The position numbers and the translations under genes are program-made. A DNA stretch of 64,000 nt, taken from contig OZ245842.1 of NCBI GenBank assembly GCA_965228895.1, forward strand, positions 1,792,001 to 1,856,000. The letters run 5' to 3'. The notes beneath the pieces are model-generated. The model did no database searches. It had not been told where the DNA came from and worked only from the letters and a program-made list of their open reading frames with translations. The stretch is from Alphaproteobacteria bacterium (GTDB lineage Bacteria > Pseudomonadota > Alphaproteobacteria > SP197). The first letter of the stretch is position 1; each line of letters opens with the position of its first letter. Below are positions 1 to 64,000 of the stretch, one piece after another.

Positions 1-186
1 TGGTCCGCCGAACTGCTGGGCCATGCGCTCCGGCGATTGCGGCGGTGGGTAAACGCCGCGCCGCGCGGGGTCGGCCAGTTCGTCGGCGATGATGTCGACA
101 ACCCGGTAGCCCAGGCGCCGGATCTCGTCGGCGCTGATCTCGAGCGGGGCACGGCGATCTTGGTGCGTGGTCTTGATGTCGTTCAT
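1..186 (-). CDS. Group II PLP-dependent (aromatic amino acid-type) decarboxylase, 5' part only; runs off the window edge
   Basis: Hand translation from ATG at 186 (RBS GGAG): MNDIKTTHQDRRAPLEISADEIRRLGYRVVDIIADEL..., same N-terminal pattern as the decarboxylases at 19215 and 54043. Not in the ORF track. Confidence 0.75.
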   Translation of the reverse strand, partial: MNDIKTTHQDRRAPLEISADEIRRLGYRVVDIIADELADPARRGVYPPPQSPERMAQQFGGP

Positions 187-346
187 GGCATCTCCGTTCC
201 CGGCGGATGCCGGGCGATGCTTTCGGATGATCGTGAGAAGCTTGCGGGAGGCGACGCCCAGAACGCAACCGTACGATGGTTACGAGTTCCAAACAGTCTT
301 GTCTTTGTTGGGGGCGCCGGTCGCGTCCGGCAACGCTCAAAAAGGA

Positions 347-670
347 TCAGCCGCGGGCGGACCGCGCGGTAACACGATCGTCGGCACATACGCGGATCGA
401 TGACAAGCTCACGACGCGGCCGTTGCTGTGGCCGTTGGCTGCTGCCGCCGTCTTCGATCTGTTCTGCCGTTCGCTCAAGGCGTCGTACTCGTAAAGGCAC
501 GCATAGGCTTCGCGGATGGCCGCACGGTTGCCGTTGACCTCAAGGTCGTTGAGCGCTCGCAACAGTTCAAAGTGGACCAGCGTTGCGAGGGGCGTACGCG
601 ACACGAAACGCTGGTCCGCCGTCGCCTGGCGGATTTCGTCAACCATTGCCTCGAATGTCGGCACACGCAT
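347..670 (-). CDS. Hypothetical protein, 107 aa
   Basis: ATG-started ORF filling an otherwise empty interval, with GC-rich third codon positions; no motif recognised. Confidence 0.45.
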   Translation of the reverse strand: MRVPTFEAMVDEIRQATADQRFVSRTPLATLVHFELLRALNDLEVNGNRAAIREAYACLYEYDALSERQNRSKTAAAANGHSNGRVVSLSSIRVCADDRVTARSARG

Positions 671-920
671 GCTCGACCCCTTGCCACTGAGCCCACGCAG
701 AATAGGGCATGGAGCCAGGTTTGCCCGCGTTCATTGGGTGTAACCCTATGGTACGTGCGGCCATTATCCCGATGGCTGAGGGCATTCGGCGGCCGGACTC
801 TCACCCAGAAAAGGACCTCGGCTGCTCTAGTAGGCGCGTCGGCAGCCTGTTTTGCGCGGGCCATGGCCTATGCAGCCCGAAGCGGTCTAAGGTGCCTTGA
901 GATGTCAAGGGGAGGTGCCC

Positions 921-1313
921 ATGGCGCGCATAACTGGCATTGGCGGTGTTTTTTTCAAGGCGCGGGATCCCGCCGCTTTGTCCGCGTGGTACCGCGACGT
1001 GCTTGGCTTGGAGACGGAGGAGGGCGGTGCGGTGACCTTCTCCTGGGCCGACGATCCGCAGCCTGGCGGCTCCGGCCACACGGTCTGGGGTCCTTTCCGC
1101 CAGGACACCACCTATTTTCAACCCAGTGAGAAACCCTACATGTTTAACTTCCGCGTCGATGACCTCGATGGCTTTCTCGCCCGGCTCCGCAAGGCCGGCG
1201 TGACCGTCGACGATAAGACCGAGACTTTCGACTACGGCCGCTTCGGCTGGGCGATGGATCCCGAGGGCAACCGTATCGAGCTCTGGGAACCGACGGCGGT
1301 GACACCACATTAG
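921..1313 (+). CDS. VOC/glyoxalase family protein
   Basis: RITGIGGVFFK...NFRVDDLD...YGRFGWAMDPEGNRIELWEP; RBS GGAGG before ATG 921. Confidence 0.9.
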   Translation: MARITGIGGVFFKARDPAALSAWYRDVLGLETEEGGAVTFSWADDPQPGGSGHTVWGPFRQDTTYFQPSEKPYMFNFRVDDLDGFLARLRKAGVTVDDKTETFDYGRFGWAMDPEGNRIELWEPTAVTPH

Positions 1314-1352
1314 CCATGGCGATCGGGCAAGCCTGAACTGAGGAGAAGACAA

Positions 1353-2726
1353 GTGGCCGAGTACGATTATGACCTGTTTGTCATCGGTGGCGGGTCCGGA
1401 GGCGTGCGTTGTGCACGGTTTTCCGCCGGATATGGCGCCCGCGTCGCGATTGCCGAAGAACGCTACTGGGGCGGCACCTGCGTCAACGTTGGCTGTATCC
1501 CCAAGAAGCTCTTCGTCTACGGCTCGCAAGTTGCCGAAGAACTGAAGGACGTCACGGGTTACGGCTGGCAGGTTGGTGACGTCAGCTTCGATTGGCAAAA
1601 ACTGGTTGCCAACAAGAACGAGGAGATCGGACGCCTTAACGGCATCTACGACCGCATGCTGCGCGCCGCCGGTTGCGATGTTATCGACGGACGCGCGGTC
1701 GTCGTCGACGCCCATACGGTCAAAATCGGCGACAAGACCTACACGTCCCGCTACATCCTGGTCGCGACGGGCGGCTGGCCGTTCGTGCCGGAGTTTCCGG
1801 GCAGCGAGCACGCGGTGACATCCAACGAGCTGTTCTTCCTGGACAAGCTGCCAGAGAAGATCGTCATTGTCGGCGGCGGATACATCTCCGTGGAGTTCGC
1901 CGGTATTTTCAACGGTCTCGGTGTTGATGTGACCCAGCTTTACCGGCGTAATCTTTTCCTGCGCGGTTTCGACCGCGACATCCGCGAGTTCCTGGCCGAA
2001 GAGATGCGCAAGAAGGGCATTGACCTGCACTTCAACTGCGACATCACGATGATCGAGAAGAAGGGCGACCGCTTCGTCGCGACGCTGGATCGCGGCCAGA
2101 CGATCGAGGCCGATTTGATCTTCTATGCGACCGGACGCCGGCCGCTGACTGCAGGCCTCGGTCTGGAAAAAGCTGGCGTCAAGCTGGCCGACAACGGCGC
2201 GGTTGAAGTCGACGAGTTCTTCCAGACCTCGGTGCCGTCGATCTATGCCTTGGGCGACGTGGTCGGGCGTATGGAGCTGACGCCGGTGGCGCTGGCCGAA
2301 GGCATGGCCGTCGCGAAATGCCTGTTCGGTGGCGAAAGCCAGACCGTGCACTACGACCTCGTGCCGACCGGCGTCTTCAGCCAGCCGGAGATCGCGACTG
2401 TCGGCCTGACCGAGGAGGCGGCGCGCGAGCGCCATGTCGATATCGATATCTACACGTCGGAGTTCCGCGCGCTCAAACACACGATGACCGACAACCAGGA
2501 GCGCACGTTGATGAAGCTGGTTGTCGATAAGACGACCGACCGTGTCGTTGGCGCGCACATGGTTGGCGCCCATGCGGGCGATCTGATCCAGGGCATTGCG
2601 ATCGCGCTGAACGCGGGCGCAACGAAGGCCGTGTTCGACAAGACCATCGGCGTGCATCCGACCAGCGCCGAGGAATGGGTCACCATGCGCGAACCCGTGC
2701 GCGGTCAGGAGGAAGCCGCAGAGTAG
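1353..2726 (+). CDS. gor: Glutathione-disulfide reductase
   Basis: GGGSGG FAD motif, [13 protein letters not shown] redox disulfide, C-terminal HPTSAEE. Confidence 0.95.
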
Positions 2727-2748
2727 GCGCGCTCGCTCGCTGGGTTGG

Positions 2749-3657
2749 TCAGAGACCTTTGTCCCAGTACGGCTTGTCGCCGAAGCGCTCGGCAAGGAAG
2801 TCAATGAAGACACGAACCTTGGCTGACAGGAAACGGTGGGGCGGATAGATCACCGATATGTCGGCAGGCCGCCGTTCCCAGTCGCTCAGCAACCGGACCA
2901 GCTTGCCGGATCGCAAGTCCGGGCCGGTAATGAAGGTGGGCAAAAGCACGATGCCGCGTCCGCGCACGGCGGCGTCACGCAGGACATCGCCGTTGTTCAC
3001 ACACAGATGACCGGGGACCGTGACCGTCACCTCGCCGGACGTATTGTGAAAACTCCAACGCACGTCGGTCGCCAGATGGCCATAGGTCAGGCACGTGTGG
3101 TCGACGAGGTCGTCGGGGTGTTGCGGTTCGCCATGCGCGGCCACGTAGTCGGGCGAGGCGACAAGCGACTGATGAGACACGGCAATGCGCCGCGCGATCA
3201 TGCTTGAATCGGCAAGCGCGCCAATCCGCACGCCGATATCGAACCCGCCGTCGATCATGTCGACCTGGCGGTCGTTCAAGATCAACTGCACCTTAACGTC
3301 GGGATAGCGCGCCATGAAGTCGGTCAGCGGACCGGTCAGATGCAGCATCGCAAACGACATCGGTGCGTTGATGCGAAGGCGCCCACGCGGTTCGTCGTGC
3401 AGGCTGGAGACCGCCAGCTCGGCCTCTTCGACATCGGCCAGGATGGCAAGGCAGCGTTCGTTGTAGGCAAGCCCGACCTCGGTCGGACTGACCCGGCGTG
3501 TGGTCCGGTTCAAGAGCCTGGCGCCCAACTGCTTTTCCAACTGCATCACGCTCTTGCTGACGCCGGCGCGGGTCAGACCGAGCTTGTCAGCCGCCGCGGT
3601 GAAACTCTTGCTCTCCACCACCTGGGTAAAGATTTTCATGTTTGTCAGGCGGTCCAC
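2749..3657 (-). CDS. LysR family transcriptional regulator
   Basis: GTG start with RBS GGAG; HTH SFTAAADKLG...LLNRTTRRVSPTE; divergent from pirin. Confidence 0.93.
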   Translation of the reverse strand: MDRLTNMKIFTQVVESKSFTAAADKLGLTRAGVSKSVMQLEKQLGARLLNRTTRRVSPTEVGLAYNERCLAILADVEEAELAVSSLHDEPRGRLRINAPMSFAMLHLTGPLTDFMARYPDVKVQLILNDRQVDMIDGGFDIGVRIGALADSSMIARRIAVSHQSLVASPDYVAAHGEPQHPDDLVDHTCLTYGHLATDVRWSFHNTSGEVTVTVPGHLCVNNGDVLRDAAVRGRGIVLLPTFITGPDLRSGKLVRLLSDWERRPADISVIYPPHRFLSAKVRVFIDFLAERFGDKPYWDKGL

Positions 3658-3790
3658 GGCTTCTCCATTGTCAACTACGGGTTTCCATATTCGTTCATTT
3701 CGATCGGATTGTCTCCTGTTTTGCCAGAGCCATCTGCAAGCCTGTGTGATCCGTAACCCATGTATGCCGCGATGAAGAGGAGATGACGCC

Positions 3791-4495
3791 ATGATGACCA
3801 TGCGACGCGCCGACGATAGGGGACACGCCCGTTTTGACTGGTTGGACAGCCGCCACACGTTCTCGTTCGGCAGCTACCATGACTCCAGGCATATGGGTTT
3901 CGGGCCGCTGCGCGTGATCAACGACGACCGGGTGATTCCGGGCGCCGGCTTCGAGACCCATGGCCACCGCGATATGGAGATTGTGACCTATGTCCTGGAA
4001 GGCGCGCTGGCCCACAAGGATAGCCTCGGCAACGGGTCGGTCATTCTGCCGGGCGAGATCCAGCGCATGAGTGCGGGCGCCGGCATCACCCACAGTGAGT
4101 TCAACGACTCAACGACCGATCCCGTGCATTTTCTCCAGATCTGGATCGAGCCAAGCCAGATTGGTTTGACGCCCGGATATGAGCAAAAGCCCATACCGCC
4201 TGAAGCCAGGCGCGACCGGTTCGGCCTTCTGGCGTCGCCTGACGGTCGTGACGGGTCGGTCACCGTGCATCAGGATGCCATGCTCTGGGGTGCTTTGCTG
4301 TCACCCGGCACGTCGGTCGAGCATGATCTCGCGGCCAACCGTCTTGCCTGGTTGCACGTGGCTGACGGCGTGGCCGAGGTGAACGGGGAGTATTTGGAGA
4401 CCGGCGACGGACTCGCTGTGCGCGACGAAACCAAACTGGCGGTCCAGGCTATCGACAACACCGACATCCTCCTGTTCGACTTGGCCGACCAGTAA
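3791..4495 (+). CDS. Pirin family protein (YhhW-like)
   Basis: WLDSRHTFSF, GFETHGHRDMEI, MSAGAGITHSE, FLQIWI motifs. Confidence 0.93.
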   Translation: MMTMRRADDRGHARFDWLDSRHTFSFGSYHDSRHMGFGPLRVINDDRVIPGAGFETHGHRDMEIVTYVLEGALAHKDSLGNGSVILPGEIQRMSAGAGITHSEFNDSTTDPVHFLQIWIEPSQIGLTPGYEQKPIPPEARRDRFGLLASPDGRDGSVTVHQDAMLWGALLSPGTSVEHDLAANRLAWLHVADGVAEVNGEYLETGDGLAVRDETKLAVQAIDNTDILLFDLADQ

Positions 4496-4523
4496 GTCGC
4501 CCAACATGTGAGCGCCGACATGG

Positions 4524-4549
4524 ATTCAAGCGCGGATTTGCGCTTGAAT
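4524..4549. terminator. Hairpin after pirin, possible terminator
   Basis: ATTCAAGCGC-GGATTT-GCGCTTGAAT perfect 10-bp stem; no clear U-tract. Confidence 0.4.
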
Positions 4550-4655
4550 TCCGGCGACTTAACCCAAGGTTTCCCTGGAGTCTTGGCGAATCGAGGCGTA
4601 TATCGCCCAATTCCGGAAGAAAACGATCAAAACCACGAAAAAAAGAGAGACACCC

Positions 4656-6035
4656 ATGACATCTACCTGGAGCCCGTCAAGCTGGCGGGAAAAACCCATC
4701 CTCCAGGTTCCGGAGTATCCGGATCCCGACGCGCTGGCCGGCGTTGAGCGCCAGCTTGGGGGCTACCCGCCGCTGGTGTTCGCTGGTGAAGCCCGCAACC
4801 TGAAGCGTGTTCTGGCCCAGGTCGCCGAGGGCAAGGCGTTCTTGCTCCAGGGCGGCGACTGTGCCGAGAGTTTCTCGGAGTTTCATCCCGATGCCATCCG
4901 CGACACCTTCAAGGTGCTGTTGCAGATGGCGGTCGTCCTGGCCTTTGGCGCGTCCTGTCCGGTGGTCAAGGTGTCGCGTATGGCCGGTCAGTTCGCCAAG
5001 CCGCGCTCGTCCAATACCGAGGTGCAGGGCGATGTCGAACTGCCGAGCTACCGTGGCGATATCATCAACGGCATCGACTTCGACGAAGCCTCGCGGGTGC
5101 CCGATCCCGAACGCATGCGCTCGGCCTATCATCAGGCGGCGTCGACCCTGAACCTCTTGCGTGCGTTCGCCCAGGGCGGTTTTGCCGATCTGCATCGCGT
5201 GCAGGGCTGGAACAACGACTTTGTCGCCGACAGCGCCCAGGGCCATCGTTACGAAGCCATGGCGCAGCGCATCCAGGAGGCGTTGAGTTTCATGGAAGCG
5301 TGCGGTCTGACGTCGGAGAACGTCCCGCAACTGCGCGAGACCGAGCTCTACACGTCGCACGAGGCGCTGTTGCTGCCCTATGAAGAGGCGATGACCCGCG
5401 TCGATTCGACGACCGGCGACTGGTACGACACCTCCGCGCACATGGTCTGGATCGGCGATCGGACGCGTCAGCCCGACCACGCCCATGTCGAGTTCATGCG
5501 CGGCATCAACAATCCGATTGCCATGAAATGTGGGCCGTCGCTCGATCCCGATGAGCTGCTGCGGTTGATTGATGTTCTGAACCCGGAAAATGAGCCCGGC
5601 CGTCTGACACTGATCGTGCGCATGGGCGCCGACAAGGTGGAGGAGGGCATGCTGCCCTTGATCCGCGCTGTCGAACGCGAGGGCCGTCATGTCGTGTGGT
5701 CGTGCGATCCCATGCACGGCAACACGATCAAGGCGCCGAGCGGCTACAAGACGCGCCCGTTCGACCGCATCCTGGCCGAGGTGCGCGGCTTCTTTGCGGT
5801 TCACCGCGCCGAGGGCACCCATGCCGGCGGTGTGCATTTCGAGATGACCGGCAAGGACGTGACCGAGTGTTTGGGCGGCGCCCAGGAGATCACCGACGCC
5901 GATCTGCAGGACCGCTACCACACCCATTGCGATCCCAGGCTTAACGCCAGTCAGGCCTTGGAGTTGGCGTTCCTGATCGCTGAGCAGTTAAAGGCCGAGC
6001 GCGACGAAGCCGCGCGGCTAGCCGCCGCGCAGTAA
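4656..6035 (+). CDS. Class II DAHP synthase (3-deoxy-7-phosphoheptulonate synthase)
   Basis: [37 protein letters not shown] motifs. Confidence 0.95.
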
Positions 6036-6072
6036 GGCAGGTCGCGCCAGCGCTCCTTAGGGGGAAGTAGCG

Positions 6073-7236
6073 ATGGCGGAAGACAATCCGGACCTAACAA
6101 AGCCCAAGAGCGGTTCCTTGTGGCCGCGCGAGGAGGATGTCGGCCGTTGGACCGACGTCTACTTCAAACGAACCAAGAAGACGGTTGAAACGTTCGGCGA
6201 TACCCGCGTCACCTATGCGGTCTTCATGCGCCGCCCGGTCGTTTGCGCGCCGCGGCTCGCTGTTGACTGGCTGCACGGTATCGCTGCGGTACGTGGCGTG
6301 ACATTCGACATTGAGCTGACCCATAGCGAAGGCCGCTGGGTCGGCGCTGGCGAGCCGATGATGTACATCTCCGGGCCGCTCGCTTCGCTGGTCGATTTGG
6401 AGACGTTGTTTCTGCAAAAACTTGGGCCGGCATGCGTCGCCGCCTACAACGCCTACACCATGTGCGTCGATATGCCCAAGGCGGGTTTCCTCGCCATGGA
6501 TGCGCGCCACTGCGCGGGTACCGAGATGGCCGAGATGATGGCCTATGCGGCCTCGGTCGGTTCGGCGCGCGCCCAACGCAAAGCCGGTGCTGTCGGCTTT
6601 ATCGGCAACGCCACCGACGCGACCGCGCATTACTTTGGTAACGACAAGGGTTTCGGCACCATGCCCCATGCCCTGATCGGTTATGCCGGCAGCACGGTCC
6701 GCGCCGCCGAGATGTTCCGCGACGCCAACCCCGACGCGCCGATGACCGTTCTGGTCGATTTCTTCGGCCTGGAGATCACCGATGCGCTCGCGGTGTGCCG
6801 GCGTTATCCCGACCTCGCCGCGACGGGTGAGCTTTCCGTCCGGCTCGACACCGGTGGCGGGCGCTTCGTGGAAGGTCTCGATCCTCAGACGAGTTATGCT
6901 GTTTTGGAACGCAATGTGCCCGAGGCGATCCGCGGTTACCGCTCCGAAGTCGAGCTGCGCTATCTGATCGGCACCGGTGTCTCGGCCGCCGGCATCTGGT
7001 ACATGCGCGAGCAGTTGGACGTCGCCGGTTTCGACAAGGTGAAGATCGTCGCCAGTTCCGGCTTCGGCGCTGCCAAATGTAAGACCATGGCCGTCGCCAA
7101 CGCGCCGATCGATGTCATCGGCACCGGCAGCTACCTGCCGGAAGTGTGGACCGAGACCTATGCCACCGCCGACATCGTCGCCTATGACGACGAGCCGCGC
7201 GTCAAGGTCGGCCGCGAGTTCCTGTTGCGTAACTGA
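6073..7236 (+). CDS. pncB: Nicotinate phosphoribosyltransferase
   Basis: TDVYF and GTMPHALI (phospho-His) motifs, VRLDT; close to nadE. Confidence 0.85.
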   Translation: MAEDNPDLTKPKSGSLWPREEDVGRWTDVYFKRTKKTVETFGDTRVTYAVFMRRPVVCAPRLAVDWLHGIAAVRGVTFDIELTHSEGRWVGAGEPMMYISGPLASLVDLETLFLQKLGPACVAAYNAYTMCVDMPKAGFLAMDARHCAGTEMAEMMAYAASVGSARAQRKAGAVGFIGNATDATAHYFGNDKGFGTMPHALIGYAGSTVRAAEMFRDANPDAPMTVLVDFFGLEITDALAVCRRYPDLAATGELSVRLDTGGGRFVEGLDPQTSYAVLERNVPEAIRGYRSEVELRYLIGTGVSAAGIWYMREQLDVAGFDKVKIVASSGFGAAKCKTMAVANAPIDVIGTGSYLPEVWTETYATADIVAYDDEPRVKVGREFLLRN

Positions 7237-7317
7237 CGCTCTGCTCCCCGGTCCGTGGCGTCATGAATCCTCCCGCTCTGTTCGTCGGACAACATAGGCA
7301 GTCCAGAAGGTTCTCTC

Positions 7318-8955
7318 ATGGAGTTTGACGACCTCCACCATCAGGCAGATCGGCCGTTCAGTCAGGATCAAATCGATTACCTGTTGCCGCTGGGCCGCAC
7401 GATACATGTCGCGGCAGGCGATTACCTGTGGCGCACGGGCGATGTCACGGGCGACTTCCATGTCTTGCTGAAAGGCGTGCTCGATATTCTGGCCGATGCG
7501 GGATCGGAAGAAGAGCTCGTGTTTCGGGCGACGCCCGGTCAGTTCATGGGCGAGTTCAATTTCTTTACCGGCGAGCGACAGCCGCTTTCATGCCAGGCCC
7601 ATGAAGCATCCGACGTGCTGATCGTGCCGCGAGAGAAGATGCTTGGTGTGCTCTCGAATGTGCCTGAGATCAGCGACCTCGTCGTCACCGCTTTTGCCGC
7701 CAGGCGCCAGGTTGCCATGCAGCTCCAGGCCAGCGGTATGGTTGTTGTCGGATCGGAGGACGATCCGGTCGCAGGCCGATTGCGCGAGTTCGCGAGCCGC
7801 AATCAGATCCCGTGCGGCTGGGCAGAGTTGGGGTCACCGGCGGCCAAAACGTTAACCGAGCGCTTCGGCCTTGAAGGCAGCAAGACCGTTGCCATCGTGC
7901 ACGGTAAGACCGTGCTGCGCGAGCCGTCGAACCTTGAGATCGCCAAGGCGCTCGGATTGGACCGGGCCATTCGTGACGGTCGCAGGGCGGAGCTGATCGT
8001 TGTCGGCGCCGGGCCTGCCGGTCTGGCCGCATCTGTCTATGGCGCCTCGGAAGGCTTGGAGACGCTGGCGATCGAGGATACGGCAATCGGCGGTCAAGCT
8101 GGCTCGTCATCGCGCATTGAGAACTATCTGGGTTTTCCGACCGGCTTGTCTGGCATTGAGCTCGCCTATCGCGGCGAAGTTCAGGCCGTAAAGTTTGGCG
8201 CGCAACTGTCGGTGCCGAGCCACGCGACAAAGTTCTACCCCTGCGATGACGGCTTCTGCATCGAATTGGAAGACGGTGTGAAGCTGTTTGGCGCCAGCGT
8301 CGTCGTCGCATCCGGCGCACGGTACCGCAAACTCAGTGTCGACAACCTGGAAGCATACGAAGGCAAGGGGATCTTCTATGCGGCCACCGACTTCGAAGCG
8401 CAGTTTTGCCGCAAGACCGACGCCATCGTGGTCGGCGGCGGCAACTCGGCCGGCCAGGCGGCGATGTTCCTGTCGCGCCACGCCCACCATGTGCATGTGC
8501 TCGTGCGCAGCGCGAGCCTGGCGGCGAGCATGTCGCACTACCTGTTGTCGCGCTTGGAGAATGATCCGCGCATCACCATCCACTATCAGACCGAGATTGT
8601 CGCCTTGCATGGCGACCAACACCTGGAGCGGGTGACGCTGCGGCATCGCGACAGCACGAACGAACGTGACGTCGTGACGCGGGCTGTTTTCGTGATGATT
8701 GGCGCGGCGCCCAACGCGGGATGGCTCGGCGATACGGTAATGTTGGACAGTCACGGCTTTGTCCTGACGGGCACGGAGGCCGGCGCCACGACACCGTTCG
8801 AAACCAGCCTGCCGGGCGTGTTCGCGGTCGGCGACGTGCGTTCCGGCTCGGTCAAACGGGTCGCGTCGGCGGTCGGCGAGGGCTCCGTCGTCATCTCCTA
8901 TGTCCACCGCTATCTGATGAGCCGGCGCGAAGAGCTCGCGTCGCCCTCAGGCTAG
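7318..8955 (+). CDS. Cyclic-nucleotide-binding domain fused to thioredoxin-reductase-like FAD oxidoreductase
   Basis: N-terminal cNMP-like GQFMGE; GAGPAG, SSRIENYLGFP, GGGNSAGQ, GDVRSGSVKRVASAVGEG. Confidence 0.88.
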   Translation: MEFDDLHHQADRPFSQDQIDYLLPLGRTIHVAAGDYLWRTGDVTGDFHVLLKGVLDILADAGSEEELVFRATPGQFMGEFNFFTGERQPLSCQAHEASDVLIVPREKMLGVLSNVPEISDLVVTAFAARRQVAMQLQASGMVVVGSEDDPVAGRLREFASRNQIPCGWAELGSPAAKTLTERFGLEGSKTVAIVHGKTVLREPSNLEIAKALGLDRAIRDGRRAELIVVGAGPAGLAASVYGASEGLETLAIEDTAIGGQAGSSSRIENYLGFPTGLSGIELAYRGEVQAVKFGAQLSVPSHATKFYPCDDGFCIELEDGVKLFGASVVVASGARYRKLSVDNLEAYEGKGIFYAATDFEAQFCRKTDAIVVGGGNSAGQAAMFLSRHAHHVHVLVRSASLAASMSHYLLSRLENDPRITIHYQTEIVALHGDQHLERVTLRHRDSTNERDVVTRAVFVMIGAAPNAGWLGDTVMLDSHGFVLTGTEAGATTPFETSLPGVFAVGDVRSGSVKRVASAVGEGSVVISYVHRYLMSRREELASPSG

Positions 8956-9036
8956 GTGACGGGGTTTAACCGGGCTGCAATTGACACCACGTTCTGGTCA
9001 CCCTAAGCACCCCCTTCCAATCGGGACCGCTCCGTC

Positions 9037-10692
9037 ATGACCGACCACCTGAAGATCGCGCTTGCCCAACTCAACCCGACCGTGGGCGCCGTCGAGGCTA
9101 ATGCCGACAAGGTGCTGGCCGCGCGTGCGACGGCGGCCGGTGAAGGCGCCGATCTTCTGGTCACGTCCGAACTGGTCATCAACGGTTACCCGCCCGACGA
9201 TCTGGTGCTGCGTCCGGCATTCCAGGAACAGGTCGAGGCAGCGGTCGCACGCATTGCCGCGGCGACTGGCGATGGCGGACCGGCGGTCATTCTGGGTGCT
9301 AGTTACCGGCAGGACGGCGCGCTCTATAACGCCGCCTATCTGCTCGACGAGGGCGCGATCAAACATGTGCGTTTGAAGTATGACCTCCCGAACTACGGCG
9401 TGTTCGACGAAAAACGCGTTTTCAGCGGCGGCCCGTTGCCAGGTCCCGTGCCGTTCCGTGACGTCCGGCTGGGCGTTATGGTGTGCGAGGACATGTGGAC
9501 CGGCGAGGTCACCGAATGCCATGCAGAGAATGGCGCGGAGATCCTGATCGTTCCCAACGGCTCGCCCTTCGATGCGACCAAGACCGATGAGCGCCTGGCG
9601 CATGCCGTAGCCCGGGTCACGGAGTCCGGTCTGCCATTGGTCTACGTCAATCAGGTCGGCGGCCAGGACGAGTTGGTGTTCGACGGCGCATCCTTTGTCA
9701 TCGGTGCCGACCGCTCGCTGTGCACCCAACTGCCTTCGTGGGAGGAGGCGGTCGTCGTCACATCATGGCGGCGTGGCGATGATGGCTGGGTATGCGAGCC
9801 CGGCACGGTCGTTGCCGAAGCGGGCCGCCTGGAGAACATCTATCGTGCCATGGTCATGGGGCTCGCCGACTATGTCGGCAAGAATGGTTTCCCGGGCGTC
9901 TTGATCGGCCTTTCCGGCGGCATCGATTCCGCGTTGTCGGCGGCGGTCGCCGCTGACGCGCTGGGACCGGACAAGGTCCACTGCGTGATGATGCCATCCG
10001 AGTTCACCAGTGAGGAATCCCTGGACGACGCTGCGGGTTGCGCCGAGATGCTGGGCGTGCGCTTGGACAGCGTCTCGATCGCGCCGGCGGTCGACGCGTT
10101 CGACACCATGCTGCATGACCTCTTCGCCGGTACCGAACCCAACGAGGCCGAGGAGAACATACAGGCGCGAGCGCGCGGCATGACGTTAATGGCGCTCTCC
10201 AACAAGTTTGGTTCGATGGTGCTGTCGACCGGTAACAAGTCGGAGATGTCGGTCGGCTACGCAACGCTCTATGGCGACATGTGCGGCGGTTATTCCGTCC
10301 TGAAGGATGTCTACAAGACGGCGGTCTACGAACTCTCCGCCTGGCGTAACCAGCATATGCCAACCGGCGTGCTGGGCCCGGCGGGCCGGGTCATTCCGGA
10401 GAACATCATCACCAAGGCGCCGACGGCGGAGTTGAAGCCGGACCAGACCGACCAGGACAGCCTGCCGCCTTATGACGTGCTTGACGACATTCTGACGGGC
10501 CTGATCGAGGGCGAGGAGACGTTCGAGCAGGTCCAGGCACGCGGCCATGATCGCGCGCTCGTCAAACGTATTTGGAACATGCTGCTGCGCGCCGAATACA
10601 AACGCCGTCAGGCGCCGCCCGGCGTCAAGATCACGACGCGCGCCTTTGGGCGCGAGCGGCGCTACCCGATCACCAACCGTTTCCGTTCATGA
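9037..10692 (+). CDS. nadE: Glutamine-dependent NAD+ synthetase
   Basis: Nitrilase domain (LPNYGVFDEKR, CED) plus GLSGGIDS, NKSE, TLYGD. Confidence 0.96.
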   Translation: MTDHLKIALAQLNPTVGAVEANADKVLAARATAAGEGADLLVTSELVINGYPPDDLVLRPAFQEQVEAAVARIAAATGDGGPAVILGASYRQDGALYNAAYLLDEGAIKHVRLKYDLPNYGVFDEKRVFSGGPLPGPVPFRDVRLGVMVCEDMWTGEVTECHAENGAEILIVPNGSPFDATKTDERLAHAVARVTESGLPLVYVNQVGGQDELVFDGASFVIGADRSLCTQLPSWEEAVVVTSWRRGDDGWVCEPGTVVAEAGRLENIYRAMVMGLADYVGKNGFPGVLIGLSGGIDSALSAAVAADALGPDKVHCVMMPSEFTSEESLDDAAGCAEMLGVRLDSVSIAPAVDAFDTMLHDLFAGTEPNEAEENIQARARGMTLMALSNKFGSMVLSTGNKSEMSVGYATLYGDMCGGYSVLKDVYKTAVYELSAWRNQHMPTGVLGPAGRVIPENIITKAPTAELKPDQTDQDSLPPYDVLDDILTGLIEGEETFEQVQARGHDRALVKRIWNMLLRAEYKRRQAPPGVKITTRAFGRERRYPITNRFRS

Positions 10693-12035
10693 GTGTCGTC
10701 ACGCGTTTTGCGCCCAGCCCGACCGGCCGGCTTCATGTCGGCAACATCCGCACGGCGCTGATGAACTGGCTGATCGCGCGCCAGGCTGGTGGCACGTTTA
10801 TCCTGCGCCTGGACGATACCGACGCCGAACGGTCGACCGACGCCTATGCCGAGGGCATCCGCGACGACATGACCTGGCTCGGCCTGACGTGGGACTCCGA
10901 GGCCCGGCAGTCCGAGCGCATGGCACGCTACGAAGCCGCACGCGCCAAACTCGCCGACATGGGCCGCCTTTACCCCTGCTACGAGACGCCGGAGGAGTTG
11001 GAGACCCAGCGCAAGCTGCTGCGCGCCCGCGGACTGCCTCCGGTCTATGACCGCGGTGCACTTGCGCTGAGTGATGAGGACAAGGCGCGTCTCGAAACCG
11101 AAGGGCGGCAACCACACTGGCGTTTCCTTCTCGACGACAAGCCCATGGAGTTTGAGGATCTGATACGCGGCCCCGTCAGTTTCGAACCGGGCCATGTCAG
11201 CGATCCCGTGCTGATGCGCGAGAACGGCGTGCCCACTTACACGCTGGCCTCGGCCGTCGATGATATCGACATGGGCGTGACCCATGTGGTGCGTGGTGAG
11301 GATCACGTTGCCAACACCGCTGTCCAGATTGATCTGATTGCCGCGCTTGGCGGCGCGCCCATTCAGTTCGGTCACCATCCCCTTTTGACCGAGGCGTCCG
11401 GCGAAGGGCTCAGCAAACGCAAGGGCGGTGCGTCAATTGCCGAGCTGCGCGATGAGGGTCTGGAGCCGCTCGTGGTCCTGAGTTTCCTGGGCCGCCTCGG
11501 CACGTCCGACCCGATCGAGCCGTTGCATGCGATGCAGGCGTTGATCGATGGCTTTGCGTTCTCGAAGATCTCACGCAATCCGCCGCGCTACGACCCCGAG
11601 GAACTGCGCGCGCTGAATGCCAAGTGGCTGCACGAAGCTTCGTTTGATGATGTCGCCGAGCAGCTTAAGGCGCTTGGCCTGAACACGGTTGATGCGGCGT
11701 TCTGGCAGGCGGTGCAGGGCAATCTTCAGCGCCTGACGGATCTGGGCGCCTGGTGGGAGATCTGCAGGGAGCCGATCGACCCGGGCGTGTATCCCGAAGA
11801 CGCCGCGTTTGTGCGGAATGCTGCCGACCTGCTGCCGGCCGAACCCTGGGATGAGACGACATGGGGTGTTTGGACCGGTGCGCTTAAGGAGAAAACCGGA
11901 CGCAAGGGACGGTCTTTGTTCATGCCGCTCCGTCTTGCGTTAACCGGCTTGGAGCACGGTCCGGAGCTGAAATCTCTGCTGCCTTTTATCGGCCGCGAGC
12001 GGGCGCGTGAGCGGTTGACGGGTCATGTGGCGTAG
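10689..12035 (+). CDS. gltX: Glutamate--tRNA ligase
   Basis: TRFAPSPTG, HVGN, LSKR motifs; ATGA overlap with nadE. Confidence 0.94.
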   Translation: MSVVTRFAPSPTGRLHVGNIRTALMNWLIARQAGGTFILRLDDTDAERSTDAYAEGIRDDMTWLGLTWDSEARQSERMARYEAARAKLADMGRLYPCYETPEELETQRKLLRARGLPPVYDRGALALSDEDKARLETEGRQPHWRFLLDDKPMEFEDLIRGPVSFEPGHVSDPVLMRENGVPTYTLASAVDDIDMGVTHVVRGEDHVANTAVQIDLIAALGGAPIQFGHHPLLTEASGEGLSKRKGGASIAELRDEGLEPLVVLSFLGRLGTSDPIEPLHAMQALIDGFAFSKISRNPPRYDPEELRALNAKWLHEASFDDVAEQLKALGLNTVDAAFWQAVQGNLQRLTDLGAWWEICREPIDPGVYPEDAAFVRNAADLLPAEPWDETTWGVWTGALKEKTGRKGRSLFMPLRLALTGLEHGPELKSLLPFIGRERARERLTGHVA

Positions 12036-12056
12036 GGGACGCATGACCCCATTACG

Positions 12057-12085
12057 TTGCCTCCGAGGCCCAACGGGTCTATATA
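12057..12085 (+). promoter_or_regulatory. Putative sigma70 promoter of the cysS leader
   Basis: TTGCCT-17 bp-TATATA. Confidence 0.5.
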
Positions 12086-12094
12086 GCCCGCGTT

Positions 12095-12148
12095 ATGGAA
12101 CGGATGTCCCAGCGATGTTGCAAAGCAGTCGGGCGAATTATCGCCTGA
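12095..12148 (+). CDS. Putative Cys-containing leader peptide MERMSQRCCKAVGRIIA
   Basis: 17-codon ORF with tandem TGT TGC codons ending 68 nt before cysS; overlaps an arm complementary to 12179-12192. Confidence 0.55.
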   Translation: MERMSQRCCKAVGRIIA

Positions 12149-12216
12149 CAGTCCTTGAAGGCCCGCGCTTGACGTGCGGCCCGACGCTTTGCCATTTCTG
12201 ATCGGGAACCGACCCC

Positions 12217-13587
12217 ATGACCGTCACGACACAGCTCAAACTCCACAATACGCTTGCTCGCGAAAAGCAGGTCTTCGAGCCGCTCGATGCCGACAATGTG
12301 CGGTTCTATGTCTGCGGCCCGACGGTCTACAGCCTGATCCACCTGGGCAACGCGCGGCCGCTGGTGGTCTTCGACGTGATGTTCCGGCTGTTGCGCCACG
12401 TCTATGGCCCCGACCACGTCACCTATGTCCGCAACATCACGGACGTCGAGGACAAGATCAACACAGCGGCTAAAGAGAACAACGAGCCGATTGACGCGCT
12501 GACCGCGCGCACCATCGTGCAGCTCCACAAGGATACGCAGGCGCTGAACTGCCTGGAGCCGAGCGCGGAGCCGCGCGCAACGCAGCATATCGACGGCATG
12601 ATTGCGATGATCGAAAATCTGATCGCGAAGGGTCACGCGTATGAAGCCGAAGGTCACGTGCTGTTCGACGTGCAGTCGTGGCCGGATTACGGCCAGCTCT
12701 CGGGCAACAGCCGCGACGAGATCGTCGCGGGCGCGCGTGTCGAGGTTGCGCCTTACAAACGCGATGCCGCGGACTTCGTGCTGTGGAAACCGTCGAGCGA
12801 CGATCTGCCCGGCTGGGATAGTCCGTGGGGTCGCGGCCGGCCGGGCTGGCACATCGAATGCTCGGCGATGAGCCTGGCCCATCTGGGCGCGACGTTCGAC
12901 ATCCACGGCGGCGGGCGTGACCTGATCTTTCCACACCATGAAAACGAGATCGCACAGACGCTATGCGGTGTCGAGAACGCGGGTTTCGCGCGCTACTGGA
13001 TGCATAATGGGTTTCTCGTGGTGAACGGCGAGAAGATGGCGAAGTCGCTCGGCAATTTCTTCACCGTCCGCGAGCTACTCGAAGATTGGCCGGGTGAGGT
13101 GCTGCGTTATGCGTTGCTCAGCACCCACTACCGCCAGCCGCTGGATTTCACTATGGACGGCCTTGGCCAGGCGCGTTTGTCGCTCAACCGGTTCTATAAC
13201 GCCATGCGTCACGCTGGCGAGCCCGGGACTGGCGAGGTGCCGGCGAAGGTGCGCGACGCCCTGGCCGATGACCTCAACACGCCCTTGGCGTTGAGCCATC
13301 TGCACGAACTGGCCGATCGTGTCTTCAAGGGCGACAACGAGGCGGCGATGGCGTTGAGAGCGGGCGGCAACATGCTCGGTCTGTTGCGGGAAACCGCAGC
13401 GGACTGGTTTGTCGGCGGCGCGGACGAAGATGTCGTCGCGTCGATCGAGGCGCGCCTTGCGGCGCGTGTCGCGGCGCGCAAAGCGAAAGACTTTGCCGAA
13501 GCCGACCGCATTCGCGACGAACTCCAGGCCGAAGGCATCGAGCTGGAAGACGGGCCCGACGGCACCACGTGGCGGCGAGTCCGATGA
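12217..13587 (+). CDS. cysS: Cysteine--tRNA ligase
   Basis: [29 protein letters not shown]. Confidence 0.97.
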
Positions 13588-15176
13588 GCGGCGAGCGCGT
13601 CTATCTGTTCGACACGACCCTGCGCGACGGGGCGCAGACCCGCGGTGTCGACTTCTCGGTCTCAGAGAAGGTGCAGATTGCCGCGGCGTTGGACGAACTC
13701 GGCATCGACTATGTCGAAGGTGGATGGCCCGGCGCCAACCCGACCGATGATGCCTTCTTCGCCGCACCGCCCCAACTTAAGGCCGCAACGCTGACCGCCT
13801 TTGGCATGACGCGGCGGCCCGGCCGCAGCGTCGACAATGATCCGGGCGTGCAGGCAGTGATGCAGGCCAAGACGCCGGCGATCTGTCTGGTCGGCAAGTC
13901 CTGGGACTTCCATGTCGATGTCGCCCTGGAGATCACCAAGGACGAGAACGTCGCCATGATCGCCGACTCAATGGCGCATGCCGTCGCGGATGGGCGCGAG
14001 GCGATGTTCGACGCCGAGCATTTTTTTGATGGTTACAAGTCCGACCCTGGTTTCGTCCTGTCGTGTCTGCAGGCGGCCCTCGACGCCGGCGCCCGCTGGG
14101 TCGTGCTGTGCGACACCAACGGTGGCACGTTGCCCAGCGAAGTCGGACGTATCGTTACCGACGTCACGGCCAAGCTGCCGCACGACAAGATCGGGATCCA
14201 CGCCCACAACGACACCGGCAATGCCGTTGCCAACACGCTGGTGGCCGTCGAGGCAGGCGCGCGCCAAGTGCAGGGCACGCTGAACGGCCTGGGTGAGCGA
14301 TGCGGAAATGCTGACCTGATCACGGTGCTGCCGACCTTGGCGCTGAAATCGGACTACGAGCTGGGCGTCACCGACACGCAGCTGGCCCATGTCACGCGCA
14401 TCTCGCGCATGTTGGACGAACTGCTGAACCGTGCGCCCGACCGCCATGCGCCTTATGTCGGCGCGTCAGCCTTTGCCCACAAAGGCGGGCTGCACGTTTC
14501 TGCCGTCCTCAAGGACCCGCGGACCTACGAGCATATCGAGCCGGAGCGGGTCGGCAACGCGCGTCATATCGTCGTCTCCGACCAGTCCGGCCGGGCCAAT
14601 GTGCTGGCGCGCCTCGCTGAGGCTGGCATGGTGGTCGACCCCGATCACAACAAGCTGCCGCGCCTGATCGAAGAGGTGAAGGCGCGCGAGTTCGAGGGCT
14701 ATACCTATGACGGCGCCGAGGCGAGCTTTGAGCTGTTGGCCCGGCGTACCCTTGAAAGCGTGCCGGATTACTTTGAGGTCGACAGTTTCCGCGTCCTGGT
14801 CGAGCGCCGCTTCAACGCGCTCGGCAAACTGGTCACCCTGTCGGAAGCGACGGTCAAGATCGTCATCGACGATCAACGGCTCTTGTCCGTCGCCGAAGGC
14901 AACGGTCCGGTCGACGCCCTCAACGTGGCGCTCAGGAAGGACCTCGGCAAGTATTCGGAATACCTGCACGACTGCCGCCTGGTCGACTACAAGGTCAGGA
15001 TTTTGAGCCCGCAGGCCGGTACCGCCGCGGTCACGCGCGTCATGATCGAAAGCGCCGACGAGGCGGGTACGCGCTGGTCGACGGTCGGTTTGTCGACCAA
15101 CATCATCGATGCGTCGTTCCAGGCGCTGACCGACAGCATCCGTTACAAGCTGATGCGCGACAACGCGCCGGCCTGA
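13584..15176 (+). CDS. cimA: Citramalate synthase (LeuA-like)
   Basis: DTTLRDGAQ, EHFFDGY, HAHND, GERCGNA, GNGPV regulatory domain. Confidence 0.9.
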   Translation: MSGERVYLFDTTLRDGAQTRGVDFSVSEKVQIAAALDELGIDYVEGGWPGANPTDDAFFAAPPQLKAATLTAFGMTRRPGRSVDNDPGVQAVMQAKTPAICLVGKSWDFHVDVALEITKDENVAMIADSMAHAVADGREAMFDAEHFFDGYKSDPGFVLSCLQAALDAGARWVVLCDTNGGTLPSEVGRIVTDVTAKLPHDKIGIHAHNDTGNAVANTLVAVEAGARQVQGTLNGLGERCGNADLITVLPTLALKSDYELGVTDTQLAHVTRISRMLDELLNRAPDRHAPYVGASAFAHKGGLHVSAVLKDPRTYEHIEPERVGNARHIVVSDQSGRANVLARLAEAGMVVDPDHNKLPRLIEEVKAREFEGYTYDGAEASFELLARRTLESVPDYFEVDSFRVLVERRFNALGKLVTLSEATVKIVIDDQRLLSVAEGNGPVDALNVALRKDLGKYSEYLHDCRLVDYKVRILSPQAGTAAVTRVMIESADEAGTRWSTVGLSTNIIDASFQALTDSIRYKLMRDNAPA

Positions 15177-15182
15177 CACCCG

Positions 15183-15944
15183 ATGCCGTCATCGCCGCCC
15201 GCGATCATTCTGGTCCGCCCGCAAATGGGCGAGAACATCGGTGCGGCGGCCCGCGCCATGATGAACTTCGGCCTGACCGATATGCGGATCGTCGCGCCGC
15301 GCGACGGCTGGCCCAACCCGGCCGCCGAAGCCATGGCGGCCAGTGCCGTGTCGATCCTGGCCGATGCCCGGCTGTTCGACACCGCCGCCGAGGCGGTGGC
15401 CGATCTCGCCCACCTCTGGGCGACGACAGCACGCCAGCGCTACATGCTGAAACCCAGCCACACGCCGCGCCACGCCGCCGGTCTGATGCACATGGGCGCC
15501 CGCCACCAGGAAGCCAGCGGTATCCTGTTCGGACCCGAGCGCACCGGCCTCGATAACGACGAGGTGGCGTTGGCCCACGCGGTTCTGAATATCCCGGCGA
15601 ACCCTCAGATGAACTCGCTCAATCTTGCGCAGGCCGTTCTGCTGGCGGGCTACGAGTGGTTCCAGGCGGCCGACGAAACGCCCGGCGAGACGCTGCGCGA
15701 AGGCAAGACTAGGCCGGCGAACGCCGAGGAGCTTGAGGGTTTCTTCGATCACCTGATCGGCGAACTCGATACCTGCGGTTTCCTGCGCAACCAGCAGCAT
15801 CGCCCGATCATGGTGCGCAACATCCGCAACATGTTCCTGCGCGCCGGTCTGTTCGAACAGGAAGTCCGGACCCTGCGTGGCATCGTGAGCTGTCTGGTGA
15901 ACGGCCGCCGTCCCCTGCCGCACGATGACGGGGAAGGGGCATGA
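15183..15944 (+). CDS. trmJ: TrmJ/LasT-type SPOUT RNA methyltransferase
   Basis: GENIGAAARAMMNFG, FGPERTGL, SLNLAQAV. Confidence 0.88.
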   Translation: MPSSPPAIILVRPQMGENIGAAARAMMNFGLTDMRIVAPRDGWPNPAAEAMAASAVSILADARLFDTAAEAVADLAHLWATTARQRYMLKPSHTPRHAAGLMHMGARHQEASGILFGPERTGLDNDEVALAHAVLNIPANPQMNSLNLAQAVLLAGYEWFQAADETPGETLREGKTRPANAEELEGFFDHLIGELDTCGFLRNQQHRPIMVRNIRNMFLRAGLFEQEVRTLRGIVSCLVNGRRPLPHDDGEGA

Positions 15945-16717
15945 AATCCCGGTGTTTGCTTCCGCTCGTCGTTCTGCTGGCGCTCGGCTCCTGCGCGGCG
16001 TCGTGGATGCAGTTCAAATCGGTGCCGCCCGATGGTGGCCAACCGGAGACGGTGACCGGCCTGTTGCGCGTGCCGGACGGCGGTGGCCGCCATCCCGCTG
16101 TTGTGCTGCTGCCCGACTGTGATGGCGTCGGCCCGCACGAGCGCCGGTGGGGTCGTGATCTGGCTGAGGCCGGCTACGTCAGCTACGTCATCGACCACCA
16201 TTTCACGCGCGGAGGCGGCGAGCGATGTGCCGATCCGCTGGACCCGGCTGTGCTGCTGGGCGACGCCCAGGGAGCTCTGGAGAAGCTGGCCGGCGAAGAC
16301 TATGTCGACGCCGAGCGTTTGGCGGTGATCGGCTGGGCCAACGGCGGTGACATCGCCCTAGACCTGGTCGCCGCTTCCGAACTGCTGCCCGGCACCGAGG
16401 GCGTGCGGATGGTGGCGGCTTTCTATCCGACCTGTGAAGGGGCGGGTTACCTCCGCGAGGAAGCCCTGATCATCCTGCCCGATCAGTATCCCGCAGCCGT
16501 GGCATGCCGCGCCTATGCCGAATCGCAGGCTGGCGGCGGCGAAGCGCCGGTCCGGCTGGTTCCGGTTCCGGGCGCCGAAGCGGGTTTCGATTGCCGGATA
16601 TGTCCGGATGGCTACAGGGGCCAGGACGATGTCTATGACCCCGCCCAGACCGAGCGGATCCGCCAGGTTCTGTTGGATGAGCTGGATCGCCTGATCGGCC
16701 CCGATTCGGCCCCTTAG
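15941..16717 (+). CDS. Exported dienelactone hydrolase family protein
   Basis: Signal/lipobox-like N-terminus; [19 protein letters not shown]. Confidence 0.7.
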
Positions 16718-16746
16718 ATGGCAACCGAAACACTCCGGAAAGCTGT

Positions 16747-16775
16747 TTGACATTGGCGGGCCAGGGGACTACAAC
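16747..16775 (+). promoter_or_regulatory. Putative sigma70 promoter of rpsD
   Basis: TTGACA-17 bp-TACAAC. Confidence 0.6.
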
Positions 16776-16835
16776 CCGCCAGCGCTCCGCAGGACGGGGC
16801 GTTATCCGTTTTTATGGCTTAGAACCAAGGCGTCC

Positions 16836-17456
16836 ATGACGAAACGTCTGTCATCGAAGTACAAGATTTGCCGCCGCCACGGCGTCAATCTCTGGGGCCG
16901 GCCCAAGAGCCCGACCAACAAGCGCGACTACGGCCCCGGCCAGCATGGCCAGGGACGCCGCCGCAAGCCGACTGACTATGGCGTGCAGCTTGCCGCCAAG
17001 CAGAAGCTGAAGGGCTACTACGGCAATATCACCGAGCGCCAGTTCCGGCGCACGTTCGAAGAGGCCTATAAGCGCCGGGGCGATACGATCGAGAACCTGA
17101 TCGGCCTGCTTGAGCGCCGCCTGGACATCGTGATCTACCGCATGAAGTTCGTGCCGACCGTGTTTGCCGCGCGCCAGTTCGTCAATCACGGCCACATCCA
17201 CGTCAACGGCAAGAGGGTCACGATCCCCAGCTACCGCGTGGCGCCGGGTGATGTCATCGAAGTTAAGCAGAAATCCCAGGAACTGCCCCTGGTTCTGGAA
17301 GCCGTCGCGTCGAGCGAGCGCGATGTGCCCGAATACATGGCCGTCGATTTCGACAAAATGAACGGCACCTATGTGCGGGTCCCGACCTTTGTGGAGGTAC
17401 CGTACCCCGTACAGATGGAGCCGAACCTGGTGGTCGAGTTTTATTCGAGCGGTTGA
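16836..17456 (+). CDS. rpsD: 30S ribosomal protein S4
   Basis: [32 protein letters not shown]. Confidence 0.98.
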
Positions 17457-17477
17457 TCGCTCAAGAGATTCAAGACC

Positions 17478-17512
17478 AGGGCCGCGGCTCCCGATGGGAC
17501 CGCGGCCCTTTT
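17478..17512 (+). terminator. Intrinsic terminator of rpsD
   Basis: AGGGCCGCGG/CCGCGGCCCT stem followed by T residues. Confidence 0.75.
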
Positions 17513-17532
17513 CGTTGGGGGAGGGATCAACG

Positions 17533-17889
17533 GTGGCAGACGATAGTGGGCTTCAGGGCGCGGCCCTGCTTTACATGGTGCGCTCCTGGGTCGATCCGGA
17601 GTTGGGCCAGCCTTATCTGGACTGGCTTGAGGCCAAACACATGGCCGAGGTGTGCGCGGAGCCGGGTTTCCTGTGGGCGCGCAAGGTCGAACTCGACCAG
17701 ACCGATTGTTCGGGCTGGAAGGGCTATCTGCTCGTCTACGGCCTCGCCGACCGCGCATCGCTTGACGCCTATATGAAGAGTCCCGCGCGCGACGGTTTCT
17801 GGAAGGAATTGGAGGCGTTCGAGGAGATCCATTATTCCGAACGTTTCTTCGGGGCCATGGACTTCGCCACGGCAGCGGCCGGCTCCTAA
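17533..17889 (+). CDS. Small hypothetical protein (dimeric alpha/beta barrel, DUF4286/EthD-like)
   Basis: GTG start after GGAGGG; YLDWLEAKHMAEV..PGF pattern. Confidence 0.65.
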   Translation: MADDSGLQGAALLYMVRSWVDPELGQPYLDWLEAKHMAEVCAEPGFLWARKVELDQTDCSGWKGYLLVYGLADRASLDAYMKSPARDGFWKELEAFEEIHYSERFFGAMDFATAAAGS

Positions 17890-17893
17890 ACGA

Positions 17894-17928
17894 AGAGAAC
17901 CCCGCCACGGGGGGTGGCGAGGTCCTCT
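17894..17928. terminator. Hairpin between convergent genes
   Basis: AGAGAACCCCGCCAC / GTGGCGAGGTCCTCT imperfect stem. Confidence 0.55.
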
Positions 17929-17951
17929 AGTTGGTTCGACTGAAAGAGTCT

Positions 17952-19064
17952 TTAGAAACCGGCGGTGACTTCCGCCCAGTCCCGTTCGATGGCTTCGTTC
18001 TGTGCGGGGTCGACCATCAGCACGAAGACGCCGCGGTCGAGCATGCCCATCACATCACGCGATAGACCACGCGCTGCCAGCTCTTCGTCGCTGAACAGTT
18101 CATAGGTCTTGACGTTCGAATGGCCATAGCCGTATTCGCCGGTGATGAATTCGCCGGCGCTGGGATCGAGCATGGCGTCGATCAGGTCGTGCGCCTTGTC
18201 GTAGTGCGGCGCGCCTTCGGCCAGAACCAGACCACAGACCCATGTCAACGCGCCTTCCTTCACATCGGCGAACCTGACCGGGATCTCCTGGGCGGACAGC
18301 TCCCACGGCGTACCGTTCCAGGTCATCGCGGCAACCACCTCGCCGGAAGCCAGCATTTGCTGCACGCTGGTCATGTCGCTGGTGTAGTTGCGCAAGAGCG
18401 GACGCTGCTGGCGTAGCAGCTCCATGACCTTGGCGCGGCCTTCGTCGGTTATGTTGTCCATGTCGATACCGGCATAAATGGCGGCACAAAACCAAGCATC
18501 CTCGGCCGCGTCCAGCATGGTCAGCTTGCCGGCATATTGCTCATCCCAAAGGATGCCCCAGCTTTCCTCTTCGACCTCGACCAGGTCGGTCCGGTAGGTG
18601 ATGGATGTCTGACCCCATTCGCACGGTGCGAAATAGTTGTCACCGTCGACGATGCTGCCCTCCAAGTTGGTCAGGGCAGGCACCATATCGGGCCAGTTCG
18701 ACAGGCGGGACGTGTCGATCGGCTGCAACAGGCCGGCGTCACGCCAGCGTACGATCGTGCTGCCCGCGCAGGGGTGGGTGACGTCGACCTGGAAACCCGA
18801 CCGCATCTTGGCGAAGGTCTCGGCATTGTCGCCGAACAGCGGTGTTTCCGGTTCTGCGCCATGCATTTCAACGTATTTCGGCCAGATCTCGGGAATGTCG
18901 TAGCCGGCCCAGGTGAAGTAGATGACCTCGCCATCCGCATCGGCCTTAGCGCCGGTTACGGGTGCGGCGACGGTCAGGATACCGGCGGCTGCCATGGCCT
19001 TGTTGAGGTCGCGCCGGTTTATGGCGCGGTCGCGAACCCGCGCAATAACATCATCAATGTGCAT
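17952..19064 (-). CDS. PotD/PotF-like ABC substrate-binding protein (Tat signal)
   Basis: INRRDL Tat motif; FTWAGY, LLQPIDTSRLSNW, KEGALTW. Confidence 0.87.
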   Translation of the reverse strand: MHIDDVIARVRDRAINRRDLNKAMAAAGILTVAAPVTGAKADADGEVIYFTWAGYDIPEIWPKYVEMHGAEPETPLFGDNAETFAKMRSGFQVDVTHPCAGSTIVRWRDAGLLQPIDTSRLSNWPDMVPALTNLEGSIVDGDNYFAPCEWGQTSITYRTDLVEVEEESWGILWDEQYAGKLTMLDAAEDAWFCAAIYAGIDMDNITDEGRAKVMELLRQQRPLLRNYTSDMTSVQQMLASGEVVAAMTWNGTPWELSAQEIPVRFADVKEGALTWVCGLVLAEGAPHYDKAHDLIDAMLDPSAGEFITGEYGYGHSNVKTYELFSDEELAARGLSRDVMGMLDRGVFVLMVDPAQNEAIERDWAEVTAGF

Positions 19065-19214
19065 GAAGGGTCTCCCAGATTTCTACGCTGTAGATTTAGG
19101 GAGACTAACATGGTCGTCGCGAATTGCACCAATCACTTCGATTTGGCCCGAATTTGCCTAGTTTGCGCCCGATTGGGGCCAATCTTGTGCTGATTTGGGT
19201 GAGATCGGGTGCGT

Positions 19215-20642
19215 TTACACCGTCACCCCATCGCCAAATCGGACGATCCGTTCGATCGTCCCGGCCAGATCGTCGTCCGTCGTGCGCGGGTTGATGGTGC
19301 AAAAGCGCAGGCAGGTGCGCCCGCCCAGCTCCGTTGACGTCACAAAGGCGTAGCCGTCCTCCAGCAGGGCATCGACGATGCGCCGGTGCACCCGGTCGAG
19401 CGTGGTGTCGTCCAGGCCATCGCGCAGGAAACGGAACGTCACGACGCCGATGGTGGCGGGCGTCACGATCTCGAAGCGGCCGCTTTCTTCCAGCATGGCC
19501 TGGGCGCGTTCGGCGATCTCGATGCCGCGTTCGACGGCGGCGCGGAAGGCTTCGGCGCCGAAGACCTTGAGCGACAGCCACAGCTTAAAGGCGCGCAGGC
19601 CGCGTGATAGTTGGACACTCCGTTCGGAGAAGTTCACCTCCTGCTCACCTGCGGCAACGTCCTGCAGGTATTCCGGGCTGCTTGCAAAGGTGCGGTCCAG
19701 AAGGCCTGGATGCCTGACGAACACGACACCCGCTTCGTATGGCTGGAACAGCCATTTGTGTGGGTCGATGACGACGCTGTCGGCGCGTTCCATGCCGGCG
19801 AGCAGGGCGCGTCCTTGGGGAACCAGGCTCGCCGCACCGCCATAGGCACCGTCGACATGCAGCCACATGTCATGCTGTGCCGCTAGATCAGCCAATTCAT
19901 TCAGCGGGTCGACGGCGCCGGTGTTGGTCGTGCCCGCGTTGCCGACCATGCAGAATGGACGGCGTCCGGCCGCCAGGTCGTCGTCAATTGCCGCCTTGAG
20001 CGCGGCCATGTCGATGCGGAAGTCGCCGTCGATGGCGATCGGGCGAAGCTGATCGCGGCGAAAACCCAGAATACGAAACCCGCGGGCGACCGAGCTGTGG
20101 GTCTGGCTGGCGCAATAGGCGACAGCGTTGTCCATGGCTTCGCCCAGTTTGGCCTCGCGTGCCGCGGCGATGCCGGTCAGATTGGCGACAGAACCGCCGC
20201 TGACGAAGATGCCTTCACAGTCGTCCGCCAGGCCGCACAGCTCCTTCAGCCACTCCAGCGTGGTCAACTCCAGCTCTGCCGGTCCCGGCGTCTCGCGCCA
20301 CAGGCTGGCGGCCGTGTTGTAGCCGGAGGTCATGATGTCGGCCATGGCGCCGACGAAATTCGACGGACCGGGCACGAAGGCGAGGAACCGGGGATGGGCA
20401 ATCTGGCCCATCGTCTCGAACACGTTGTCACGCGCGAAATCCAGAGCGTCTTGCCAATCGCCGGCGGCTTCCGGAAGGGGCTCGCGCAAGGTGGGACGCA
20501 GGTCCTCCAGCTCGACATGCACGGCGGCCGGTTTCTGCGGCAAATTGGTCCAGTGTTCGACCACCATGTCGACGGCGCGGTAGCCGAGCGCGCGCATCTC
20601 TTCCGGCGTCAGCTCCAGCCGTGCGGGATCGTTGGCCGTCAT
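19215..20642 (-). CDS. Group II PLP-dependent decarboxylase (AADC-like)
   Basis: HPRFLAFVP, SGGSVAN, HVDGAYG, DPHKW. Confidence 0.92.
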   Translation of the reverse strand: MTANDPARLELTPEEMRALGYRAVDMVVEHWTNLPQKPAAVHVELEDLRPTLREPLPEAAGDWQDALDFARDNVFETMGQIAHPRFLAFVPGPSNFVGAMADIMTSGYNTAASLWRETPGPAELELTTLEWLKELCGLADDCEGIFVSGGSVANLTGIAAAREAKLGEAMDNAVAYCASQTHSSVARGFRILGFRRDQLRPIAIDGDFRIDMAALKAAIDDDLAAGRRPFCMVGNAGTTNTGAVDPLNELADLAAQHDMWLHVDGAYGGAASLVPQGRALLAGMERADSVVIDPHKWLFQPYEAGVVFVRHPGLLDRTFASSPEYLQDVAAGEQEVNFSERSVQLSRGLRAFKLWLSLKVFGAEAFRAAVERGIEIAERAQAMLEESGRFEIVTPATIGVVTFRFLRDGLDDTTLDRVHRRIVDALLEDGYAFVTSTELGGRTCLRFCTINPRTTDDDLAGTIERIVRFGDGVTV

Positions 20643-21877
20643 GGCATGATCGCGTCGAGCGCCTTCACCAGACGGTCGACTTCGTCGACGGTGTTGTAAT
20701 GGACCATCGAACAACGCACGACGCCGTCGGCCGGATCGATGCCGATCGCTTGCAGGACACGCGGCGCGTAGAAGTCGCCGGCGCCGCAGGCGATGCCATG
20801 GGCGTCGAGCCGTTTGGCGACTTCCTGTGACGACAGACCGTCGACGGTGAATGAGAAGGTCGGCGCACGACGCGCATGGTCGGCGGTCGCACGGCCAATC
20901 ACGTCCAGCTTGGGATGGGCGAGCGCGTAGTCCAGGAAACGGTTGGCGAGCGCTTCTTCCTGTTTCGCGAAGAGGCCATAGACCTGGCGCATGCGGCCAT
21001 GGAAGTCGTTGGCCGGTTCGTCGATGTGGTGCGCGGCCACCGCTTCGATGTAATCGGCGATGCCGACGGACCCGGCGGTCAGCTCATGGTTCGGCGCGCC
21101 CGGATTGAGCTTGAGCGGAATGTCGTCTTCGCCGTGAAAGAAGAAGTACTGGCCCTTGGCGTTCAGGAAATGCTCGCGCTTGCCGTACATGACGCCGAGA
21201 TGGGGACCGTAAAGCTTGTAGAGGCTCAAGAGATAGAAATCGACATCCAGCGCTTTGACGTCGATGCTGGCGTGTGCGGCATAGGCAACGCCGTCGACAC
21301 ACACCATGCCGCCGACACCGTGCACGAGGTCGGCGATTTGTCGCACTGGATTGACGCCGCCGGCGATGTTCGAACAGTGAGAGAAACAGACCAGCCGCGT
21401 CTTCTCGCTCAACATCGCCTCGAGGCTCTCGACTTCAAGTTCGGCCGTCGTTGGGTTGACCTGCCACTCGCGGATGGTGACCCCGAACTCCTCCAGACGC
21501 CGCCAATGACCGTTGTTGGCTTCATGATCCAGGTTGGTGACGATCAACTCATCGCCCGGCTTGAACCAGCCACGGATGGCCGCCGCCAACGTGATCACGT
21601 TGCGGGTTGTTGACGGCCCGATGACCACCTCATCCAGTTCGGCGTTGATCATGCCGCAGACGGCTTTGTGGCCGGCTTCCATGCGTTCGGTCGCATCCTG
21701 TGACGCGCGGTAACCGGCCGCCGGCTGGACCTGGCATTCGGTCATGTAGCTGTGCACGCGATCGATCACGGTGCGTGGCACCAGGCTGCCACCGGCGTTC
21801 TCCATGAACGCCCAGCTATCGTTCAGCGCGGGAAAGAAGGAGCGGACGAAATCGAGGTCAAGCGGCCGGTCGGCCAT
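20639..21877 (-). CDS. Cysteine desulfurase-like class V aminotransferase
   Basis: ENAGGS, LDHEAN, VDGVAYA, SLYKLYGPH, SMVHYN. Confidence 0.88.
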   Translation of the reverse strand: MADRPLDLDFVRSFFPALNDSWAFMENAGGSLVPRTVIDRVHSYMTECQVQPAAGYRASQDATERMEAGHKAVCGMINAELDEVVIGPSTTRNVITLAAAIRGWFKPGDELIVTNLDHEANNGHWRRLEEFGVTIREWQVNPTTAELEVESLEAMLSEKTRLVCFSHCSNIAGGVNPVRQIADLVHGVGGMVCVDGVAYAAHASIDVKALDVDFYLLSLYKLYGPHLGVMYGKREHFLNAKGQYFFFHGEDDIPLKLNPGAPNHELTAGSVGIADYIEAVAAHHIDEPANDFHGRMRQVYGLFAKQEEALANRFLDYALAHPKLDVIGRATADHARRAPTFSFTVDGLSSQEVAKRLDAHGIACGAGDFYAPRVLQAIGIDPADGVVRCSMVHYNTVDEVDRLVKALDAIMP

Positions 21878-21992
21878 GGCGATCCCCTGTCGAAGATGTC
21901 GAGGTGAGACCGCCGTTGTAGAGGGTTAAAACGCCCCGTCAATTGGGGATATGCAATCTATGCTTTGGCGATTTTGAGGGTGCGTGGGCGGG

Positions 21993-22025
21993 GTGATGGC
22001 CGTGGCACGACGCCACGGCCATCAC
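21993..22025. terminator. 14-bp stem hairpin downstream of the VOC gene
   Basis: GTGATGGCCGTGGC-ACGAC-GCCACGGCCATCAC perfect stem. Confidence 0.65.
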
Positions 22026-22041
22026 GCAGAAAGGGGTCTTT

Positions 22042-22509
22042 CTATTGACCGCTGCTGAACGCTGCCTTGGCGGCTGCGCCGACCTCTTCGGGTGTCAGAT
22101 CCTTGACGTGGGTCGCCACGGCCCAGACATGCCCGAACGGGTCTTCCAGGCGGCCGTAGCGATCGCCCCAGAACATTTCGCTCACAGGCATGGTGACGGT
22201 GGCACCCGCACCTTCAGCTCGTTTTGCCCAGGCATCGGCGTCGTCGACATAGAGGTGGATAGCGACGGATGTTCCGCCACGTGCCTTCGGACCTTCCGAT
22301 CCCATCTCGGGCATGGCGTCGGCGACGAAGACCTCCGAATCGCCGATGGTGAGCGCTGCATGCATGACCTTGCTGCCGTCCGGTGAAGGCATGCGGAACA
22401 GTTCGTTGGCACCGAACGCTTTCTTGTAGAAGTCGATGGCGTCACTCGCGCCTTCGATGACCAGATGCGGGGTGACCGTGCGCGCGCCCGGCGGAATGGG
22501 GTTGACCAT
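22042..22509 (-). CDS. VOC family protein (PhnB/bleomycin-resistance-like)
   Basis: TVTPHL, AIDFYKKAFGA, FWGDRYGRLEDPFGHVW. Confidence 0.92.
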   Translation of the reverse strand: MVNPIPPGARTVTPHLVIEGASDAIDFYKKAFGANELFRMPSPDGSKVMHAALTIGDSEVFVADAMPEMGSEGPKARGGTSVAIHLYVDDADAWAKRAEGAGATVTMPVSEMFWGDRYGRLEDPFGHVWAVATHVKDLTPEEVGAAAKAAFSSGQ

Positions 22510-22537
22510 GATGTTTTCCTCCTCCGATTGGGGATGA

Positions 22538-22552
22538 GAACATTAAAGGAAC
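22538..22552 (-). promoter_or_regulatory. Alphaproteobacterial LexA (SOS) box
   Basis: GAAC-ATTAAAG-GAAC (GTTC-N7-GTTC on the minus strand), 28 nt upstream of the VOC ATG. Confidence 0.7.
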
Positions 22553-22718
22553 ATCGAGGAAGGACAACCGTCTGTCCGCTGCCTGGTCATCACATGTGTG
22601 TGAGAGACGTCGCGTCGCCCGGCAGGTGGGCTGGCCGATAGGCTGCTTGATTTTTCTGGTCGGAGGCGCCCAATCTTCCAAGCATCAGCCACAAGCCGTT
22701 CGGGGGACGCGCGGCGAC

Positions 22719-24392
22719 ATGCCTAGTGAGGTCACCGAAGTCGACGTCGCCGTCGTCGGATCCGGTGCCGCCGGTCTTTGCGCGGCACTGTCGGCCGCCG
22801 TGCGCGGCGCCGATGTGGTGATCCTCGAAAAGAGCGAGGTCTTGGGCGGGACCAGCGCCATGTCCGGAGCCGGCACGTGGATACCTTGCAATCGGCTCGC
22901 TCGGGAGGCGGGCATCGACGACAGTCCCGACGACGCCATGCGGTATCTGCGCGCGGCGTCGCCGGAAGGCTGGGCCGTGACAGATGAGCCGCTGTGGCAG
23001 AGTTTTGTCGACCACGCGGCCACCATGATCGACTTTCTCGAAGCCCATTCGAAACTTCGGTTCCAACTCGTCGATGAGCCCGACCCCATGGCCGAGCTCG
23101 ACGGCGGAAAGACTGGCGGCCGCCAGTTGACACCAAGCCTGCTCAACCGCCGCATCGCCGGTCGCCACGCACGCCTGATCCGCCGTTCGACCCTGCCGCA
23201 GTGCCTGACCTATAACGAAGCCAAGAAGTATCGGGTTTATGAACAGCCCATTCGGGCCGCCCTGACCATTGGCCCGCGATGGCTCTACCGCACGGCCATC
23301 GGGCGGGTTGGGTGCGGCCAGGCGCTGGTCGCCGGACTGATCGATGCTTGCCACGCGCACGGCTGCCGGATCGTGGCTGGCGCGCGCGTCGAGGCACTGT
23401 TGCAAGATCCCGATACCGGCCGTGTCGAGGGCCTGCGTTTCGGATCACCCGGCGGCAGCACGACCGTGCGCGTTCGCCAGGGCGTGGTGCTGGCAACCGG
23501 TGGTTTCGAATGGGACAGCGCTATGCTGGCGCGCCACTTTGCCGGACCCGTCGACCGGTTGGGCAGCCCCAGCACCAACACGGGCGACGGCCAGAAGTTG
23601 GCGGCCGACGCCGGCGCGTCGATGGAGCGCATGGATCAGGCCAACATTTATGCGACGCTTCCAACCAGGTATGAAGGCCTGGCTTACGGCATGCCCGCGA
23701 TGTTCCATGCTTCGCCGCACTGCATCGCCGTTGATCGCAACGGCCAACGGTTTGTCAGTGAGTACGATTACAACATTGGCGAGGCACTGGACCGCCGCGA
23801 TCCAGCGACGGGCGAGCCGCTTCATCTGCCGGTTTGGTTGATCGGTGACCGGCGCTTTCTGAACCATTCACTTCTGTTTCGCTACAAGGCGCGCCAGGAG
23901 GAGGGGTTTCTGGTCCGCGCGCCCTCGCTGGCGGAACTGGCGGCGTCGATCGATGTACCGGCAGATACGCTCGCCAAGAGCGTTGACCGTTACAACGGGT
24001 TCGCCGCTGCCGGCTGCGATGCCGACTTCCGGCGTGGTGAGAGCGTGTGGGAGCGCTACATGGCCGGTCACGGCGAAGGGTCCGGCAACCCGTCGCTCGG
24101 CGCCATCGACAGACCGCCATTCGTCGCCTGCCGTTTCAACCGTTCGATCCTGGGCACCAAGGGTGGCGCGCGTACCAACGCGGCGGGCCAGGTGGTACGT
24201 CCGGACGGCGGCGTCATCGGCGGTCTCTATTGCGCCGGCAACGCCATGGCCAACCCGTTCGGCACGCGCGCGGTCGGCAGCGGCACGACAATCGGCCCAT
24301 GCCTGACCTGGGGCTACATCTGCGGCCTCAACATCATGCGCGAGAACACCAGAACGGTCGGCGCCGAAGGTGCCAGCGCAGCGCTTTCATAG
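22719..24392 (+). CDS. FAD-dependent oxidoreductase (KstD/fumarate reductase flavoprotein family)
   Basis: GSGAAG, GGTSAMSG, LATGGFE, NTGDG, LGTKGG, GTTIGP. Confidence 0.85.
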   Translation: MPSEVTEVDVAVVGSGAAGLCAALSAAVRGADVVILEKSEVLGGTSAMSGAGTWIPCNRLAREAGIDDSPDDAMRYLRAASPEGWAVTDEPLWQSFVDHAATMIDFLEAHSKLRFQLVDEPDPMAELDGGKTGGRQLTPSLLNRRIAGRHARLIRRSTLPQCLTYNEAKKYRVYEQPIRAALTIGPRWLYRTAIGRVGCGQALVAGLIDACHAHGCRIVAGARVEALLQDPDTGRVEGLRFGSPGGSTTVRVRQGVVLATGGFEWDSAMLARHFAGPVDRLGSPSTNTGDGQKLAADAGASMERMDQANIYATLPTRYEGLAYGMPAMFHASPHCIAVDRNGQRFVSEYDYNIGEALDRRDPATGEPLHLPVWLIGDRRFLNHSLLFRYKARQEEGFLVRAPSLAELAASIDVPADTLAKSVDRYNGFAAAGCDADFRRGESVWERYMAGHGEGSGNPSLGAIDRPPFVACRFNRSILGTKGGARTNAAGQVVRPDGGVIGGLYCAGNAMANPFGTRAVGSGTTIGPCLTWGYICGLNIMRENTRTVGAEGASAALS

Positions 24393-24442
24393 CGCACCGG
24401 AAGCTCGTAGGCTTGGGCCATGGGTCAACCGCTGAAGGCGTG

Positions 24443-25378
24443 ATGATGGTGGGCGAGGGCATGGATATCAGGCGGCTCGATGCACCCTTCGGGGCTGCCG
24501 TCCACGGCCTTGATCTGAATCGTACGCCGGACGATCCCGACATCATCGACGCGCTGGTCGACGCCCTCCACGAAAATCGCATGCTGGTGATCAAGGGGCA
24601 GCATCTCGACGTCGAGAACTATGTGACGTTCGGCCGTCAAATGGGCGAGCCGATCATCCACGTGGTCAAGGCCATTCGCATGGAGTCCTGTCCCGAAGTC
24701 GCCGTCGTCGGCAATGTCGGGGAGCGCTCGAAGAGCGATCCCCTGCGCCTGGCGGCGTCCTTCTGGCATACGGATCAGGCGTATGAGGACGAGCCGGCCT
24801 CGGCAACCATGCTCTATTGTGTGGAGGCACCGAAGCAAGGCGGCCAAACCATGCTGACCGACACGATCGCCGCCTATGACGCGCTGGACGATCAGGTGAA
24901 GGAGCGCCTTGAGGGGCTCGTCGTGCGCCATTCCTACGGCGCGGCGAGTGGCCGCGACGGCGAATACGATGCGCGCGGCTCACTGACCGAAGAGCAGCGC
25001 AACAATGTCGTCCCGGTTTGTCATCCGTTGGTGTTGCGGCACCCGGCCACCGGGCGGCGGTCGCTCTACGCGGTCGCCGGTACGCCCGAAGGGATCGAGG
25101 GATTGCCGGATGATGAAGGTCAGGCGCTGCTCCGAGAGCTCAAGCAACATGTTCTGAAGCCCGACTTCCGGTATGACCACACCTACGAGGTCGGCGACCT
25201 CGCGATCTGGGATACCTTTGCGACGATGCATTCGGCCGTGCCCATCGCACATGCCAGCGCCGATCCGGCCAACACGCGCCTTCTATGGCGCATTTCGTGC
25301 CGCGGAGAGTCAGCGACAATGAAACGAAGAGCAGCTTCGCAATCCTGGCGACCTGATGTCGTGACCGCGAGCTCTTGA
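24443..25378 (+). CDS. TauD/TfdA Fe(II)/2-oxoglutarate dioxygenase
   Basis: WHTD (HxD), HPLVLRHP, GDLAIWD..TMH, C-terminal Arg. Confidence 0.9.
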   Translation: MMVGEGMDIRRLDAPFGAAVHGLDLNRTPDDPDIIDALVDALHENRMLVIKGQHLDVENYVTFGRQMGEPIIHVVKAIRMESCPEVAVVGNVGERSKSDPLRLAASFWHTDQAYEDEPASATMLYCVEAPKQGGQTMLTDTIAAYDALDDQVKERLEGLVVRHSYGAASGRDGEYDARGSLTEEQRNNVVPVCHPLVLRHPATGRRSLYAVAGTPEGIEGLPDDEGQALLRELKQHVLKPDFRYDHTYEVGDLAIWDTFATMHSAVPIAHASADPANTRLLWRISCRGESATMKRRAASQSWRPDVVTASS

Positions 25379-25403
25379 TTTCTAGCGCGCCGATCGCGCG
25401 CAA

Positions 25404-25536
25404 CCCCTCACCCCACCCCTCTCCCTCAAGGGGAGAGGGAGTCCCATCGCACATGATCGCAATCCCTCGCCCCTTGAGGGAGAGGGATGTGTAGGCTTAG
25501 GCGCGTTAGCGCCTTAGCCGAAGCTGGGTGAGGGGG
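25404..25536. repeat. Composite REP-like palindromic element, copy 1 (CCCTCTCCCTCAAGGGGAGAGGG family)
   Basis: Unit A 25404-25440 and inverted unit B 25463-25536 with a ~40-nt hairpin insert; second copy at 28756-28922. Confidence 0.9.
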
Positions 25537-25544
25537 ATTTGGCG

Positions 25545-25889
25545 TCAGTCGAACGCATCGAGGTCGAGGCCCAGGTTCTCATTGAGCCACAGCGCGTTGT
25601 CGCGGTGGTCCTCGAGTTCGTTGCCGGTCTCCGGGTGAATAAAGATCGACAGGCCATGATGGTTCACCATCAGCCAGGGTACGACCTTGTCGAATTCGGC
25701 CGGTTCGAAAGCGACCTGGAACATCGGTTTGAGGTGCGGGCCGACAGGTTTATCCCAGACGCGTCCGAGCACGACGTCGAAACGTTTGCCCATCTCTTCG
25801 CGCATGGCGACGGCGACGTCGCGTGTCTCGGGATCGAAGTTGATGTGGGCGTGATAGCCGTGGATCACGCCGGCATCGACAGCATCCAT
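25545..25889 (-). CDS. DOPA 4,5-dioxygenase family protein
   Basis: GYHAHINF, PVGPH, WLMVNHHGLSIFIHP, DH...LWL. Confidence 0.9.
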   Translation of the reverse strand: MDAVDAGVIHGYHAHINFDPETRDVAVAMREEMGKRFDVVLGRVWDKPVGPHLKPMFQVAFEPAEFDKVVPWLMVNHHGLSIFIHPETGNELEDHRDNALWLNENLGLDLDAFD

Positions 25890-25893
25890 TGGA

Positions 25894-26238
25894 TCAGGCT
25901 GCCGGGTCGACTTCGATGCCGCGGCTGTTCATCAACTCCATCAGCTCGCCGGACTCGAACATCTCGCGCATGATGTCGCTACCGCCGACAAACTCGCCCT
26001 TGATGTAGAGCTGCGGAATGGTCGGCCAGTCGCTGAACTCTTTGATGCCTTCGCGCACCGCCGGGTCTTCCAGGACGTTGACGCCTTTGAAGCGCACACC
26101 GAGGTGGCTCAGCATCTGAACCGACGCGGCGGAAAAACCGCACATCGGGAAAACGGGCGATCCCTTCATGAAGAGCACGACGGGATTGTTGGTGACTTCG
26201 GTGGTGATCCGTTGCCGGGTCATATCGTCAAGAGGCAT
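25894..26238 (-). CDS. grxD: Monothiol glutaredoxin
   Basis: LFMKG, CGFS, WPTIPQLY. Confidence 0.95.
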   Translation of the reverse strand: MPLDDMTRQRITTEVTNNPVVLFMKGSPVFPMCGFSAASVQMLSHLGVRFKGVNVLEDPAVREGIKEFSDWPTIPQLYIKGEFVGGSDIMREMFESGELMELMNSRGIEVDPAA

Positions 26239-26272
26239 GATCTCTTCTCCGTTAAGCGTGGTGGCCGGGCGG

Positions 26273-26512
26273 TCAGCCGTCAGCCGGCGCTGCGGTTTGG
26301 AGCGCGAGCGCATGGAGCTCGTTGCCCATCTTACCCTTCAGCGCCTTGTAAACGAGTTGGTGCTGCTGGACGCGCGTCTTGCCGACAAAGGCGCCGGACA
26401 CGATCTTGGCCGCGTAGTGATCGCCGTCGCCTCGCAGATCGTCGATCTCGATCGAGGCATCGGGAAACGCCTCCTGGATCATCTGCTCGATTTCGGCGGC
26501 GCTCATGGCCAT
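26273..26512 (-). CDS. BolA family protein
   Basis: GDGDHY, RVQQHQLVY, LHALAL; adjacent to grxD. Confidence 0.93.
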   Translation of the reverse strand: MAMSAAEIEQMIQEAFPDASIEIDDLRGDGDHYAAKIVSGAFVGKTRVQQHQLVYKALKGKMGNELHALALQTAAPADG

Positions 26513-26533
26513 CGCAATCTCCTCTGACTTGGT

Positions 26534-28741
<2,208 letters not shown>

Positions 28742-28755
28742 GACAACACCAGACT

Positions 28756-28922
28756 TCCCTCTCTCCTTGAGGGAGAGGGTTGCGCAGCCTTGGTCCGGAC
28801 GGTGTCCGCGCCTAGGCGAAGCTGGGTGAGGGGGCGTGGTGCCGTTGGCATGATCGCCCGTTCTTCGGCGCGCTTACACGCGCGACCCCTCACCCCGGCC
28901 CTCTCCCTCAAGGGGAGAGGGA
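28756..28922. repeat. Composite REP-like palindromic element, copy 2, inside a direct duplication of the purQ/purL junction
   Basis: Unit B 28756-28834, unit A 28886-28922; flanked by GCTCATGACAAC at 28736-28747 and 28939-28950. Confidence 0.9.
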
Positions 28923-28940
28923 GGCTTGTGCGCTGACCGC

Positions 28941-29627
28941 TCATGACAACGCCCTGACCATGCCGGCGAACAGGTTGACGCCGTCCTGGGTCTTGTGGCG
29001 TGCGCAGGTCGCGTCTTCGGGATGCGGCATCATGCCCAGCACGTTGCCGGCTTCGTTGGTGATGCCGGCGATGTCACGGATCGAGCCGTTGGGGTTGGCG
29101 CGCTCCTTGGGTTCGTCGGGACTGGGAACGTAGCGAAAGGCGACCCGGCCTTCGCCTTCAAGCCGATCCAAGGTTTCGTCGTCGGCGAAGTAGTTGCCGT
29201 CGCCGTGCGCCACCGGCACACGGATGACATCGCCGGAGTCGTAGCCGTCGGTGAATGGCGCTGCCGCATTCTCGATCTTCAGCGAGACATCGCGGCAGAC
29301 GAAACTGACGCTGGCGTTCTTCAGGAGGCCGCCGGGAAGCAGGCCGGTTTCGATCAGCGTCTGGAAACCGTTGCAGACACCGAAGGTGGGCGTGCCGGCC
29401 TTCGCGCTCTTCACCACGTCCTTCATGATCGGCGAGTGAGCCGCCATGGCGCCGCATCGGAGATAATCGCCATAGGAGAAGCCGCCGGGCAGGACGATCA
29501 GGTCCGTCGTCGGCAAAGCGGCGTCGCCGTGCCAGACCATGGTGACCTCGGCGCCGGCACGGGTCAGCGCGTCGGACATGTCGAGTTCGCGGTTGGTGCC
29601 GGGGAAGACGACGAGGGCGGCTTTCAT
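28941..29627 (-). CDS. purQ: FGAM synthase glutaminase subunit PurQ
   Basis: [30 protein letters not shown]. Confidence 0.97.
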
Positions 29628-29718
29628 GACGGTCTACCGGGCGCGGTCAGCGTATGGGCTGAACACAGTCGAAGGGTGGGGTGGAAGAGGGACCATGGCA
29701 GACATACTGCCTGGCCTG

Positions 29719-29961
29719 TCACGTCTCAAGCTCCACCGCGTAGTTTTCGATCACCGTGTTGGCGAGCAGCTTACGGCACATCTCTTCGATCTCCACGCGC
29801 GCCTTCTCGGCGTCGGTCTCGGCCAACTCTATCTCGATCACCTTGCCCTGGCGGACGTCTTCGACACCCTGGAACCCCAGCGTGCCCAGCGCGTGATGGA
29901 TGGCCTTGCCTTGTGGGTCGAGAACACCCTTTTTCAGGGTGACGTGGACTCTAGCCCGCAT
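29719..29961 (-). CDS. purS: FGAM synthase subunit PurS; start codon lies inside a MITE terminal repeat
   Basis: VTLKKGVLDPQG, VRQGK, LLANTVIE. Confidence 0.96.
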   Translation of the reverse strand: MRARVHVTLKKGVLDPQGKAIHHALGTLGFQGVEDVRQGKVIEIELAETDAEKARVEIEEMCRKLLANTVIENYAVELET

Positions 29962-30220
29962 TTCCCAAACTCCCGACGCTCTGCGTCGCGTTGTGGTGAG
30001 TCAGATGCGAGCGAAAGCTGCGAAAAGCGTATCGGGGAATACGGTTGAGCTGCTTTCGCCCGCAGATGGCCGCCACGGCGCGACCCTTCGGGCCGGGTGA
30101 ACGAACCGACGGCGGGCGTCGAATGGCTTGGCCGATGTCCCACATCGCCCTTCGCCCTTCTCCTACTCCGTCGGATCGTTGACCCGGCGCAGAGCATCGC
30201 GAGTTTGGGAAGTGCGGGCT
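29953..30220. mobile_element. 268-bp MITE-like structured element inserted in the 5' end of purS
   Basis: 36-bp terminal inverted repeats (29953-29988 / 30185-30220, 4 mismatches); precise removal restores GTG AAG GTC AGA GTC CAC (MKVRVH). Confidence 0.85.
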
Positions 30221-30225
30221 GACCT

Positions 30226-30987
30226 TCACGGCGCGACCTTCGGCAGATCGGTGACGTTAGCTGCCTCCGGCAGGATGCCGAGGCGTCGTGCGACTTCCTG
30301 ATAGCCCTCGGCAACCTTGCCGAGATCCCTGGCAAACCGATCCTTGTCCATCGGCTCGTTGGTCGAGAGATCCCACAGGCGCGCGCTATCGGGCGTGATC
30401 TCATCGGCGATGACCAGGCGGACATCGTCCTCGAAATAGAGCCGGCCGAACTGCAGCGTGAAGTCGACCAGGCGAATACCGGCGCCCAGGAACAGGCCCG
30501 ACAGGAAGTCGTTCACCCTCAACGACAGGTGGATCATGTCGTCGATATCCTGGGTCGCCGCCCAGCCGAAGGCGGTGATGTGCTCTTCGCTGACCAGCGG
30601 ATAGTCGAGCTCTTCGGAGCGCAGGTAGAACTCGATGATCGAGCGGGGCAGCGGCGTGCCTTCCTTGATGTCGAACCGCTCGGCGAACTCGCCGGCGGCG
30701 ACATTTCGGACCGCGACATCGATTGGCAGCACCTCGACCTCGCGGACAAGCTGCTCGCGCATGTTGAGGCGGCGCACGAAGTGGGTGGGAACACCCATCT
30801 CGTTCAACCGGCTCATGATGAACTCCGAAATCCGGTTGTTGATCACGCCCTTGCCGTCGATCACACCGGATTTCTCCGGGCGCCTGGCGTGGGCCTCGTC
30901 CTTGAAATGCTGAACTAACAGGCCTGGCTCTGGTCCTTCGTAGAAGACCTTGGCCTTGCCTTCGTAAACGCGCCTTCGGCGTGCCAT
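30226..30987 (-). CDS. purC: SAICAR synthetase homologue with degenerate catalytic motifs
   Basis: [32 protein letters not shown] and pur synteny; but [20 protein letters not shown]. Confidence 0.9.
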
Positions 30988-31078
30988 GGCATAAGTCCCG
31001 AGGGTGAGTTGCCCGAGGGTTTTCGGCGGATATCGGCGGGGCCGCTGCCGAATGCGCGGACCCTAATGGAAACGCCGC

Positions 31079-31846
31079 CTAAACACAATCGGTGGTGTGT
31101 GTGACAATGTGGTCAAACGACACCTTGTCTGGTTGACCCCCTGCAAACAGCCAAATGGGGGCGGTTTTCTGATCCTTCAAGGCCATCAAAGAGCTGGAGA
31201 CGGTGCCGAAGCCGGTGTCGCCGCCGATCGTCATGGCGCCGTTCTCTCCGCTGCCCGATTCGCGGCCCCGATCCGCCATCCGTTCGATCCAGGCCGACCA
31301 GTCGCCGGCTTCCGGATCCGGCGCGGCGGCATCGCGAAACAACGGCAGGTGGCGTCGGATTCGGGCGCTCGCGGCATCGTCGAGGTCATAGGCCGTCAGC
31401 ATATGGAGGCCATCCGGGATTGCATGCGCGGTCGGGTGACCGTCCGGCTCATCGCCGGCAAATCGCACCCAGACAGCGCCGTCGGGCGCGGCTATCACCA
31501 TGTTGAAACTCCTGTAATCACGGCCGTTTATGGAGACTATACGACCTACTGCTGTCGCCAGATCATCGGCCTCCAAGGCCATCAAGGGCAGTTCGCCTCG
31601 GCTTTTCTTGCCCGCCGCGGGCCCCAGCGAATCCGGTCGGTTCAGCATGGCCGCCACCAGTCCCGATTGGTTGGCGGCAAGCCAGGTGCCACCGGCCAGC
31701 TCGTCCAGACCGCCGATGATCCCCGGACGGCTTGGCCAGTGAAATCCGGGTGCCTGCCAGGCGCGGCCGTTCATCTCGTCGCGATTGGCGGCAATCAGCA
31801 CGGGAAATCGATGTCCGGGACGTGACAGAAGGATGACGGTGCACAT
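31079..31846 (-). CDS. NRDE/TANGO2 family protein
   Basis: MC start, AANRDE, GGTWL, SRGEL, FGTVSS. Confidence 0.9.
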   Translation of the reverse strand: MCTVILLSRPGHRFPVLIAANRDEMNGRAWQAPGFHWPSRPGIIGGLDELAGGTWLAANQSGLVAAMLNRPDSLGPAAGKKSRGELPLMALEADDLATAVGRIVSINGRDYRSFNMVIAAPDGAVWVRFAGDEPDGHPTAHAIPDGLHMLTAYDLDDAASARIRRHLPLFRDAAAPDPEAGDWSAWIERMADRGRESGSGENGAMTIGGDTGFGTVSSSLMALKDQKTAPIWLFAGGQPDKVSFDHIVTHTTDCV

Positions 31847-31973
31847 GATAGCGGTCGATTTCCCGCAGCTGTGGTCTTGGAGCGGCGCAATCTTACGCTA
31901 TATGTTGCGGTGCAGGGCGCGCCAAATCGGTCGAGCGCCTTCATCGCTTCGATCAGAAAATGGGCAGCACGAC

Positions 31974-32294
31974 ATGGCATTGTTCGACGACCGCAAAAAG
32001 GGTCAGGAAAACAAGTACGCGCACGATCAGGAGTTGCAGTTCAGGATTACCGCCAGACGCAACAAGCTGCTTGGCCTGTGGCTTGCCGAGCAATTCGGCA
32101 TGTCCGGGTCCGAGGCGAATGCCTATGCTCAGGAAGTCGTCGAATCCGACTTTGAGAAGCCCGGCGATGACGATGTGGTCGAGAAGGTTCTGGCCGACAT
32201 CAAGACCCACGGCCTCGACATCGACGAGCACAAGGTCCGCCGCCACATGGAAACCCTGGCGGCCGAGGCTTCGGAACAAGTCAGGTCAGAGTAA
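31974..32294 (+). CDS. DUF1476 protein (F1Fo ATPase inhibitor zeta subunit family)
   Basis: FDDR...ENKYAHDQELQFR..ARRNKLLGLW, GDDDV. Confidence 0.88.
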   Translation: MALFDDRKKGQENKYAHDQELQFRITARRNKLLGLWLAEQFGMSGSEANAYAQEVVESDFEKPGDDDVVEKVLADIKTHGLDIDEHKVRRHMETLAAEASEQVRSE

Positions 32295-32300
32295 GATCGC

Positions 32301-33596
32301 TCAGTCTGCCAGCGCCCGGCCGATGATCGCGCCGGCGTGGCGGATGTAGAAGCCGTAGTCGAAGATCTCATCCAAGGCTTCGGCACTGACCTTGGCCGCG
32401 ACCTCGGGGTCGGCCTTCAGGCGCTCGAGAAAACCGCCGCCTTCGTTCCAGGTCGCCATCGCGTTGGTCTGTACCAGGCGATAGGCGTCTTCGCGGCTGA
32501 CGCCTGCCTGGGTTAGCGCCAGGAGGACGCGCTGGGAAAACACCAGGCCACCCTGCCGATCCAGATTGGCCTTCATGTTTTCGGGATAGACCACCAAGCC
32601 CTCGACGACCCGGGTCATGCGAACCAGGGCGAAGTCGAGCCCGATGGTCGCGTCGGGCGCGATGTTGCGTTCGACGGACGAGTGGGAGATATCCCGCTCG
32701 TGCCACAGCGCGACGTTTTCGAGCGCTGGGACGACGGCGCTGCGGACGAGACGCGCCAGGCCGGTCAGGTTCTCGGTCAGGATGGGGTTGCGCTTGTGGG
32801 GCATGGCCGAGCTGCCTTTCTGCCCAGCCGTGAACTGCTCTTCGGCCTCGCGCAACTCCGTGCGTTGGAGATGGCGGATCTCCGTCGCCAGTCGCTCGAT
32901 CGAGGAGGCGACCACGGCGAGCGCGGCAAAAAACGCCGCGTGGCGATCGCGCGGGATGACCTGGGTCGAGACCGGCTCCGGCGTCAGGCCAAGCTTTTCG
33001 GCGACATGGGCTTCGACGGCCGGATCGACGGTGGCGAAGGTGCCGACCGGGCCCGAGATGGCGCAGGTCGCGACTTCCGCCCGCGCGACTTCCAGCCGGC
33101 GCTTGCCGCGGGCGAACTCCGCATAGAACGAGGCAAGTTTGAGCCCGAAACTGGTGGGCTCGGCATGGATGCCGTGGCTGCGGCCGACACAAAGCGTCGC
33201 CTTGTGCTCGAGCGTGCGCGCCTTCAGCGCCGCCAAAAGTTTGTCCATGTCGGCGAGCAGCAGGTCGGCGGCTTCCGTGAGCTGCACGGCGAAGGTCGTG
33301 TCGAGCACGTCCGACGAGGTCATGCCCTGATGCATGTAGCGGCCTTCCTCGCCGACATGCTCCGTGACGTTGGTCAGGAAGGCGATGACATCGTGTTTGG
33401 TCTCGGCCTCGATCTCGTCGATGCGCGCGACGTCGAAACCGCCGCGCTCCCTGAGCGCTTTCGCGACGCCTGCGGGGATCGTGCCCTGGCGTTCCATGGC
33501 TTCGGCGGCCAAGGTCTCGATTTCCAGCATGATGCGGAACTTGTTCTCCGGCTCCCAGATGGCGGCCATCTCGGGGCGGGTATAACGCGAAATCAT
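32301..33596 (-). CDS. purB: Adenylosuccinate lyase
   Basis: TKHDVIAF, GRSHGIHAEP, GSSAMPHKRNP. Confidence 0.97.
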   Translation of the reverse strand: MISRYTRPEMAAIWEPENKFRIMLEIETLAAEAMERQGTIPAGVAKALRERGGFDVARIDEIEAETKHDVIAFLTNVTEHVGEEGRYMHQGMTSSDVLDTTFAVQLTEAADLLLADMDKLLAALKARTLEHKATLCVGRSHGIHAEPTSFGLKLASFYAEFARGKRRLEVARAEVATCAISGPVGTFATVDPAVEAHVAEKLGLTPEPVSTQVIPRDRHAAFFAALAVVASSIERLATEIRHLQRTELREAEEQFTAGQKGSSAMPHKRNPILTENLTGLARLVRSAVVPALENVALWHERDISHSSVERNIAPDATIGLDFALVRMTRVVEGLVVYPENMKANLDRQGGLVFSQRVLLALTQAGVSREDAYRLVQTNAMATWNEGGGFLERLKADPEVAAKVSAEALDEIFDYGFYIRHAGAIIGRALAD

Positions 33597-33739
33597 GATC
33601 GTAGGCTCAAAACGAGAAAACGAGCGCTAGACCTATCATGAAAAGTGGTTGAGCGCACGACGGGCGCGTCGCCTGAAAGCTGGCTGACAAGGGGCCCGGT
33701 TTTGCTACGCTGCCAACGACAGTTCAAAGGGAGACCGCC

Positions 33740-34120
33740 ATGTCGGAAAAGCTCAATGCGAAGCGCCACGTGTTCAACATCAAGGATGCGCCGTGGCAAG
33801 TCTACGACCTGCAGGGCAAATCTCAGGAAGACTGCCATTGGGCCAATCTGAGTTACAACGACAAATCCGGCGAGGGCTGCTTCCTGTTCCGGTTCGGCGC
33901 CGGCGCCCACTCAATCCCTCACGAGCACCTGGGCTTCGAGGAGTTCTATGTCCTGGAGGGGACGATCGAGGATAACGATGGTTACGTGTACAACCCCGGA
34001 GACTTTGTGTCTTTGGGTCCGGGCTCACGCCATTGCTCCCACTCCGATGACGGGGCGGTCGTCGCCGTGTTTTTCCGCGGCGGATTCCGCAACGTCGAAT
34101 GGGCTGAGTTGGACGACTGA
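33740..34120 (+). CDS. Cupin domain protein (ChrR-like)
   Basis: PHEHLGFEEFYVLEG, PGSRH. Confidence 0.85.
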   Translation: MSEKLNAKRHVFNIKDAPWQVYDLQGKSQEDCHWANLSYNDKSGEGCFLFRFGAGAHSIPHEHLGFEEFYVLEGTIEDNDGYVYNPGDFVSLGPGSRHCSHSDDGAVVAVFFRGGFRNVEWAELDD

Positions 34121-34363
34121 ACGCCGGCCGAACAGGCCGCTTCTGCAGAACTTCAGAATACAGAGAAATTGCGATTAATATCAATAAGATAAACTAAAAA
34201 CCTTATGTGATATATGAAGCGTCAGGTGGTGGAATGTGTGGGCTGTGGTGCTCGTTTGTGGTGGCGGAATCGTGATGGCGCTGTTGGTTTTGTCGACGGT
34301 TGGGCGTTCCCATACTGACAGGACGGATCGGGCCTTCATAACGTCTCGGGAAAGGCCATACAT

Positions 34364-35347
34364 ATGCAACGACGTCAGGTGCTTCTGGCTGCCGCCGGCG
34401 CGGGTTTTCTCTCGTTTGTGGGAACGGCGCGGGCAGCGCCGAGTTCCGAACTCATCGACGATCATTGGTTGGGTGAAGGCGGCGGCGGGAAGATCGCCCA
34501 CGACCAATGGCAACAGTGGCTGGACCGTTATCTCGTCGTGTCCGATGACGGTATCACGCGGGTCCGGTATGGCGATGTCAGCGAAGAGGACCGCGATCAT
34601 CTTCGCCGCTACCTCGACGCCATGGCGACGATCGACATCACCGCGCACACCCGCGATGAACAGTACGCCTATTGGCTCAATCTCTATAACGCGGTGACCG
34701 CGGACGTCATTTTGACGGACTACCCGGTCTCGAGCATTCGCGATATCAACGATGGCCTCTTCTCCTTCGGTCCATGGAGCCGCGAGCTGATCGAGGTCGA
34801 GGGCAGGGCCTTGTCGCTGGATGATATCGAGCATGGCATCTTGCGGCCGGTCTGGCGCGATCCGCTGATCCACTATGGGGTCAATTGTGCCGCCGTCAGT
34901 TGCCCCAATCTCCTGTTGTCGGCGTTTCGGGGCTCAACGGTGGGCGCCCAGCTGACGGCTGCGGGCCGGGCCTACGTTAACGACCCCCGGGGCGCCGAGA
35001 TTGATGACGATGGTCGCCTGGTCGTCTCCAGCATCTATGTCTGGTTTCAGGAGGATTTCGGCGGCACCGATGCCGGCGTCATCGACCATCTGAGCGCGTA
35101 CGCCGCGGAACCGCTGAAGTCGCGCCTGGCCGAGATGAGCGACATCCATGATGACCGCTACGACTGGTCGCTGAACGATGCGACTGGCGCACCGGCGCCA
35201 GAGCAATCTTACAAGGGTAGCGGCACGCGGAATTCGGGGTCTGCGGTGTCGGAGCAGCCGGGGGCATCGTCGGGTAGCGGATCGGGAAACGTCGGTCGAT
35301 TGGGTAGCGGGACGAAGGTCGTACCGGCGGATCTGGACAATCCCTGA
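34364..35347 (+). CDS. DUF547 domain protein with Tat signal and Ser/Gly-rich tail
   Basis: MQRRQVL Tat motif; AYWLNLYNA, SLDDIEHGILR, IHYGVNCAAVSCP, YDWSLND. Confidence 0.88.
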   Translation: MQRRQVLLAAAGAGFLSFVGTARAAPSSELIDDHWLGEGGGGKIAHDQWQQWLDRYLVVSDDGITRVRYGDVSEEDRDHLRRYLDAMATIDITAHTRDEQYAYWLNLYNAVTADVILTDYPVSSIRDINDGLFSFGPWSRELIEVEGRALSLDDIEHGILRPVWRDPLIHYGVNCAAVSCPNLLLSAFRGSTVGAQLTAAGRAYVNDPRGAEIDDDGRLVVSSIYVWFQEDFGGTDAGVIDHLSAYAAEPLKSRLAEMSDIHDDRYDWSLNDATGAPAPEQSYKGSGTRNSGSAVSEQPGASSGSGSGNVGRLGSGTKVVPADLDNP

Positions 35348-35354
35348 ATCGGAC

Positions 35355-36716
35355 ATGTCAGGCGGCGGCTGGTGGTTTATCGGTGGCTGCCTCGTCGCCG
35401 GCTGTGTGGCCTTGCGCCTGCTGGCGCCCTCCTTTGCCTGGGAGGCTAATTCGGCTTGGCCGATGATGGCCGCCGTCGTTGCCGTCCTCATGGTCCTCGG
35501 GGCGATTTACATGGCACTGCCGCCGCTGATCCGCCGCAGTTCGGCGACCAGCCGGCTGATTGTTCTGGTCGTCGGCTTCGGCGTCGTCATGCGGGTTCTC
35601 TTCTTCGGCTCTGATCCGATCCTTGAGGATGACCACTATCGCTATCTGTGGGATGGCGCGGTGACGGCGGAGGGTCATGACCCCTTCCGCTATACGCCTC
35701 AGCAGGCGGCAGCGAACGGCGGCTTGCCGATCCATGATCTGGCGGTTCGGTCCGGCGAGGTTGTCGAGCGGGTCAACCATCCGCACTACCGGACCGTCTA
35801 CCCGACGCTTGCGCAGGCCGGTTTCGCGCTTGCCTACGCCATCGCGCCCTTCAGCCTGGATGCCTGGCGCGGCGTCCTGCTGGCCGCCGAACTGGTCGGC
35901 CTTGGCCTCATTTTGTTGACCCTGAAACAGCTCGGGCTCTCGCCACTATGGGCGGCGCTCTATTGGTGGAACCCCTTGATCGTCAAGGAACTTGCCAATA
36001 GCGCCCACATGGACGGCCTGCTCATACCCTTGTTGGCGGCCATCATGCTGACTGTCGCGTGGCAGCGCCACGTCATCGCCGCGCTGCTGGTCATGCTCGG
36101 CGCCGGCATCAAGCTCTGGCCCCTTCTGTTGCTGCCCGCGGTGCTGCGGCCGCTGCTCGCCCGGCCACGCGTGTTGATGCTCACGCTGGCGCTGGTCGCC
36201 GCCGTCGCCGTGCTGCTGGCGTTGCCGGTTCTGGGTGCGGGGTTACCGCCGAGCTCCGGTTTTGTCGCCTATGGTACGGCCTGGCAGATGAACGATGCCG
36301 GCTTCTCGGTCATGCTTGGCCTTGCCGAGCTGATCTGGACGCCGGATGCGGCGGCAACTGCGGCGCGTCTCGCCGTGATTATGGTCTTGGCGTTGTTGTT
36401 GATCATCGTACTGCGAAAGCCTGCCGCCGACAGCGAGCGCGCGATCGGCACGCTGTTGATTGTGAGCGCCGGTTTGTTCTTGCTCGGCCCGACAGGTTTT
36501 CCCTGGTACATCGCTTGGTTCCTGCCGTTCCTTACAGTTGTACCGGTCATGCCGTTGCTGCTGCTGACGGCGCTTCTGCCGCTTTACTATCTGCGTTTCG
36601 CGTTCGCCGCCGAGGGTATGGATCACCTCTTTGACCGCTACATCGTGTGGATGGAGTTTGGCCCCGTCTGGCTTTGGCTTGGCCTGATCGCCATGCGGCG
36701 CTGGAGGCAAGGCTGA
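35355..36716 (+). CDS. Polytopic membrane glycosyltransferase (GT-C; GT87/DUF2029-like)
   Basis: EDDHYRYLWDG, TVYP, YWWNPL, SAHMD, FPWY; many transmembrane helices. Confidence 0.8.
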   Translation: MSGGGWWFIGGCLVAGCVALRLLAPSFAWEANSAWPMMAAVVAVLMVLGAIYMALPPLIRRSSATSRLIVLVVGFGVVMRVLFFGSDPILEDDHYRYLWDGAVTAEGHDPFRYTPQQAAANGGLPIHDLAVRSGEVVERVNHPHYRTVYPTLAQAGFALAYAIAPFSLDAWRGVLLAAELVGLGLILLTLKQLGLSPLWAALYWWNPLIVKELANSAHMDGLLIPLLAAIMLTVAWQRHVIAALLVMLGAGIKLWPLLLLPAVLRPLLARPRVLMLTLALVAAVAVLLALPVLGAGLPPSSGFVAYGTAWQMNDAGFSVMLGLAELIWTPDAAATAARLAVIMVLALLLIIVLRKPAADSERAIGTLLIVSAGLFLLGPTGFPWYIAWFLPFLTVVPVMPLLLLTALLPLYYLRFAFAAEGMDHLFDRYIVWMEFGPVWLWLGLIAMRRWRQG

Positions 36717-37417
36717 TGCGCCACGATAGGACCATCGCCGTGATCATCCCGGCGCTCAACGAGGCGGAGACGGTTGGCGACGTCATCGTGCGCATCCCGA
36801 CCTGGATCGACCGCATTGTGGTTGTCGACAACGGATCTGAGGACGGAACGGTCGACCGCGCGGCGCATGCCGGCGCCCATGTCGTCCAGGAACCCCAACG
36901 CGGTTACGGCGCGGCCTGTTTGCGTGGCCTGGCGAGCGCGCCGGACGCTGATATCTATGTCTTCGTCGATGCCGATCTTTCCGACGATCCCCGCCATATG
37001 GCCGATCTCGTCGATCCGATCGTGGAGGAGGGCGTCGATCTTGTCATCGGCGCGAGGTCGGTGGCGGAACCGGGCGCGCTGACCTTTGTGCAGCGTTTCG
37101 GCAACTGGCTTGCCTGTTGCCTGATGTCCGCGTTCTGGCGTTGCAGCTTTACCGACCTCGGCCCGTTTCGAGCGATCGGCGCGCCTGCACTCCGGCGGCT
37201 CGACATGCGCGACCAAACCTGGGGCTGGACCGTCGAGATGCAGGTCAAGGCGGTGCGCCATCGGCTGGTCACGCGGGAAATCCCGGTCACCTATCGCCGG
37301 CGCGCCGCCGGTCGCTCCAAGATCTCCGGCACCATCGTCGGGTCCGTGCGGGCCGGGTCGAAGATCCTCTTCGTCATTCTCTCCCAGGTCTTCGCCGCCA
37401 GACCCGCCGTCAGGTAA
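36716..37417 (+). CDS. GT2 family glycosyltransferase
   Basis: IIPALNEA, VVDNGSED, GYGAAC, DADLSD, TDLGPFRAI. Confidence 0.92.
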   Translation: MRHDRTIAVIIPALNEAETVGDVIVRIPTWIDRIVVVDNGSEDGTVDRAAHAGAHVVQEPQRGYGAACLRGLASAPDADIYVFVDADLSDDPRHMADLVDPIVEEGVDLVIGARSVAEPGALTFVQRFGNWLACCLMSAFWRCSFTDLGPFRAIGAPALRRLDMRDQTWGWTVEMQVKAVRHRLVTREIPVTYRRRAAGRSKISGTIVGSVRAGSKILFVILSQVFAARPAVR

Positions 37418-38210
37418 GCAGAAGACGGGCTTCGCCGAGCCCGTCGATCGCGCAGATTGTCTGCTCGCCGCGCCCGATCGGCGTTGCGATGACGACACTG
37501 CCGGTCGAGACGATATCGCCCTTCTTCAGATGCTTGCCGCGCGCGGCCAGATGATCGGCGAGCCAGGCCAGTGCGGCGAACGGATGGCCCATGACATCGC
37601 TGCCTTTGCCGCGTCCTCTGGCTTCGCCGGCCACATGGGTCGTACCGATCATGGCCGCCAGGTCCAGCGTGGACCAGTCGGTTCGCTCTGGGCCCAAGAC
37701 CACCGCCTTCTGAAAGAAATCGTCGGCGATGAACTCGGCGGCAGCCCGTTCGGGCCGGTCCTGGTAACGCTCTTCGGTAATTTCCATGGCCGTCATGGCG
37801 GAATAGACAAACGGCGCGATGCTCTCCCGGTCATAGCCGTTGTCGTTGATCGGCGCATCGGCGCCGAGCCGGATGGCGATCTCGCACTCGGCCATGGGTG
37901 AGACGAATTGCTCGAAGGGCCGTGTCAGGGGTGAAGGGTGGATGTCGGCCGCCAAGATGCCGCCGACGCAGGGGCTCGGGATACCCAGCATTTCCTGCAT
38001 CACGGGCGTCGTGCAGCCAAGCTTCCAGCCACCCAGCGCCTGGCCCGCGTCGGCGCGCTTGGCATGAATGCGATCCTGGATGGCGTAAGCATCATCCACG
38101 TCTGACGGCCGCCAGGCGTTGGGCCAGTGGCCCATCAGCCTGTTGGCGTCGCGGTCGGCGATAAGCTGCGCCGCCGCCGTTTCCACCTGTTCAGGGTTCA
38201 TCACCAACAT
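37410..38210 (-). CDS. 2-keto-4-pentenoate hydratase / FAH family protein
   Basis: DAYAIQ, GWKLGCT, ECEIA, GHPFAALAWLA, STGS. Confidence 0.88.
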   Translation of the reverse strand: MLVMNPEQVETAAAQLIADRDANRLMGHWPNAWRPSDVDDAYAIQDRIHAKRADAGQALGGWKLGCTTPVMQEMLGIPSPCVGGILAADIHPSPLTRPFEQFVSPMAECEIAIRLGADAPINDNGYDRESIAPFVYSAMTAMEITEERYQDRPERAAAEFIADDFFQKAVVLGPERTDWSTLDLAAMIGTTHVAGEARGRGKGSDVMGHPFAALAWLADHLAARGKHLKKGDIVSTGSVVIATPIGRGEQTICAIDGLGEARLLLT

Positions 38211-38320
38211 CCCTATCAATCGTGCTTCGCGCTACCTGTCATGTTCGCTAGCATGCGCGCCGACCGCCTGTCTCGCGCCGATTGGTCCGCGCGCCGTAGT
38301 TCACGAGAGGATCCCCAAGA

Positions 38321-39574
38321 ATGAAGAACCCCCAAGACGTCAAGCTGGGTGACGGGACACCCGGCGGCTGGCTCAAGGATACGGAGCCGCAGATCGACAT
38401 GAAGCGCATGCGCGGCTATCGACTGCAACGCACCCGCGATGAGCTGGTCCGCCTGGACCTGGACGGTGTCGTGCTCTACGACCCCGTCAACGTGCGCTAC
38501 GCGACGGGCACGCGGAACATGTCGATCCACTGCATGCACACGCCGTCGCGCTTTGTCTTTGTGCCCGCGTCCGGCCCGGTCACGCTCTTCGAATACCGGA
38601 CGGCCCAGCACCTGGTGCATGGCATCGAGACGATCGATGAACTACGGCCCGCCGTCTCGTGGAACTATTTCTCTGCCGGCCCCAACCGCGAGGCCCGCGC
38701 CCAGAAGTGGGCGGCGGAGCTTGCGGATGTCATCCGCGAGACCTGCGGCAAGGACGCCAAGCGCATCGGTTTCGATCATGTCGACCCCTTGGGCACCGAT
38801 CTCATGCGCATGGAAGGTTTTGATGTGTTGGACGGCCAGGAACCGATGGAGTTTGCGCGCGCGGTCAAGTCCGATGACGAAATGGCGGCGATGAAATTCT
38901 CGATTGCGGTTTGCGAAGCCGGCATGTTCGAGATGCAGGAAGCCATGCGCCCGGGTATGACGGAAAACCAACTGTGGGCGATCCTGCATGAGGTCAACAT
39001 CGCCAATGGCGGCGAGTGGATCGAGACGCGTCTGTTGTCGTCGGGTACCCGGACCAATCCGTGGATGCAGGAATGCGGCGACAAGCTGATCCGGCCGGGT
39101 GAACTGGTTGCCTTCGACACCGACCTCGTCGGGCCACTCGGCTACTGCGCGGATATCAGCCGGACCTGGTTCTGTGGTCCCGGCAAGCCGTCGGACGAAC
39201 AGAAGCGGCTCTACACAATTGCCCATGAGCAGGTCGAGCATAACCTGTCGCAGGTGAAGGCGGGCATGACGTTCAAGGAGATGAGCGAGAAGGGCAAGCA
39301 GTTGACCGATGAGTTCGTCGCAAACCGATACGTCTCCATGGCCCATGGCGTGGGCCTTGCCGACGAATACCCGGTCATCGCCTATCCTCAGGACTTCGGT
39401 GGCACCGCCGGCTATGACGGCGTGATCGAAGAGAACATGTGCCTGTGCTTCGAAAGCTATGTTGGCGCCGATGGCGGCGAGGAAGGCGTCAAGCTGGAGC
39501 AGCAGGTGCGCGTCACCAAGGACGGCTGCGAGGTGCTGTCGCGTTATCCCTACGAGGATGAGCTCCTGAACTGA
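38321..39574 (+). CDS. M24 peptidase-fold protein, DddP (DMSP lyase)-like
   Basis: GGEWIETRLLSSG.RTNPW.QEC, FDTD, DISRTW, HGVGLADEYP, ESYVG, GVKLE. Confidence 0.8.
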   Translation: MKNPQDVKLGDGTPGGWLKDTEPQIDMKRMRGYRLQRTRDELVRLDLDGVVLYDPVNVRYATGTRNMSIHCMHTPSRFVFVPASGPVTLFEYRTAQHLVHGIETIDELRPAVSWNYFSAGPNREARAQKWAAELADVIRETCGKDAKRIGFDHVDPLGTDLMRMEGFDVLDGQEPMEFARAVKSDDEMAAMKFSIAVCEAGMFEMQEAMRPGMTENQLWAILHEVNIANGGEWIETRLLSSGTRTNPWMQECGDKLIRPGELVAFDTDLVGPLGYCADISRTWFCGPGKPSDEQKRLYTIAHEQVEHNLSQVKAGMTFKEMSEKGKQLTDEFVANRYVSMAHGVGLADEYPVIAYPQDFGGTAGYDGVIEENMCLCFESYVGADGGEEGVKLEQQVRVTKDGCEVLSRYPYEDELLN

Positions 39575-39583
39575 GCCTGCCGT

Positions 39584-40678
39584 CTAGAATGATGTTCTAA
39601 GCGTTTGTTCGCGCTCGAAGCGTTCGATGGCGAGTTGGATAAGCCGGTCGATGAGGTCGGCGTAGGCGAGGCCGCTTGCTTCCCAAAGTTGCGGATACAT
39701 GCTGATCTTCGTGAAGCCGGGGATGGTGTTGATCTCGTTGACAATCAACTGGCCGTCCGGCCTTAGGAAACAGTCGACGCGGGCCATGCCTTCGCAGGCG
39801 AGTGTTTGAAAGGCGCGAATGGCGAGGGCGCGCATCTCCTCGCTGACGGCTTCGGGAATGTCGGCCGGTATCTCCAACGCCGCGCCATGCTCGTCGATGT
39901 ACTTGGCGTCATAGGAGTAGAACTCGTGGGTAGGAATGATCTCGCCGACAACGGAGACGACGGGGTCGTGGTTGCCCAGGACGGAGCATTCGAGCTCGCG
40001 CCCGTCGACAAACTCCTCGATCAGGATCTTCGTGTCGTAACCGAAGGCGTCCTGAACCGCTCCTTCAAACGTCGTCTCGTCGCTCACCTTGTGAACGCCG
40101 ACCGAGGAGCCGAGATTGGCGGGCTTGACGAAGAAGGGCAGGCCGACCTCGCCAACGACCGTTTCGAAATCGAGGACGTCGTGGTGGCGGTAGACGAGGA
40201 ACTTGGCGATGGGGATGTCGGCGTCACGCATCAGGCGTTTCATGACGTCCTTGTCCATGCCGACCGCCGACCCGAGGATACCGGCGCCGACAAACGGTAC
40301 GCCCGCAAGCTTCAACAAGCCCTGCACGGTGCCGTCTTCGCCAAAGGGGCCGTGCAGAATCGGGAACACGACATCCAGCGCCGCGCGTGTGTCGCCGGCT
40401 GAGAGATCGGTCAGCGCGCCGCCGCTTTGCGGCACCAGCGCGACGTCCGCCTCGTTCTCGCGGTTCAGCTTGATCAGCTTGGGGTCGCTCTCGTTGATCA
40501 GATACCGCGACTGATCGGGAAGCAGCCATCGGCCGGACTTGTCGATGCCGATCAGGGCGACGTCGTACGTCGTCTTGTCGATGGCGTCGGCGACGTTTTT
40601 AGCCGATTGGAGGGAAACCTCGTGTTCCGCCGACTTGCCGCCGAAGAGAATGCCGACCCTGATTTTTCTCTCTGCCAT
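39584..40678 (-). CDS. ddl: D-alanine--D-alanine ligase
   Basis: GGKSAEHEVS, LHGPFGEDG, KPANLGSSVG, NEINTIPG. Confidence 0.95.
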   Translation of the reverse strand: MAERKIRVGILFGGKSAEHEVSLQSAKNVADAIDKTTYDVALIGIDKSGRWLLPDQSRYLINESDPKLIKLNRENEADVALVPQSGGALTDLSAGDTRAALDVVFPILHGPFGEDGTVQGLLKLAGVPFVGAGILGSAVGMDKDVMKRLMRDADIPIAKFLVYRHHDVLDFETVVGEVGLPFFVKPANLGSSVGVHKVSDETTFEGAVQDAFGYDTKILIEEFVDGRELECSVLGNHDPVVSVVGEIIPTHEFYSYDAKYIDEHGAALEIPADIPEAVSEEMRALAIRAFQTLACEGMARVDCFLRPDGQLIVNEINTIPGFTKISMYPQLWEASGLAYADLIDRLIQLAIERFEREQTLRTSF

Positions 40679-40728
40679 GGGGTTTTGTCCCTCCGCTCCG
40701 GCCCCTGCACGGTGCACCCGGATGACAG

Positions 40729-41712
40729 CTATGCCGCGCGATTGTGGTTGTAAAGCGGCATGCTCAGATACTTCATGCCGCTATCGCACATGATGGTCAC
40801 GACCGTGGCGCCGGGACCTAGACGCCGTCCCAGATCGATGGCGGCGACGAGGTTGGCGCCGGTCGAGGTGCCGGCGAACAAAGCCTCAGTCTGGGCCAGG
40901 CGGCGGGCCATGGCCATGGCGTCCGACGTCGAGACGGTGGCGATTTGGTCGATCATGTCAGGGCGCCACAATGGCGGCACGAAACCGGGGCCGACACCCT
41001 CGATCTTGTGCACGCCCGATGTCCCGCCTGAGAGTACCGACGACTCCTCGGCTTCAACCGCGACAAGCAGGATATCCGGCTTGTGACAACGCAGCGCTTC
41101 GCCGTTGCCGCGCAGTGATGCGGACGTGCCGGTACTTTGAACGAACGCATCGATCCGGCCGCCGGTCTGGTCCCAGATCTCGTCGCCCATGATGTGATAG
41201 GCGGGCAGTTGGCCGGCGTTGTTGAGCTGGTCCGTCCAAAAGGCGCCCGTGCGGCCGGCGATCTCGTGGGCCGCCTCGATCATCGCGCGGGTCAGTGCCT
41301 CGTTCATGCCACCCGCATCGCTGTGAATCAGGGTCACCTCCGCGCCGAGGGCGGCCATGTGATCGCGTTTCTCCGCACTGAAGGCGTCGGAGGTCACGAT
41401 GTTGAGCGGGTAACCGCGCGCGGCGCAGATCAAAGCCAGCGATACGCCGGTGCTGCCGCCGGTGTACTCGACAACGCGGCCGCCGGGCTCGAGACGGCCC
41501 GAGCGTTCGCCTGCCTCGATCATGGCAAGCGCCATGCGGTCCTTCATGCTGCCGGTCGGGTTTTCGCTCTCGATTTTGAGCAGGATGCGGGCGCAGTCCT
41601 TGGGGACGATGCGCGTGAGTTCGAGCATGGATGTCTTGCCGATGCACCGCAGCACGGGGGCTTCCACACGTACTGGCTGGCCGATAAGGCGAGTGGGCGA
41701 TGGCGTTGTCAT
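40729..41712 (-). CDS. Cysteine synthase family PLP enzyme
   Basis: NPTGSMKDR, EYTGGSTG, HKIEGVG, DSGMKYLS. Confidence 0.88.
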   Translation of the reverse strand: MTTPSPTRLIGQPVRVEAPVLRCIGKTSMLELTRIVPKDCARILLKIESENPTGSMKDRMALAMIEAGERSGRLEPGGRVVEYTGGSTGVSLALICAARGYPLNIVTSDAFSAEKRDHMAALGAEVTLIHSDAGGMNEALTRAMIEAAHEIAGRTGAFWTDQLNNAGQLPAYHIMGDEIWDQTGGRIDAFVQSTGTSASLRGNGEALRCHKPDILLVAVEAEESSVLSGGTSGVHKIEGVGPGFVPPLWRPDMIDQIATVSTSDAMAMARRLAQTEALFAGTSTGANLVAAIDLGRRLGPGATVVTIMCDSGMKYLSMPLYNHNRAA

Positions 41713-41728
41713 GGCGTCTCCTATTGAT

Positions 41729-41754
41729 TGTATCTACATTTAATGTATATACAT
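41729..41754. promoter_or_regulatory. Tandem palindromic operator, probably for the adjacent MarR
   Basis: TGTATCTACA (41729-41738) and perfect palindrome ATGTATATACAT (41743-41754) between divergent genes. Confidence 0.7.
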
Positions 41755-41760
41755 ATAACT

Positions 41761-42252
41761 GTGAACCGCCAGAAACAACCCGCTCGCAAAACCCTGATCA
41801 CCGACGCGCGCGCGGTCACCGAGACCTGCACGGGTACAAACATCCGCCTTGCCGCGCGCCGCATTACCCGTTTTCTGGAAGCGCGCATGCGGGACTCTGG
41901 GCTGAGTCTCGCGCAGTTCGCCCTGATGAGTCATATCGCGGCGGCCCGGGAGGGTACGGTCGGAGACTTGGCCGAGCGCATGGATCTCGATCAGTCGACG
42001 CTGTCGCGAAACCTGCGCGGCCTTGAGAAGGCCGGGCTCGTCGAACTTGTCCTGGTTGAAAAGGACCTAAGGCGGCGTGCCGTGTGGCTGACCGAGATGG
42101 GCGCGCGACAGCTTGAGGCCGCCATGCCGGCATGGCGCAAGGCGCATGAAGCGTTGTCGGAAGTGATCGATCTAGCTGAGGTCTTGGAACTTACAGCCGA
42201 TAGCGCAAGGCTGACGGAGAACGCCGCCGACAAAATTGCGGTCAATCAATAA
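41761..42252 (+). CDS. MarR family regulator
   Basis: NIRLAARRIT, LAERMDLDQSTLSRNL, DLRRRAVWLT; start uncertain. Confidence 0.88.
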   Translation: MNRQKQPARKTLITDARAVTETCTGTNIRLAARRITRFLEARMRDSGLSLAQFALMSHIAAAREGTVGDLAERMDLDQSTLSRNLRGLEKAGLVELVLVEKDLRRRAVWLTEMGARQLEAAMPAWRKAHEALSEVIDLAEVLELTADSARLTENAADKIAVNQ

Positions 42253-42652
42253 CCGCATAGACGTCGATTTCCATATCCATGTAGGCGCGTGCGAGGCCGG
42301 TGACGATGACTTCGCTGGTGGCGACATGGATGCCCTTCAGATGCTTGCCCAGAACCCGCATGACCGGTTCCAGGTGGGCGCGGTCGGTGACCCAGACCTT
42401 GACCTTGCAGATGTCCTGAAGCGTCGCGCCACCGTCCGCCAGCAGGACTTTGACATTGGCCATGGCCTGTTCGGTCTGCGCGGCGGGATCGCCGAGGCCA
42501 TGGAATTCACCGTCGAAGTCGTGCCCGGTCTGGCCGCGCATGTGCAAGACGTTGCCGGTCTTGACCAGCATGCAGAGTTGAGAGTTCAGCTTCTGCGTAC
42601 CGCGATACCACTGGTTGGTTTCGAATTTGCGGAACCGTTCGTGGACGGTCAT
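42242..42652 (-). CDS. RidA/YjgF family protein
   Basis: GQTG, QTEQAMANV, MEID. Confidence 0.88.
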   Translation of the reverse strand: MTVHERFRKFETNQWYRGTQKLNSQLCMLVKTGNVLHMRGQTGHDFDGEFHGLGDPAAQTEQAMANVKVLLADGGATLQDICKVKVWVTDRAHLEPVMRVLGKHLKGIHVATSEVIVTGLARAYMDMEIDVYAVID

Positions 42653-44103
42653 CGGTTGCCCATGACCCGGTCGGAGAGGTCGGCGGCTTTCTTGACCGCG
42701 CGTTTCGGTCCGTCGAAATCAAAGGTCATGTATTCGGCGTTCAGGTGCGCAAACGGCGGCGATTGGGCGAAGAGCGCGAAGGTCAGCCGGTGGCCGGCGT
42801 GGTCGGAGTTGACGAGGTCGCGCGCGAAGGCGAGCAGCTTGCGCCGGTCCTCGGCATCCCAGCGGTCGTTCACCGTGTAGAACTTGTCCATCCAGGGTTT
42901 GGTCTCGACGCCCTCGAAGGTCTCTGAATCCGGTGTGATGCAGATTTGGCCGCCGGTCAGCTCGCGCGCCAGGTGCATCATGTTGGGCAAGCCGGAACAG
43001 GCGTGGATGCGCCCGGCATAGATCATCGATTGGTGCGGCATCATGAGACCGCCGGCCGACGGCTCAGCGAGCTCGATTGAGGCCAGCACGTGGGCGCGGA
43101 TGCCTTCGCGCCAGGTGCTCAACTGGGCGAGCTTCTCGCGCACCGCCGGCTGCTTGTCGAGGCCGGTTTGCTCGGCGTTGAACTTGGCCGCACCAATCAA
43201 AAGGTCGGCGATATGCAGCACCCGAATGACGAAGGGCAGGGCGCTATAACGGTGCAGCATGCTGCGGATGAAACCGGCCGCTTGGGTGTGCTGATAAAAG
43301 AAGATGTCCTCCCACGGGACCAGCACGTCGTCGAACACCAGCAGCGTGTCGATCTCATCGAACTTGGAGGTGCTTGGATAATCGGCGGCGTTCTTGCCGG
43401 TTGCCAGGCTCGACCGGCAGATGTGCTTCAGACCCGGCGCGCCCATCGGGCACATGAAGCCGAGTGCATAGTCCGACATCTTGGCATCGCCCCAATTGGC
43501 GATGGTCGGCTTGACGAAAGCCTGATGCGCATAGGCGGCGGCGGTTTCGTACTTGGCGCCGCGCACGACAATGCCGGCATCGGTCTCCTTCACCACATGC
43601 AGCAGCATGTCGGGATCCTGGTCCTGGGGCGCTTTCGAACGGTCGCCCTTGGGATCGGTGTTGGCGGAGACGGTGAAGAGGTCGCCGCGATGGGCGGTCT
43701 CGATATGGCGTTCGATGTTGCTGGTGAAGCGCGGGTCAACGTCGTGCAAAACATCTTTGCCGTCGAGCAGCGACCACACCGCGCCAATCGTCTCGTCGCC
43801 GAGGCGATAGACGACGCCGCCGATGTCTTCCATGACGGCGTCAACCCAGCGCCATTTAGCGTGCAGGTCTTCCTTGGTGTGGGGCGGCGTCCAGGAAACC
43901 GAGCAGTCTTCGCCGTCGTCGGTCTGCTGCACCATGACGTCGCGATGTTCGTCCTGGTGCGCCATGTCGTAGACGCGGGCGCGTACATCGACCATGGGCT
44001 TGAACGCCGGGTGTTTGGTGACGTCCTTGACCGGCTCGCCATCGATCCAAACCTGGCGGCCGTCACGGATTGAATCGATGTAGTCGCGGCCGGTCATCAA
44101 CAT
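42649..44103 (-). CDS. HpaB-like two-component flavin monooxygenase, oxygenase subunit
   Basis: MTGRDYIDSIRDGRQVWIDGE, HPAF, GIVVRGAK, FDE.DTLLVFDDVLVPWE. Confidence 0.88.
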   Translation of the reverse strand: MLMTGRDYIDSIRDGRQVWIDGEPVKDVTKHPAFKPMVDVRARVYDMAHQDEHRDVMVQQTDDGEDCSVSWTPPHTKEDLHAKWRWVDAVMEDIGGVVYRLGDETIGAVWSLLDGKDVLHDVDPRFTSNIERHIETAHRGDLFTVSANTDPKGDRSKAPQDQDPDMLLHVVKETDAGIVVRGAKYETAAAYAHQAFVKPTIANWGDAKMSDYALGFMCPMGAPGLKHICRSSLATGKNAADYPSTSKFDEIDTLLVFDDVLVPWEDIFFYQHTQAAGFIRSMLHRYSALPFVIRVLHIADLLIGAAKFNAEQTGLDKQPAVREKLAQLSTWREGIRAHVLASIELAEPSAGGLMMPHQSMIYAGRIHACSGLPNMMHLARELTGGQICITPDSETFEGVETKPWMDKFYTVNDRWDAEDRRKLLAFARDLVNSDHAGHRLTFALFAQSPPFAHLNAEYMTFDFDGPKRAVKKAADLSDRVMGNR

Positions 44104-44166
44104 GATGGGAACTCCAGGGTTGGGTGGGGATGGCGGTCGCAGCCTAGGCCCGGCCGAGGTGATGGT

Positions 44167-45159
44167 TCAATACTGGCGGCCGGTTTTGACTCGATTTTTG
44201 AGCGGCCGGCCGTCCAAGAACCGTTCGACGTTTGCAAAAAACATGTCGAGGGTCTTGGGAATGTAGTTGTCGACATCATCGGACGAGCAGTGTGGCGTCA
44301 TGATGAGATTGCGTGTCATCCACAGACGTGACGAGCGGGGCAGCGGTTCGGGATCAAAAACGTCGAGCACGGCGCCTGAGAGATGCTCGTTTTCCAGAAG
44401 GTCCGCCAGGGCATCGTAGTCGACTATGCGCGCGCGACCCATGTTGACGAGACCGGCGCCGGGTTTCATCCGCTCCAGGCGGCGGCGGCTCAACATGTTC
44501 TCTGTCTCTGCGGTCAGTGGTGCGGTCACCACAACGACGTCAGCCTTGGGCAACACGCTGTCCAACTTGGCTGGTGTCACCACCTTGTCGGCGTAGCGGT
44601 GTGGCCGGCCATGCCGTGTCACGCCGATTACGGTCATGCCCAGGCGCTGCTTCAGCCAGCGCGCCGACGCGCCGCCCATGCCGCCGAGCCCGATGATGAC
44701 AGCGGTCTTACCTTCCGCCGTCGTCGTGAACTTTTTTTGCCAACGGCGTTGGCGCTGCTGTGTTGCCAGAAAGGGAATGCCGTGGGCCAGCATCAGAACG
44801 GCGGTGCCAACAAACTCGCTCGCCTTCTCGGCATGCACGCCGCTGTTGTTGACCAGGGCGAGATCGCGCGGCACCCAGTCGAAGGGGTGCAGATGCTCGG
44901 TCCCGGCGCCGGTCAGCTGGATCAGTTTGAGATGTGGCGCTCGCGCGCGAAAGTCATCGCGCGGAAACCGCCAGCCGATCATGATGTCGGCCTTGGCGAT
45001 ACCTTCGTCGAAACGGTCGAGTTCCCAACTCCAGTCGAAGGTCAGGCGGCGCGACACGTCCGGGTGACGCCGCCTCGCGGCGCGTACACGCGCCTCGGTG
45101 ACCCAGAACACCTCAGGCTGAGACGAGAGCGCGGCGACGTGAACGCGCAGTTTCTTCAT
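44167..45159 (-). CDS. D-2-hydroxyacid dehydrogenase family protein
   Basis: GLGGMG, PLTAET, NMGR, LDVFDPEPL, TPH. Confidence 0.9.
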   Translation of the reverse strand: MKKLRVHVAALSSQPEVFWVTEARVRAARRRHPDVSRRLTFDWSWELDRFDEGIAKADIMIGWRFPRDDFRARAPHLKLIQLTGAGTEHLHPFDWVPRDLALVNNSGVHAEKASEFVGTAVLMLAHGIPFLATQQRQRRWQKKFTTTAEGKTAVIIGLGGMGGASARWLKQRLGMTVIGVTRHGRPHRYADKVVTPAKLDSVLPKADVVVVTAPLTAETENMLSRRRLERMKPGAGLVNMGRARIVDYDALADLLENEHLSGAVLDVFDPEPLPRSSRLWMTRNLIMTPHCSSDDVDNYIPKTLDMFFANVERFLDGRPLKNRVKTGRQY

Positions 45160-45176
45160 ACGTCCAGTTCCGGTTT

Positions 45177-46313
45177 CTATCCGAGCACCCGGTCGAGGAC
45201 CCAGTTGTCAATGGTGTGGACCAACGGCTCCATGTACGAGAAGCGGCCGGGCTTCACGAAGGGTGAGCTGATGCCGATCTGCTGGATATCGGAGATCTCG
45301 TTGTCTTCAACAATCGATTTATTCCAGCGTTCGTAGTAATTGCCCACCAATTCGTCGAAGTCGTCGCGCGCCACCGTCTGTTTCGGAAAACAGGAACCGA
45401 CGATCAGTTTTGTGCGCCCGGCGCTGATCGGATGCAGTTCCAGCCACCACATGCAGTCATAGGTGAGCCCGAACATGGTCGAGGGATTGATCAAGACATA
45501 GTACGTGCCTTGTGCGGCCAAGCCGTCCAATGTCGGGATAAAGGGAAACCCTTTCGCGCCCGGCAACAGCGCCCGGCTTCCTTCATGACGGGTAAAGAGG
45601 CCGCAGTATTCGCCGGCGGTTGGGATCGGCGGATTGTGATCGCGTTTCTGCTTCTGGATCGTCTGCTGATGCACGGTCGGGACGTGATAGGACTCCATCG
45701 CGTTCTCGACATAAATTTTCCAGTTACACGCGAGGTCGTATTCGACGCGGCGCGTCGTCACCATGTCTTCGAGTTTGTAACTCGCCAGGACCTCAGGCAG
45801 GTCGCCCAGCCAGTTTGATAGCGGTTCGGCGTCGTGATCGAAGTTCAGAAACAGGAAACCGGCCCAGGTCTCCAAGCGCAGTTCGATCAGGCCGAAGTTC
45901 TTGCGGTCGAAACCATCGGTTTCGTCCATTTCCATGGCGCCGATCAGGCGGCCGTCAAGCGCATAGGTCCAACTGTGATAGGGGCAGGTCATGACGGTGC
46001 AGTTACCGTCGCCCTGCATCACCTTGGCGCCACGATGGCGGCAGGAGTTGGCGAAGGCGCGAACGGTACCGTCGCGGTCGCGTACGATGACAACGGGAAC
46101 GCCGGCGAATTCGAAGGCCGCATAGTCGCCGGGGTTGGGAACGCGGTCTTCACGGCCGACGAAGTTCCAGACCTTCAGAAAGATCGTTTCGACCTCGCGC
46201 CGATAGAACGCCTCGGAGGTGTAGCATTCCGGCGGCAGCGTATCGGCTTCGAGCAGCGGGCGGCGGACCGCCTCGTAGCGGGTGGGGTCGAACAGGTTGG
46301 TGATCTCATTCAT
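45177..46313 (-). CDS. Rieske non-heme iron oxygenase alpha subunit (choline monooxygenase/GbcA-like)
   Basis: CRHRG...CPYHSW Rieske motif; NWKIYVENAMESYH...H. Confidence 0.92.
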   Translation of the reverse strand: MNEITNLFDPTRYEAVRRPLLEADTLPPECYTSEAFYRREVETIFLKVWNFVGREDRVPNPGDYAAFEFAGVPVVIVRDRDGTVRAFANSCRHRGAKVMQGDGNCTVMTCPYHSWTYALDGRLIGAMEMDETDGFDRKNFGLIELRLETWAGFLFLNFDHDAEPLSNWLGDLPEVLASYKLEDMVTTRRVEYDLACNWKIYVENAMESYHVPTVHQQTIQKQKRDHNPPIPTAGEYCGLFTRHEGSRALLPGAKGFPFIPTLDGLAAQGTYYVLINPSTMFGLTYDCMWWLELHPISAGRTKLIVGSCFPKQTVARDDFDELVGNYYERWNKSIVEDNEISDIQQIGISSPFVKPGRFSYMEPLVHTIDNWVLDRVLG

Positions 46314-47836
46314 GCCCGCTGTTCCTCCTCTTTCTTGCGGCGCGTGACAAAGGCCGTCAGTTCCTCGACGATGGCCGGGTCGAGCGGCGGTGGTTCAAAC
46401 TCGTCCAGCAGGTCCTTGTAGATGACGTTCGCCCGTTCCGTGGCGGTCTTGGATCCCGTCTCTTCCCAGGTTTCGAAATTTCGCCAGTCCGACACCATGG
46501 GATCGTAGAACGCGGTGGCGTAACGTTCCAGTGTGTGCGCGGCGCCGAAGTAATGGCCGCCGGGCTGCACCTCGGCGATGGCATCATAGGCCAGCGTGCC
46601 GTCGTCGATCGCCATAGGCTGCAGGAATTCCGACATCATCTGTAGCATCTCGGCGTCCAGCACCGCCTTTTCAAACGATGCGGTCAGGCCGCCTTCGAGC
46701 CAACCGGCGCCATGATGCAGCAGATTGGCGTGGCCCATGACCGCGCCCCAGATCGACATTTCGGACTCGTAGGTCGCCTGGGCGTCGACCGCGTTGGACG
46801 CGTTGGTGTTGCTGGAGCGGTAGGGCAGGTCATAGCGGCGCGCCAACTGGCCGCCGACCATACAGGCCTTCGTGTATTCCGGCGTGCCGAAGGCCGGCGC
46901 GCCAGACTTCATGTCGACGTTCGAGGTAAAGCCGCCATAGAGGCAGCGCGCGCCGGGTGCGGCGACCTGGGCGAACGCAATGCCCGCCAGCGCCTCGGCA
47001 TTCTGTTGCACCAGCGCGCCGGGGATGGTTGCCGGGCTCATGGCGCCGGAGAGCGTGAACGGCGTCAGCGACACCGCCTGCCCGTTCTCGACCGCCTCCA
47101 TCAGACCGTCCAGCATGGGGCCGTCAATGCGGCGCGGCGAGTTGACGTTGATGGTGGTGAAGATGCCGGGCTCTTTGGTGATCTCGTCGCGGGTCATGCC
47201 CCGCGCGATACACAGCATGTCGAGGGCGTCGGTCACGCGTTGACGGCCCAGGCCGGTCGCGTGCCAGACCTTGTCCGACAGGGTCAGGATGGCGAAGACG
47301 CAGTCCAGATGGCGGGTCTCCGCATCCAGATCGATTGGCGCGACCGGTATGCCGCCGCACAGATGCAACGCATTCAGGCTTTGCATCAGGCGGATGAAAT
47401 TCTTGAAGTCCTTGAAGTTGCCCGGCCGCCTGCCGCCGTCCAGATCGGACGCGTTGGGCGGACCGCCGACGGAATTGAAGCTGATATGGCGGCCGCCTAG
47501 CGTGACGTAGCGATCGGGATTGCGCGGCGTCAACGTGAACTCCGATGGCGCCTTGGCGATCAGTTCCATGATCAAGCCGCGGTCGAACTTGACCAGTTGC
47601 GTGCCCATGTCGACATCGGCGCCAGCGGCCTTCAGCTTCTCCAACGCCGTCTCCGACAGAAACTCGACACCCAATTCCTCCAGCACGCGCAAAGAGGTCT
47701 GATGGATTGCCTCGATATGGTCGGCCGACAGGATCTCGACGGGCTGATAGGGATTTTTGAGCCGCCGCCATGGCAACTGCGTGACCTTGGGACCACTCGG
47801 GCGGCGGCCGCGCCTGGACTCGCTACGGCGCGTCAT
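46310..47836 (-). CDS. MttB-superfamily (non-pyrrolysine) trimethylamine methyltransferase-like protein
   Basis: NVNSPR, TPFTLSGAMSPAT, FTSNVDMKSGAPAFGTPE, HGAGWLEGGL; no in-frame amber codon. Confidence 0.92.
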   Translation of the reverse strand: MTRRSESRRGRRPSGPKVTQLPWRRLKNPYQPVEILSADHIEAIHQTSLRVLEELGVEFLSETALEKLKAAGADVDMGTQLVKFDRGLIMELIAKAPSEFTLTPRNPDRYVTLGGRHISFNSVGGPPNASDLDGGRRPGNFKDFKNFIRLMQSLNALHLCGGIPVAPIDLDAETRHLDCVFAILTLSDKVWHATGLGRQRVTDALDMLCIARGMTRDEITKEPGIFTTINVNSPRRIDGPMLDGLMEAVENGQAVSLTPFTLSGAMSPATIPGALVQQNAEALAGIAFAQVAAPGARCLYGGFTSNVDMKSGAPAFGTPEYTKACMVGGQLARRYDLPYRSSNTNASNAVDAQATYESEMSIWGAVMGHANLLHHGAGWLEGGLTASFEKAVLDAEMLQMMSEFLQPMAIDDGTLAYDAIAEVQPGGHYFGAAHTLERYATAFYDPMVSDWRNFETWEETGSKTATERANVIYKDLLDEFEPPPLDPAIVEELTAFVTRRKKEEEQRA

Positions 47837-49905
47837 GGCGTGACTTCCCTGTTCAAAACAACGCGTTCGCGTCGGTAACGCAAGCCATCATCCTCCTGTG
47901 TTTGAAATTCGCGTGCATGGCGGTGGCCCGCGTAAACGGCGTCGACAATCAAACCGGGCGCCAAACAATCGCCAATGGCGGTCAGGCTTTCGATTCCGCC
48001 GCCGAGCGTCTCGCCAGTTGGTGCCTTCAGTGCGTGGTAGAGATCATCGTTCGGTTCGCGCGAGGTCGCCAGAACAAGAGCCGCGCACGGCGTCGACGTG
48101 ACGGTGCCGGGACCAAGGTGAACGGCTTCGACACTGTTGCCATCGAAGGCCGACAGCTTGTGCAGGACCAGTGGCTTGACGCCGGCCTCATAGAGGCGGG
48201 GCACGAGAAGGTGATGTTCGTCGGTCCACTGTGTCCAGACGCTGGGCTCCGGCGCAGGTGTCATCAGCGTGACGTCGTGCCCTTCGCGGGCCAGCTTTTC
48301 GGCGAGCGCGCCTGCCATGTAGTAGTGGTCGTCGTCATAGATCACGACCGGTCCCACGATGTCTGATCCTGCGAGAACGTCGTCCGGTGTCAACACGTTC
48401 GCGGCGTCGGGAAGATCCAATGGTTCGACATGGGTGCGCCCGGTACCGTCGCGACGCCACGTGCAGCCCGTCGCGACAACCACATGCGGGAAACCGAACT
48501 CGCGCACATCGTCGGGCGTCAACTGGCTGTCGCGGTAGATCTCGACATGTGACATGCGCTCCAACTGACCGATGCGCCAGTCGGTGACACGTTTCCAGGC
48601 CGCCAGGCCAGGCAGGCGGGCGACACGGTCGACATGCCCACCCAATTCGGTGCCGGCTTCGGCGAGCGTCACCGGATAGCCGCGCGCGCCGAGCGCCCGC
48701 GCCGCTTCAAGACCAGCCGGACCGGCGCCGACCACAAGCACGCGATCATCAGACGCCGACGGGTTCATCACCTCAGGATGCCAGCCGCTACGCCATTCCT
48801 CGCCCATGGTCGGGTTCTGGGTGCAGCGGATGGAAACGCAGCCCTTGAAGGTCGCGCGGCAGATATTGCAGCCGATGCACTCGCGGATGTCGTCCAGACG
48901 TCCTTCCTCGACCTTCTTGGGCAGGAACGGATCGGCGATCGACGGGCGGGCGGCGCCGATCATGTCGAGCACGCCGCGTTTGATCTGCGAGACCATGGTG
49001 TCGGGGCTGGTGAAGCGGCCGACGCCGACCACGGGCCGCGTGGTCAACGGTTTGACGACCGAGGCGTGGACCTCCTGAAATCCTTCCTCGAAGAAACGCG
49101 AACTGCCGCTGTCGGTGCGGTAGTCCGCGATATTGACGTCCCAGAGATCGGGCAAGTCGGCGAGCAGGGCGACCACGTCCTTGCCTTCGTCCGCGCTCGT
49201 CAGGCCGGGTTCGCCGACAAGCTCGTCGAGGGAAAAACGGACGACGACGGCGCAGGTATCGCCGATCGCCTCCTTCGTCTCCTCGATCATCTCGCGGAAC
49301 AGACGTACGCGGTTTTCCAGGCTGCCGCCGTATTCATCGCTGCGTTTGTTAAAGCGCCGGCTGATGAACTGGGCCGGCAGGTAGGCGTGACCGGCATAGA
49401 CGTAGACGATATCGAAGCCCGCGCGTTTGGCGCGCTTGGCGGCATCGACCTGCCAGCGCCGCAAGTCCTTAATGTCGGCCTTGTCCATGGTGCGCGCGTG
49501 CAGCGGATTCAGATAGCCGATCGGCCTGCCGGATGGCGCCATCGGCACGTCGCGTGTCATCTTGACCGGCGAATAGAGCCCGCCGTGCCATAGCTGTGTT
49601 CCCGCCAGTGCGTCGTGTTCGTGAATCGCATCGGCGGTCACCGCCATGGTGCGGACGTCGTCTTCGTCCCACAGGCTACAGGTCGGAAACGGCGCGTCAT
49701 CGGCGGTCGGATGGATCGAGGTGTATTCGGTGCACACCACGCCCCAGCCACCTTCGGCCTTGATGCCGCGCATGGCGGCAAGCGTCTGCGGCAGGTTGTA
49801 GCCCATGCCGGTGCAGTGCGGCACCTGATAGAATCGGTTCTTGGCCGTGACCGGGCCAATCGGGACGGGTTCGAACAGGATGTCGTAACGGGGATCGCGA
49901 CTCAT
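47833..49905 (-). CDS. Trimethylamine/histamine dehydrogenase-like FMN/4Fe-4S flavoprotein
   Basis: RDPRYDILFEP, NRFYQVPHC (flavinylation Cys), KAEGGW, YVYAGH, CIGCNIC...C. Confidence 0.9.
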   Translation of the reverse strand: MSRDPRYDILFEPVPIGPVTAKNRFYQVPHCTGMGYNLPQTLAAMRGIKAEGGWGVVCTEYTSIHPTADDAPFPTCSLWDEDDVRTMAVTADAIHEHDALAGTQLWHGGLYSPVKMTRDVPMAPSGRPIGYLNPLHARTMDKADIKDLRRWQVDAAKRAKRAGFDIVYVYAGHAYLPAQFISRRFNKRSDEYGGSLENRVRLFREMIEETKEAIGDTCAVVVRFSLDELVGEPGLTSADEGKDVVALLADLPDLWDVNIADYRTDSGSSRFFEEGFQEVHASVVKPLTTRPVVGVGRFTSPDTMVSQIKRGVLDMIGAARPSIADPFLPKKVEEGRLDDIRECIGCNICRATFKGCVSIRCTQNPTMGEEWRSGWHPEVMNPSASDDRVLVVGAGPAGLEAARALGARGYPVTLAEAGTELGGHVDRVARLPGLAAWKRVTDWRIGQLERMSHVEIYRDSQLTPDDVREFGFPHVVVATGCTWRRDGTGRTHVEPLDLPDAANVLTPDDVLAGSDIVGPVVIYDDDHYYMAGALAEKLAREGHDVTLMTPAPEPSVWTQWTDEHHLLVPRLYEAGVKPLVLHKLSAFDGNSVEAVHLGPGTVTSTPCAALVLATSREPNDDLYHALKAPTGETLGGGIESLTAIGDCLAPGLIVDAVYAGHRHAREFQTQEDDGLRYRRERVVLNREVTP

Positions 49906-49911
49906 TATGTC

Positions 49912-50177
49912 AGTACCCACTATCACGGAAGGACAGCACGTTTGATCGCCTTTTCGTGCCCTCTGGCCAGGAAGCGCCGCGAAGGCGATGCGGTGCATCG
50001 GTTAGAGGCGATGACGCCGCCAGGGGTCATGAAAAGCGACCCTTCGGGCGGCATAGCGCGCCTCTCGGACGTCGTTGCACGGCCCTTGTGATGTGCCGGT
50101 ATCACGACGGGCCGCGCGCCTAGCCGAGAAACGTGCCAAGCTGTCATACGTGTTGTCCTTCCGTGATAGTGGGTACT
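49912..50177. mobile_element. 266-bp MITE-like structured element at the cocE/dehydrogenase junction
   Basis: 30-bp terminal inverted repeats (49912-49941 / 50148-50177, 1 mismatch); same central 14-mer and architecture as 29953-30220. Confidence 0.85.
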
Positions 50178-52200
50178 AGAGATGATCTCGCGGAATGGTC
50201 TCGTCCCAGCGTCGGTTTGCGACAGGTTCGTCGTTCTCGAACGCTTCGAGCGATGCCTTGATGAAAAAATTCTCGGCATCACAGGTCAAGGTCAGGTGTG
50301 TCTCGGTCCTGACCTTCCAGTCACCGCGCTCGGCCGTGATGATGCGCACGCCTTCGGTGCGGGCCGATGCCGGGTCGCCGTCGCGGATCTTGGATGTCTC
50401 GGTCGCGACCTTGGTCATGGTGAGGTCGATATCGTCGAGGCGGTGGCGGCCGTCGTCTTCGATGTGACTCAGCACCGTCTCGCCCGTGCCGACATCATAG
50501 GAGAGGGTGCGCTTGCTGCTGCCGGGTTCGAGGGTTGTCTGTGCCAGTGGCGCGGAACTTTCGGCCGGTTCGAAGGCTGTGGCCACCGCATCGTCGTCGG
50601 ACGCCATTCGCCGCGGCAGGTCGAGTGACGAGCCCGCCGTGTGCAAGGTCATGGTCACGGGTTCGGGCGACGGCCAGGCGAGCGGCCAATAGCTGGTCGA
50701 GACCGCGAGACGAAGACGGCAGCCCGCCGAAAAGCGATAGGCGACCGAGTTCAAACGAAATGAAATCGTCGTTCGCTCGCCCGGCACCATCGGTTTGGGA
50801 TCGCTGTGGCCGTCACGGTGAGAGAGGTTGAGCAAGCCATAGGTGACCCGTGTGCTCAGACCGTCTGGCCTGACTTCGTTCAGGCGAACGGCGATCATCG
50901 CCTGGGGCCGGTCGACCTCAAGCTCAAACGTGACCTCGGGATAACCCAGGATTTCGAGGTCTTCGGTCAGTGGTTCGCTGTCGAAACACAGCGAGAGCGC
51001 ATCGTCCTTGCGCTGGTCTCCCTGATACTCAGGTCCGACGCCGCCGCCATCTCTGGGACACCATTCGCCCGCCGCCATGCCACAGGTGAGGGGGGAACTG
51101 TGGCTCAGCACCGCTTGGCTTGCGGCGGATGCGCCGAGCGTTCCGTCGCCCAAGGCGAACGTTTCGGCCGCAACGCTTGCCGGTGGCCATGCCGTCTCGG
51201 CAATCCATTGCCCGCCGACGTCGAAATCCATGGGGTGGGCGCGCATGTCTTCCTGCATCCAGACCTGACAGGCGGGCTCTTCCTCAATGCCGTTCTCGAC
51301 ACCTTTGAGCCAGCGGTCCCACCACCTGAGCCCTTCCTGAAGGAAACCCATGGCCGGACCCGGCGTGCCGAAATGCGGGTAGACATGGGTCCACGGACCG
51401 ATCAGAGCGCGGCGCGGCCCCTTCAGGTTATCCATCAGGCGCAGGATCGCATCGGTGTAGCCGTCGGTCCAGCCGCCGACCGCATAGACCGCGCAACCGA
51501 TGGCGTCATAGTCCTCACAGACTGAGCCTTGCTGCCAGAAAGCGTCGCGCCGCTGATGCCGTGTCCAGTCGATCAGCGGGCAGCCCGTTTCAGTCAGGCG
51601 CTTGAGCCACATGTCACGCCAACCCTCGCCGACGACGGTGGGGTCGGGCGCGCGCGACACGACGGCAAAGATGCCGGAACCCCAGCTGACGCCGTCGTTC
51701 AACAGGCAGCCGCCCATGTAATGGACATCGTCGGCGTAACGGTCGTCGGTCGAACAGCAGGTGATGATAGCCTTCAAGGCCGGTGGCCGTCGCGCGGCGA
51801 CCTGGAGGCTGTTGAAGCCGCCCCAGGAGATGCCGATCATGCCGACGGAGCCGCTGCACCACGGCTGATCGGCGAGCCAGGCGATCGCGGCGACCAGATC
51901 GTCCTGTTCGCCTTCGAGGTATTCGTCCAGAAGCAGGCCGCCGGAATCGCCGGAACCCCTGAGATCCAACCGGACCGTCGCGTAACCATGGCCGGCCCAC
52001 CACGGATGAGTCAGCACGTCACCGGACGCCGTGCCGTCGCGGCGCCGGTAGGGGATGGCTTCCAGGATGACGGGCACCGGATCGGTCTCGGCGTCTTCGG
52101 GCAGCCACACCCGCGCGGCGAGCTTGGCGCCGTCGGCCATCGGTACCCAAAGGGTCTCGATCTCACGGATCGGGCGGGGAAAGTCGTGGCGTACGTGCAT
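50176..52200 (-). CDS. CocE/NonD family hydrolase
   Basis: PYRR, DLRGSGDS, GISWGG nucleophile, GPWTH, PepX-like C-terminal domain. Confidence 0.92.
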   Translation of the reverse strand: MHVRHDFPRPIREIETLWVPMADGAKLAARVWLPEDAETDPVPVILEAIPYRRRDGTASGDVLTHPWWAGHGYATVRLDLRGSGDSGGLLLDEYLEGEQDDLVAAIAWLADQPWCSGSVGMIGISWGGFNSLQVAARRPPALKAIITCCSTDDRYADDVHYMGGCLLNDGVSWGSGIFAVVSRAPDPTVVGEGWRDMWLKRLTETGCPLIDWTRHQRRDAFWQQGSVCEDYDAIGCAVYAVGGWTDGYTDAILRLMDNLKGPRRALIGPWTHVYPHFGTPGPAMGFLQEGLRWWDRWLKGVENGIEEEPACQVWMQEDMRAHPMDFDVGGQWIAETAWPPASVAAETFALGDGTLGASAASQAVLSHSSPLTCGMAAGEWCPRDGGGVGPEYQGDQRKDDALSLCFDSEPLTEDLEILGYPEVTFELEVDRPQAMIAVRLNEVRPDGLSTRVTYGLLNLSHRDGHSDPKPMVPGERTTISFRLNSVAYRFSAGCRLRLAVSTSYWPLAWPSPEPVTMTLHTAGSSLDLPRRMASDDDAVATAFEPAESSAPLAQTTLEPGSSKRTLSYDVGTGETVLSHIEDDGRHRLDDIDLTMTKVATETSKIRDGDPASARTEGVRIITAERGDWKVRTETHLTLTCDAENFFIKASLEAFENDEPVANRRWDETIPRDHL

Positions 52201-52220
52201 GGTGGACGTTGGCCTTCCTC

Positions 52221-52259
52221 GAAGAAAGGGACCGGCGCAATCACTGTCGCGCCGGTCCC
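52221..52259 (-). terminator. Intrinsic terminator or stabilising hairpin after the SBP gene
   Basis: GGGACCGGCGC/GCGCCGGTCCC 11-bp stem followed by TTTCTTC on the minus strand. Confidence 0.7.
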
Positions 52260-52281
52260 GATTGGTAGTCAGCCGCTCCGG

Positions 52282-53868
52282 CTAAACGACGCCGAAATCG
52301 CGGAACAGGTAACTCTCGCCCGACGGCGAAAGGGCGGGCGCCAGGTTGTCGCGATAGAGGAACGCGTTGACGCCATGGGTGACAAAAATATAGGCGCCGT
52401 CTTCCTCCATCATGTCCTGCATCTGGACATAGATGTCGTTGCGCTTCTGGGGATCGGTCTCGGCAACGGCGGCCTCGTGCAGCGTCGCATAGTCGGAACT
52501 GTTCCACCGCTCCCAGTTCCATTCGCCGATCTGCTCGGGCACGAACCAGGCGGTCGCCCAGAACGGATCGGGCGCCATGGAGTAGTTGTTGTAGATCATC
52601 TGCAGATCCTTCCAGGCGTCGCCCTCGGCCTCGATACCGAGGGTCCAGAAGGTGCCGGAATCCATGGGCAGAACCTCGACGTTGATGCCGATCTCCGAAA
52701 GGTTGGCCTGGATCACCTGGGCGACGGCCACTTTGTCGGTCGTGCTCTGGACCGAGAGCGTGGTGTCGAAACCATCCGCCAAGCCGGCTTCGGCGAGCAG
52801 CTCGCGCGCCTCATCCAGGTTCCTTTCGTTATAGATGTTGTTGTCACGGTGACCGATCAGGCCGGGCGCGATAATGCCGGTCGAGCGTTCGGCGACACCA
52901 AAGAATGCGGCTTCGATGATTTGATCGACATCGATGGCAAGCTGGATGGCACGTCGAACCCGCGCGTCGTCGAACGGCGCATGGTCGACGTTCATGCGGA
53001 TCCATTCGTAGTTCAGGGGCGGGCGCACCATCATTTTGGTGTCCGGCGGCAGGTTAGCCTCGAACTGGGGCACCGAGCTGATGGCGATCTGGGTCATGTC
53101 CAGATCACCAGCCTCATAACCGACCTCGGCGGTCTTCTCGTCTTCGATCGGGTAGATCTCGATGACGTCGAAATAGGGTTTCTTGCCGGGCCAGCCGTCA
53201 TGGCGCTCCAGCACCAGCTTCTGGCGCTGATCCCAGGATCGGATCTTGTAGGGACCGGACTGCGCCGGCGGCGTTGTCGTGAAGATCTTGTCCGGCAACT
53301 CCTCGACCGCCTTTTTGCACACGATGGAGCCGGAGCCGTAAGGCATGGTGCTGCGGAACAACGGTGCGAACGGGGCGCTAAGATGGATAACGCCGTTGTA
53401 CTTGTCGATGATCTCGACGGTTTCCAGGGTCGACCAGTCAATCGCGGCCCAGGATTCCAACGCCCCAAGACGCTCGAAGGAGTACTTGACGTCTTCGGTC
53501 GTGAGTTCGCCGTAGCCGTCGGTCCACATGATGTTCGGCATCAGGCGGAACTTGATATCAGTCGGCGAGCTGACGTCGATTTCTTCGGCGGCCTCAAGCT
53601 GCCAATCCCACTCGCTGCCCGGCTTGAATCCGACGAGCTTGTTGAAGATCGCCATCATCACGTCCTGGTCGGCGGACGCGGCGGGGCTATAGGGGTCGAT
53701 GCTTTGGATGTCGGAGTTGCTGCGCACACGAAGGACCTTCTCACCTTCAGCGTTGACATATCGAGGTGCTGCCATCGCGGCGGCCCCCGCCAAAGCGCCA
53801 CGCATGACGCCACGGCGTGTCGCCGCAAACCGACGAGCCCAAGAGTTGTCGAACGTTCTAAAACGCAT
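52282..53868 (-). CDS. Family 5 ABC substrate-binding protein (Tat signal)
   Basis: TRRGVM Tat motif; TTEDVKYSFER, SGPYKI, PFDDARVRRAI. Confidence 0.9.
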   Translation of the reverse strand: MRFRTFDNSWARRFAATRRGVMRGALAGAAAMAAPRYVNAEGEKVLRVRSNSDIQSIDPYSPAASADQDVMMAIFNKLVGFKPGSEWDWQLEAAEEIDVSSPTDIKFRLMPNIMWTDGYGELTTEDVKYSFERLGALESWAAIDWSTLETVEIIDKYNGVIHLSAPFAPLFRSTMPYGSGSIVCKKAVEELPDKIFTTTPPAQSGPYKIRSWDQRQKLVLERHDGWPGKKPYFDVIEIYPIEDEKTAEVGYEAGDLDMTQIAISSVPQFEANLPPDTKMMVRPPLNYEWIRMNVDHAPFDDARVRRAIQLAIDVDQIIEAAFFGVAERSTGIIAPGLIGHRDNNIYNERNLDEARELLAEAGLADGFDTTLSVQSTTDKVAVAQVIQANLSEIGINVEVLPMDSGTFWTLGIEAEGDAWKDLQMIYNNYSMAPDPFWATAWFVPEQIGEWNWERWNSSDYATLHEAAVAETDPQKRNDIYVQMQDMMEEDGAYIFVTHGVNAFLYRDNLAPALSPSGESYLFRDFGVV

Positions 53869-54042
53869 GGCATATTCTCCGCTGGATTTTTCGAGACGAT
53901 CGCCGCGCGCGACCGGGACTGTGTCATGCTAGGGCTTGTTATGTAGTCTTACAACGAAATGCGATGTCTGCGGACCACGTGTGCCAAGGATCTCGCTGAC
54001 AACCATCCGTTCCCTTTCGCCCCCTTGTTCAAGAGGTCCGCC

Positions 54043-55539
54043 GTGGACGACAGCAGTGCGATTGATGTGTCGCCCGATACCTTTCAACGCCTTGGCCATG
54101 AGGTGGTCGAACGTATTGCCACGCACCTGGCAGCGACTCGCGATCTGCCCGTCGCGCCCGACACCTCGCCCGGGGCGTTACGTGAACAATTGGGTGACGC
54201 CGGCATGCCCGAGGACGGCGGCGATGCCGCGGCTGCCTTGTCCGGCATCGCCGACCTGTTGTTCGCCAACACCTGCCTCAACGGCCACCCGCGCATGTGG
54301 GGCTACATCACCGGATCGCCGTCGCCGATCGGCGCGTTGGGCGACCTTCTTGCCGCCGCCGCCAACCCCAATGTTGCCGGCTGGAACGGCGCGCCACTGG
54401 CGACAGAGGTGGAGAATCAAACTGTTAAGTGGATTGGTGAATTAGTAGATTTTTCAAGCAATTGTGACGGAATTCTAACGTCAGGCGGCAACGCGGCGAA
54501 CTTCGTCGCCTTGTTGGCCGCGCGGCGGGCGAAAGCCGATTGGGATGTGCGTGCGGAGGGCATGGCGGGCCGCCGCATGACGGTCTACGCGACGTCGGAA
54601 ACCCACGCCTGGCTCGACAAGGCGGCCGATCTCTTTGGATTGGGAACCCAGGCGGTTCGACGTGTCGATACGGACGCCGGCCTGCGCATGGATATCGATC
54701 ATTTGGCACGGCTGGTCGGTGGCGACAGGACTGCCGGCGCTACCCCGTTTCTGGTCGTCGGCTCGGCCGGGACGACGGCGACCGGCGCGGTCGATCCGTT
54801 GCCGCAGATCAGCGCATTCTGTCGCGACAACGACCTTTGGTTCCATGTCGACGGTTGTTATGGCGCGCCGGCAATCCTGGATGAGAGCGCGCCGGCGGCG
54901 CTTGCCGGCATGGCGGACGCGGACTCGCTGGCGATCGATGCGCATAAATGGCTTTACGTACCGCTGGAAGCAGGGTGCACGCTGGTACGTGACGAACGTG
55001 TGTTAACCGATACATTCGCCACCAATCCCTCCTACTACGCGATGGCGTCATCGGATGGTGGCGAACCGGTCGTGGACTACTACGCCATGGGTATCCAGAA
55101 CTCCCGCGCCTTTCGTGCGCTCAAGGTTTGGTTGACGTTGAAGCAAATGGGAAGGGCCGGCTATCGCCGGGCGATCTCCCGCAACATCGCGCAGGCGCAA
55201 CTGATGTTCGGGGCGCTTGCGGAAGCTGACGACTTCGAGATCGCCACGTGCCAGTTGAGCATCACGACCTTTCGCTACGTGCCAGGCGATCTGGCGGACC
55301 GGCGGGGTGAACCCGCCGTTGCGGACTATCTGTACGATCTCAACGCCGCGCTCATGGTGCGCGTCCAGCGCAGTGGTGATCTCTATCTCTCCAACGCTGT
55401 GGTCGACGGCAGGCACCCGCTACGTGCCTGCATCGTCAACTTCCGCACGACCGATGACGACGTTCTCAGTGTGCCCCGGCGTGTGCGCGCTATCGCTGAG
55501 CCGCTCGATCAGGATATGCGGCGCGACCGCGCGTTCTAA
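54043..55539 (+). CDS. Group II PLP-dependent decarboxylase (AADC-like)
   Basis: HPRMWGYI, SGGNAAN, HVDGCYG, DAHKW; GTG start after AAGAGG. Confidence 0.92.
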   Translation: MDDSSAIDVSPDTFQRLGHEVVERIATHLAATRDLPVAPDTSPGALREQLGDAGMPEDGGDAAAALSGIADLLFANTCLNGHPRMWGYITGSPSPIGALGDLLAAAANPNVAGWNGAPLATEVENQTVKWIGELVDFSSNCDGILTSGGNAANFVALLAARRAKADWDVRAEGMAGRRMTVYATSETHAWLDKAADLFGLGTQAVRRVDTDAGLRMDIDHLARLVGGDRTAGATPFLVVGSAGTTATGAVDPLPQISAFCRDNDLWFHVDGCYGAPAILDESAPAALAGMADADSLAIDAHKWLYVPLEAGCTLVRDERVLTDTFATNPSYYAMASSDGGEPVVDYYAMGIQNSRAFRALKVWLTLKQMGRAGYRRAISRNIAQAQLMFGALAEADDFEIATCQLSITTFRYVPGDLADRRGEPAVADYLYDLNAALMVRVQRSGDLYLSNAVVDGRHPLRACIVNFRTTDDDVLSVPRRVRAIAEPLDQDMRRDRAF

Positions 55540-56762
55540 CGCTTAATCCGGGCGCCGCCATGGACGTGGCTGGTGCTGCCGACTGATAGGATGGCGACCA
55601 GGAAAAGGCCGCCGGTCAGCCAGAACATGGTGGCCGCGCCGAACGTGTCGAGCACCCACCCGAAGACCGGCGGTGCCGTCACATAGGCGGCCTCCATCGC
55701 GACGGTCATAAAGGCAAAGACCTTGCCGGTCTCGCCCGCCGGGGTGACGCGGCGCACGATCAGGTCGCGCGACGGCGGCACGATACCGGTGGTCAGGCCG
55801 ACGGCGCCAACCAGGACCAACAGGCCCGCCGTGCCGACATCAAGTTCAACGACCAGCACGACAAGGACCGCGGCGATGCCGAAACAGAAACTCGCGACGG
55901 CGCCGTGGTGGTGGGTGTGGTCGGCGACCAGGCCGCCGATCAAGATGCCGACCGCGCTGGCGGCAAAGAAAATGCTGAGCGCGAAGTTGGCGGTTGAAAG
56001 CGGTGTGCCGTGGTATTCGTAGAGCGCGGCCGGCAGGAAACTGTCGAAGCCGATATGGGCGATCGAGATGATCAGGAAAAACAGGAAACACATGATCATC
56101 GGCGGCGACAGCAGGAGCGACAGGCCCGACAACAGCGGCGGCTTCTTGCCGTCTGCGCGCGGTTTGACGTGTCCGGCTTCGCGCTCGTCCCTGAGATCGC
56201 GGCCGTTGACCAGATAGAGCAGGCCCATGGCGATGCCGATGACGCCCGAGACGATCATGGCTGAGCGCCAGTCCCACATGACGAGAGCCAGGCCGATGAC
56301 CGCCGGCGCGACGGCAAACCCGACATGGCCGGCGAAGGTATGGACGCTGAAGGCGCGGCCCAGCCAGCGCGGCGGCACGGTCGCGGACAGGATCGAATAG
56401 TTGGCCGGGTGGAACACCGTGTTGCCGAGCGCATTGGCGATCATCAGGAAGGCAAGCTGCCAATAGGTCGTGGCGAAACCCATGCCCAGCACCGACAGGC
56501 CCAGCAGCACCATGCCGGCGACAAGCACGTAACGCGCGGGCACCCGGTCGCACAGCACGCCGACCGGCATCTGCATGACCATGGCGACAACACCGCCAAT
56601 CGCCATCAAGATGCCGAGTTCGGCATAGTTGACGCCAAACTCCGTGGTCCAGACCGGAAACAGCGGCGGCAGCAGCAGAATCAGGTAGTGGTTGATGCCG
56701 TGCCCCAGGCTGACCAGGCCGACCGACCTGACCGGGCGCGTGCTCATGGTGGCGACTGTCAT
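55536..56762 (-). CDS. MFS transporter (Fsr-like)
   Basis: GHGINH, GNTVFHP; about 12 hydrophobic segments. Confidence 0.88.
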   Translation of the reverse strand: MTVATMSTRPVRSVGLVSLGHGINHYLILLLPPLFPVWTTEFGVNYAELGILMAIGGVVAMVMQMPVGVLCDRVPARYVLVAGMVLLGLSVLGMGFATTYWQLAFLMIANALGNTVFHPANYSILSATVPPRWLGRAFSVHTFAGHVGFAVAPAVIGLALVMWDWRSAMIVSGVIGIAMGLLYLVNGRDLRDEREAGHVKPRADGKKPPLLSGLSLLLSPPMIMCFLFFLIISIAHIGFDSFLPAALYEYHGTPLSTANFALSIFFAASAVGILIGGLVADHTHHHGAVASFCFGIAAVLVVLVVELDVGTAGLLVLVGAVGLTTGIVPPSRDLIVRRVTPAGETGKVFAFMTVAMEAAYVTAPPVFGWVLDTFGAATMFWLTGGLFLVAILSVGSTSHVHGGARIKR

Positions 56763-57694
56763 CGTGCGAGCCTAAGCCGGCGCGACAGCGTGGGCCAGAG
56801 TTGCGCGATCAAGACGCCGCTGATGATCAGCAAGCCGCCGATCAAGTGGCCGGTCGTCGGCTGGTGGCCTTCCAACATCGAAATCAACACGACCACGATC
56901 GGCACCAGATTGCTGTAGATGGTGGCGATGGTGACGCCGATGCGGCTGACACCCCAATGCCAGGTGAACAGCGCGATCGAGACCGGTCCGGCGCCGAGGT
57001 AGAGGACAAGCAGGATTTCACGCCACGTGAAACCCATGCGGAAGTCAGCCACGCCGGCGAGCGTCAGGAAGGGCAAAGCCACGAGCAACGTCAGCCCGCC
57101 AATGGCGATCGTGATGGCGGTAATGCCGAGCTGACCCACGTTCGGCATCCAACGTTGTGCGCCGGCGGAGTACCACGTGAACATCGCGATGCCGCAGAAC
57201 ACGAGGAGCTCGCCGCCGCGAAACTCCGCGGCATCACTGCCATCGGGCACCGACGCCAAGACACCGCCGGTAACCGCGACCGCCGCGCCGCACAAGACCG
57301 ACGGCAAGAGGGGGATGTGAAAGACAAACCGCGCCATGAAGGCCGCAATGATCGGCGAGGCTGCGGCGATAATGGACGAGGAGACGGCGCCGGAATACTT
57401 GATGCCGATGGTCATCAGGACCGTCGACACGGCGATGCCGAAGACACCCAGAAACAGACTCATTTTGAGCGGCACGCCCCTCAAGATTCGGCCCTTCGTC
57501 TGCACCATGTAGGCGGTCAGCAAGAACAGCGTGCCCGACAGCAAACGGCCGGCCGTCAGGTAGTACGGATCCCACGTCGCCAGCAGCTCGGCGGTCACGA
57601 TGAAGTGGGTTGCCCACACCGACGTGCCCGCGGCGAGGACCAGATTACCGGCTAGTTTTTGGCGCGCGGTATAGGAAACGGCCGCTGAGGACAT
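56759..57694 (-). CDS. DMT/EamA family transporter
   Basis: About 10 transmembrane segments in a two-repeat EamA pattern. Confidence 0.85.
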   Translation of the reverse strand: MSSAAVSYTARQKLAGNLVLAAGTSVWATHFIVTAELLATWDPYYLTAGRLLSGTLFLLTAYMVQTKGRILRGVPLKMSLFLGVFGIAVSTVLMTIGIKYSGAVSSSIIAAASPIIAAFMARFVFHIPLLPSVLCGAAVAVTGGVLASVPDGSDAAEFRGGELLVFCGIAMFTWYSAGAQRWMPNVGQLGITAITIAIGGLTLLVALPFLTLAGVADFRMGFTWREILLVLYLGAGPVSIALFTWHWGVSRIGVTIATIYSNLVPIVVVLISMLEGHQPTTGHLIGGLLIISGVLIAQLWPTLSRRLRLAR

Positions 57695-57745
57695 GAGGGC
57701 TGCTTACGCCGCGCCATTGGGATTTGGCAAGTCTTTCCTTGCTAT

Positions 57746-58489
57746 TTATGACATCAAACGCTCGCCGCAAGACGCCAGGATATCGGCAACGCCGTCGCCG
57801 ACACCTTCGCCGCGCCGGTCGCTGCGGATGTAGATGCCTTGGGTCTCGTCGGCGTAATTCTTCATGATCCGCTCGACCTCGGCCTCCGGCCACACGGGTG
57901 TTGGCACGTAGACGGCCGATATGCGGATGTTCATGGATGCGGCCTGACGCGCCAGGCTGTCGGCCAGCGCGTCATCGACACCGGGCGTGTAAAGATCGTC
58001 GACGCCGCCGGGCAGCTGGTCGGTGATCAAGATGACGATGCGCACGTCGCCTTCGAAGGTGCCGTTGAAGTCGCCGATTCGGTACTGGCCGTCGGGCGGC
58101 AGGCGGTTGAGCACGGTGGCCAACGCGTCAGCCGACGCTTCGGGAATCTGTTCGCCGCCCGCCGCGCCCAGGCGTGAGAGGTTGTGGGCGACGGATTCTT
58201 TCTTCGTCGATGGGGTCGGGCTGGCGTTGAGGTCGTCGAGAACCTGAATGTACTCGCGAAACACCACCAGGCCGAGACGGTAGTCACCACCCGAGAGCTG
58301 TTCGATGTCATCGAGTAGACCGATCGCCTGGCGCTGAATGCTGAGCAGGGCACCCCACATGCTGCCGGATACATCCAGGACGAAGACGACATCCATGGAG
58401 CCGCACTGGCGTTCCGGCTGCTGAGCTTGGGTCGCCGTCGTGAAGAGGCTCAGCATAACTGCGGCCGCGATGGAGGAAAGCCAGTTCAT
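57746..58489 (-). CDS. Secreted vWA domain protein
   Basis: Signal peptide; DVVFVLDVSGSM MIDAS, GGEQIPEA, ILITD. Confidence 0.85.
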   Translation of the reverse strand: MNWLSSIAAAVMLSLFTTATQAQQPERQCGSMDVVFVLDVSGSMWGALLSIQRQAIGLLDDIEQLSGGDYRLGLVVFREYIQVLDDLNASPTPSTKKESVAHNLSRLGAAGGEQIPEASADALATVLNRLPPDGQYRIGDFNGTFEGDVRIVILITDQLPGGVDDLYTPGVDDALADSLARQAASMNIRISAVYVPTPVWPEAEVERIMKNYADETQGIYIRSDRRGEGVGDGVADILASCGERLMS

Positions 58490-58560
58490 GGTGCCGACCA
58501 TCTTGCCACAGGTCTGGCACACATCCATGACAACCCTGGCAAGCCATTCAGCGGACCGGT

Positions 58561-59640
58561 TCAGGGAGGCGGGGTGTTCCAGGCGCGGAACGGCTTGCCG
58601 CAGGAGGCCTCCAGGCGTGCGGTGTAGTCAGCCAGCATGGCGGTGCCGGGCATGTTCCTGACGTCGAGCTCGAACGCCCAATCGCCCGCGAGATCGGGCA
58701 ACTGATCCGCCCAGAACCGGCGTTCGGAATCGCTCAAGTGATGAAGTTTGGCGCCGCGGTCGACCATTGTCTCGACCGCCGACTGACCGTAATCGGTTTG
58801 CGAGATGGACAGTTCGCGGCCATAGGCTTCGGCCGCCTCGCGTAACGCGATCTGGACACTCGGGCGTTGGCGGTCGAACCACTCGCGGTTAGCGACCAGG
58901 CCGCCCTCGTAGAGGGCGCCCAGGCCGGCGTCGGTCAGGTAGGGCGCGTCGCCATCGAGCGACAGTCGTTCGATATCGGCTGCATGGGTAATGACGCCGT
59001 CGATCTTGCCGGTTGCCAACCCCACTGCAAAGGTTCGGTCATCGCCGGCCAAAGCCGTGGCGCCGGTTCCCTGCAACCATTCAACCGCGAGTTCCGGTGT
59101 CGAGATCACCTTTCCATCCAAGTCATCAAGCCGTTCTACGGGTGAGGTCGTGGCGAGCAGATAAGGGCCTTCAGCATAGCCGCCGCCCAGGTAGACCAAA
59201 CCGTGACTTGCCCATGCCAGGTCGAGGGCGTCGTACTCGTTGTTCATGGCGTCGATCACCGGACCGATGACGGATGGGGCATCACAGGAAAAGGGCGTCG
59301 CATAACTGACGCTGAGCGGATAGAACGACCAGGGATGGCGGGTCAGGGAGACAAGCGCCACCTGGACCTCGCCCGACGTGACGAGGTCAAAGACCGCACT
59401 CGGTTCGTCGGCAGGTGTCACGGTTGTCCGGTGCCAGCGCACCGGCGTGCTCGACTGGTCGAGGGCGGCGGCAACATGCCGCTCAAAGATGGTGGCGAGC
59501 ATTCGCGTCGCAGGTGCATTTTCGTTTTCGGCAACCGCGAGTGTGATCTCAAGGTTGGCGCCCAACGTGTCGCTGCCGGTCACCAAGACGCCAACCAGGA
59601 CGACGGTCGTGAGATATCTGCTTAGCACGCGCGCCAGCAA
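58561..59640 (-). CDS. TRAP transporter DctP-like substrate-binding protein (divergent)
   Basis: PVERLDDLDGK, LATGKIDG, ANREWFD...Q.ALREAA; no DctQ/M nearby. Confidence 0.7.
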   Translation of the reverse strand: MLARVLSRYLTTVVLVGVLVTGSDTLGANLEITLAVAENENAPATRMLATIFERHVAAALDQSSTPVRWHRTTVTPADEPSAVFDLVTSGEVQVALVSLTRHPWSFYPLSVSYATPFSCDAPSVIGPVIDAMNNEYDALDLAWASHGLVYLGGGYAEGPYLLATTSPVERLDDLDGKVISTPELAVEWLQGTGATALAGDDRTFAVGLATGKIDGVITHAADIERLSLDGDAPYLTDAGLGALYEGGLVANREWFDRQRPSVQIALREAAEAYGRELSISQTDYGQSAVETMVDRGAKLHHLSDSERRFWADQLPDLAGDWAFELDVRNMPGTAMLADYTARLEASCGKPFRAWNTPPP

Positions 59641-59647
59641 AACCGGC

Positions 59648-60340
59648 CTACATCAAGTTCAGTTGGCGAAGGCTGGCATGACCGCTGCGCGCGACGACAA
59701 TATGATCGTGTACGACAATCTCGACCGTCTTCGCGGCAGTGACGATTTCGCCGGTCATGGCAATGTCGGCCCGGCTTGGCGTCGGATCGCCGCTGGGGTG
59801 GTTATGAACCAGGATCAATGCCGTCGCACCCAGTTCGATGGCGCGCTTCACCACTTCGCGCGGATAGACCGGCGTATGGTCGACCGTACCCCGCTGTTGA
59901 ACCTCGTCGGCCACCAGGCGGTTCTTCTTATCCAGGAACAGGATACGAAACTGCTCCTTTGCCTCGAAGGCCATGGCAGCGCGGCAATAGTCGATGACAC
60001 TCTCGAAGCTGCCAAGAATGGGGCGCGCTGCGAGCTCGCCCTTCAGCATTCGTGCGGCGGAGGCTTTGACCGTCATCAGCGCAATGGCTGTGTTCTGCTT
60101 GACGCCTTTGACCTCCATCAGCCGTTCCGGTTCGGCCGCGATGACCTCGGCAAAGCTGCCGAAGCGTTCAATCAGGTTCTTGGCGAGTGGTTTGACGTCG
60201 CTTCTGGGAATGGCGAAGGTCAGAAGCAATTCCAGCAGTTCATAGTCGGGCAGGCCTTCGGCGCCGTCGCGCAGAAAGCGCTGTCTCAACCGTTCGCGAT
60301 GGCCATGGTAGTGCGGCGTTTCCTTGGTGCCATCGGCCAC
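59648..60340 (-). CDS. radC: RadC/JAB domain protein
   Basis: [39 protein letters not shown]. Confidence 0.93.
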
Positions 60341-60351
60341 GAACTTATGGC

Positions 60352-61170
60352 CTAGACGTAAGGGGGCAGCTCGTGACCGGCGGGCGACAAGGTGAACACC
60401 TCGACGCCATCGGATGTCACGCCGATCGTGTGTTCCCACTGCGCCGACAGAGACTTGTCGCGGGTCACTGCGGTCCAACCGTCCTCAAGGATCAGGACAT
60501 CGGGCCGGCCCAGGTTGATCATCGGTTCGATGGTGAAGAACATGCCTTCTTCCAACGCTACGCCGGCGCCCGGTCGGCCATAGTGCAGAACGTTGGGCTG
60601 GTCATGGAAGACCTGACCGATGCCGTGACCGCAGAAGTCGCGGACGACACTGCAGCGCTCGCTTTCGGCAAAGGACTGGATGGCATGGCCGATATCGCCC
60701 AGAGTCGCGCCTGGCTTCACGGTCTTGATGCCGCGCCACATGCACTCAAACGTTATCTCGACCAGACGCTCGGCTTTGCGTTTGACCCCGCCAACCGGGT
60801 ACATGCGGCTGGTGTCGCCATGCCATCCGTCAAGGATGACCGTGACGTCAATGTTGACGACGTCGCCTTCGCGCAGCGTCTTGTCAGCGCTGGGGATGCC
60901 GTGACAGATGACGTGGTTGATCGACGTGCAGATGGATTTCGGGAAACCCCGGTAGTTAAGCGGCGCCGGTATCGCGCCGTGGTCGACGATATAGTCATGA
61001 CACAGCCGGTCCAGATGTTCGGTCGTGACGCCGGGCGCGACATGGCTGGCGATCATGTCGAGCGTCGAGGCGGCCAGGTGGCCGGCCGCACGCATCTTCT
61101 CGAACGCGTCAGGACCGTGAATCCGGATCTGGGATTCCGGGTTTCGTTCCGCCCGCTTTAGCTGTTGCAT
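60352..61170 (-). CDS. map: Type I methionine aminopeptidase
   Basis: CHGIP, NIDVT, HGDTSR, GHGIG, TIEPM, AQWEHT. Confidence 0.96.
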
Positions 61171-61192
61171 CGCCGGTCTCCGGCCCCGGGGG

Positions 61193-61891
61193 TCATAAGT
61201 GAAGGGGCACCGCTTTATCTAGGACGATTTCGTCCGGGGTCAATCTACACGAATAGGCAAGGGCCTCAACGCCGCGCGCCATGGCGTCGCGCAGAGCGGC
61301 CGCGTAGGTCGGGTCAATGTCTTCGGCGACGGCGAAGCCCGGGCAGTCCATCCGCTGGATCACATAGAAGACGGCTGCGCGATGGCCGGCCTCGACCATA
61401 TTGGCCAATTCGCCCATGTGTTTGGCGCCGCGCGCCGTGACGGCGTCCGGAAACTCGGCCAGCTTGTCACGTTTCAAATGACAGTTCTTGATTTCGACGT
61501 AGCAGGACGGCCGGCCGGCTTGTTCGAGCAGGATATCGATGCGCGAGTTGACGCCATACTTGACCTCACGCCGTAGCGTTTCATAGCCGGTCAGTTCCGG
61601 CACGGCACCGGCCTCGATGGCCTCGGCGACCAGGCCGTTTGGGTGGGACGTGTTGATGCCGACAAGCCCGCCATCGGCATGGGCCAGTTGCCAATCCCAT
61701 TTGAGCTTGCGTTTGGGATTGTTGGCCGGCGACAGCCAGGTCTCCATGCCCGGTTCCTTCAGGCCGATCATGCCGCCTGGATTGGCGCAATGGGCGGTAA
61801 CCGTCTCGCCCGATTCCAACTCGTGATCGGACAGAAAGCGTTTGTAGCGCTTGATCAGCCGGGCTCGCTCGAGAGGGTAGGGGAACTGCAC
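61193..61891 (-). CDS. sfsA: SfsA nuclease-family protein
   Basis: RYKRFL, HCANPG, SRID, EIK, FPDAVTARG.KH. Confidence 0.94.
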   Translation of the reverse strand: MQFPYPLERARLIKRYKRFLSDHELESGETVTAHCANPGGMIGLKEPGMETWLSPANNPKRKLKWDWQLAHADGGLVGINTSHPNGLVAEAIEAGAVPELTGYETLRREVKYGVNSRIDILLEQAGRPSCYVEIKNCHLKRDKLAEFPDAVTARGAKHMGELANMVEAGHRAAVFYVIQRMDCPGFAVAEDIDPTYAAALRDAMARGVEALAYSCRLTPDEIVLDKAVPLHL

Positions 61892-61906
61892 CGCAGGTGC
61901 TCCAAA

Positions 61907-62431
61907 CTATGGCGCTGGTTGAACCGAGGGTTGGAAGATCATGCCGGGCTCATCAGGTGGCGGTTTTTCCGGAAGTGCCGGCTGAGGCTCGGCGTAGAAC
62001 ACGAGGCCGGAGCGTTCCTCGATCGTCGCATCTTCTTTGGACAGCCTCACCATGACGTCAGTCGCCATTTCCTGCGCCGTATCTGCGGCTTCCTTAAGCC
62101 TGACAGCGGTGTCGCGGTCCCAGTCCAGCACATAGGCGCGCGGCTCGATCTCGCCCTCGTGGCGCAGCCAGATATAGATTGCCACACCTTCGCGAATATC
62201 GGCGCCGACCAGCACAGCACCCTGATGAAAATCTCTGAACCACTCCATGGTGATTGGCTTGGGCCGGCCCATCAATCCCATGGCATCGATATACAGAAGC
62301 GGCACGAGAACCGCCAGCGCGCCAAGCGCGGCCAGCTTGCGCCACAGCTTGCCGCGCGCACGGATCGCCGACCAGGCCAGTATGGCCATCAGCACAAAGG
62401 TCGCGGCAAAAAGACCGGTCACGAAATCCAT
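61907..62431 (-). CDS. Hypothetical membrane protein (2 TM plus soluble domain, Pro-rich tail)
   Basis: ATG 2 nt after the upstream stop; two hydrophobic helices, GRPKP, IYIWL...EPRAYVL. Confidence 0.75.
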   Translation of the reverse strand: MDFVTGLFAATFVLMAILAWSAIRARGKLWRKLAALGALAVLVPLLYIDAMGLMGRPKPITMEWFRDFHQGAVLVGADIREGVAIYIWLRHEGEIEPRAYVLDWDRDTAVRLKEAADTAQEMATDVMVRLSKEDATIEERSGLVFYAEPQPALPEKPPPDEPGMIFQPSVQPAP

Positions 62432-62433
62432 GA

Positions 62434-63057
62434 CTACAGCCGTTCGCCTTCGTCCGGTACACGCAGCGGTTTGTAGAGATCGTTGACGGTGAACGGCAGC
62501 AGCCCGCCGGCCTGATTGAGCTCGAACCGGAACACCGTGAGTTCCTGGTCTTCGCGCACCAGCTCGACCTTGGACAGCAGGATCTGTTGCGCCGGTTTGT
62601 CGGGCGAACGTTTGACGCTGACCATCGCCACGACCTCGATTGGCCAATCGGCGGTATGGTTGCGGTACATGTGGACGTTGACGGCGTACTCGCCCTCCGG
62701 AACGCCCCGGCTATAGGCCATTTCGTAGTTCATCGACGTGACGTCGCGAAAATGGCCGAGGTCGTCGCGCAACAGGTCAAAGATGACGCCGCCCCGGTTC
62801 GAGTAGCCCACCGGCACGTCGCCTGGACCCTGGACCCATAGATCGACATCGGCATCGACATGTTCGCGCCAGCGGATCTCGACGATCACGTTGCCGGGCG
62901 CCATCAGGTCGGCCTGCTTTTCCTCCGGCGGATTGACGTGGGGCAGAAGCAGAATGACGAGCGCCACGAACCCGAGCAGGGCGAGCATGATGACGTCGCG
63001 GAAGACCGTGCCGCCGGCATCCTCATCGAGCGGATCAAGCGCTCGCACGAGCCTCAC
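62434..63057 (-). CDS. Single-TM protein with Asp at the TM start and a DUF2135/YfaP-like soluble domain
   Basis: TVFRDVIMLALLGF TM; DADVDLWVQGP, LLRDDLG, NYE, GEYAVNVHMY; start may be GTG 63048. Confidence 0.75.
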   Translation of the reverse strand: MRLVRALDPLDEDAGGTVFRDVIMLALLGFVALVILLLPHVNPPEEKQADLMAPGNVIVEIRWREHVDADVDLWVQGPGDVPVGYSNRGGVIFDLLRDDLGHFRDVTSMNYEMAYSRGVPEGEYAVNVHMYRNHTADWPIEVVAMVSVKRSPDKPAQQILLSKVELVREDQELTVFRFELNQAGGLLPFTVNDLYKPLRVPDEGERL

Positions 63058-63733
63058 CCAATTCGACGACTGCGGCGATCAGGCGAACCGTGCCCGTTGC
63101 CAACAATTGATAGTTGGCCATCAGCCAAATGTTGAACACGGCGCCCACCAAGGTCGTCATGAGGGCCGTCGACATGCCCTGGATCAGCGTCGTCACCATG
63201 GCCGAAATCTTCTCGGTTTCACCGACCGTTTCGGGGTCGACACCGCTCAGCGCAATGATGAAACCAATGACCGTGCCAATCAGCCCCAGAAACACAAGAC
63301 TGTTGCCGATATGGCGTACCAGGGTGATCCGCTGGCTCAGTTTCAGTCGCAAGGACGACCCAAGGATCTGACGGCTCTGCGCGTCCTTGCCCGCGGTCTT
63401 CTCGAGATAGGAGGCGGCAATCGAGCCGGCTACCGGATCGGCTTGGCGGGCCCGGTTGATTTCTCGGCTGGTCTCGAAGACGTGCCAGCAGGCAAGCGCA
63501 AGACCGACCACAAATACACCCGCAATCACCAGGACAAGGTGGGTGCTGTCCGCCTGGACCACCCGTGATACCAGGCCACCGCCCCAAGCCGCGACCAACA
63601 GGGCAAGGGCAATGACGTTGAGCAGGCCAAACCGTAACAAAAGTAGGTAACTATAGGGATCATTGGCGGAATCGAGGCTCTGATCCCCGCTAATCGGGGC
63701 AGAACCCGGCATTTCTTCGGTGGTGGTCGTCAT
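63035..63733 (-). CDS. MotA/TolQ/ExbB proton-channel family protein
   Basis: LGLIGTVIGF and GMSTALMTTLVG signature helices; two N-terminal TM segments. Confidence 0.88.
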   Translation of the reverse strand: MTTTTEEMPGSAPISGDQSLDSANDPYSYLLLLRFGLLNVIALALLVAAWGGGLVSRVVQADSTHLVLVIAGVFVVGLALACWHVFETSREINRARQADPVAGSIAASYLEKTAGKDAQSRQILGSSLRLKLSQRITLVRHIGNSLVFLGLIGTVIGFIIALSGVDPETVGETEKISAMVTTLIQGMSTALMTTLVGAVFNIWLMANYQLLATGTVRLIAAVVELGEARASA

Positions 63734-63864
63734 GGCCGCCCCGGCTATTGGTCATAAAACCACTATAACGGCCGCCCGCAAGCGCACCAATCCAAGCTTT
63801 GTTGATCGCTGCGGGAGCGCGCCCTTGTTGCGCCGGCGCGCCTGCTGGGGCATGAAGCGGCCAT

Positions 63865-63977
63865 CTAGAGCAGATCCCATCAAAGCCGGTGAATCTGCTC
63901 TACTCATAGATAAAGAGCGGATTCACATGGTGAGGTGGAGCCGTCAGCAGGTTCCACCTCACCATGATCCGCTCTAG
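63865..63977. repeat. 113-bp CTAG-bounded palindromic repeat (resembles Bru-RS/CIR/RIME-type alphaproteobacterial elements)
   Basis: CTAGAGCAGAT...ATCTGCTCTA hairpin, AT-rich spacer, AGAGCGGAT...ATCCGCTCTAG hairpin. Confidence 0.8.
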
Positions 63978-64000
63978 CGCCGGAGCCAGCATGTCCGACA

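Follow-up and report, generated by a model that had tools for sequence, protein, structure and literature searches.

A three-gene locus on the minus strand

We found three minus-strand open reading frames near one end of the window (the whole 64,000-nucleotide stretch of DNA that was analyzed), at 63035-63733 (232 aa), 62434-63057 (207 aa) and 61907-62647. The first is gene A, encoding a membrane protein of the MotA/TolQ/ExbB family, assigned by Pfam model PF01618, hydropathy and family alignment; the second is gene B, encoding its putative partner, assigned by family alignment, hhalign and an AF2 model. Of the third frame only the portion from the ATG at 62431 is gene C (61907..62431; MDFV..., 174 aa), delimited by its start codon, alignments and an AF2 model and encoding a protein with two transmembrane (TM) helices, an OB-like domain and a proline-rich tail; the upstream portion overlaps B in a different frame. 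A preliminary description had called the three genes tightly coupled, which agrees with their spacing: A and B overlap by 23 nt, B starting at the GTG at 63057 and containing the TGA stop of A (63035-63037), and 2 nt separate the TAG stop of B from the ATG of C. The motifs quoted there for A, B and C are all present in the translations.

Three minus-strand genes identified by Pfam lie 3′ of the trio: sfsA (61193-61891), map (60352-61170) and radC (59648-60478). These may be co-transcribed with the trio; they are outside the conserved three-gene module, and locus comparison confines the link to sfsA and map to the window's own lineage. The 5′ neighbor is a divergent cinA-like gene. A promoter and terminator scan of the locus returned no promoter-like sites.

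Protein families and predicted folds

Protein A (63035..63733, minus strand) matches PF01618 at residues 116-219 (E 3.9e-10, 40 bits, cut-off 22.9; 43.1 bits in the genome-wide search), and hydropathy and loop charges predict a four-TM protein whose cytoplasmic loop (residues 86-146) is short and basic. The MotA/TolQ/ExbB core has G-x-x-G-T in the penultimate TM helix and T/A-T in the last. The signature helices first noticed in A are present as LGLIGTVIGF and ALMTTLVG, and G150, G153, T154, T193 and T194 are invariant in the family alignment (n = 33). Because the PF01618 cut-off is passed and the G-T and T-T core residues are invariant, A is a member of this family. The NCBIfam models for TolQ, ExbB and ZorA all scored far under their cut-offs, the top scores being 22.1 bits for ZorA_2 (cut-off 100), 20.5 for exbB2 (cut-off 135; a weak match at E 4e-4) and 18 for tolQ (cut-off 221; likewise weak, E 2e-3). 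Among PDB sequences the A family profile found MotA 8gqy (E 9.7e-4) and the ZorA-like chain 8vvn (E 0.084).

The only other PF01618 gene of the genome is tolQ, within ybgC-tolQRAB-pal, and therefore no flagellar stator was found, a second, flagellar-type PF01618 gene being absent genome-wide. TolQ and A are 29% identical across 90 residues. A genome-wide search with the ExbD/TolR model PF02472 found TolR only. Neither TonB_C (PF03544) nor the TonB-dependent receptor model (PF00593) had any match in this 98.7%-complete genome, while control genomes were matched; nor is there a tonB or tolA just outside the window, as might have been supposed, the upstream neighbor being the divergent cinA-like gene.

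Protein B (62434..63057, minus strand) has a short acidic N-terminus, a single TM helix, an NPP linker and a beta-sandwich at approximately residues 53-200. F19-R20-D21 heads the single hydrophobic helix (22-40), its hydrophobic stretch being 17 residues long. The partner had been said to keep the TM aspartate of such motors, and it does: at least 90% of the 43 diverse B homologues aligned retain D21, and each of the 12 distant cellular B ORFs that were inspected has the TM Asp. It is not universal, since three phage B proteins (L163, L191 and L197) have F-R-G in place of F-R-D. The domain that follows carries the motifs DADVDLWVQGP, LLRDDLG, NYE and GEYAVNVHMY, and W63, D70, D72, W74, D98, D99, E112 and N127 are invariant in the alignment. 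Homologues of B form 5104 clusters at 90% identity and 1415 at 50%. Six longer singletons have the appearance of fused B forms; the five examined look like adjacent genes joined up (A+B or B+C), out-of-frame stretches included, and were not counted as natural fusions.

B has no match in Pfam, NCBIfam (E ≤ 1), PADLOC or PHROGs, and its profile returned chance-level rows only from PDB sequences. In particular it is not an ordinary ExbD/TolR, a possibility raised at the outset: neither PF02472 nor the OmpA-family Pfam models matched at E ≤ 1, and hhalign against a TolR/ExbD alignment gave a non-significant 1.65% probability over 29 TM columns only, in a register that sets D21 on the TolR Asp, again non-significantly. 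The DUF2135/YfaP-like domain of the preliminary description stood in profile-profile comparison and was not recovered by the Pfam model itself. Aligned by hhalign with the C-terminal (DUF2135) domain of YfaP, B residues 51-179 gave 87.2% probability (E 3.8e-6, 122 columns), and a protein-atlas search agreed weakly (scores 0.83 and 0.82 for YfaP/DUF2135). PF09906 (DUF2135) did not match the B of the window at E ≤ 1, matched four of 43 B family members (best E 0.0061), and had no match at E ≤ 0.01 in the genome. The B domain is thus, at the profile-profile level only, a distant homologue of YfaP/DUF2135.

AF2 modeled B (pLDDT 90.5) as an eight-stranded sandwich, all beta, whose periplasmic domain contains no helix. 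Structure comparison matched this model best to TerD (2qz7_B, Z 8.7, 133 aligned, rmsd 4.2; 2kxt, Z 8.1), followed by a match at 5.9; the Foldseek E for TerD was only 2.4e-3 and TerD has no Pfam match in B, so that we read the modeled likeness as fold resemblance, not family membership. A BFVD search gave weak beta-sandwich or TerD-like rows, the best (E 5.3e-5) to a 1411-aa protein with TMt 0.08. Two candidate domain types were set aside: an ExbD-type alpha/beta domain, excluded by the all-beta model and by TerD as best structural match, and an OmpA-like peptidoglycan-binding domain, excluded by the same model and the lack of a Pfam match. TerD proteins are soluble, cytoplasmic and Ca2+-binding; the B sandwich probably binds Ca2+ as well. 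B would be a bitopic protein with its N-terminus inside and the Asp where the TM helix meets the cytoplasm. With 3 K/R and 5 D/E in the N-terminus, the positive-inside rule gives no decision on topology; the periplasmic placement of the sandwich is suggested by the YfaP homology and by analogy with ExbD.

Protein C (61907..62431, minus strand) has the two TM helices and proline-rich tail originally ascribed to it. A basic loop joins the helices (residues 21-34; 5 K/R, no D/E), a charge distribution that would put the C-terminal domain in the periplasm. This is a small beta-beta-beta-alpha-beta-beta domain (62-151), followed by the proline-rich C-terminus (PQPALPEKPPPDEP...), whose conserved tail reads F-Y-A-x-P-Q-P-x-x-P-P-K. 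In the AF2 model (pLDDT 86.3) the topology fits an OB fold, a barrel of five beta-strands in which a helix connects the third to the fourth. The soluble domain was compared through Foldseek and PDB structure comparison only, and the OB-fold matches are weak, the best at Z 6.4 (1x6o, 75 aligned, rmsd 3.9) and the others falling to approximately 4, with Foldseek E of 0.13 or higher; with the whole model, helical hairpins filled the list. C has no Pfam match, its profile returned chance-level rows only from PDB sequences, and no TonB_C or TolA domain was found in it.

Linkage, selection and distribution in cells and phages

The three genes recur together, a point on which the first reading of the locus had hung. 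We found the order A-B-C in all 11 related loci and, in a wider search with a 12-sequence alignment as query, in 79 of 80 genome loci, the remaining one ending 226 bases after B. At all 11 distant cellular loci A adjoins B, and C was detected at 8 of them; some cellular and viral loci with no detected C are cut by contig ends. Comparison with two same-genus genomes gave dN/dS of 0.06-0.08 for A, 0.02 for B and 0.09 for C. These low ratios, together with the 5104 clusters of B homologues, take the trio beyond chance ORFs: the genes are genuine, and purifying selection on them is strong.

Nearly all genomes of the window's own family (22 of 24) have the trio, which there lies in conserved synteny with housekeeping genes; at wider scale it is patchy, in 44 of 301 genomes of the class and 14 of 401 of the phylum. 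In Azospirillum brasilense Sp7 the trio is on chromid p1, and the same record has a second place that matches. The wider neighborhood, for which ORFs in high-GC DNA were chosen with a GC3 filter, varies between lineages. glmU-glmS is upstream of the trio in nine loci, an Amidase_3 gene and a BON gene are upstream in Azospirillum, and a LysM-BON gene is near it in Geminicoccaceae. Such neighbors, like the endolysin and protease genes near some of the phage loci (see below), are weak envelope hints; with no neighborhood conserved across lineages, an envelope role rests on scattered hints of this kind.

Carriage by phages, earlier a guess, is observed and is new here. We located the trio in Rhizobium phage 16-3 (p038/p040/p042), and 16 other phage records and 63 IMG/VR loci likewise contain it. 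It is carried by temperate and other phages at variable genome positions, in the manner of a moron. In the 65 viral loci examined for gene content, 47 have A, B and C, nine have A and B, seven have B and C and two have B alone, leaving C undetected in 11. The phage A proteins are 138-141 aa long, with four predicted TM helices (read by eye) and almost no cytoplasmic loop.

A putative ion-driven motor and its alternatives

Motors of the ion-driven 5:2 kind supply power for flagella, nutrient uptake, envelope integrity, gliding and phage defense; known classes include flagellar, Ton/Tol, gliding/T9SS and Zorya. We think it moderately probable that the trio is a proton-driven, stator-type inner-membrane motor of MotA/ExbB kind with a new periplasmic output. 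A, B and C would then form one inner-membrane machine of the stator-unit kind, presumably with a stoichiometry like that of the known motors. A would build the ion-conducting ring, and B, like MotB, ExbD and TolR, would sit in its center, its TM Asp accepting protons; ion flow would shift A relative to B. Since A is almost without a cytoplasmic domain, and phage versions are without any, the work would be delivered in the periplasm, the B beta-sandwich and C being candidates for its delivery. By analogy C may act as an adaptor like TonB or TolA. The target is probably in the envelope, our best guess being the cell wall or outer-membrane layer, in envelope maintenance or remodeling; phages may carry the trio so as to act on the host's envelope during infection or lysogeny. 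More tentatively, and as a possibility we rate below an even chance, the trio could be a further functional class of ion-driven motors, in which a Ca2+-binding sandwich and a two-TM, OB-like adaptor deliver force and with which phages drive an envelope step dependent on membrane potential.

Comparison with known systems shows what such a motor would share and where it would depart. As in Ton and Tol systems, a MotA/ExbB-family channel is followed by a bitopic partner with an Asp-headed TM helix and then by a proline-rich membrane protein, and the cytoplasmic domain is small, so that output would be periplasmic. Unlike ExbD and TolR, which have an alpha/beta fold, B is predicted to be a TerD/DUF2135-like beta-sandwich; C combines a pair of TM helices with an OB-like domain and a short tail, whereas TonB and TolA have one TM helix, a long spacer and a TonB_C or TolA domain; and neither TonB-dependent receptors nor extra Pal/TolB partners accompany the trio. 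With MotA-MotB and PomA-PomB the trio shares the four-TM topology of A and the partner's TM Asp, and the best solved-structure sequence match of A is MotA 8gqy, but A lacks the torque-generating cytoplasmic domain and B lacks a plug and an OmpA-like domain. The B domain aligns over its whole length with the C-terminal domain of YfaP (DUF2135; yfaS alpha-2-macroglobulin operon); YfaP-like proteins, unlike B, are secreted, soluble and signal-peptide-bearing, with an extra N-terminal region and no adjoining MotA gene. B similarly shares the TerD sandwich fold (Z 8.7) but is membrane-anchored, through an Asp-bearing TM helix.

Zorya is the other case of a MotA-like core with an Asp-TM partner (ZorA-ZorB) outside motility and uptake, and the trio could be an anti-phage or superinfection-exclusion system of that type, its MotA-like channel and Asp-TM partner sensing envelope perturbation and its phage copies excluding competitors. 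The best PADLOC/NCBIfam matches of A are indeed ZorA models (best E 2.1e-6, 24.8 bits), and the patchy distribution in class and phylum and the moron-like occurrence in temperate and other phages would suit such a role. Yet the ZorA matches are limited to the shared MotA core (approximately residues 130-209), at 14-22 bits against cut-offs of 100-750; A, at 232 aa, is without the long ZorA tail, B is without a ZorB-type domain, and neither B nor C has a PADLOC match. As the preliminary description had stated, no Zorya-type effector adjoins the trio: its neighbors are sfsA, map, radC and the cinA-like gene, and none of the effectors of Zorya types I-IV (ZorC/D, ZorE, ZorF/G), nor a nuclease, a helicase or an effector of another kind, lies beside it within the window or upstream of it. 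Unlike a defense island, moreover, the trio is a core gene set of its own lineage, in 22 of 24 family genomes and in housekeeping synteny. We regard defense as an unlikely function.

Alternatively the trio could be a phage-derived lysis or envelope-breaching device that times or aids lysis or DNA entry by membrane potential, with the chromosomal copies domesticated. The B tree puts the window's clade (81 cellular loci and one further locus, L138) among viral sequences with local supports of 0.87-0.93; of 65 viral loci, 6 have a PHROG-matched endolysin family a few genes away from the trio and 14 encode a secreted trypsin-like protease immediately upstream of A. In phage 16-3 the protease is p036. 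The tree, however, has only a midpoint root and so does not give the direction of transfer, and it has a second, cell-only clade of 18 sequences; most viral loci have the trio amid replication or packaging genes, outside a lysis cassette; and strong purifying selection acts on the chromosomal copies, which lie outside prophage context. This origin and use appear improbable to us.

That the trio is a divergent ExbB-ExbD-TonB or TolQ-TolR-TolA paralogue doing ordinary Ton or Tol work is very improbable, for although its layout of channel, Asp-TM partner and proline-rich third membrane protein mimics exbB-exbD-tonB and A weakly matches exbB2 and tolQ, B is a predicted beta-sandwich with no ExbD Pfam match, C carries a pair of TM helices but neither a TonB_C nor a TolA domain, A shares only 29% identity with TolQ across 90 residues, and the genome has a complete tol-pal operon elsewhere and no TonB_C or receptor matches.

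No name for the B or C family was found in the libraries or literature searched. The trio was found nowhere in the open literature covered, PMC12505986 and PMC12204202 included; no paper on DUF2135 was found.

The stator-type motor remains our preferred reading. New partner modules of such motors have each revealed a new route by which inner-membrane energy reaches the envelope, and B belongs to a large family (1415 clusters at 50% identity) that Pfam, NCBIfam, PADLOC and PHROGs leave nameless, its periplasmic module linked only to YfaP and TerD, two other poorly understood groups. If the reading is true, the motor would be found both in the core genomes of Alphaproteobacteria and in phages of many kinds. 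Since the trio is near-universal in its own family and carried by cultured rhizobiophages as well as many uncultured phages, it is testable in Azospirillum brasilense and with phage 16-3 on Sinorhizobium. The phage form of A offers a very small model stator: with its approximately 140 residues and four helices it would, to our knowledge, rank among the smallest stator proteins.

Gene layout and surroundings

We found three linked minus-strand genes: A (63035–63733, 232 aa) and B (62434–63057, 207 aa), both from the ORF listing, and C (61907–62431, 174 aa), whose ATG at 62431 lies inside a longer ORF (61907–62647). The TGA stop of A falls 23 nt inside B, and the ATG of C comes two bases past the TAG stop of B. 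Every sequence motif claimed for these genes in the preliminary description was found in the ORFs. Measured against two same-genus genomes, dN/dS is 0.06–0.08 (A), 0.02 (B) and 0.09 (C); all three are functional genes under strong purifying selection, and B shows the tightest constraint.

sfsA, map (M24) and radC follow downstream on that strand, and beyond them come DctP-like, VWA, EamA and MFS genes. Past the window end and a spacer of ~230 bases lie two further genes, one divergent and cinA-like (MoCF_biosynth), the other PCuAC. The trio has no tonB, tolA, pal, flagellar or defense-effector gene adjoining it, either in the window or in the sequence just past its end. The longest radC ORF (59648–60478, minus strand) overlaps the end of map (60352–61170, minus strand) by 127 nt; the real radC start is probably further downstream. 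The VWA gene (57746–58528, minus strand) is 3.4 kb downstream of the trio, with sfsA, map, radC and the DctP-like gene in between, and encodes a 260-aa vWA-domain protein (PF00092, E 6e-7) with an N-terminal hydrophobic stretch, judged by eye. Membrane-tethered vWA proteins are proposed as motor-driven force transducers in one recent survey (PMC12204202).

Sequences and predicted structures of the three proteins

A passes the Pfam MotA_ExbB model (40 bits vs. cut-off 22.9, residues 116–219) and falls below every specific NCBIfam model (ZorA_2, 22.1 vs. 100; exbB2, 20.5 vs. 135; tolQ, 18 vs. 221). Its only PADLOC matches are weak ones to ZorA, confined to the shared core. In the PDB, the A family profile matched MotA at E 9.7e-4 (8gqy) and a ZorA-like chain at E 0.084 (8vvn), and identity to TolQ of the same genome is only 29% across 90 residues. 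G150, G153, T154, T193 and T194 are invariant among 33 family members. On these grounds A is a distinct branch of the MotA/ExbB superfamily. Three helices stand out clearly in the hydropathy profile, with the last core helix, less hydrophobic, as the fourth; the 61-residue loop 86–146 carries 10 K/R and should therefore be cytoplasmic. The predicted topology is MotA-like, with four TM helices and a very small cytoplasmic part.

B has no match in Pfam, NCBIfam, PADLOC or PHROGs. Its family comprises 5104 clusters at 90% identity, where the named ones are all "hypothetical protein" and none has a Pfam domain, and 1415 clusters at 50% identity (E ≤ 1e-3), 199 of them at E ≤ 1e-30. The Asp singled out in the preliminary description, D21, which heads the TM helix (usually F-R-D), is indeed conserved, in at least 90% of 43 diverse members and in 12/12 B ORFs of distant cellular loci; W63, D70, D72, W74, G84, D98, D99, G101, E112, G122 and N127 are invariant in the 43.

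Identity as ExbD/TolR was considered for B and rejected: hhalign against 19 TolR/ExbD proteins gave 1.65% probability over 29 TM columns only, in a register that sets D21 on the TolR Asp. The Pfam DUF2135 model matches only 4 of the 43 members (best E 0.0061) and nothing in the source genome. Against seven YfaP-like C-terminal domains hhalign gave 87.2% (E 3.8e-6) over 122 columns, the whole periplasmic part of B, which bears out at profile-profile level the YfaP/DUF2135-like assignment of the preliminary description; a protein-atlas search also pointed weakly towards YfaP. The AF2 model (pLDDT 90.5) has one helix (14–41), then an eight-strand sandwich, agreeing with the original view that B is no ordinary ExbD/TolR. 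Its top solved-structure matches are TerD (Z 8.7, 133 aligned, rmsd 4.2; and Z 8.1), then Ca2+-binding jelly rolls (Z 5.9), while Foldseek of the model alone was weak (E 2.4e-3). B thus joins an ExbD/MotB membrane layout to a different, predicted periplasmic module, YfaP-related in sequence and TerD-like in modeled fold, and its invariant acidic residues may bind Ca2+.

C found no sequence match in the libraries or the PDB. Its AF2 model (pLDDT 86.3) has helices 3–24 and 29–55, then beta-beta-beta-alpha-beta-beta (72–147) with OB-fold topology; structural matches are weak (Z 4–6.4, Foldseek E ≥ 0.13). The interhelix loop is basic (5 K/R, zero D/E), and the C-terminal part should therefore be periplasmic. 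P44 and Y47 in helix 2 are conserved, as are L-L-S-R-P-K-P, E-P-R-A-Y and the tail F-Y-A-x-P-Q-P-x-x-P-P-K.

Distribution in cellular genomes and phages

The trio recurs elsewhere: A-B-C order was found at 11/11 loci of related genomes and in 79 of 80 named genome records, the 80th being cut 226 bases past B. These records are the best 80 of at least 487 confirmed relatives among at least 601 pattern matches; their labels include Rhodospirillaceae, Geminicoccaceae, Kiloniellales, Dongiaceae and Azospirillum, and some MAGs labeled Gammaproteobacteria, Nitrospiraceae and Phycisphaeraceae. At distant cellular loci, where the B profile scored E values of 1e-11 to 1e-51 and GC was 0.30–0.63, A adjoins B in 11/11, and C was seen in 8/11. 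B is present in 25/41 relatives, 22/24 genomes of the window's own family, 44/301 genomes sampled over the class (37/254 genera) and 14/401 over the phylum.

The wider neighborhood varies by lineage. In the window's lineage the neighbors are sfsA and map; nine loci have glmU-glmS upstream; Azospirillum has upstream Amidase_3 and BON genes, and Geminicoccaceae a LysM-BON gene. The trio is also present on seven Azospirillum chromids, one of them A. brasilense Sp7 p1, and each record shows two matching places. Some genomes have two copies (L058 and L061 on the same contig; L076/L077 and L078/L090 in the same MAGs), in one case both inside ~7 kb on one contig. Distant locus L208 (G399:C4) has A and then two B paralogs of 325 and 270 aa with longer linkers (A-B-B′), and C was undetected there. 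Six metagenomic "long" B relatives (P0271–P0276) were considered as natural fusions; in the five examined, A+B or B+C seem to have been run together by frameshifts, and they are assembly or gene-call artifacts, not true fusions.

The preliminary description had proposed looking for the trio in marine phages, and we found it in phage 16-3 (p038, A; p040, B; p042, C; small ORFs interspersed). By tblastn, B is in 17 GenBank phage records (15 labeled Rhizobium, two Sinorhizobium), and IMG/VR gave 63 loci. Purpose-built HMMs assigned 65 viral loci as ABC (47), AB (9), BC (7) or B alone (2); several incomplete ones end at contig edges. Phage A can be minimal: p038 has 138 aa and four predicted TM helices (judged by eye), and the 141-aa equivalent of RHph_X2_25 passes PF01618 (23.2 bits vs. 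cut-off 22.9). A PHROG scan of 145 ORFs in seven of the 63 IMG/VR loci found genuine phage genes around the trio: L146 has terminase, portal and major head genes, L144 has DNA polymerase, exonucleases and SbcCD, L158 has a primase and a DNA polymerase, and L142 has an endolysin. The three closest IMG/VR loci (L136–L138, 59–65% identity) could be host flanks. In the phage B of L163, L191 and L197, F-R-G-Y replaces F-R-D, so that the Asp is lost with A still adjoining. A midpoint-rooted FastTree of 163 B domains, from which no transfer direction was drawn, has a cell-only clade of 18 sequences (support 0.946) and places the window's clade (81 cellular loci and L138) among viral sequences (supports 0.87–0.93).

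In 14/65 viral loci the gene immediately upstream of A encodes a secreted trypsin-like serine protease (3187–4086 in L199, the phage 16-3 locus, where it is p036; 3586–4233 in L200; and 12 others). YfaP belongs to an alpha-2-macroglobulin (protease-trap) operon, and since B is related to YfaP a link between the protease and the B domain is conceivable.

Proposed working and other readings

B is a bitopic, obligately adjacent partner of the MotA/ExbB-family protein A, with its Asp at the ExbD/MotB position, and C is a third membrane protein, usually adjacent. In MotAB, ExbBD and TolQR five A-type subunits surround two B-type helices, and the rotation of one against the other is powered by protonation of the Asp in the B-type protein. 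By analogy we infer the same arrangement here, five A around two B, driven through the Asp. Because the cytoplasmic part of A is tiny, and absent in phages, the work would be periplasmic, done by the beta-sandwich of B and by C. The envelope is weakly suggested as target by the cell-wall-related neighbors in three lineages and by the endolysin and protease genes near the phage trios. On balance, we favor a motor with a new output.

A Zorya-like defense or exclusion system would account for the ZorA resemblance of A, itself limited to the shared core and far below the ZorA_2 cut-off, and we consider it unlikely. A phage lysis or entry device is equally doubtful; an endolysin family occurs within a few genes of the trio in 6/65 viral loci. 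That the trio is an ordinary Ton/Tol paralog is very improbable: it is neither system, because the TonB_C and TonB-dependent receptor models have zero matches in the 5.5-Mb, 98.7%-complete genome (control genomes match) and a complete tol-pal operon (ybgC-tolQ-tolR-tolA-tolB-pal) is separate. The only PF01618 genes of the genome are A and tolQ, and its only PF02472 gene is tolR. We found no flagellar stator, with no MotA beyond tolQ and A by PF01618 genome-wide, and these searches suggest an organism without TonB-dependent uptake or a flagellar stator.

The B and C families are unnamed in the libraries searched. Searches of the openly accessible literature gave no description of the trio, and passages of two recent surveys, on stator homologs and periplasmic force transducers, do not mention it (PMC12505986, PMC12204202). 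The MotA/ExbB motor principle is already known; what we rate as new is the partner module and the unexpected phage distribution.
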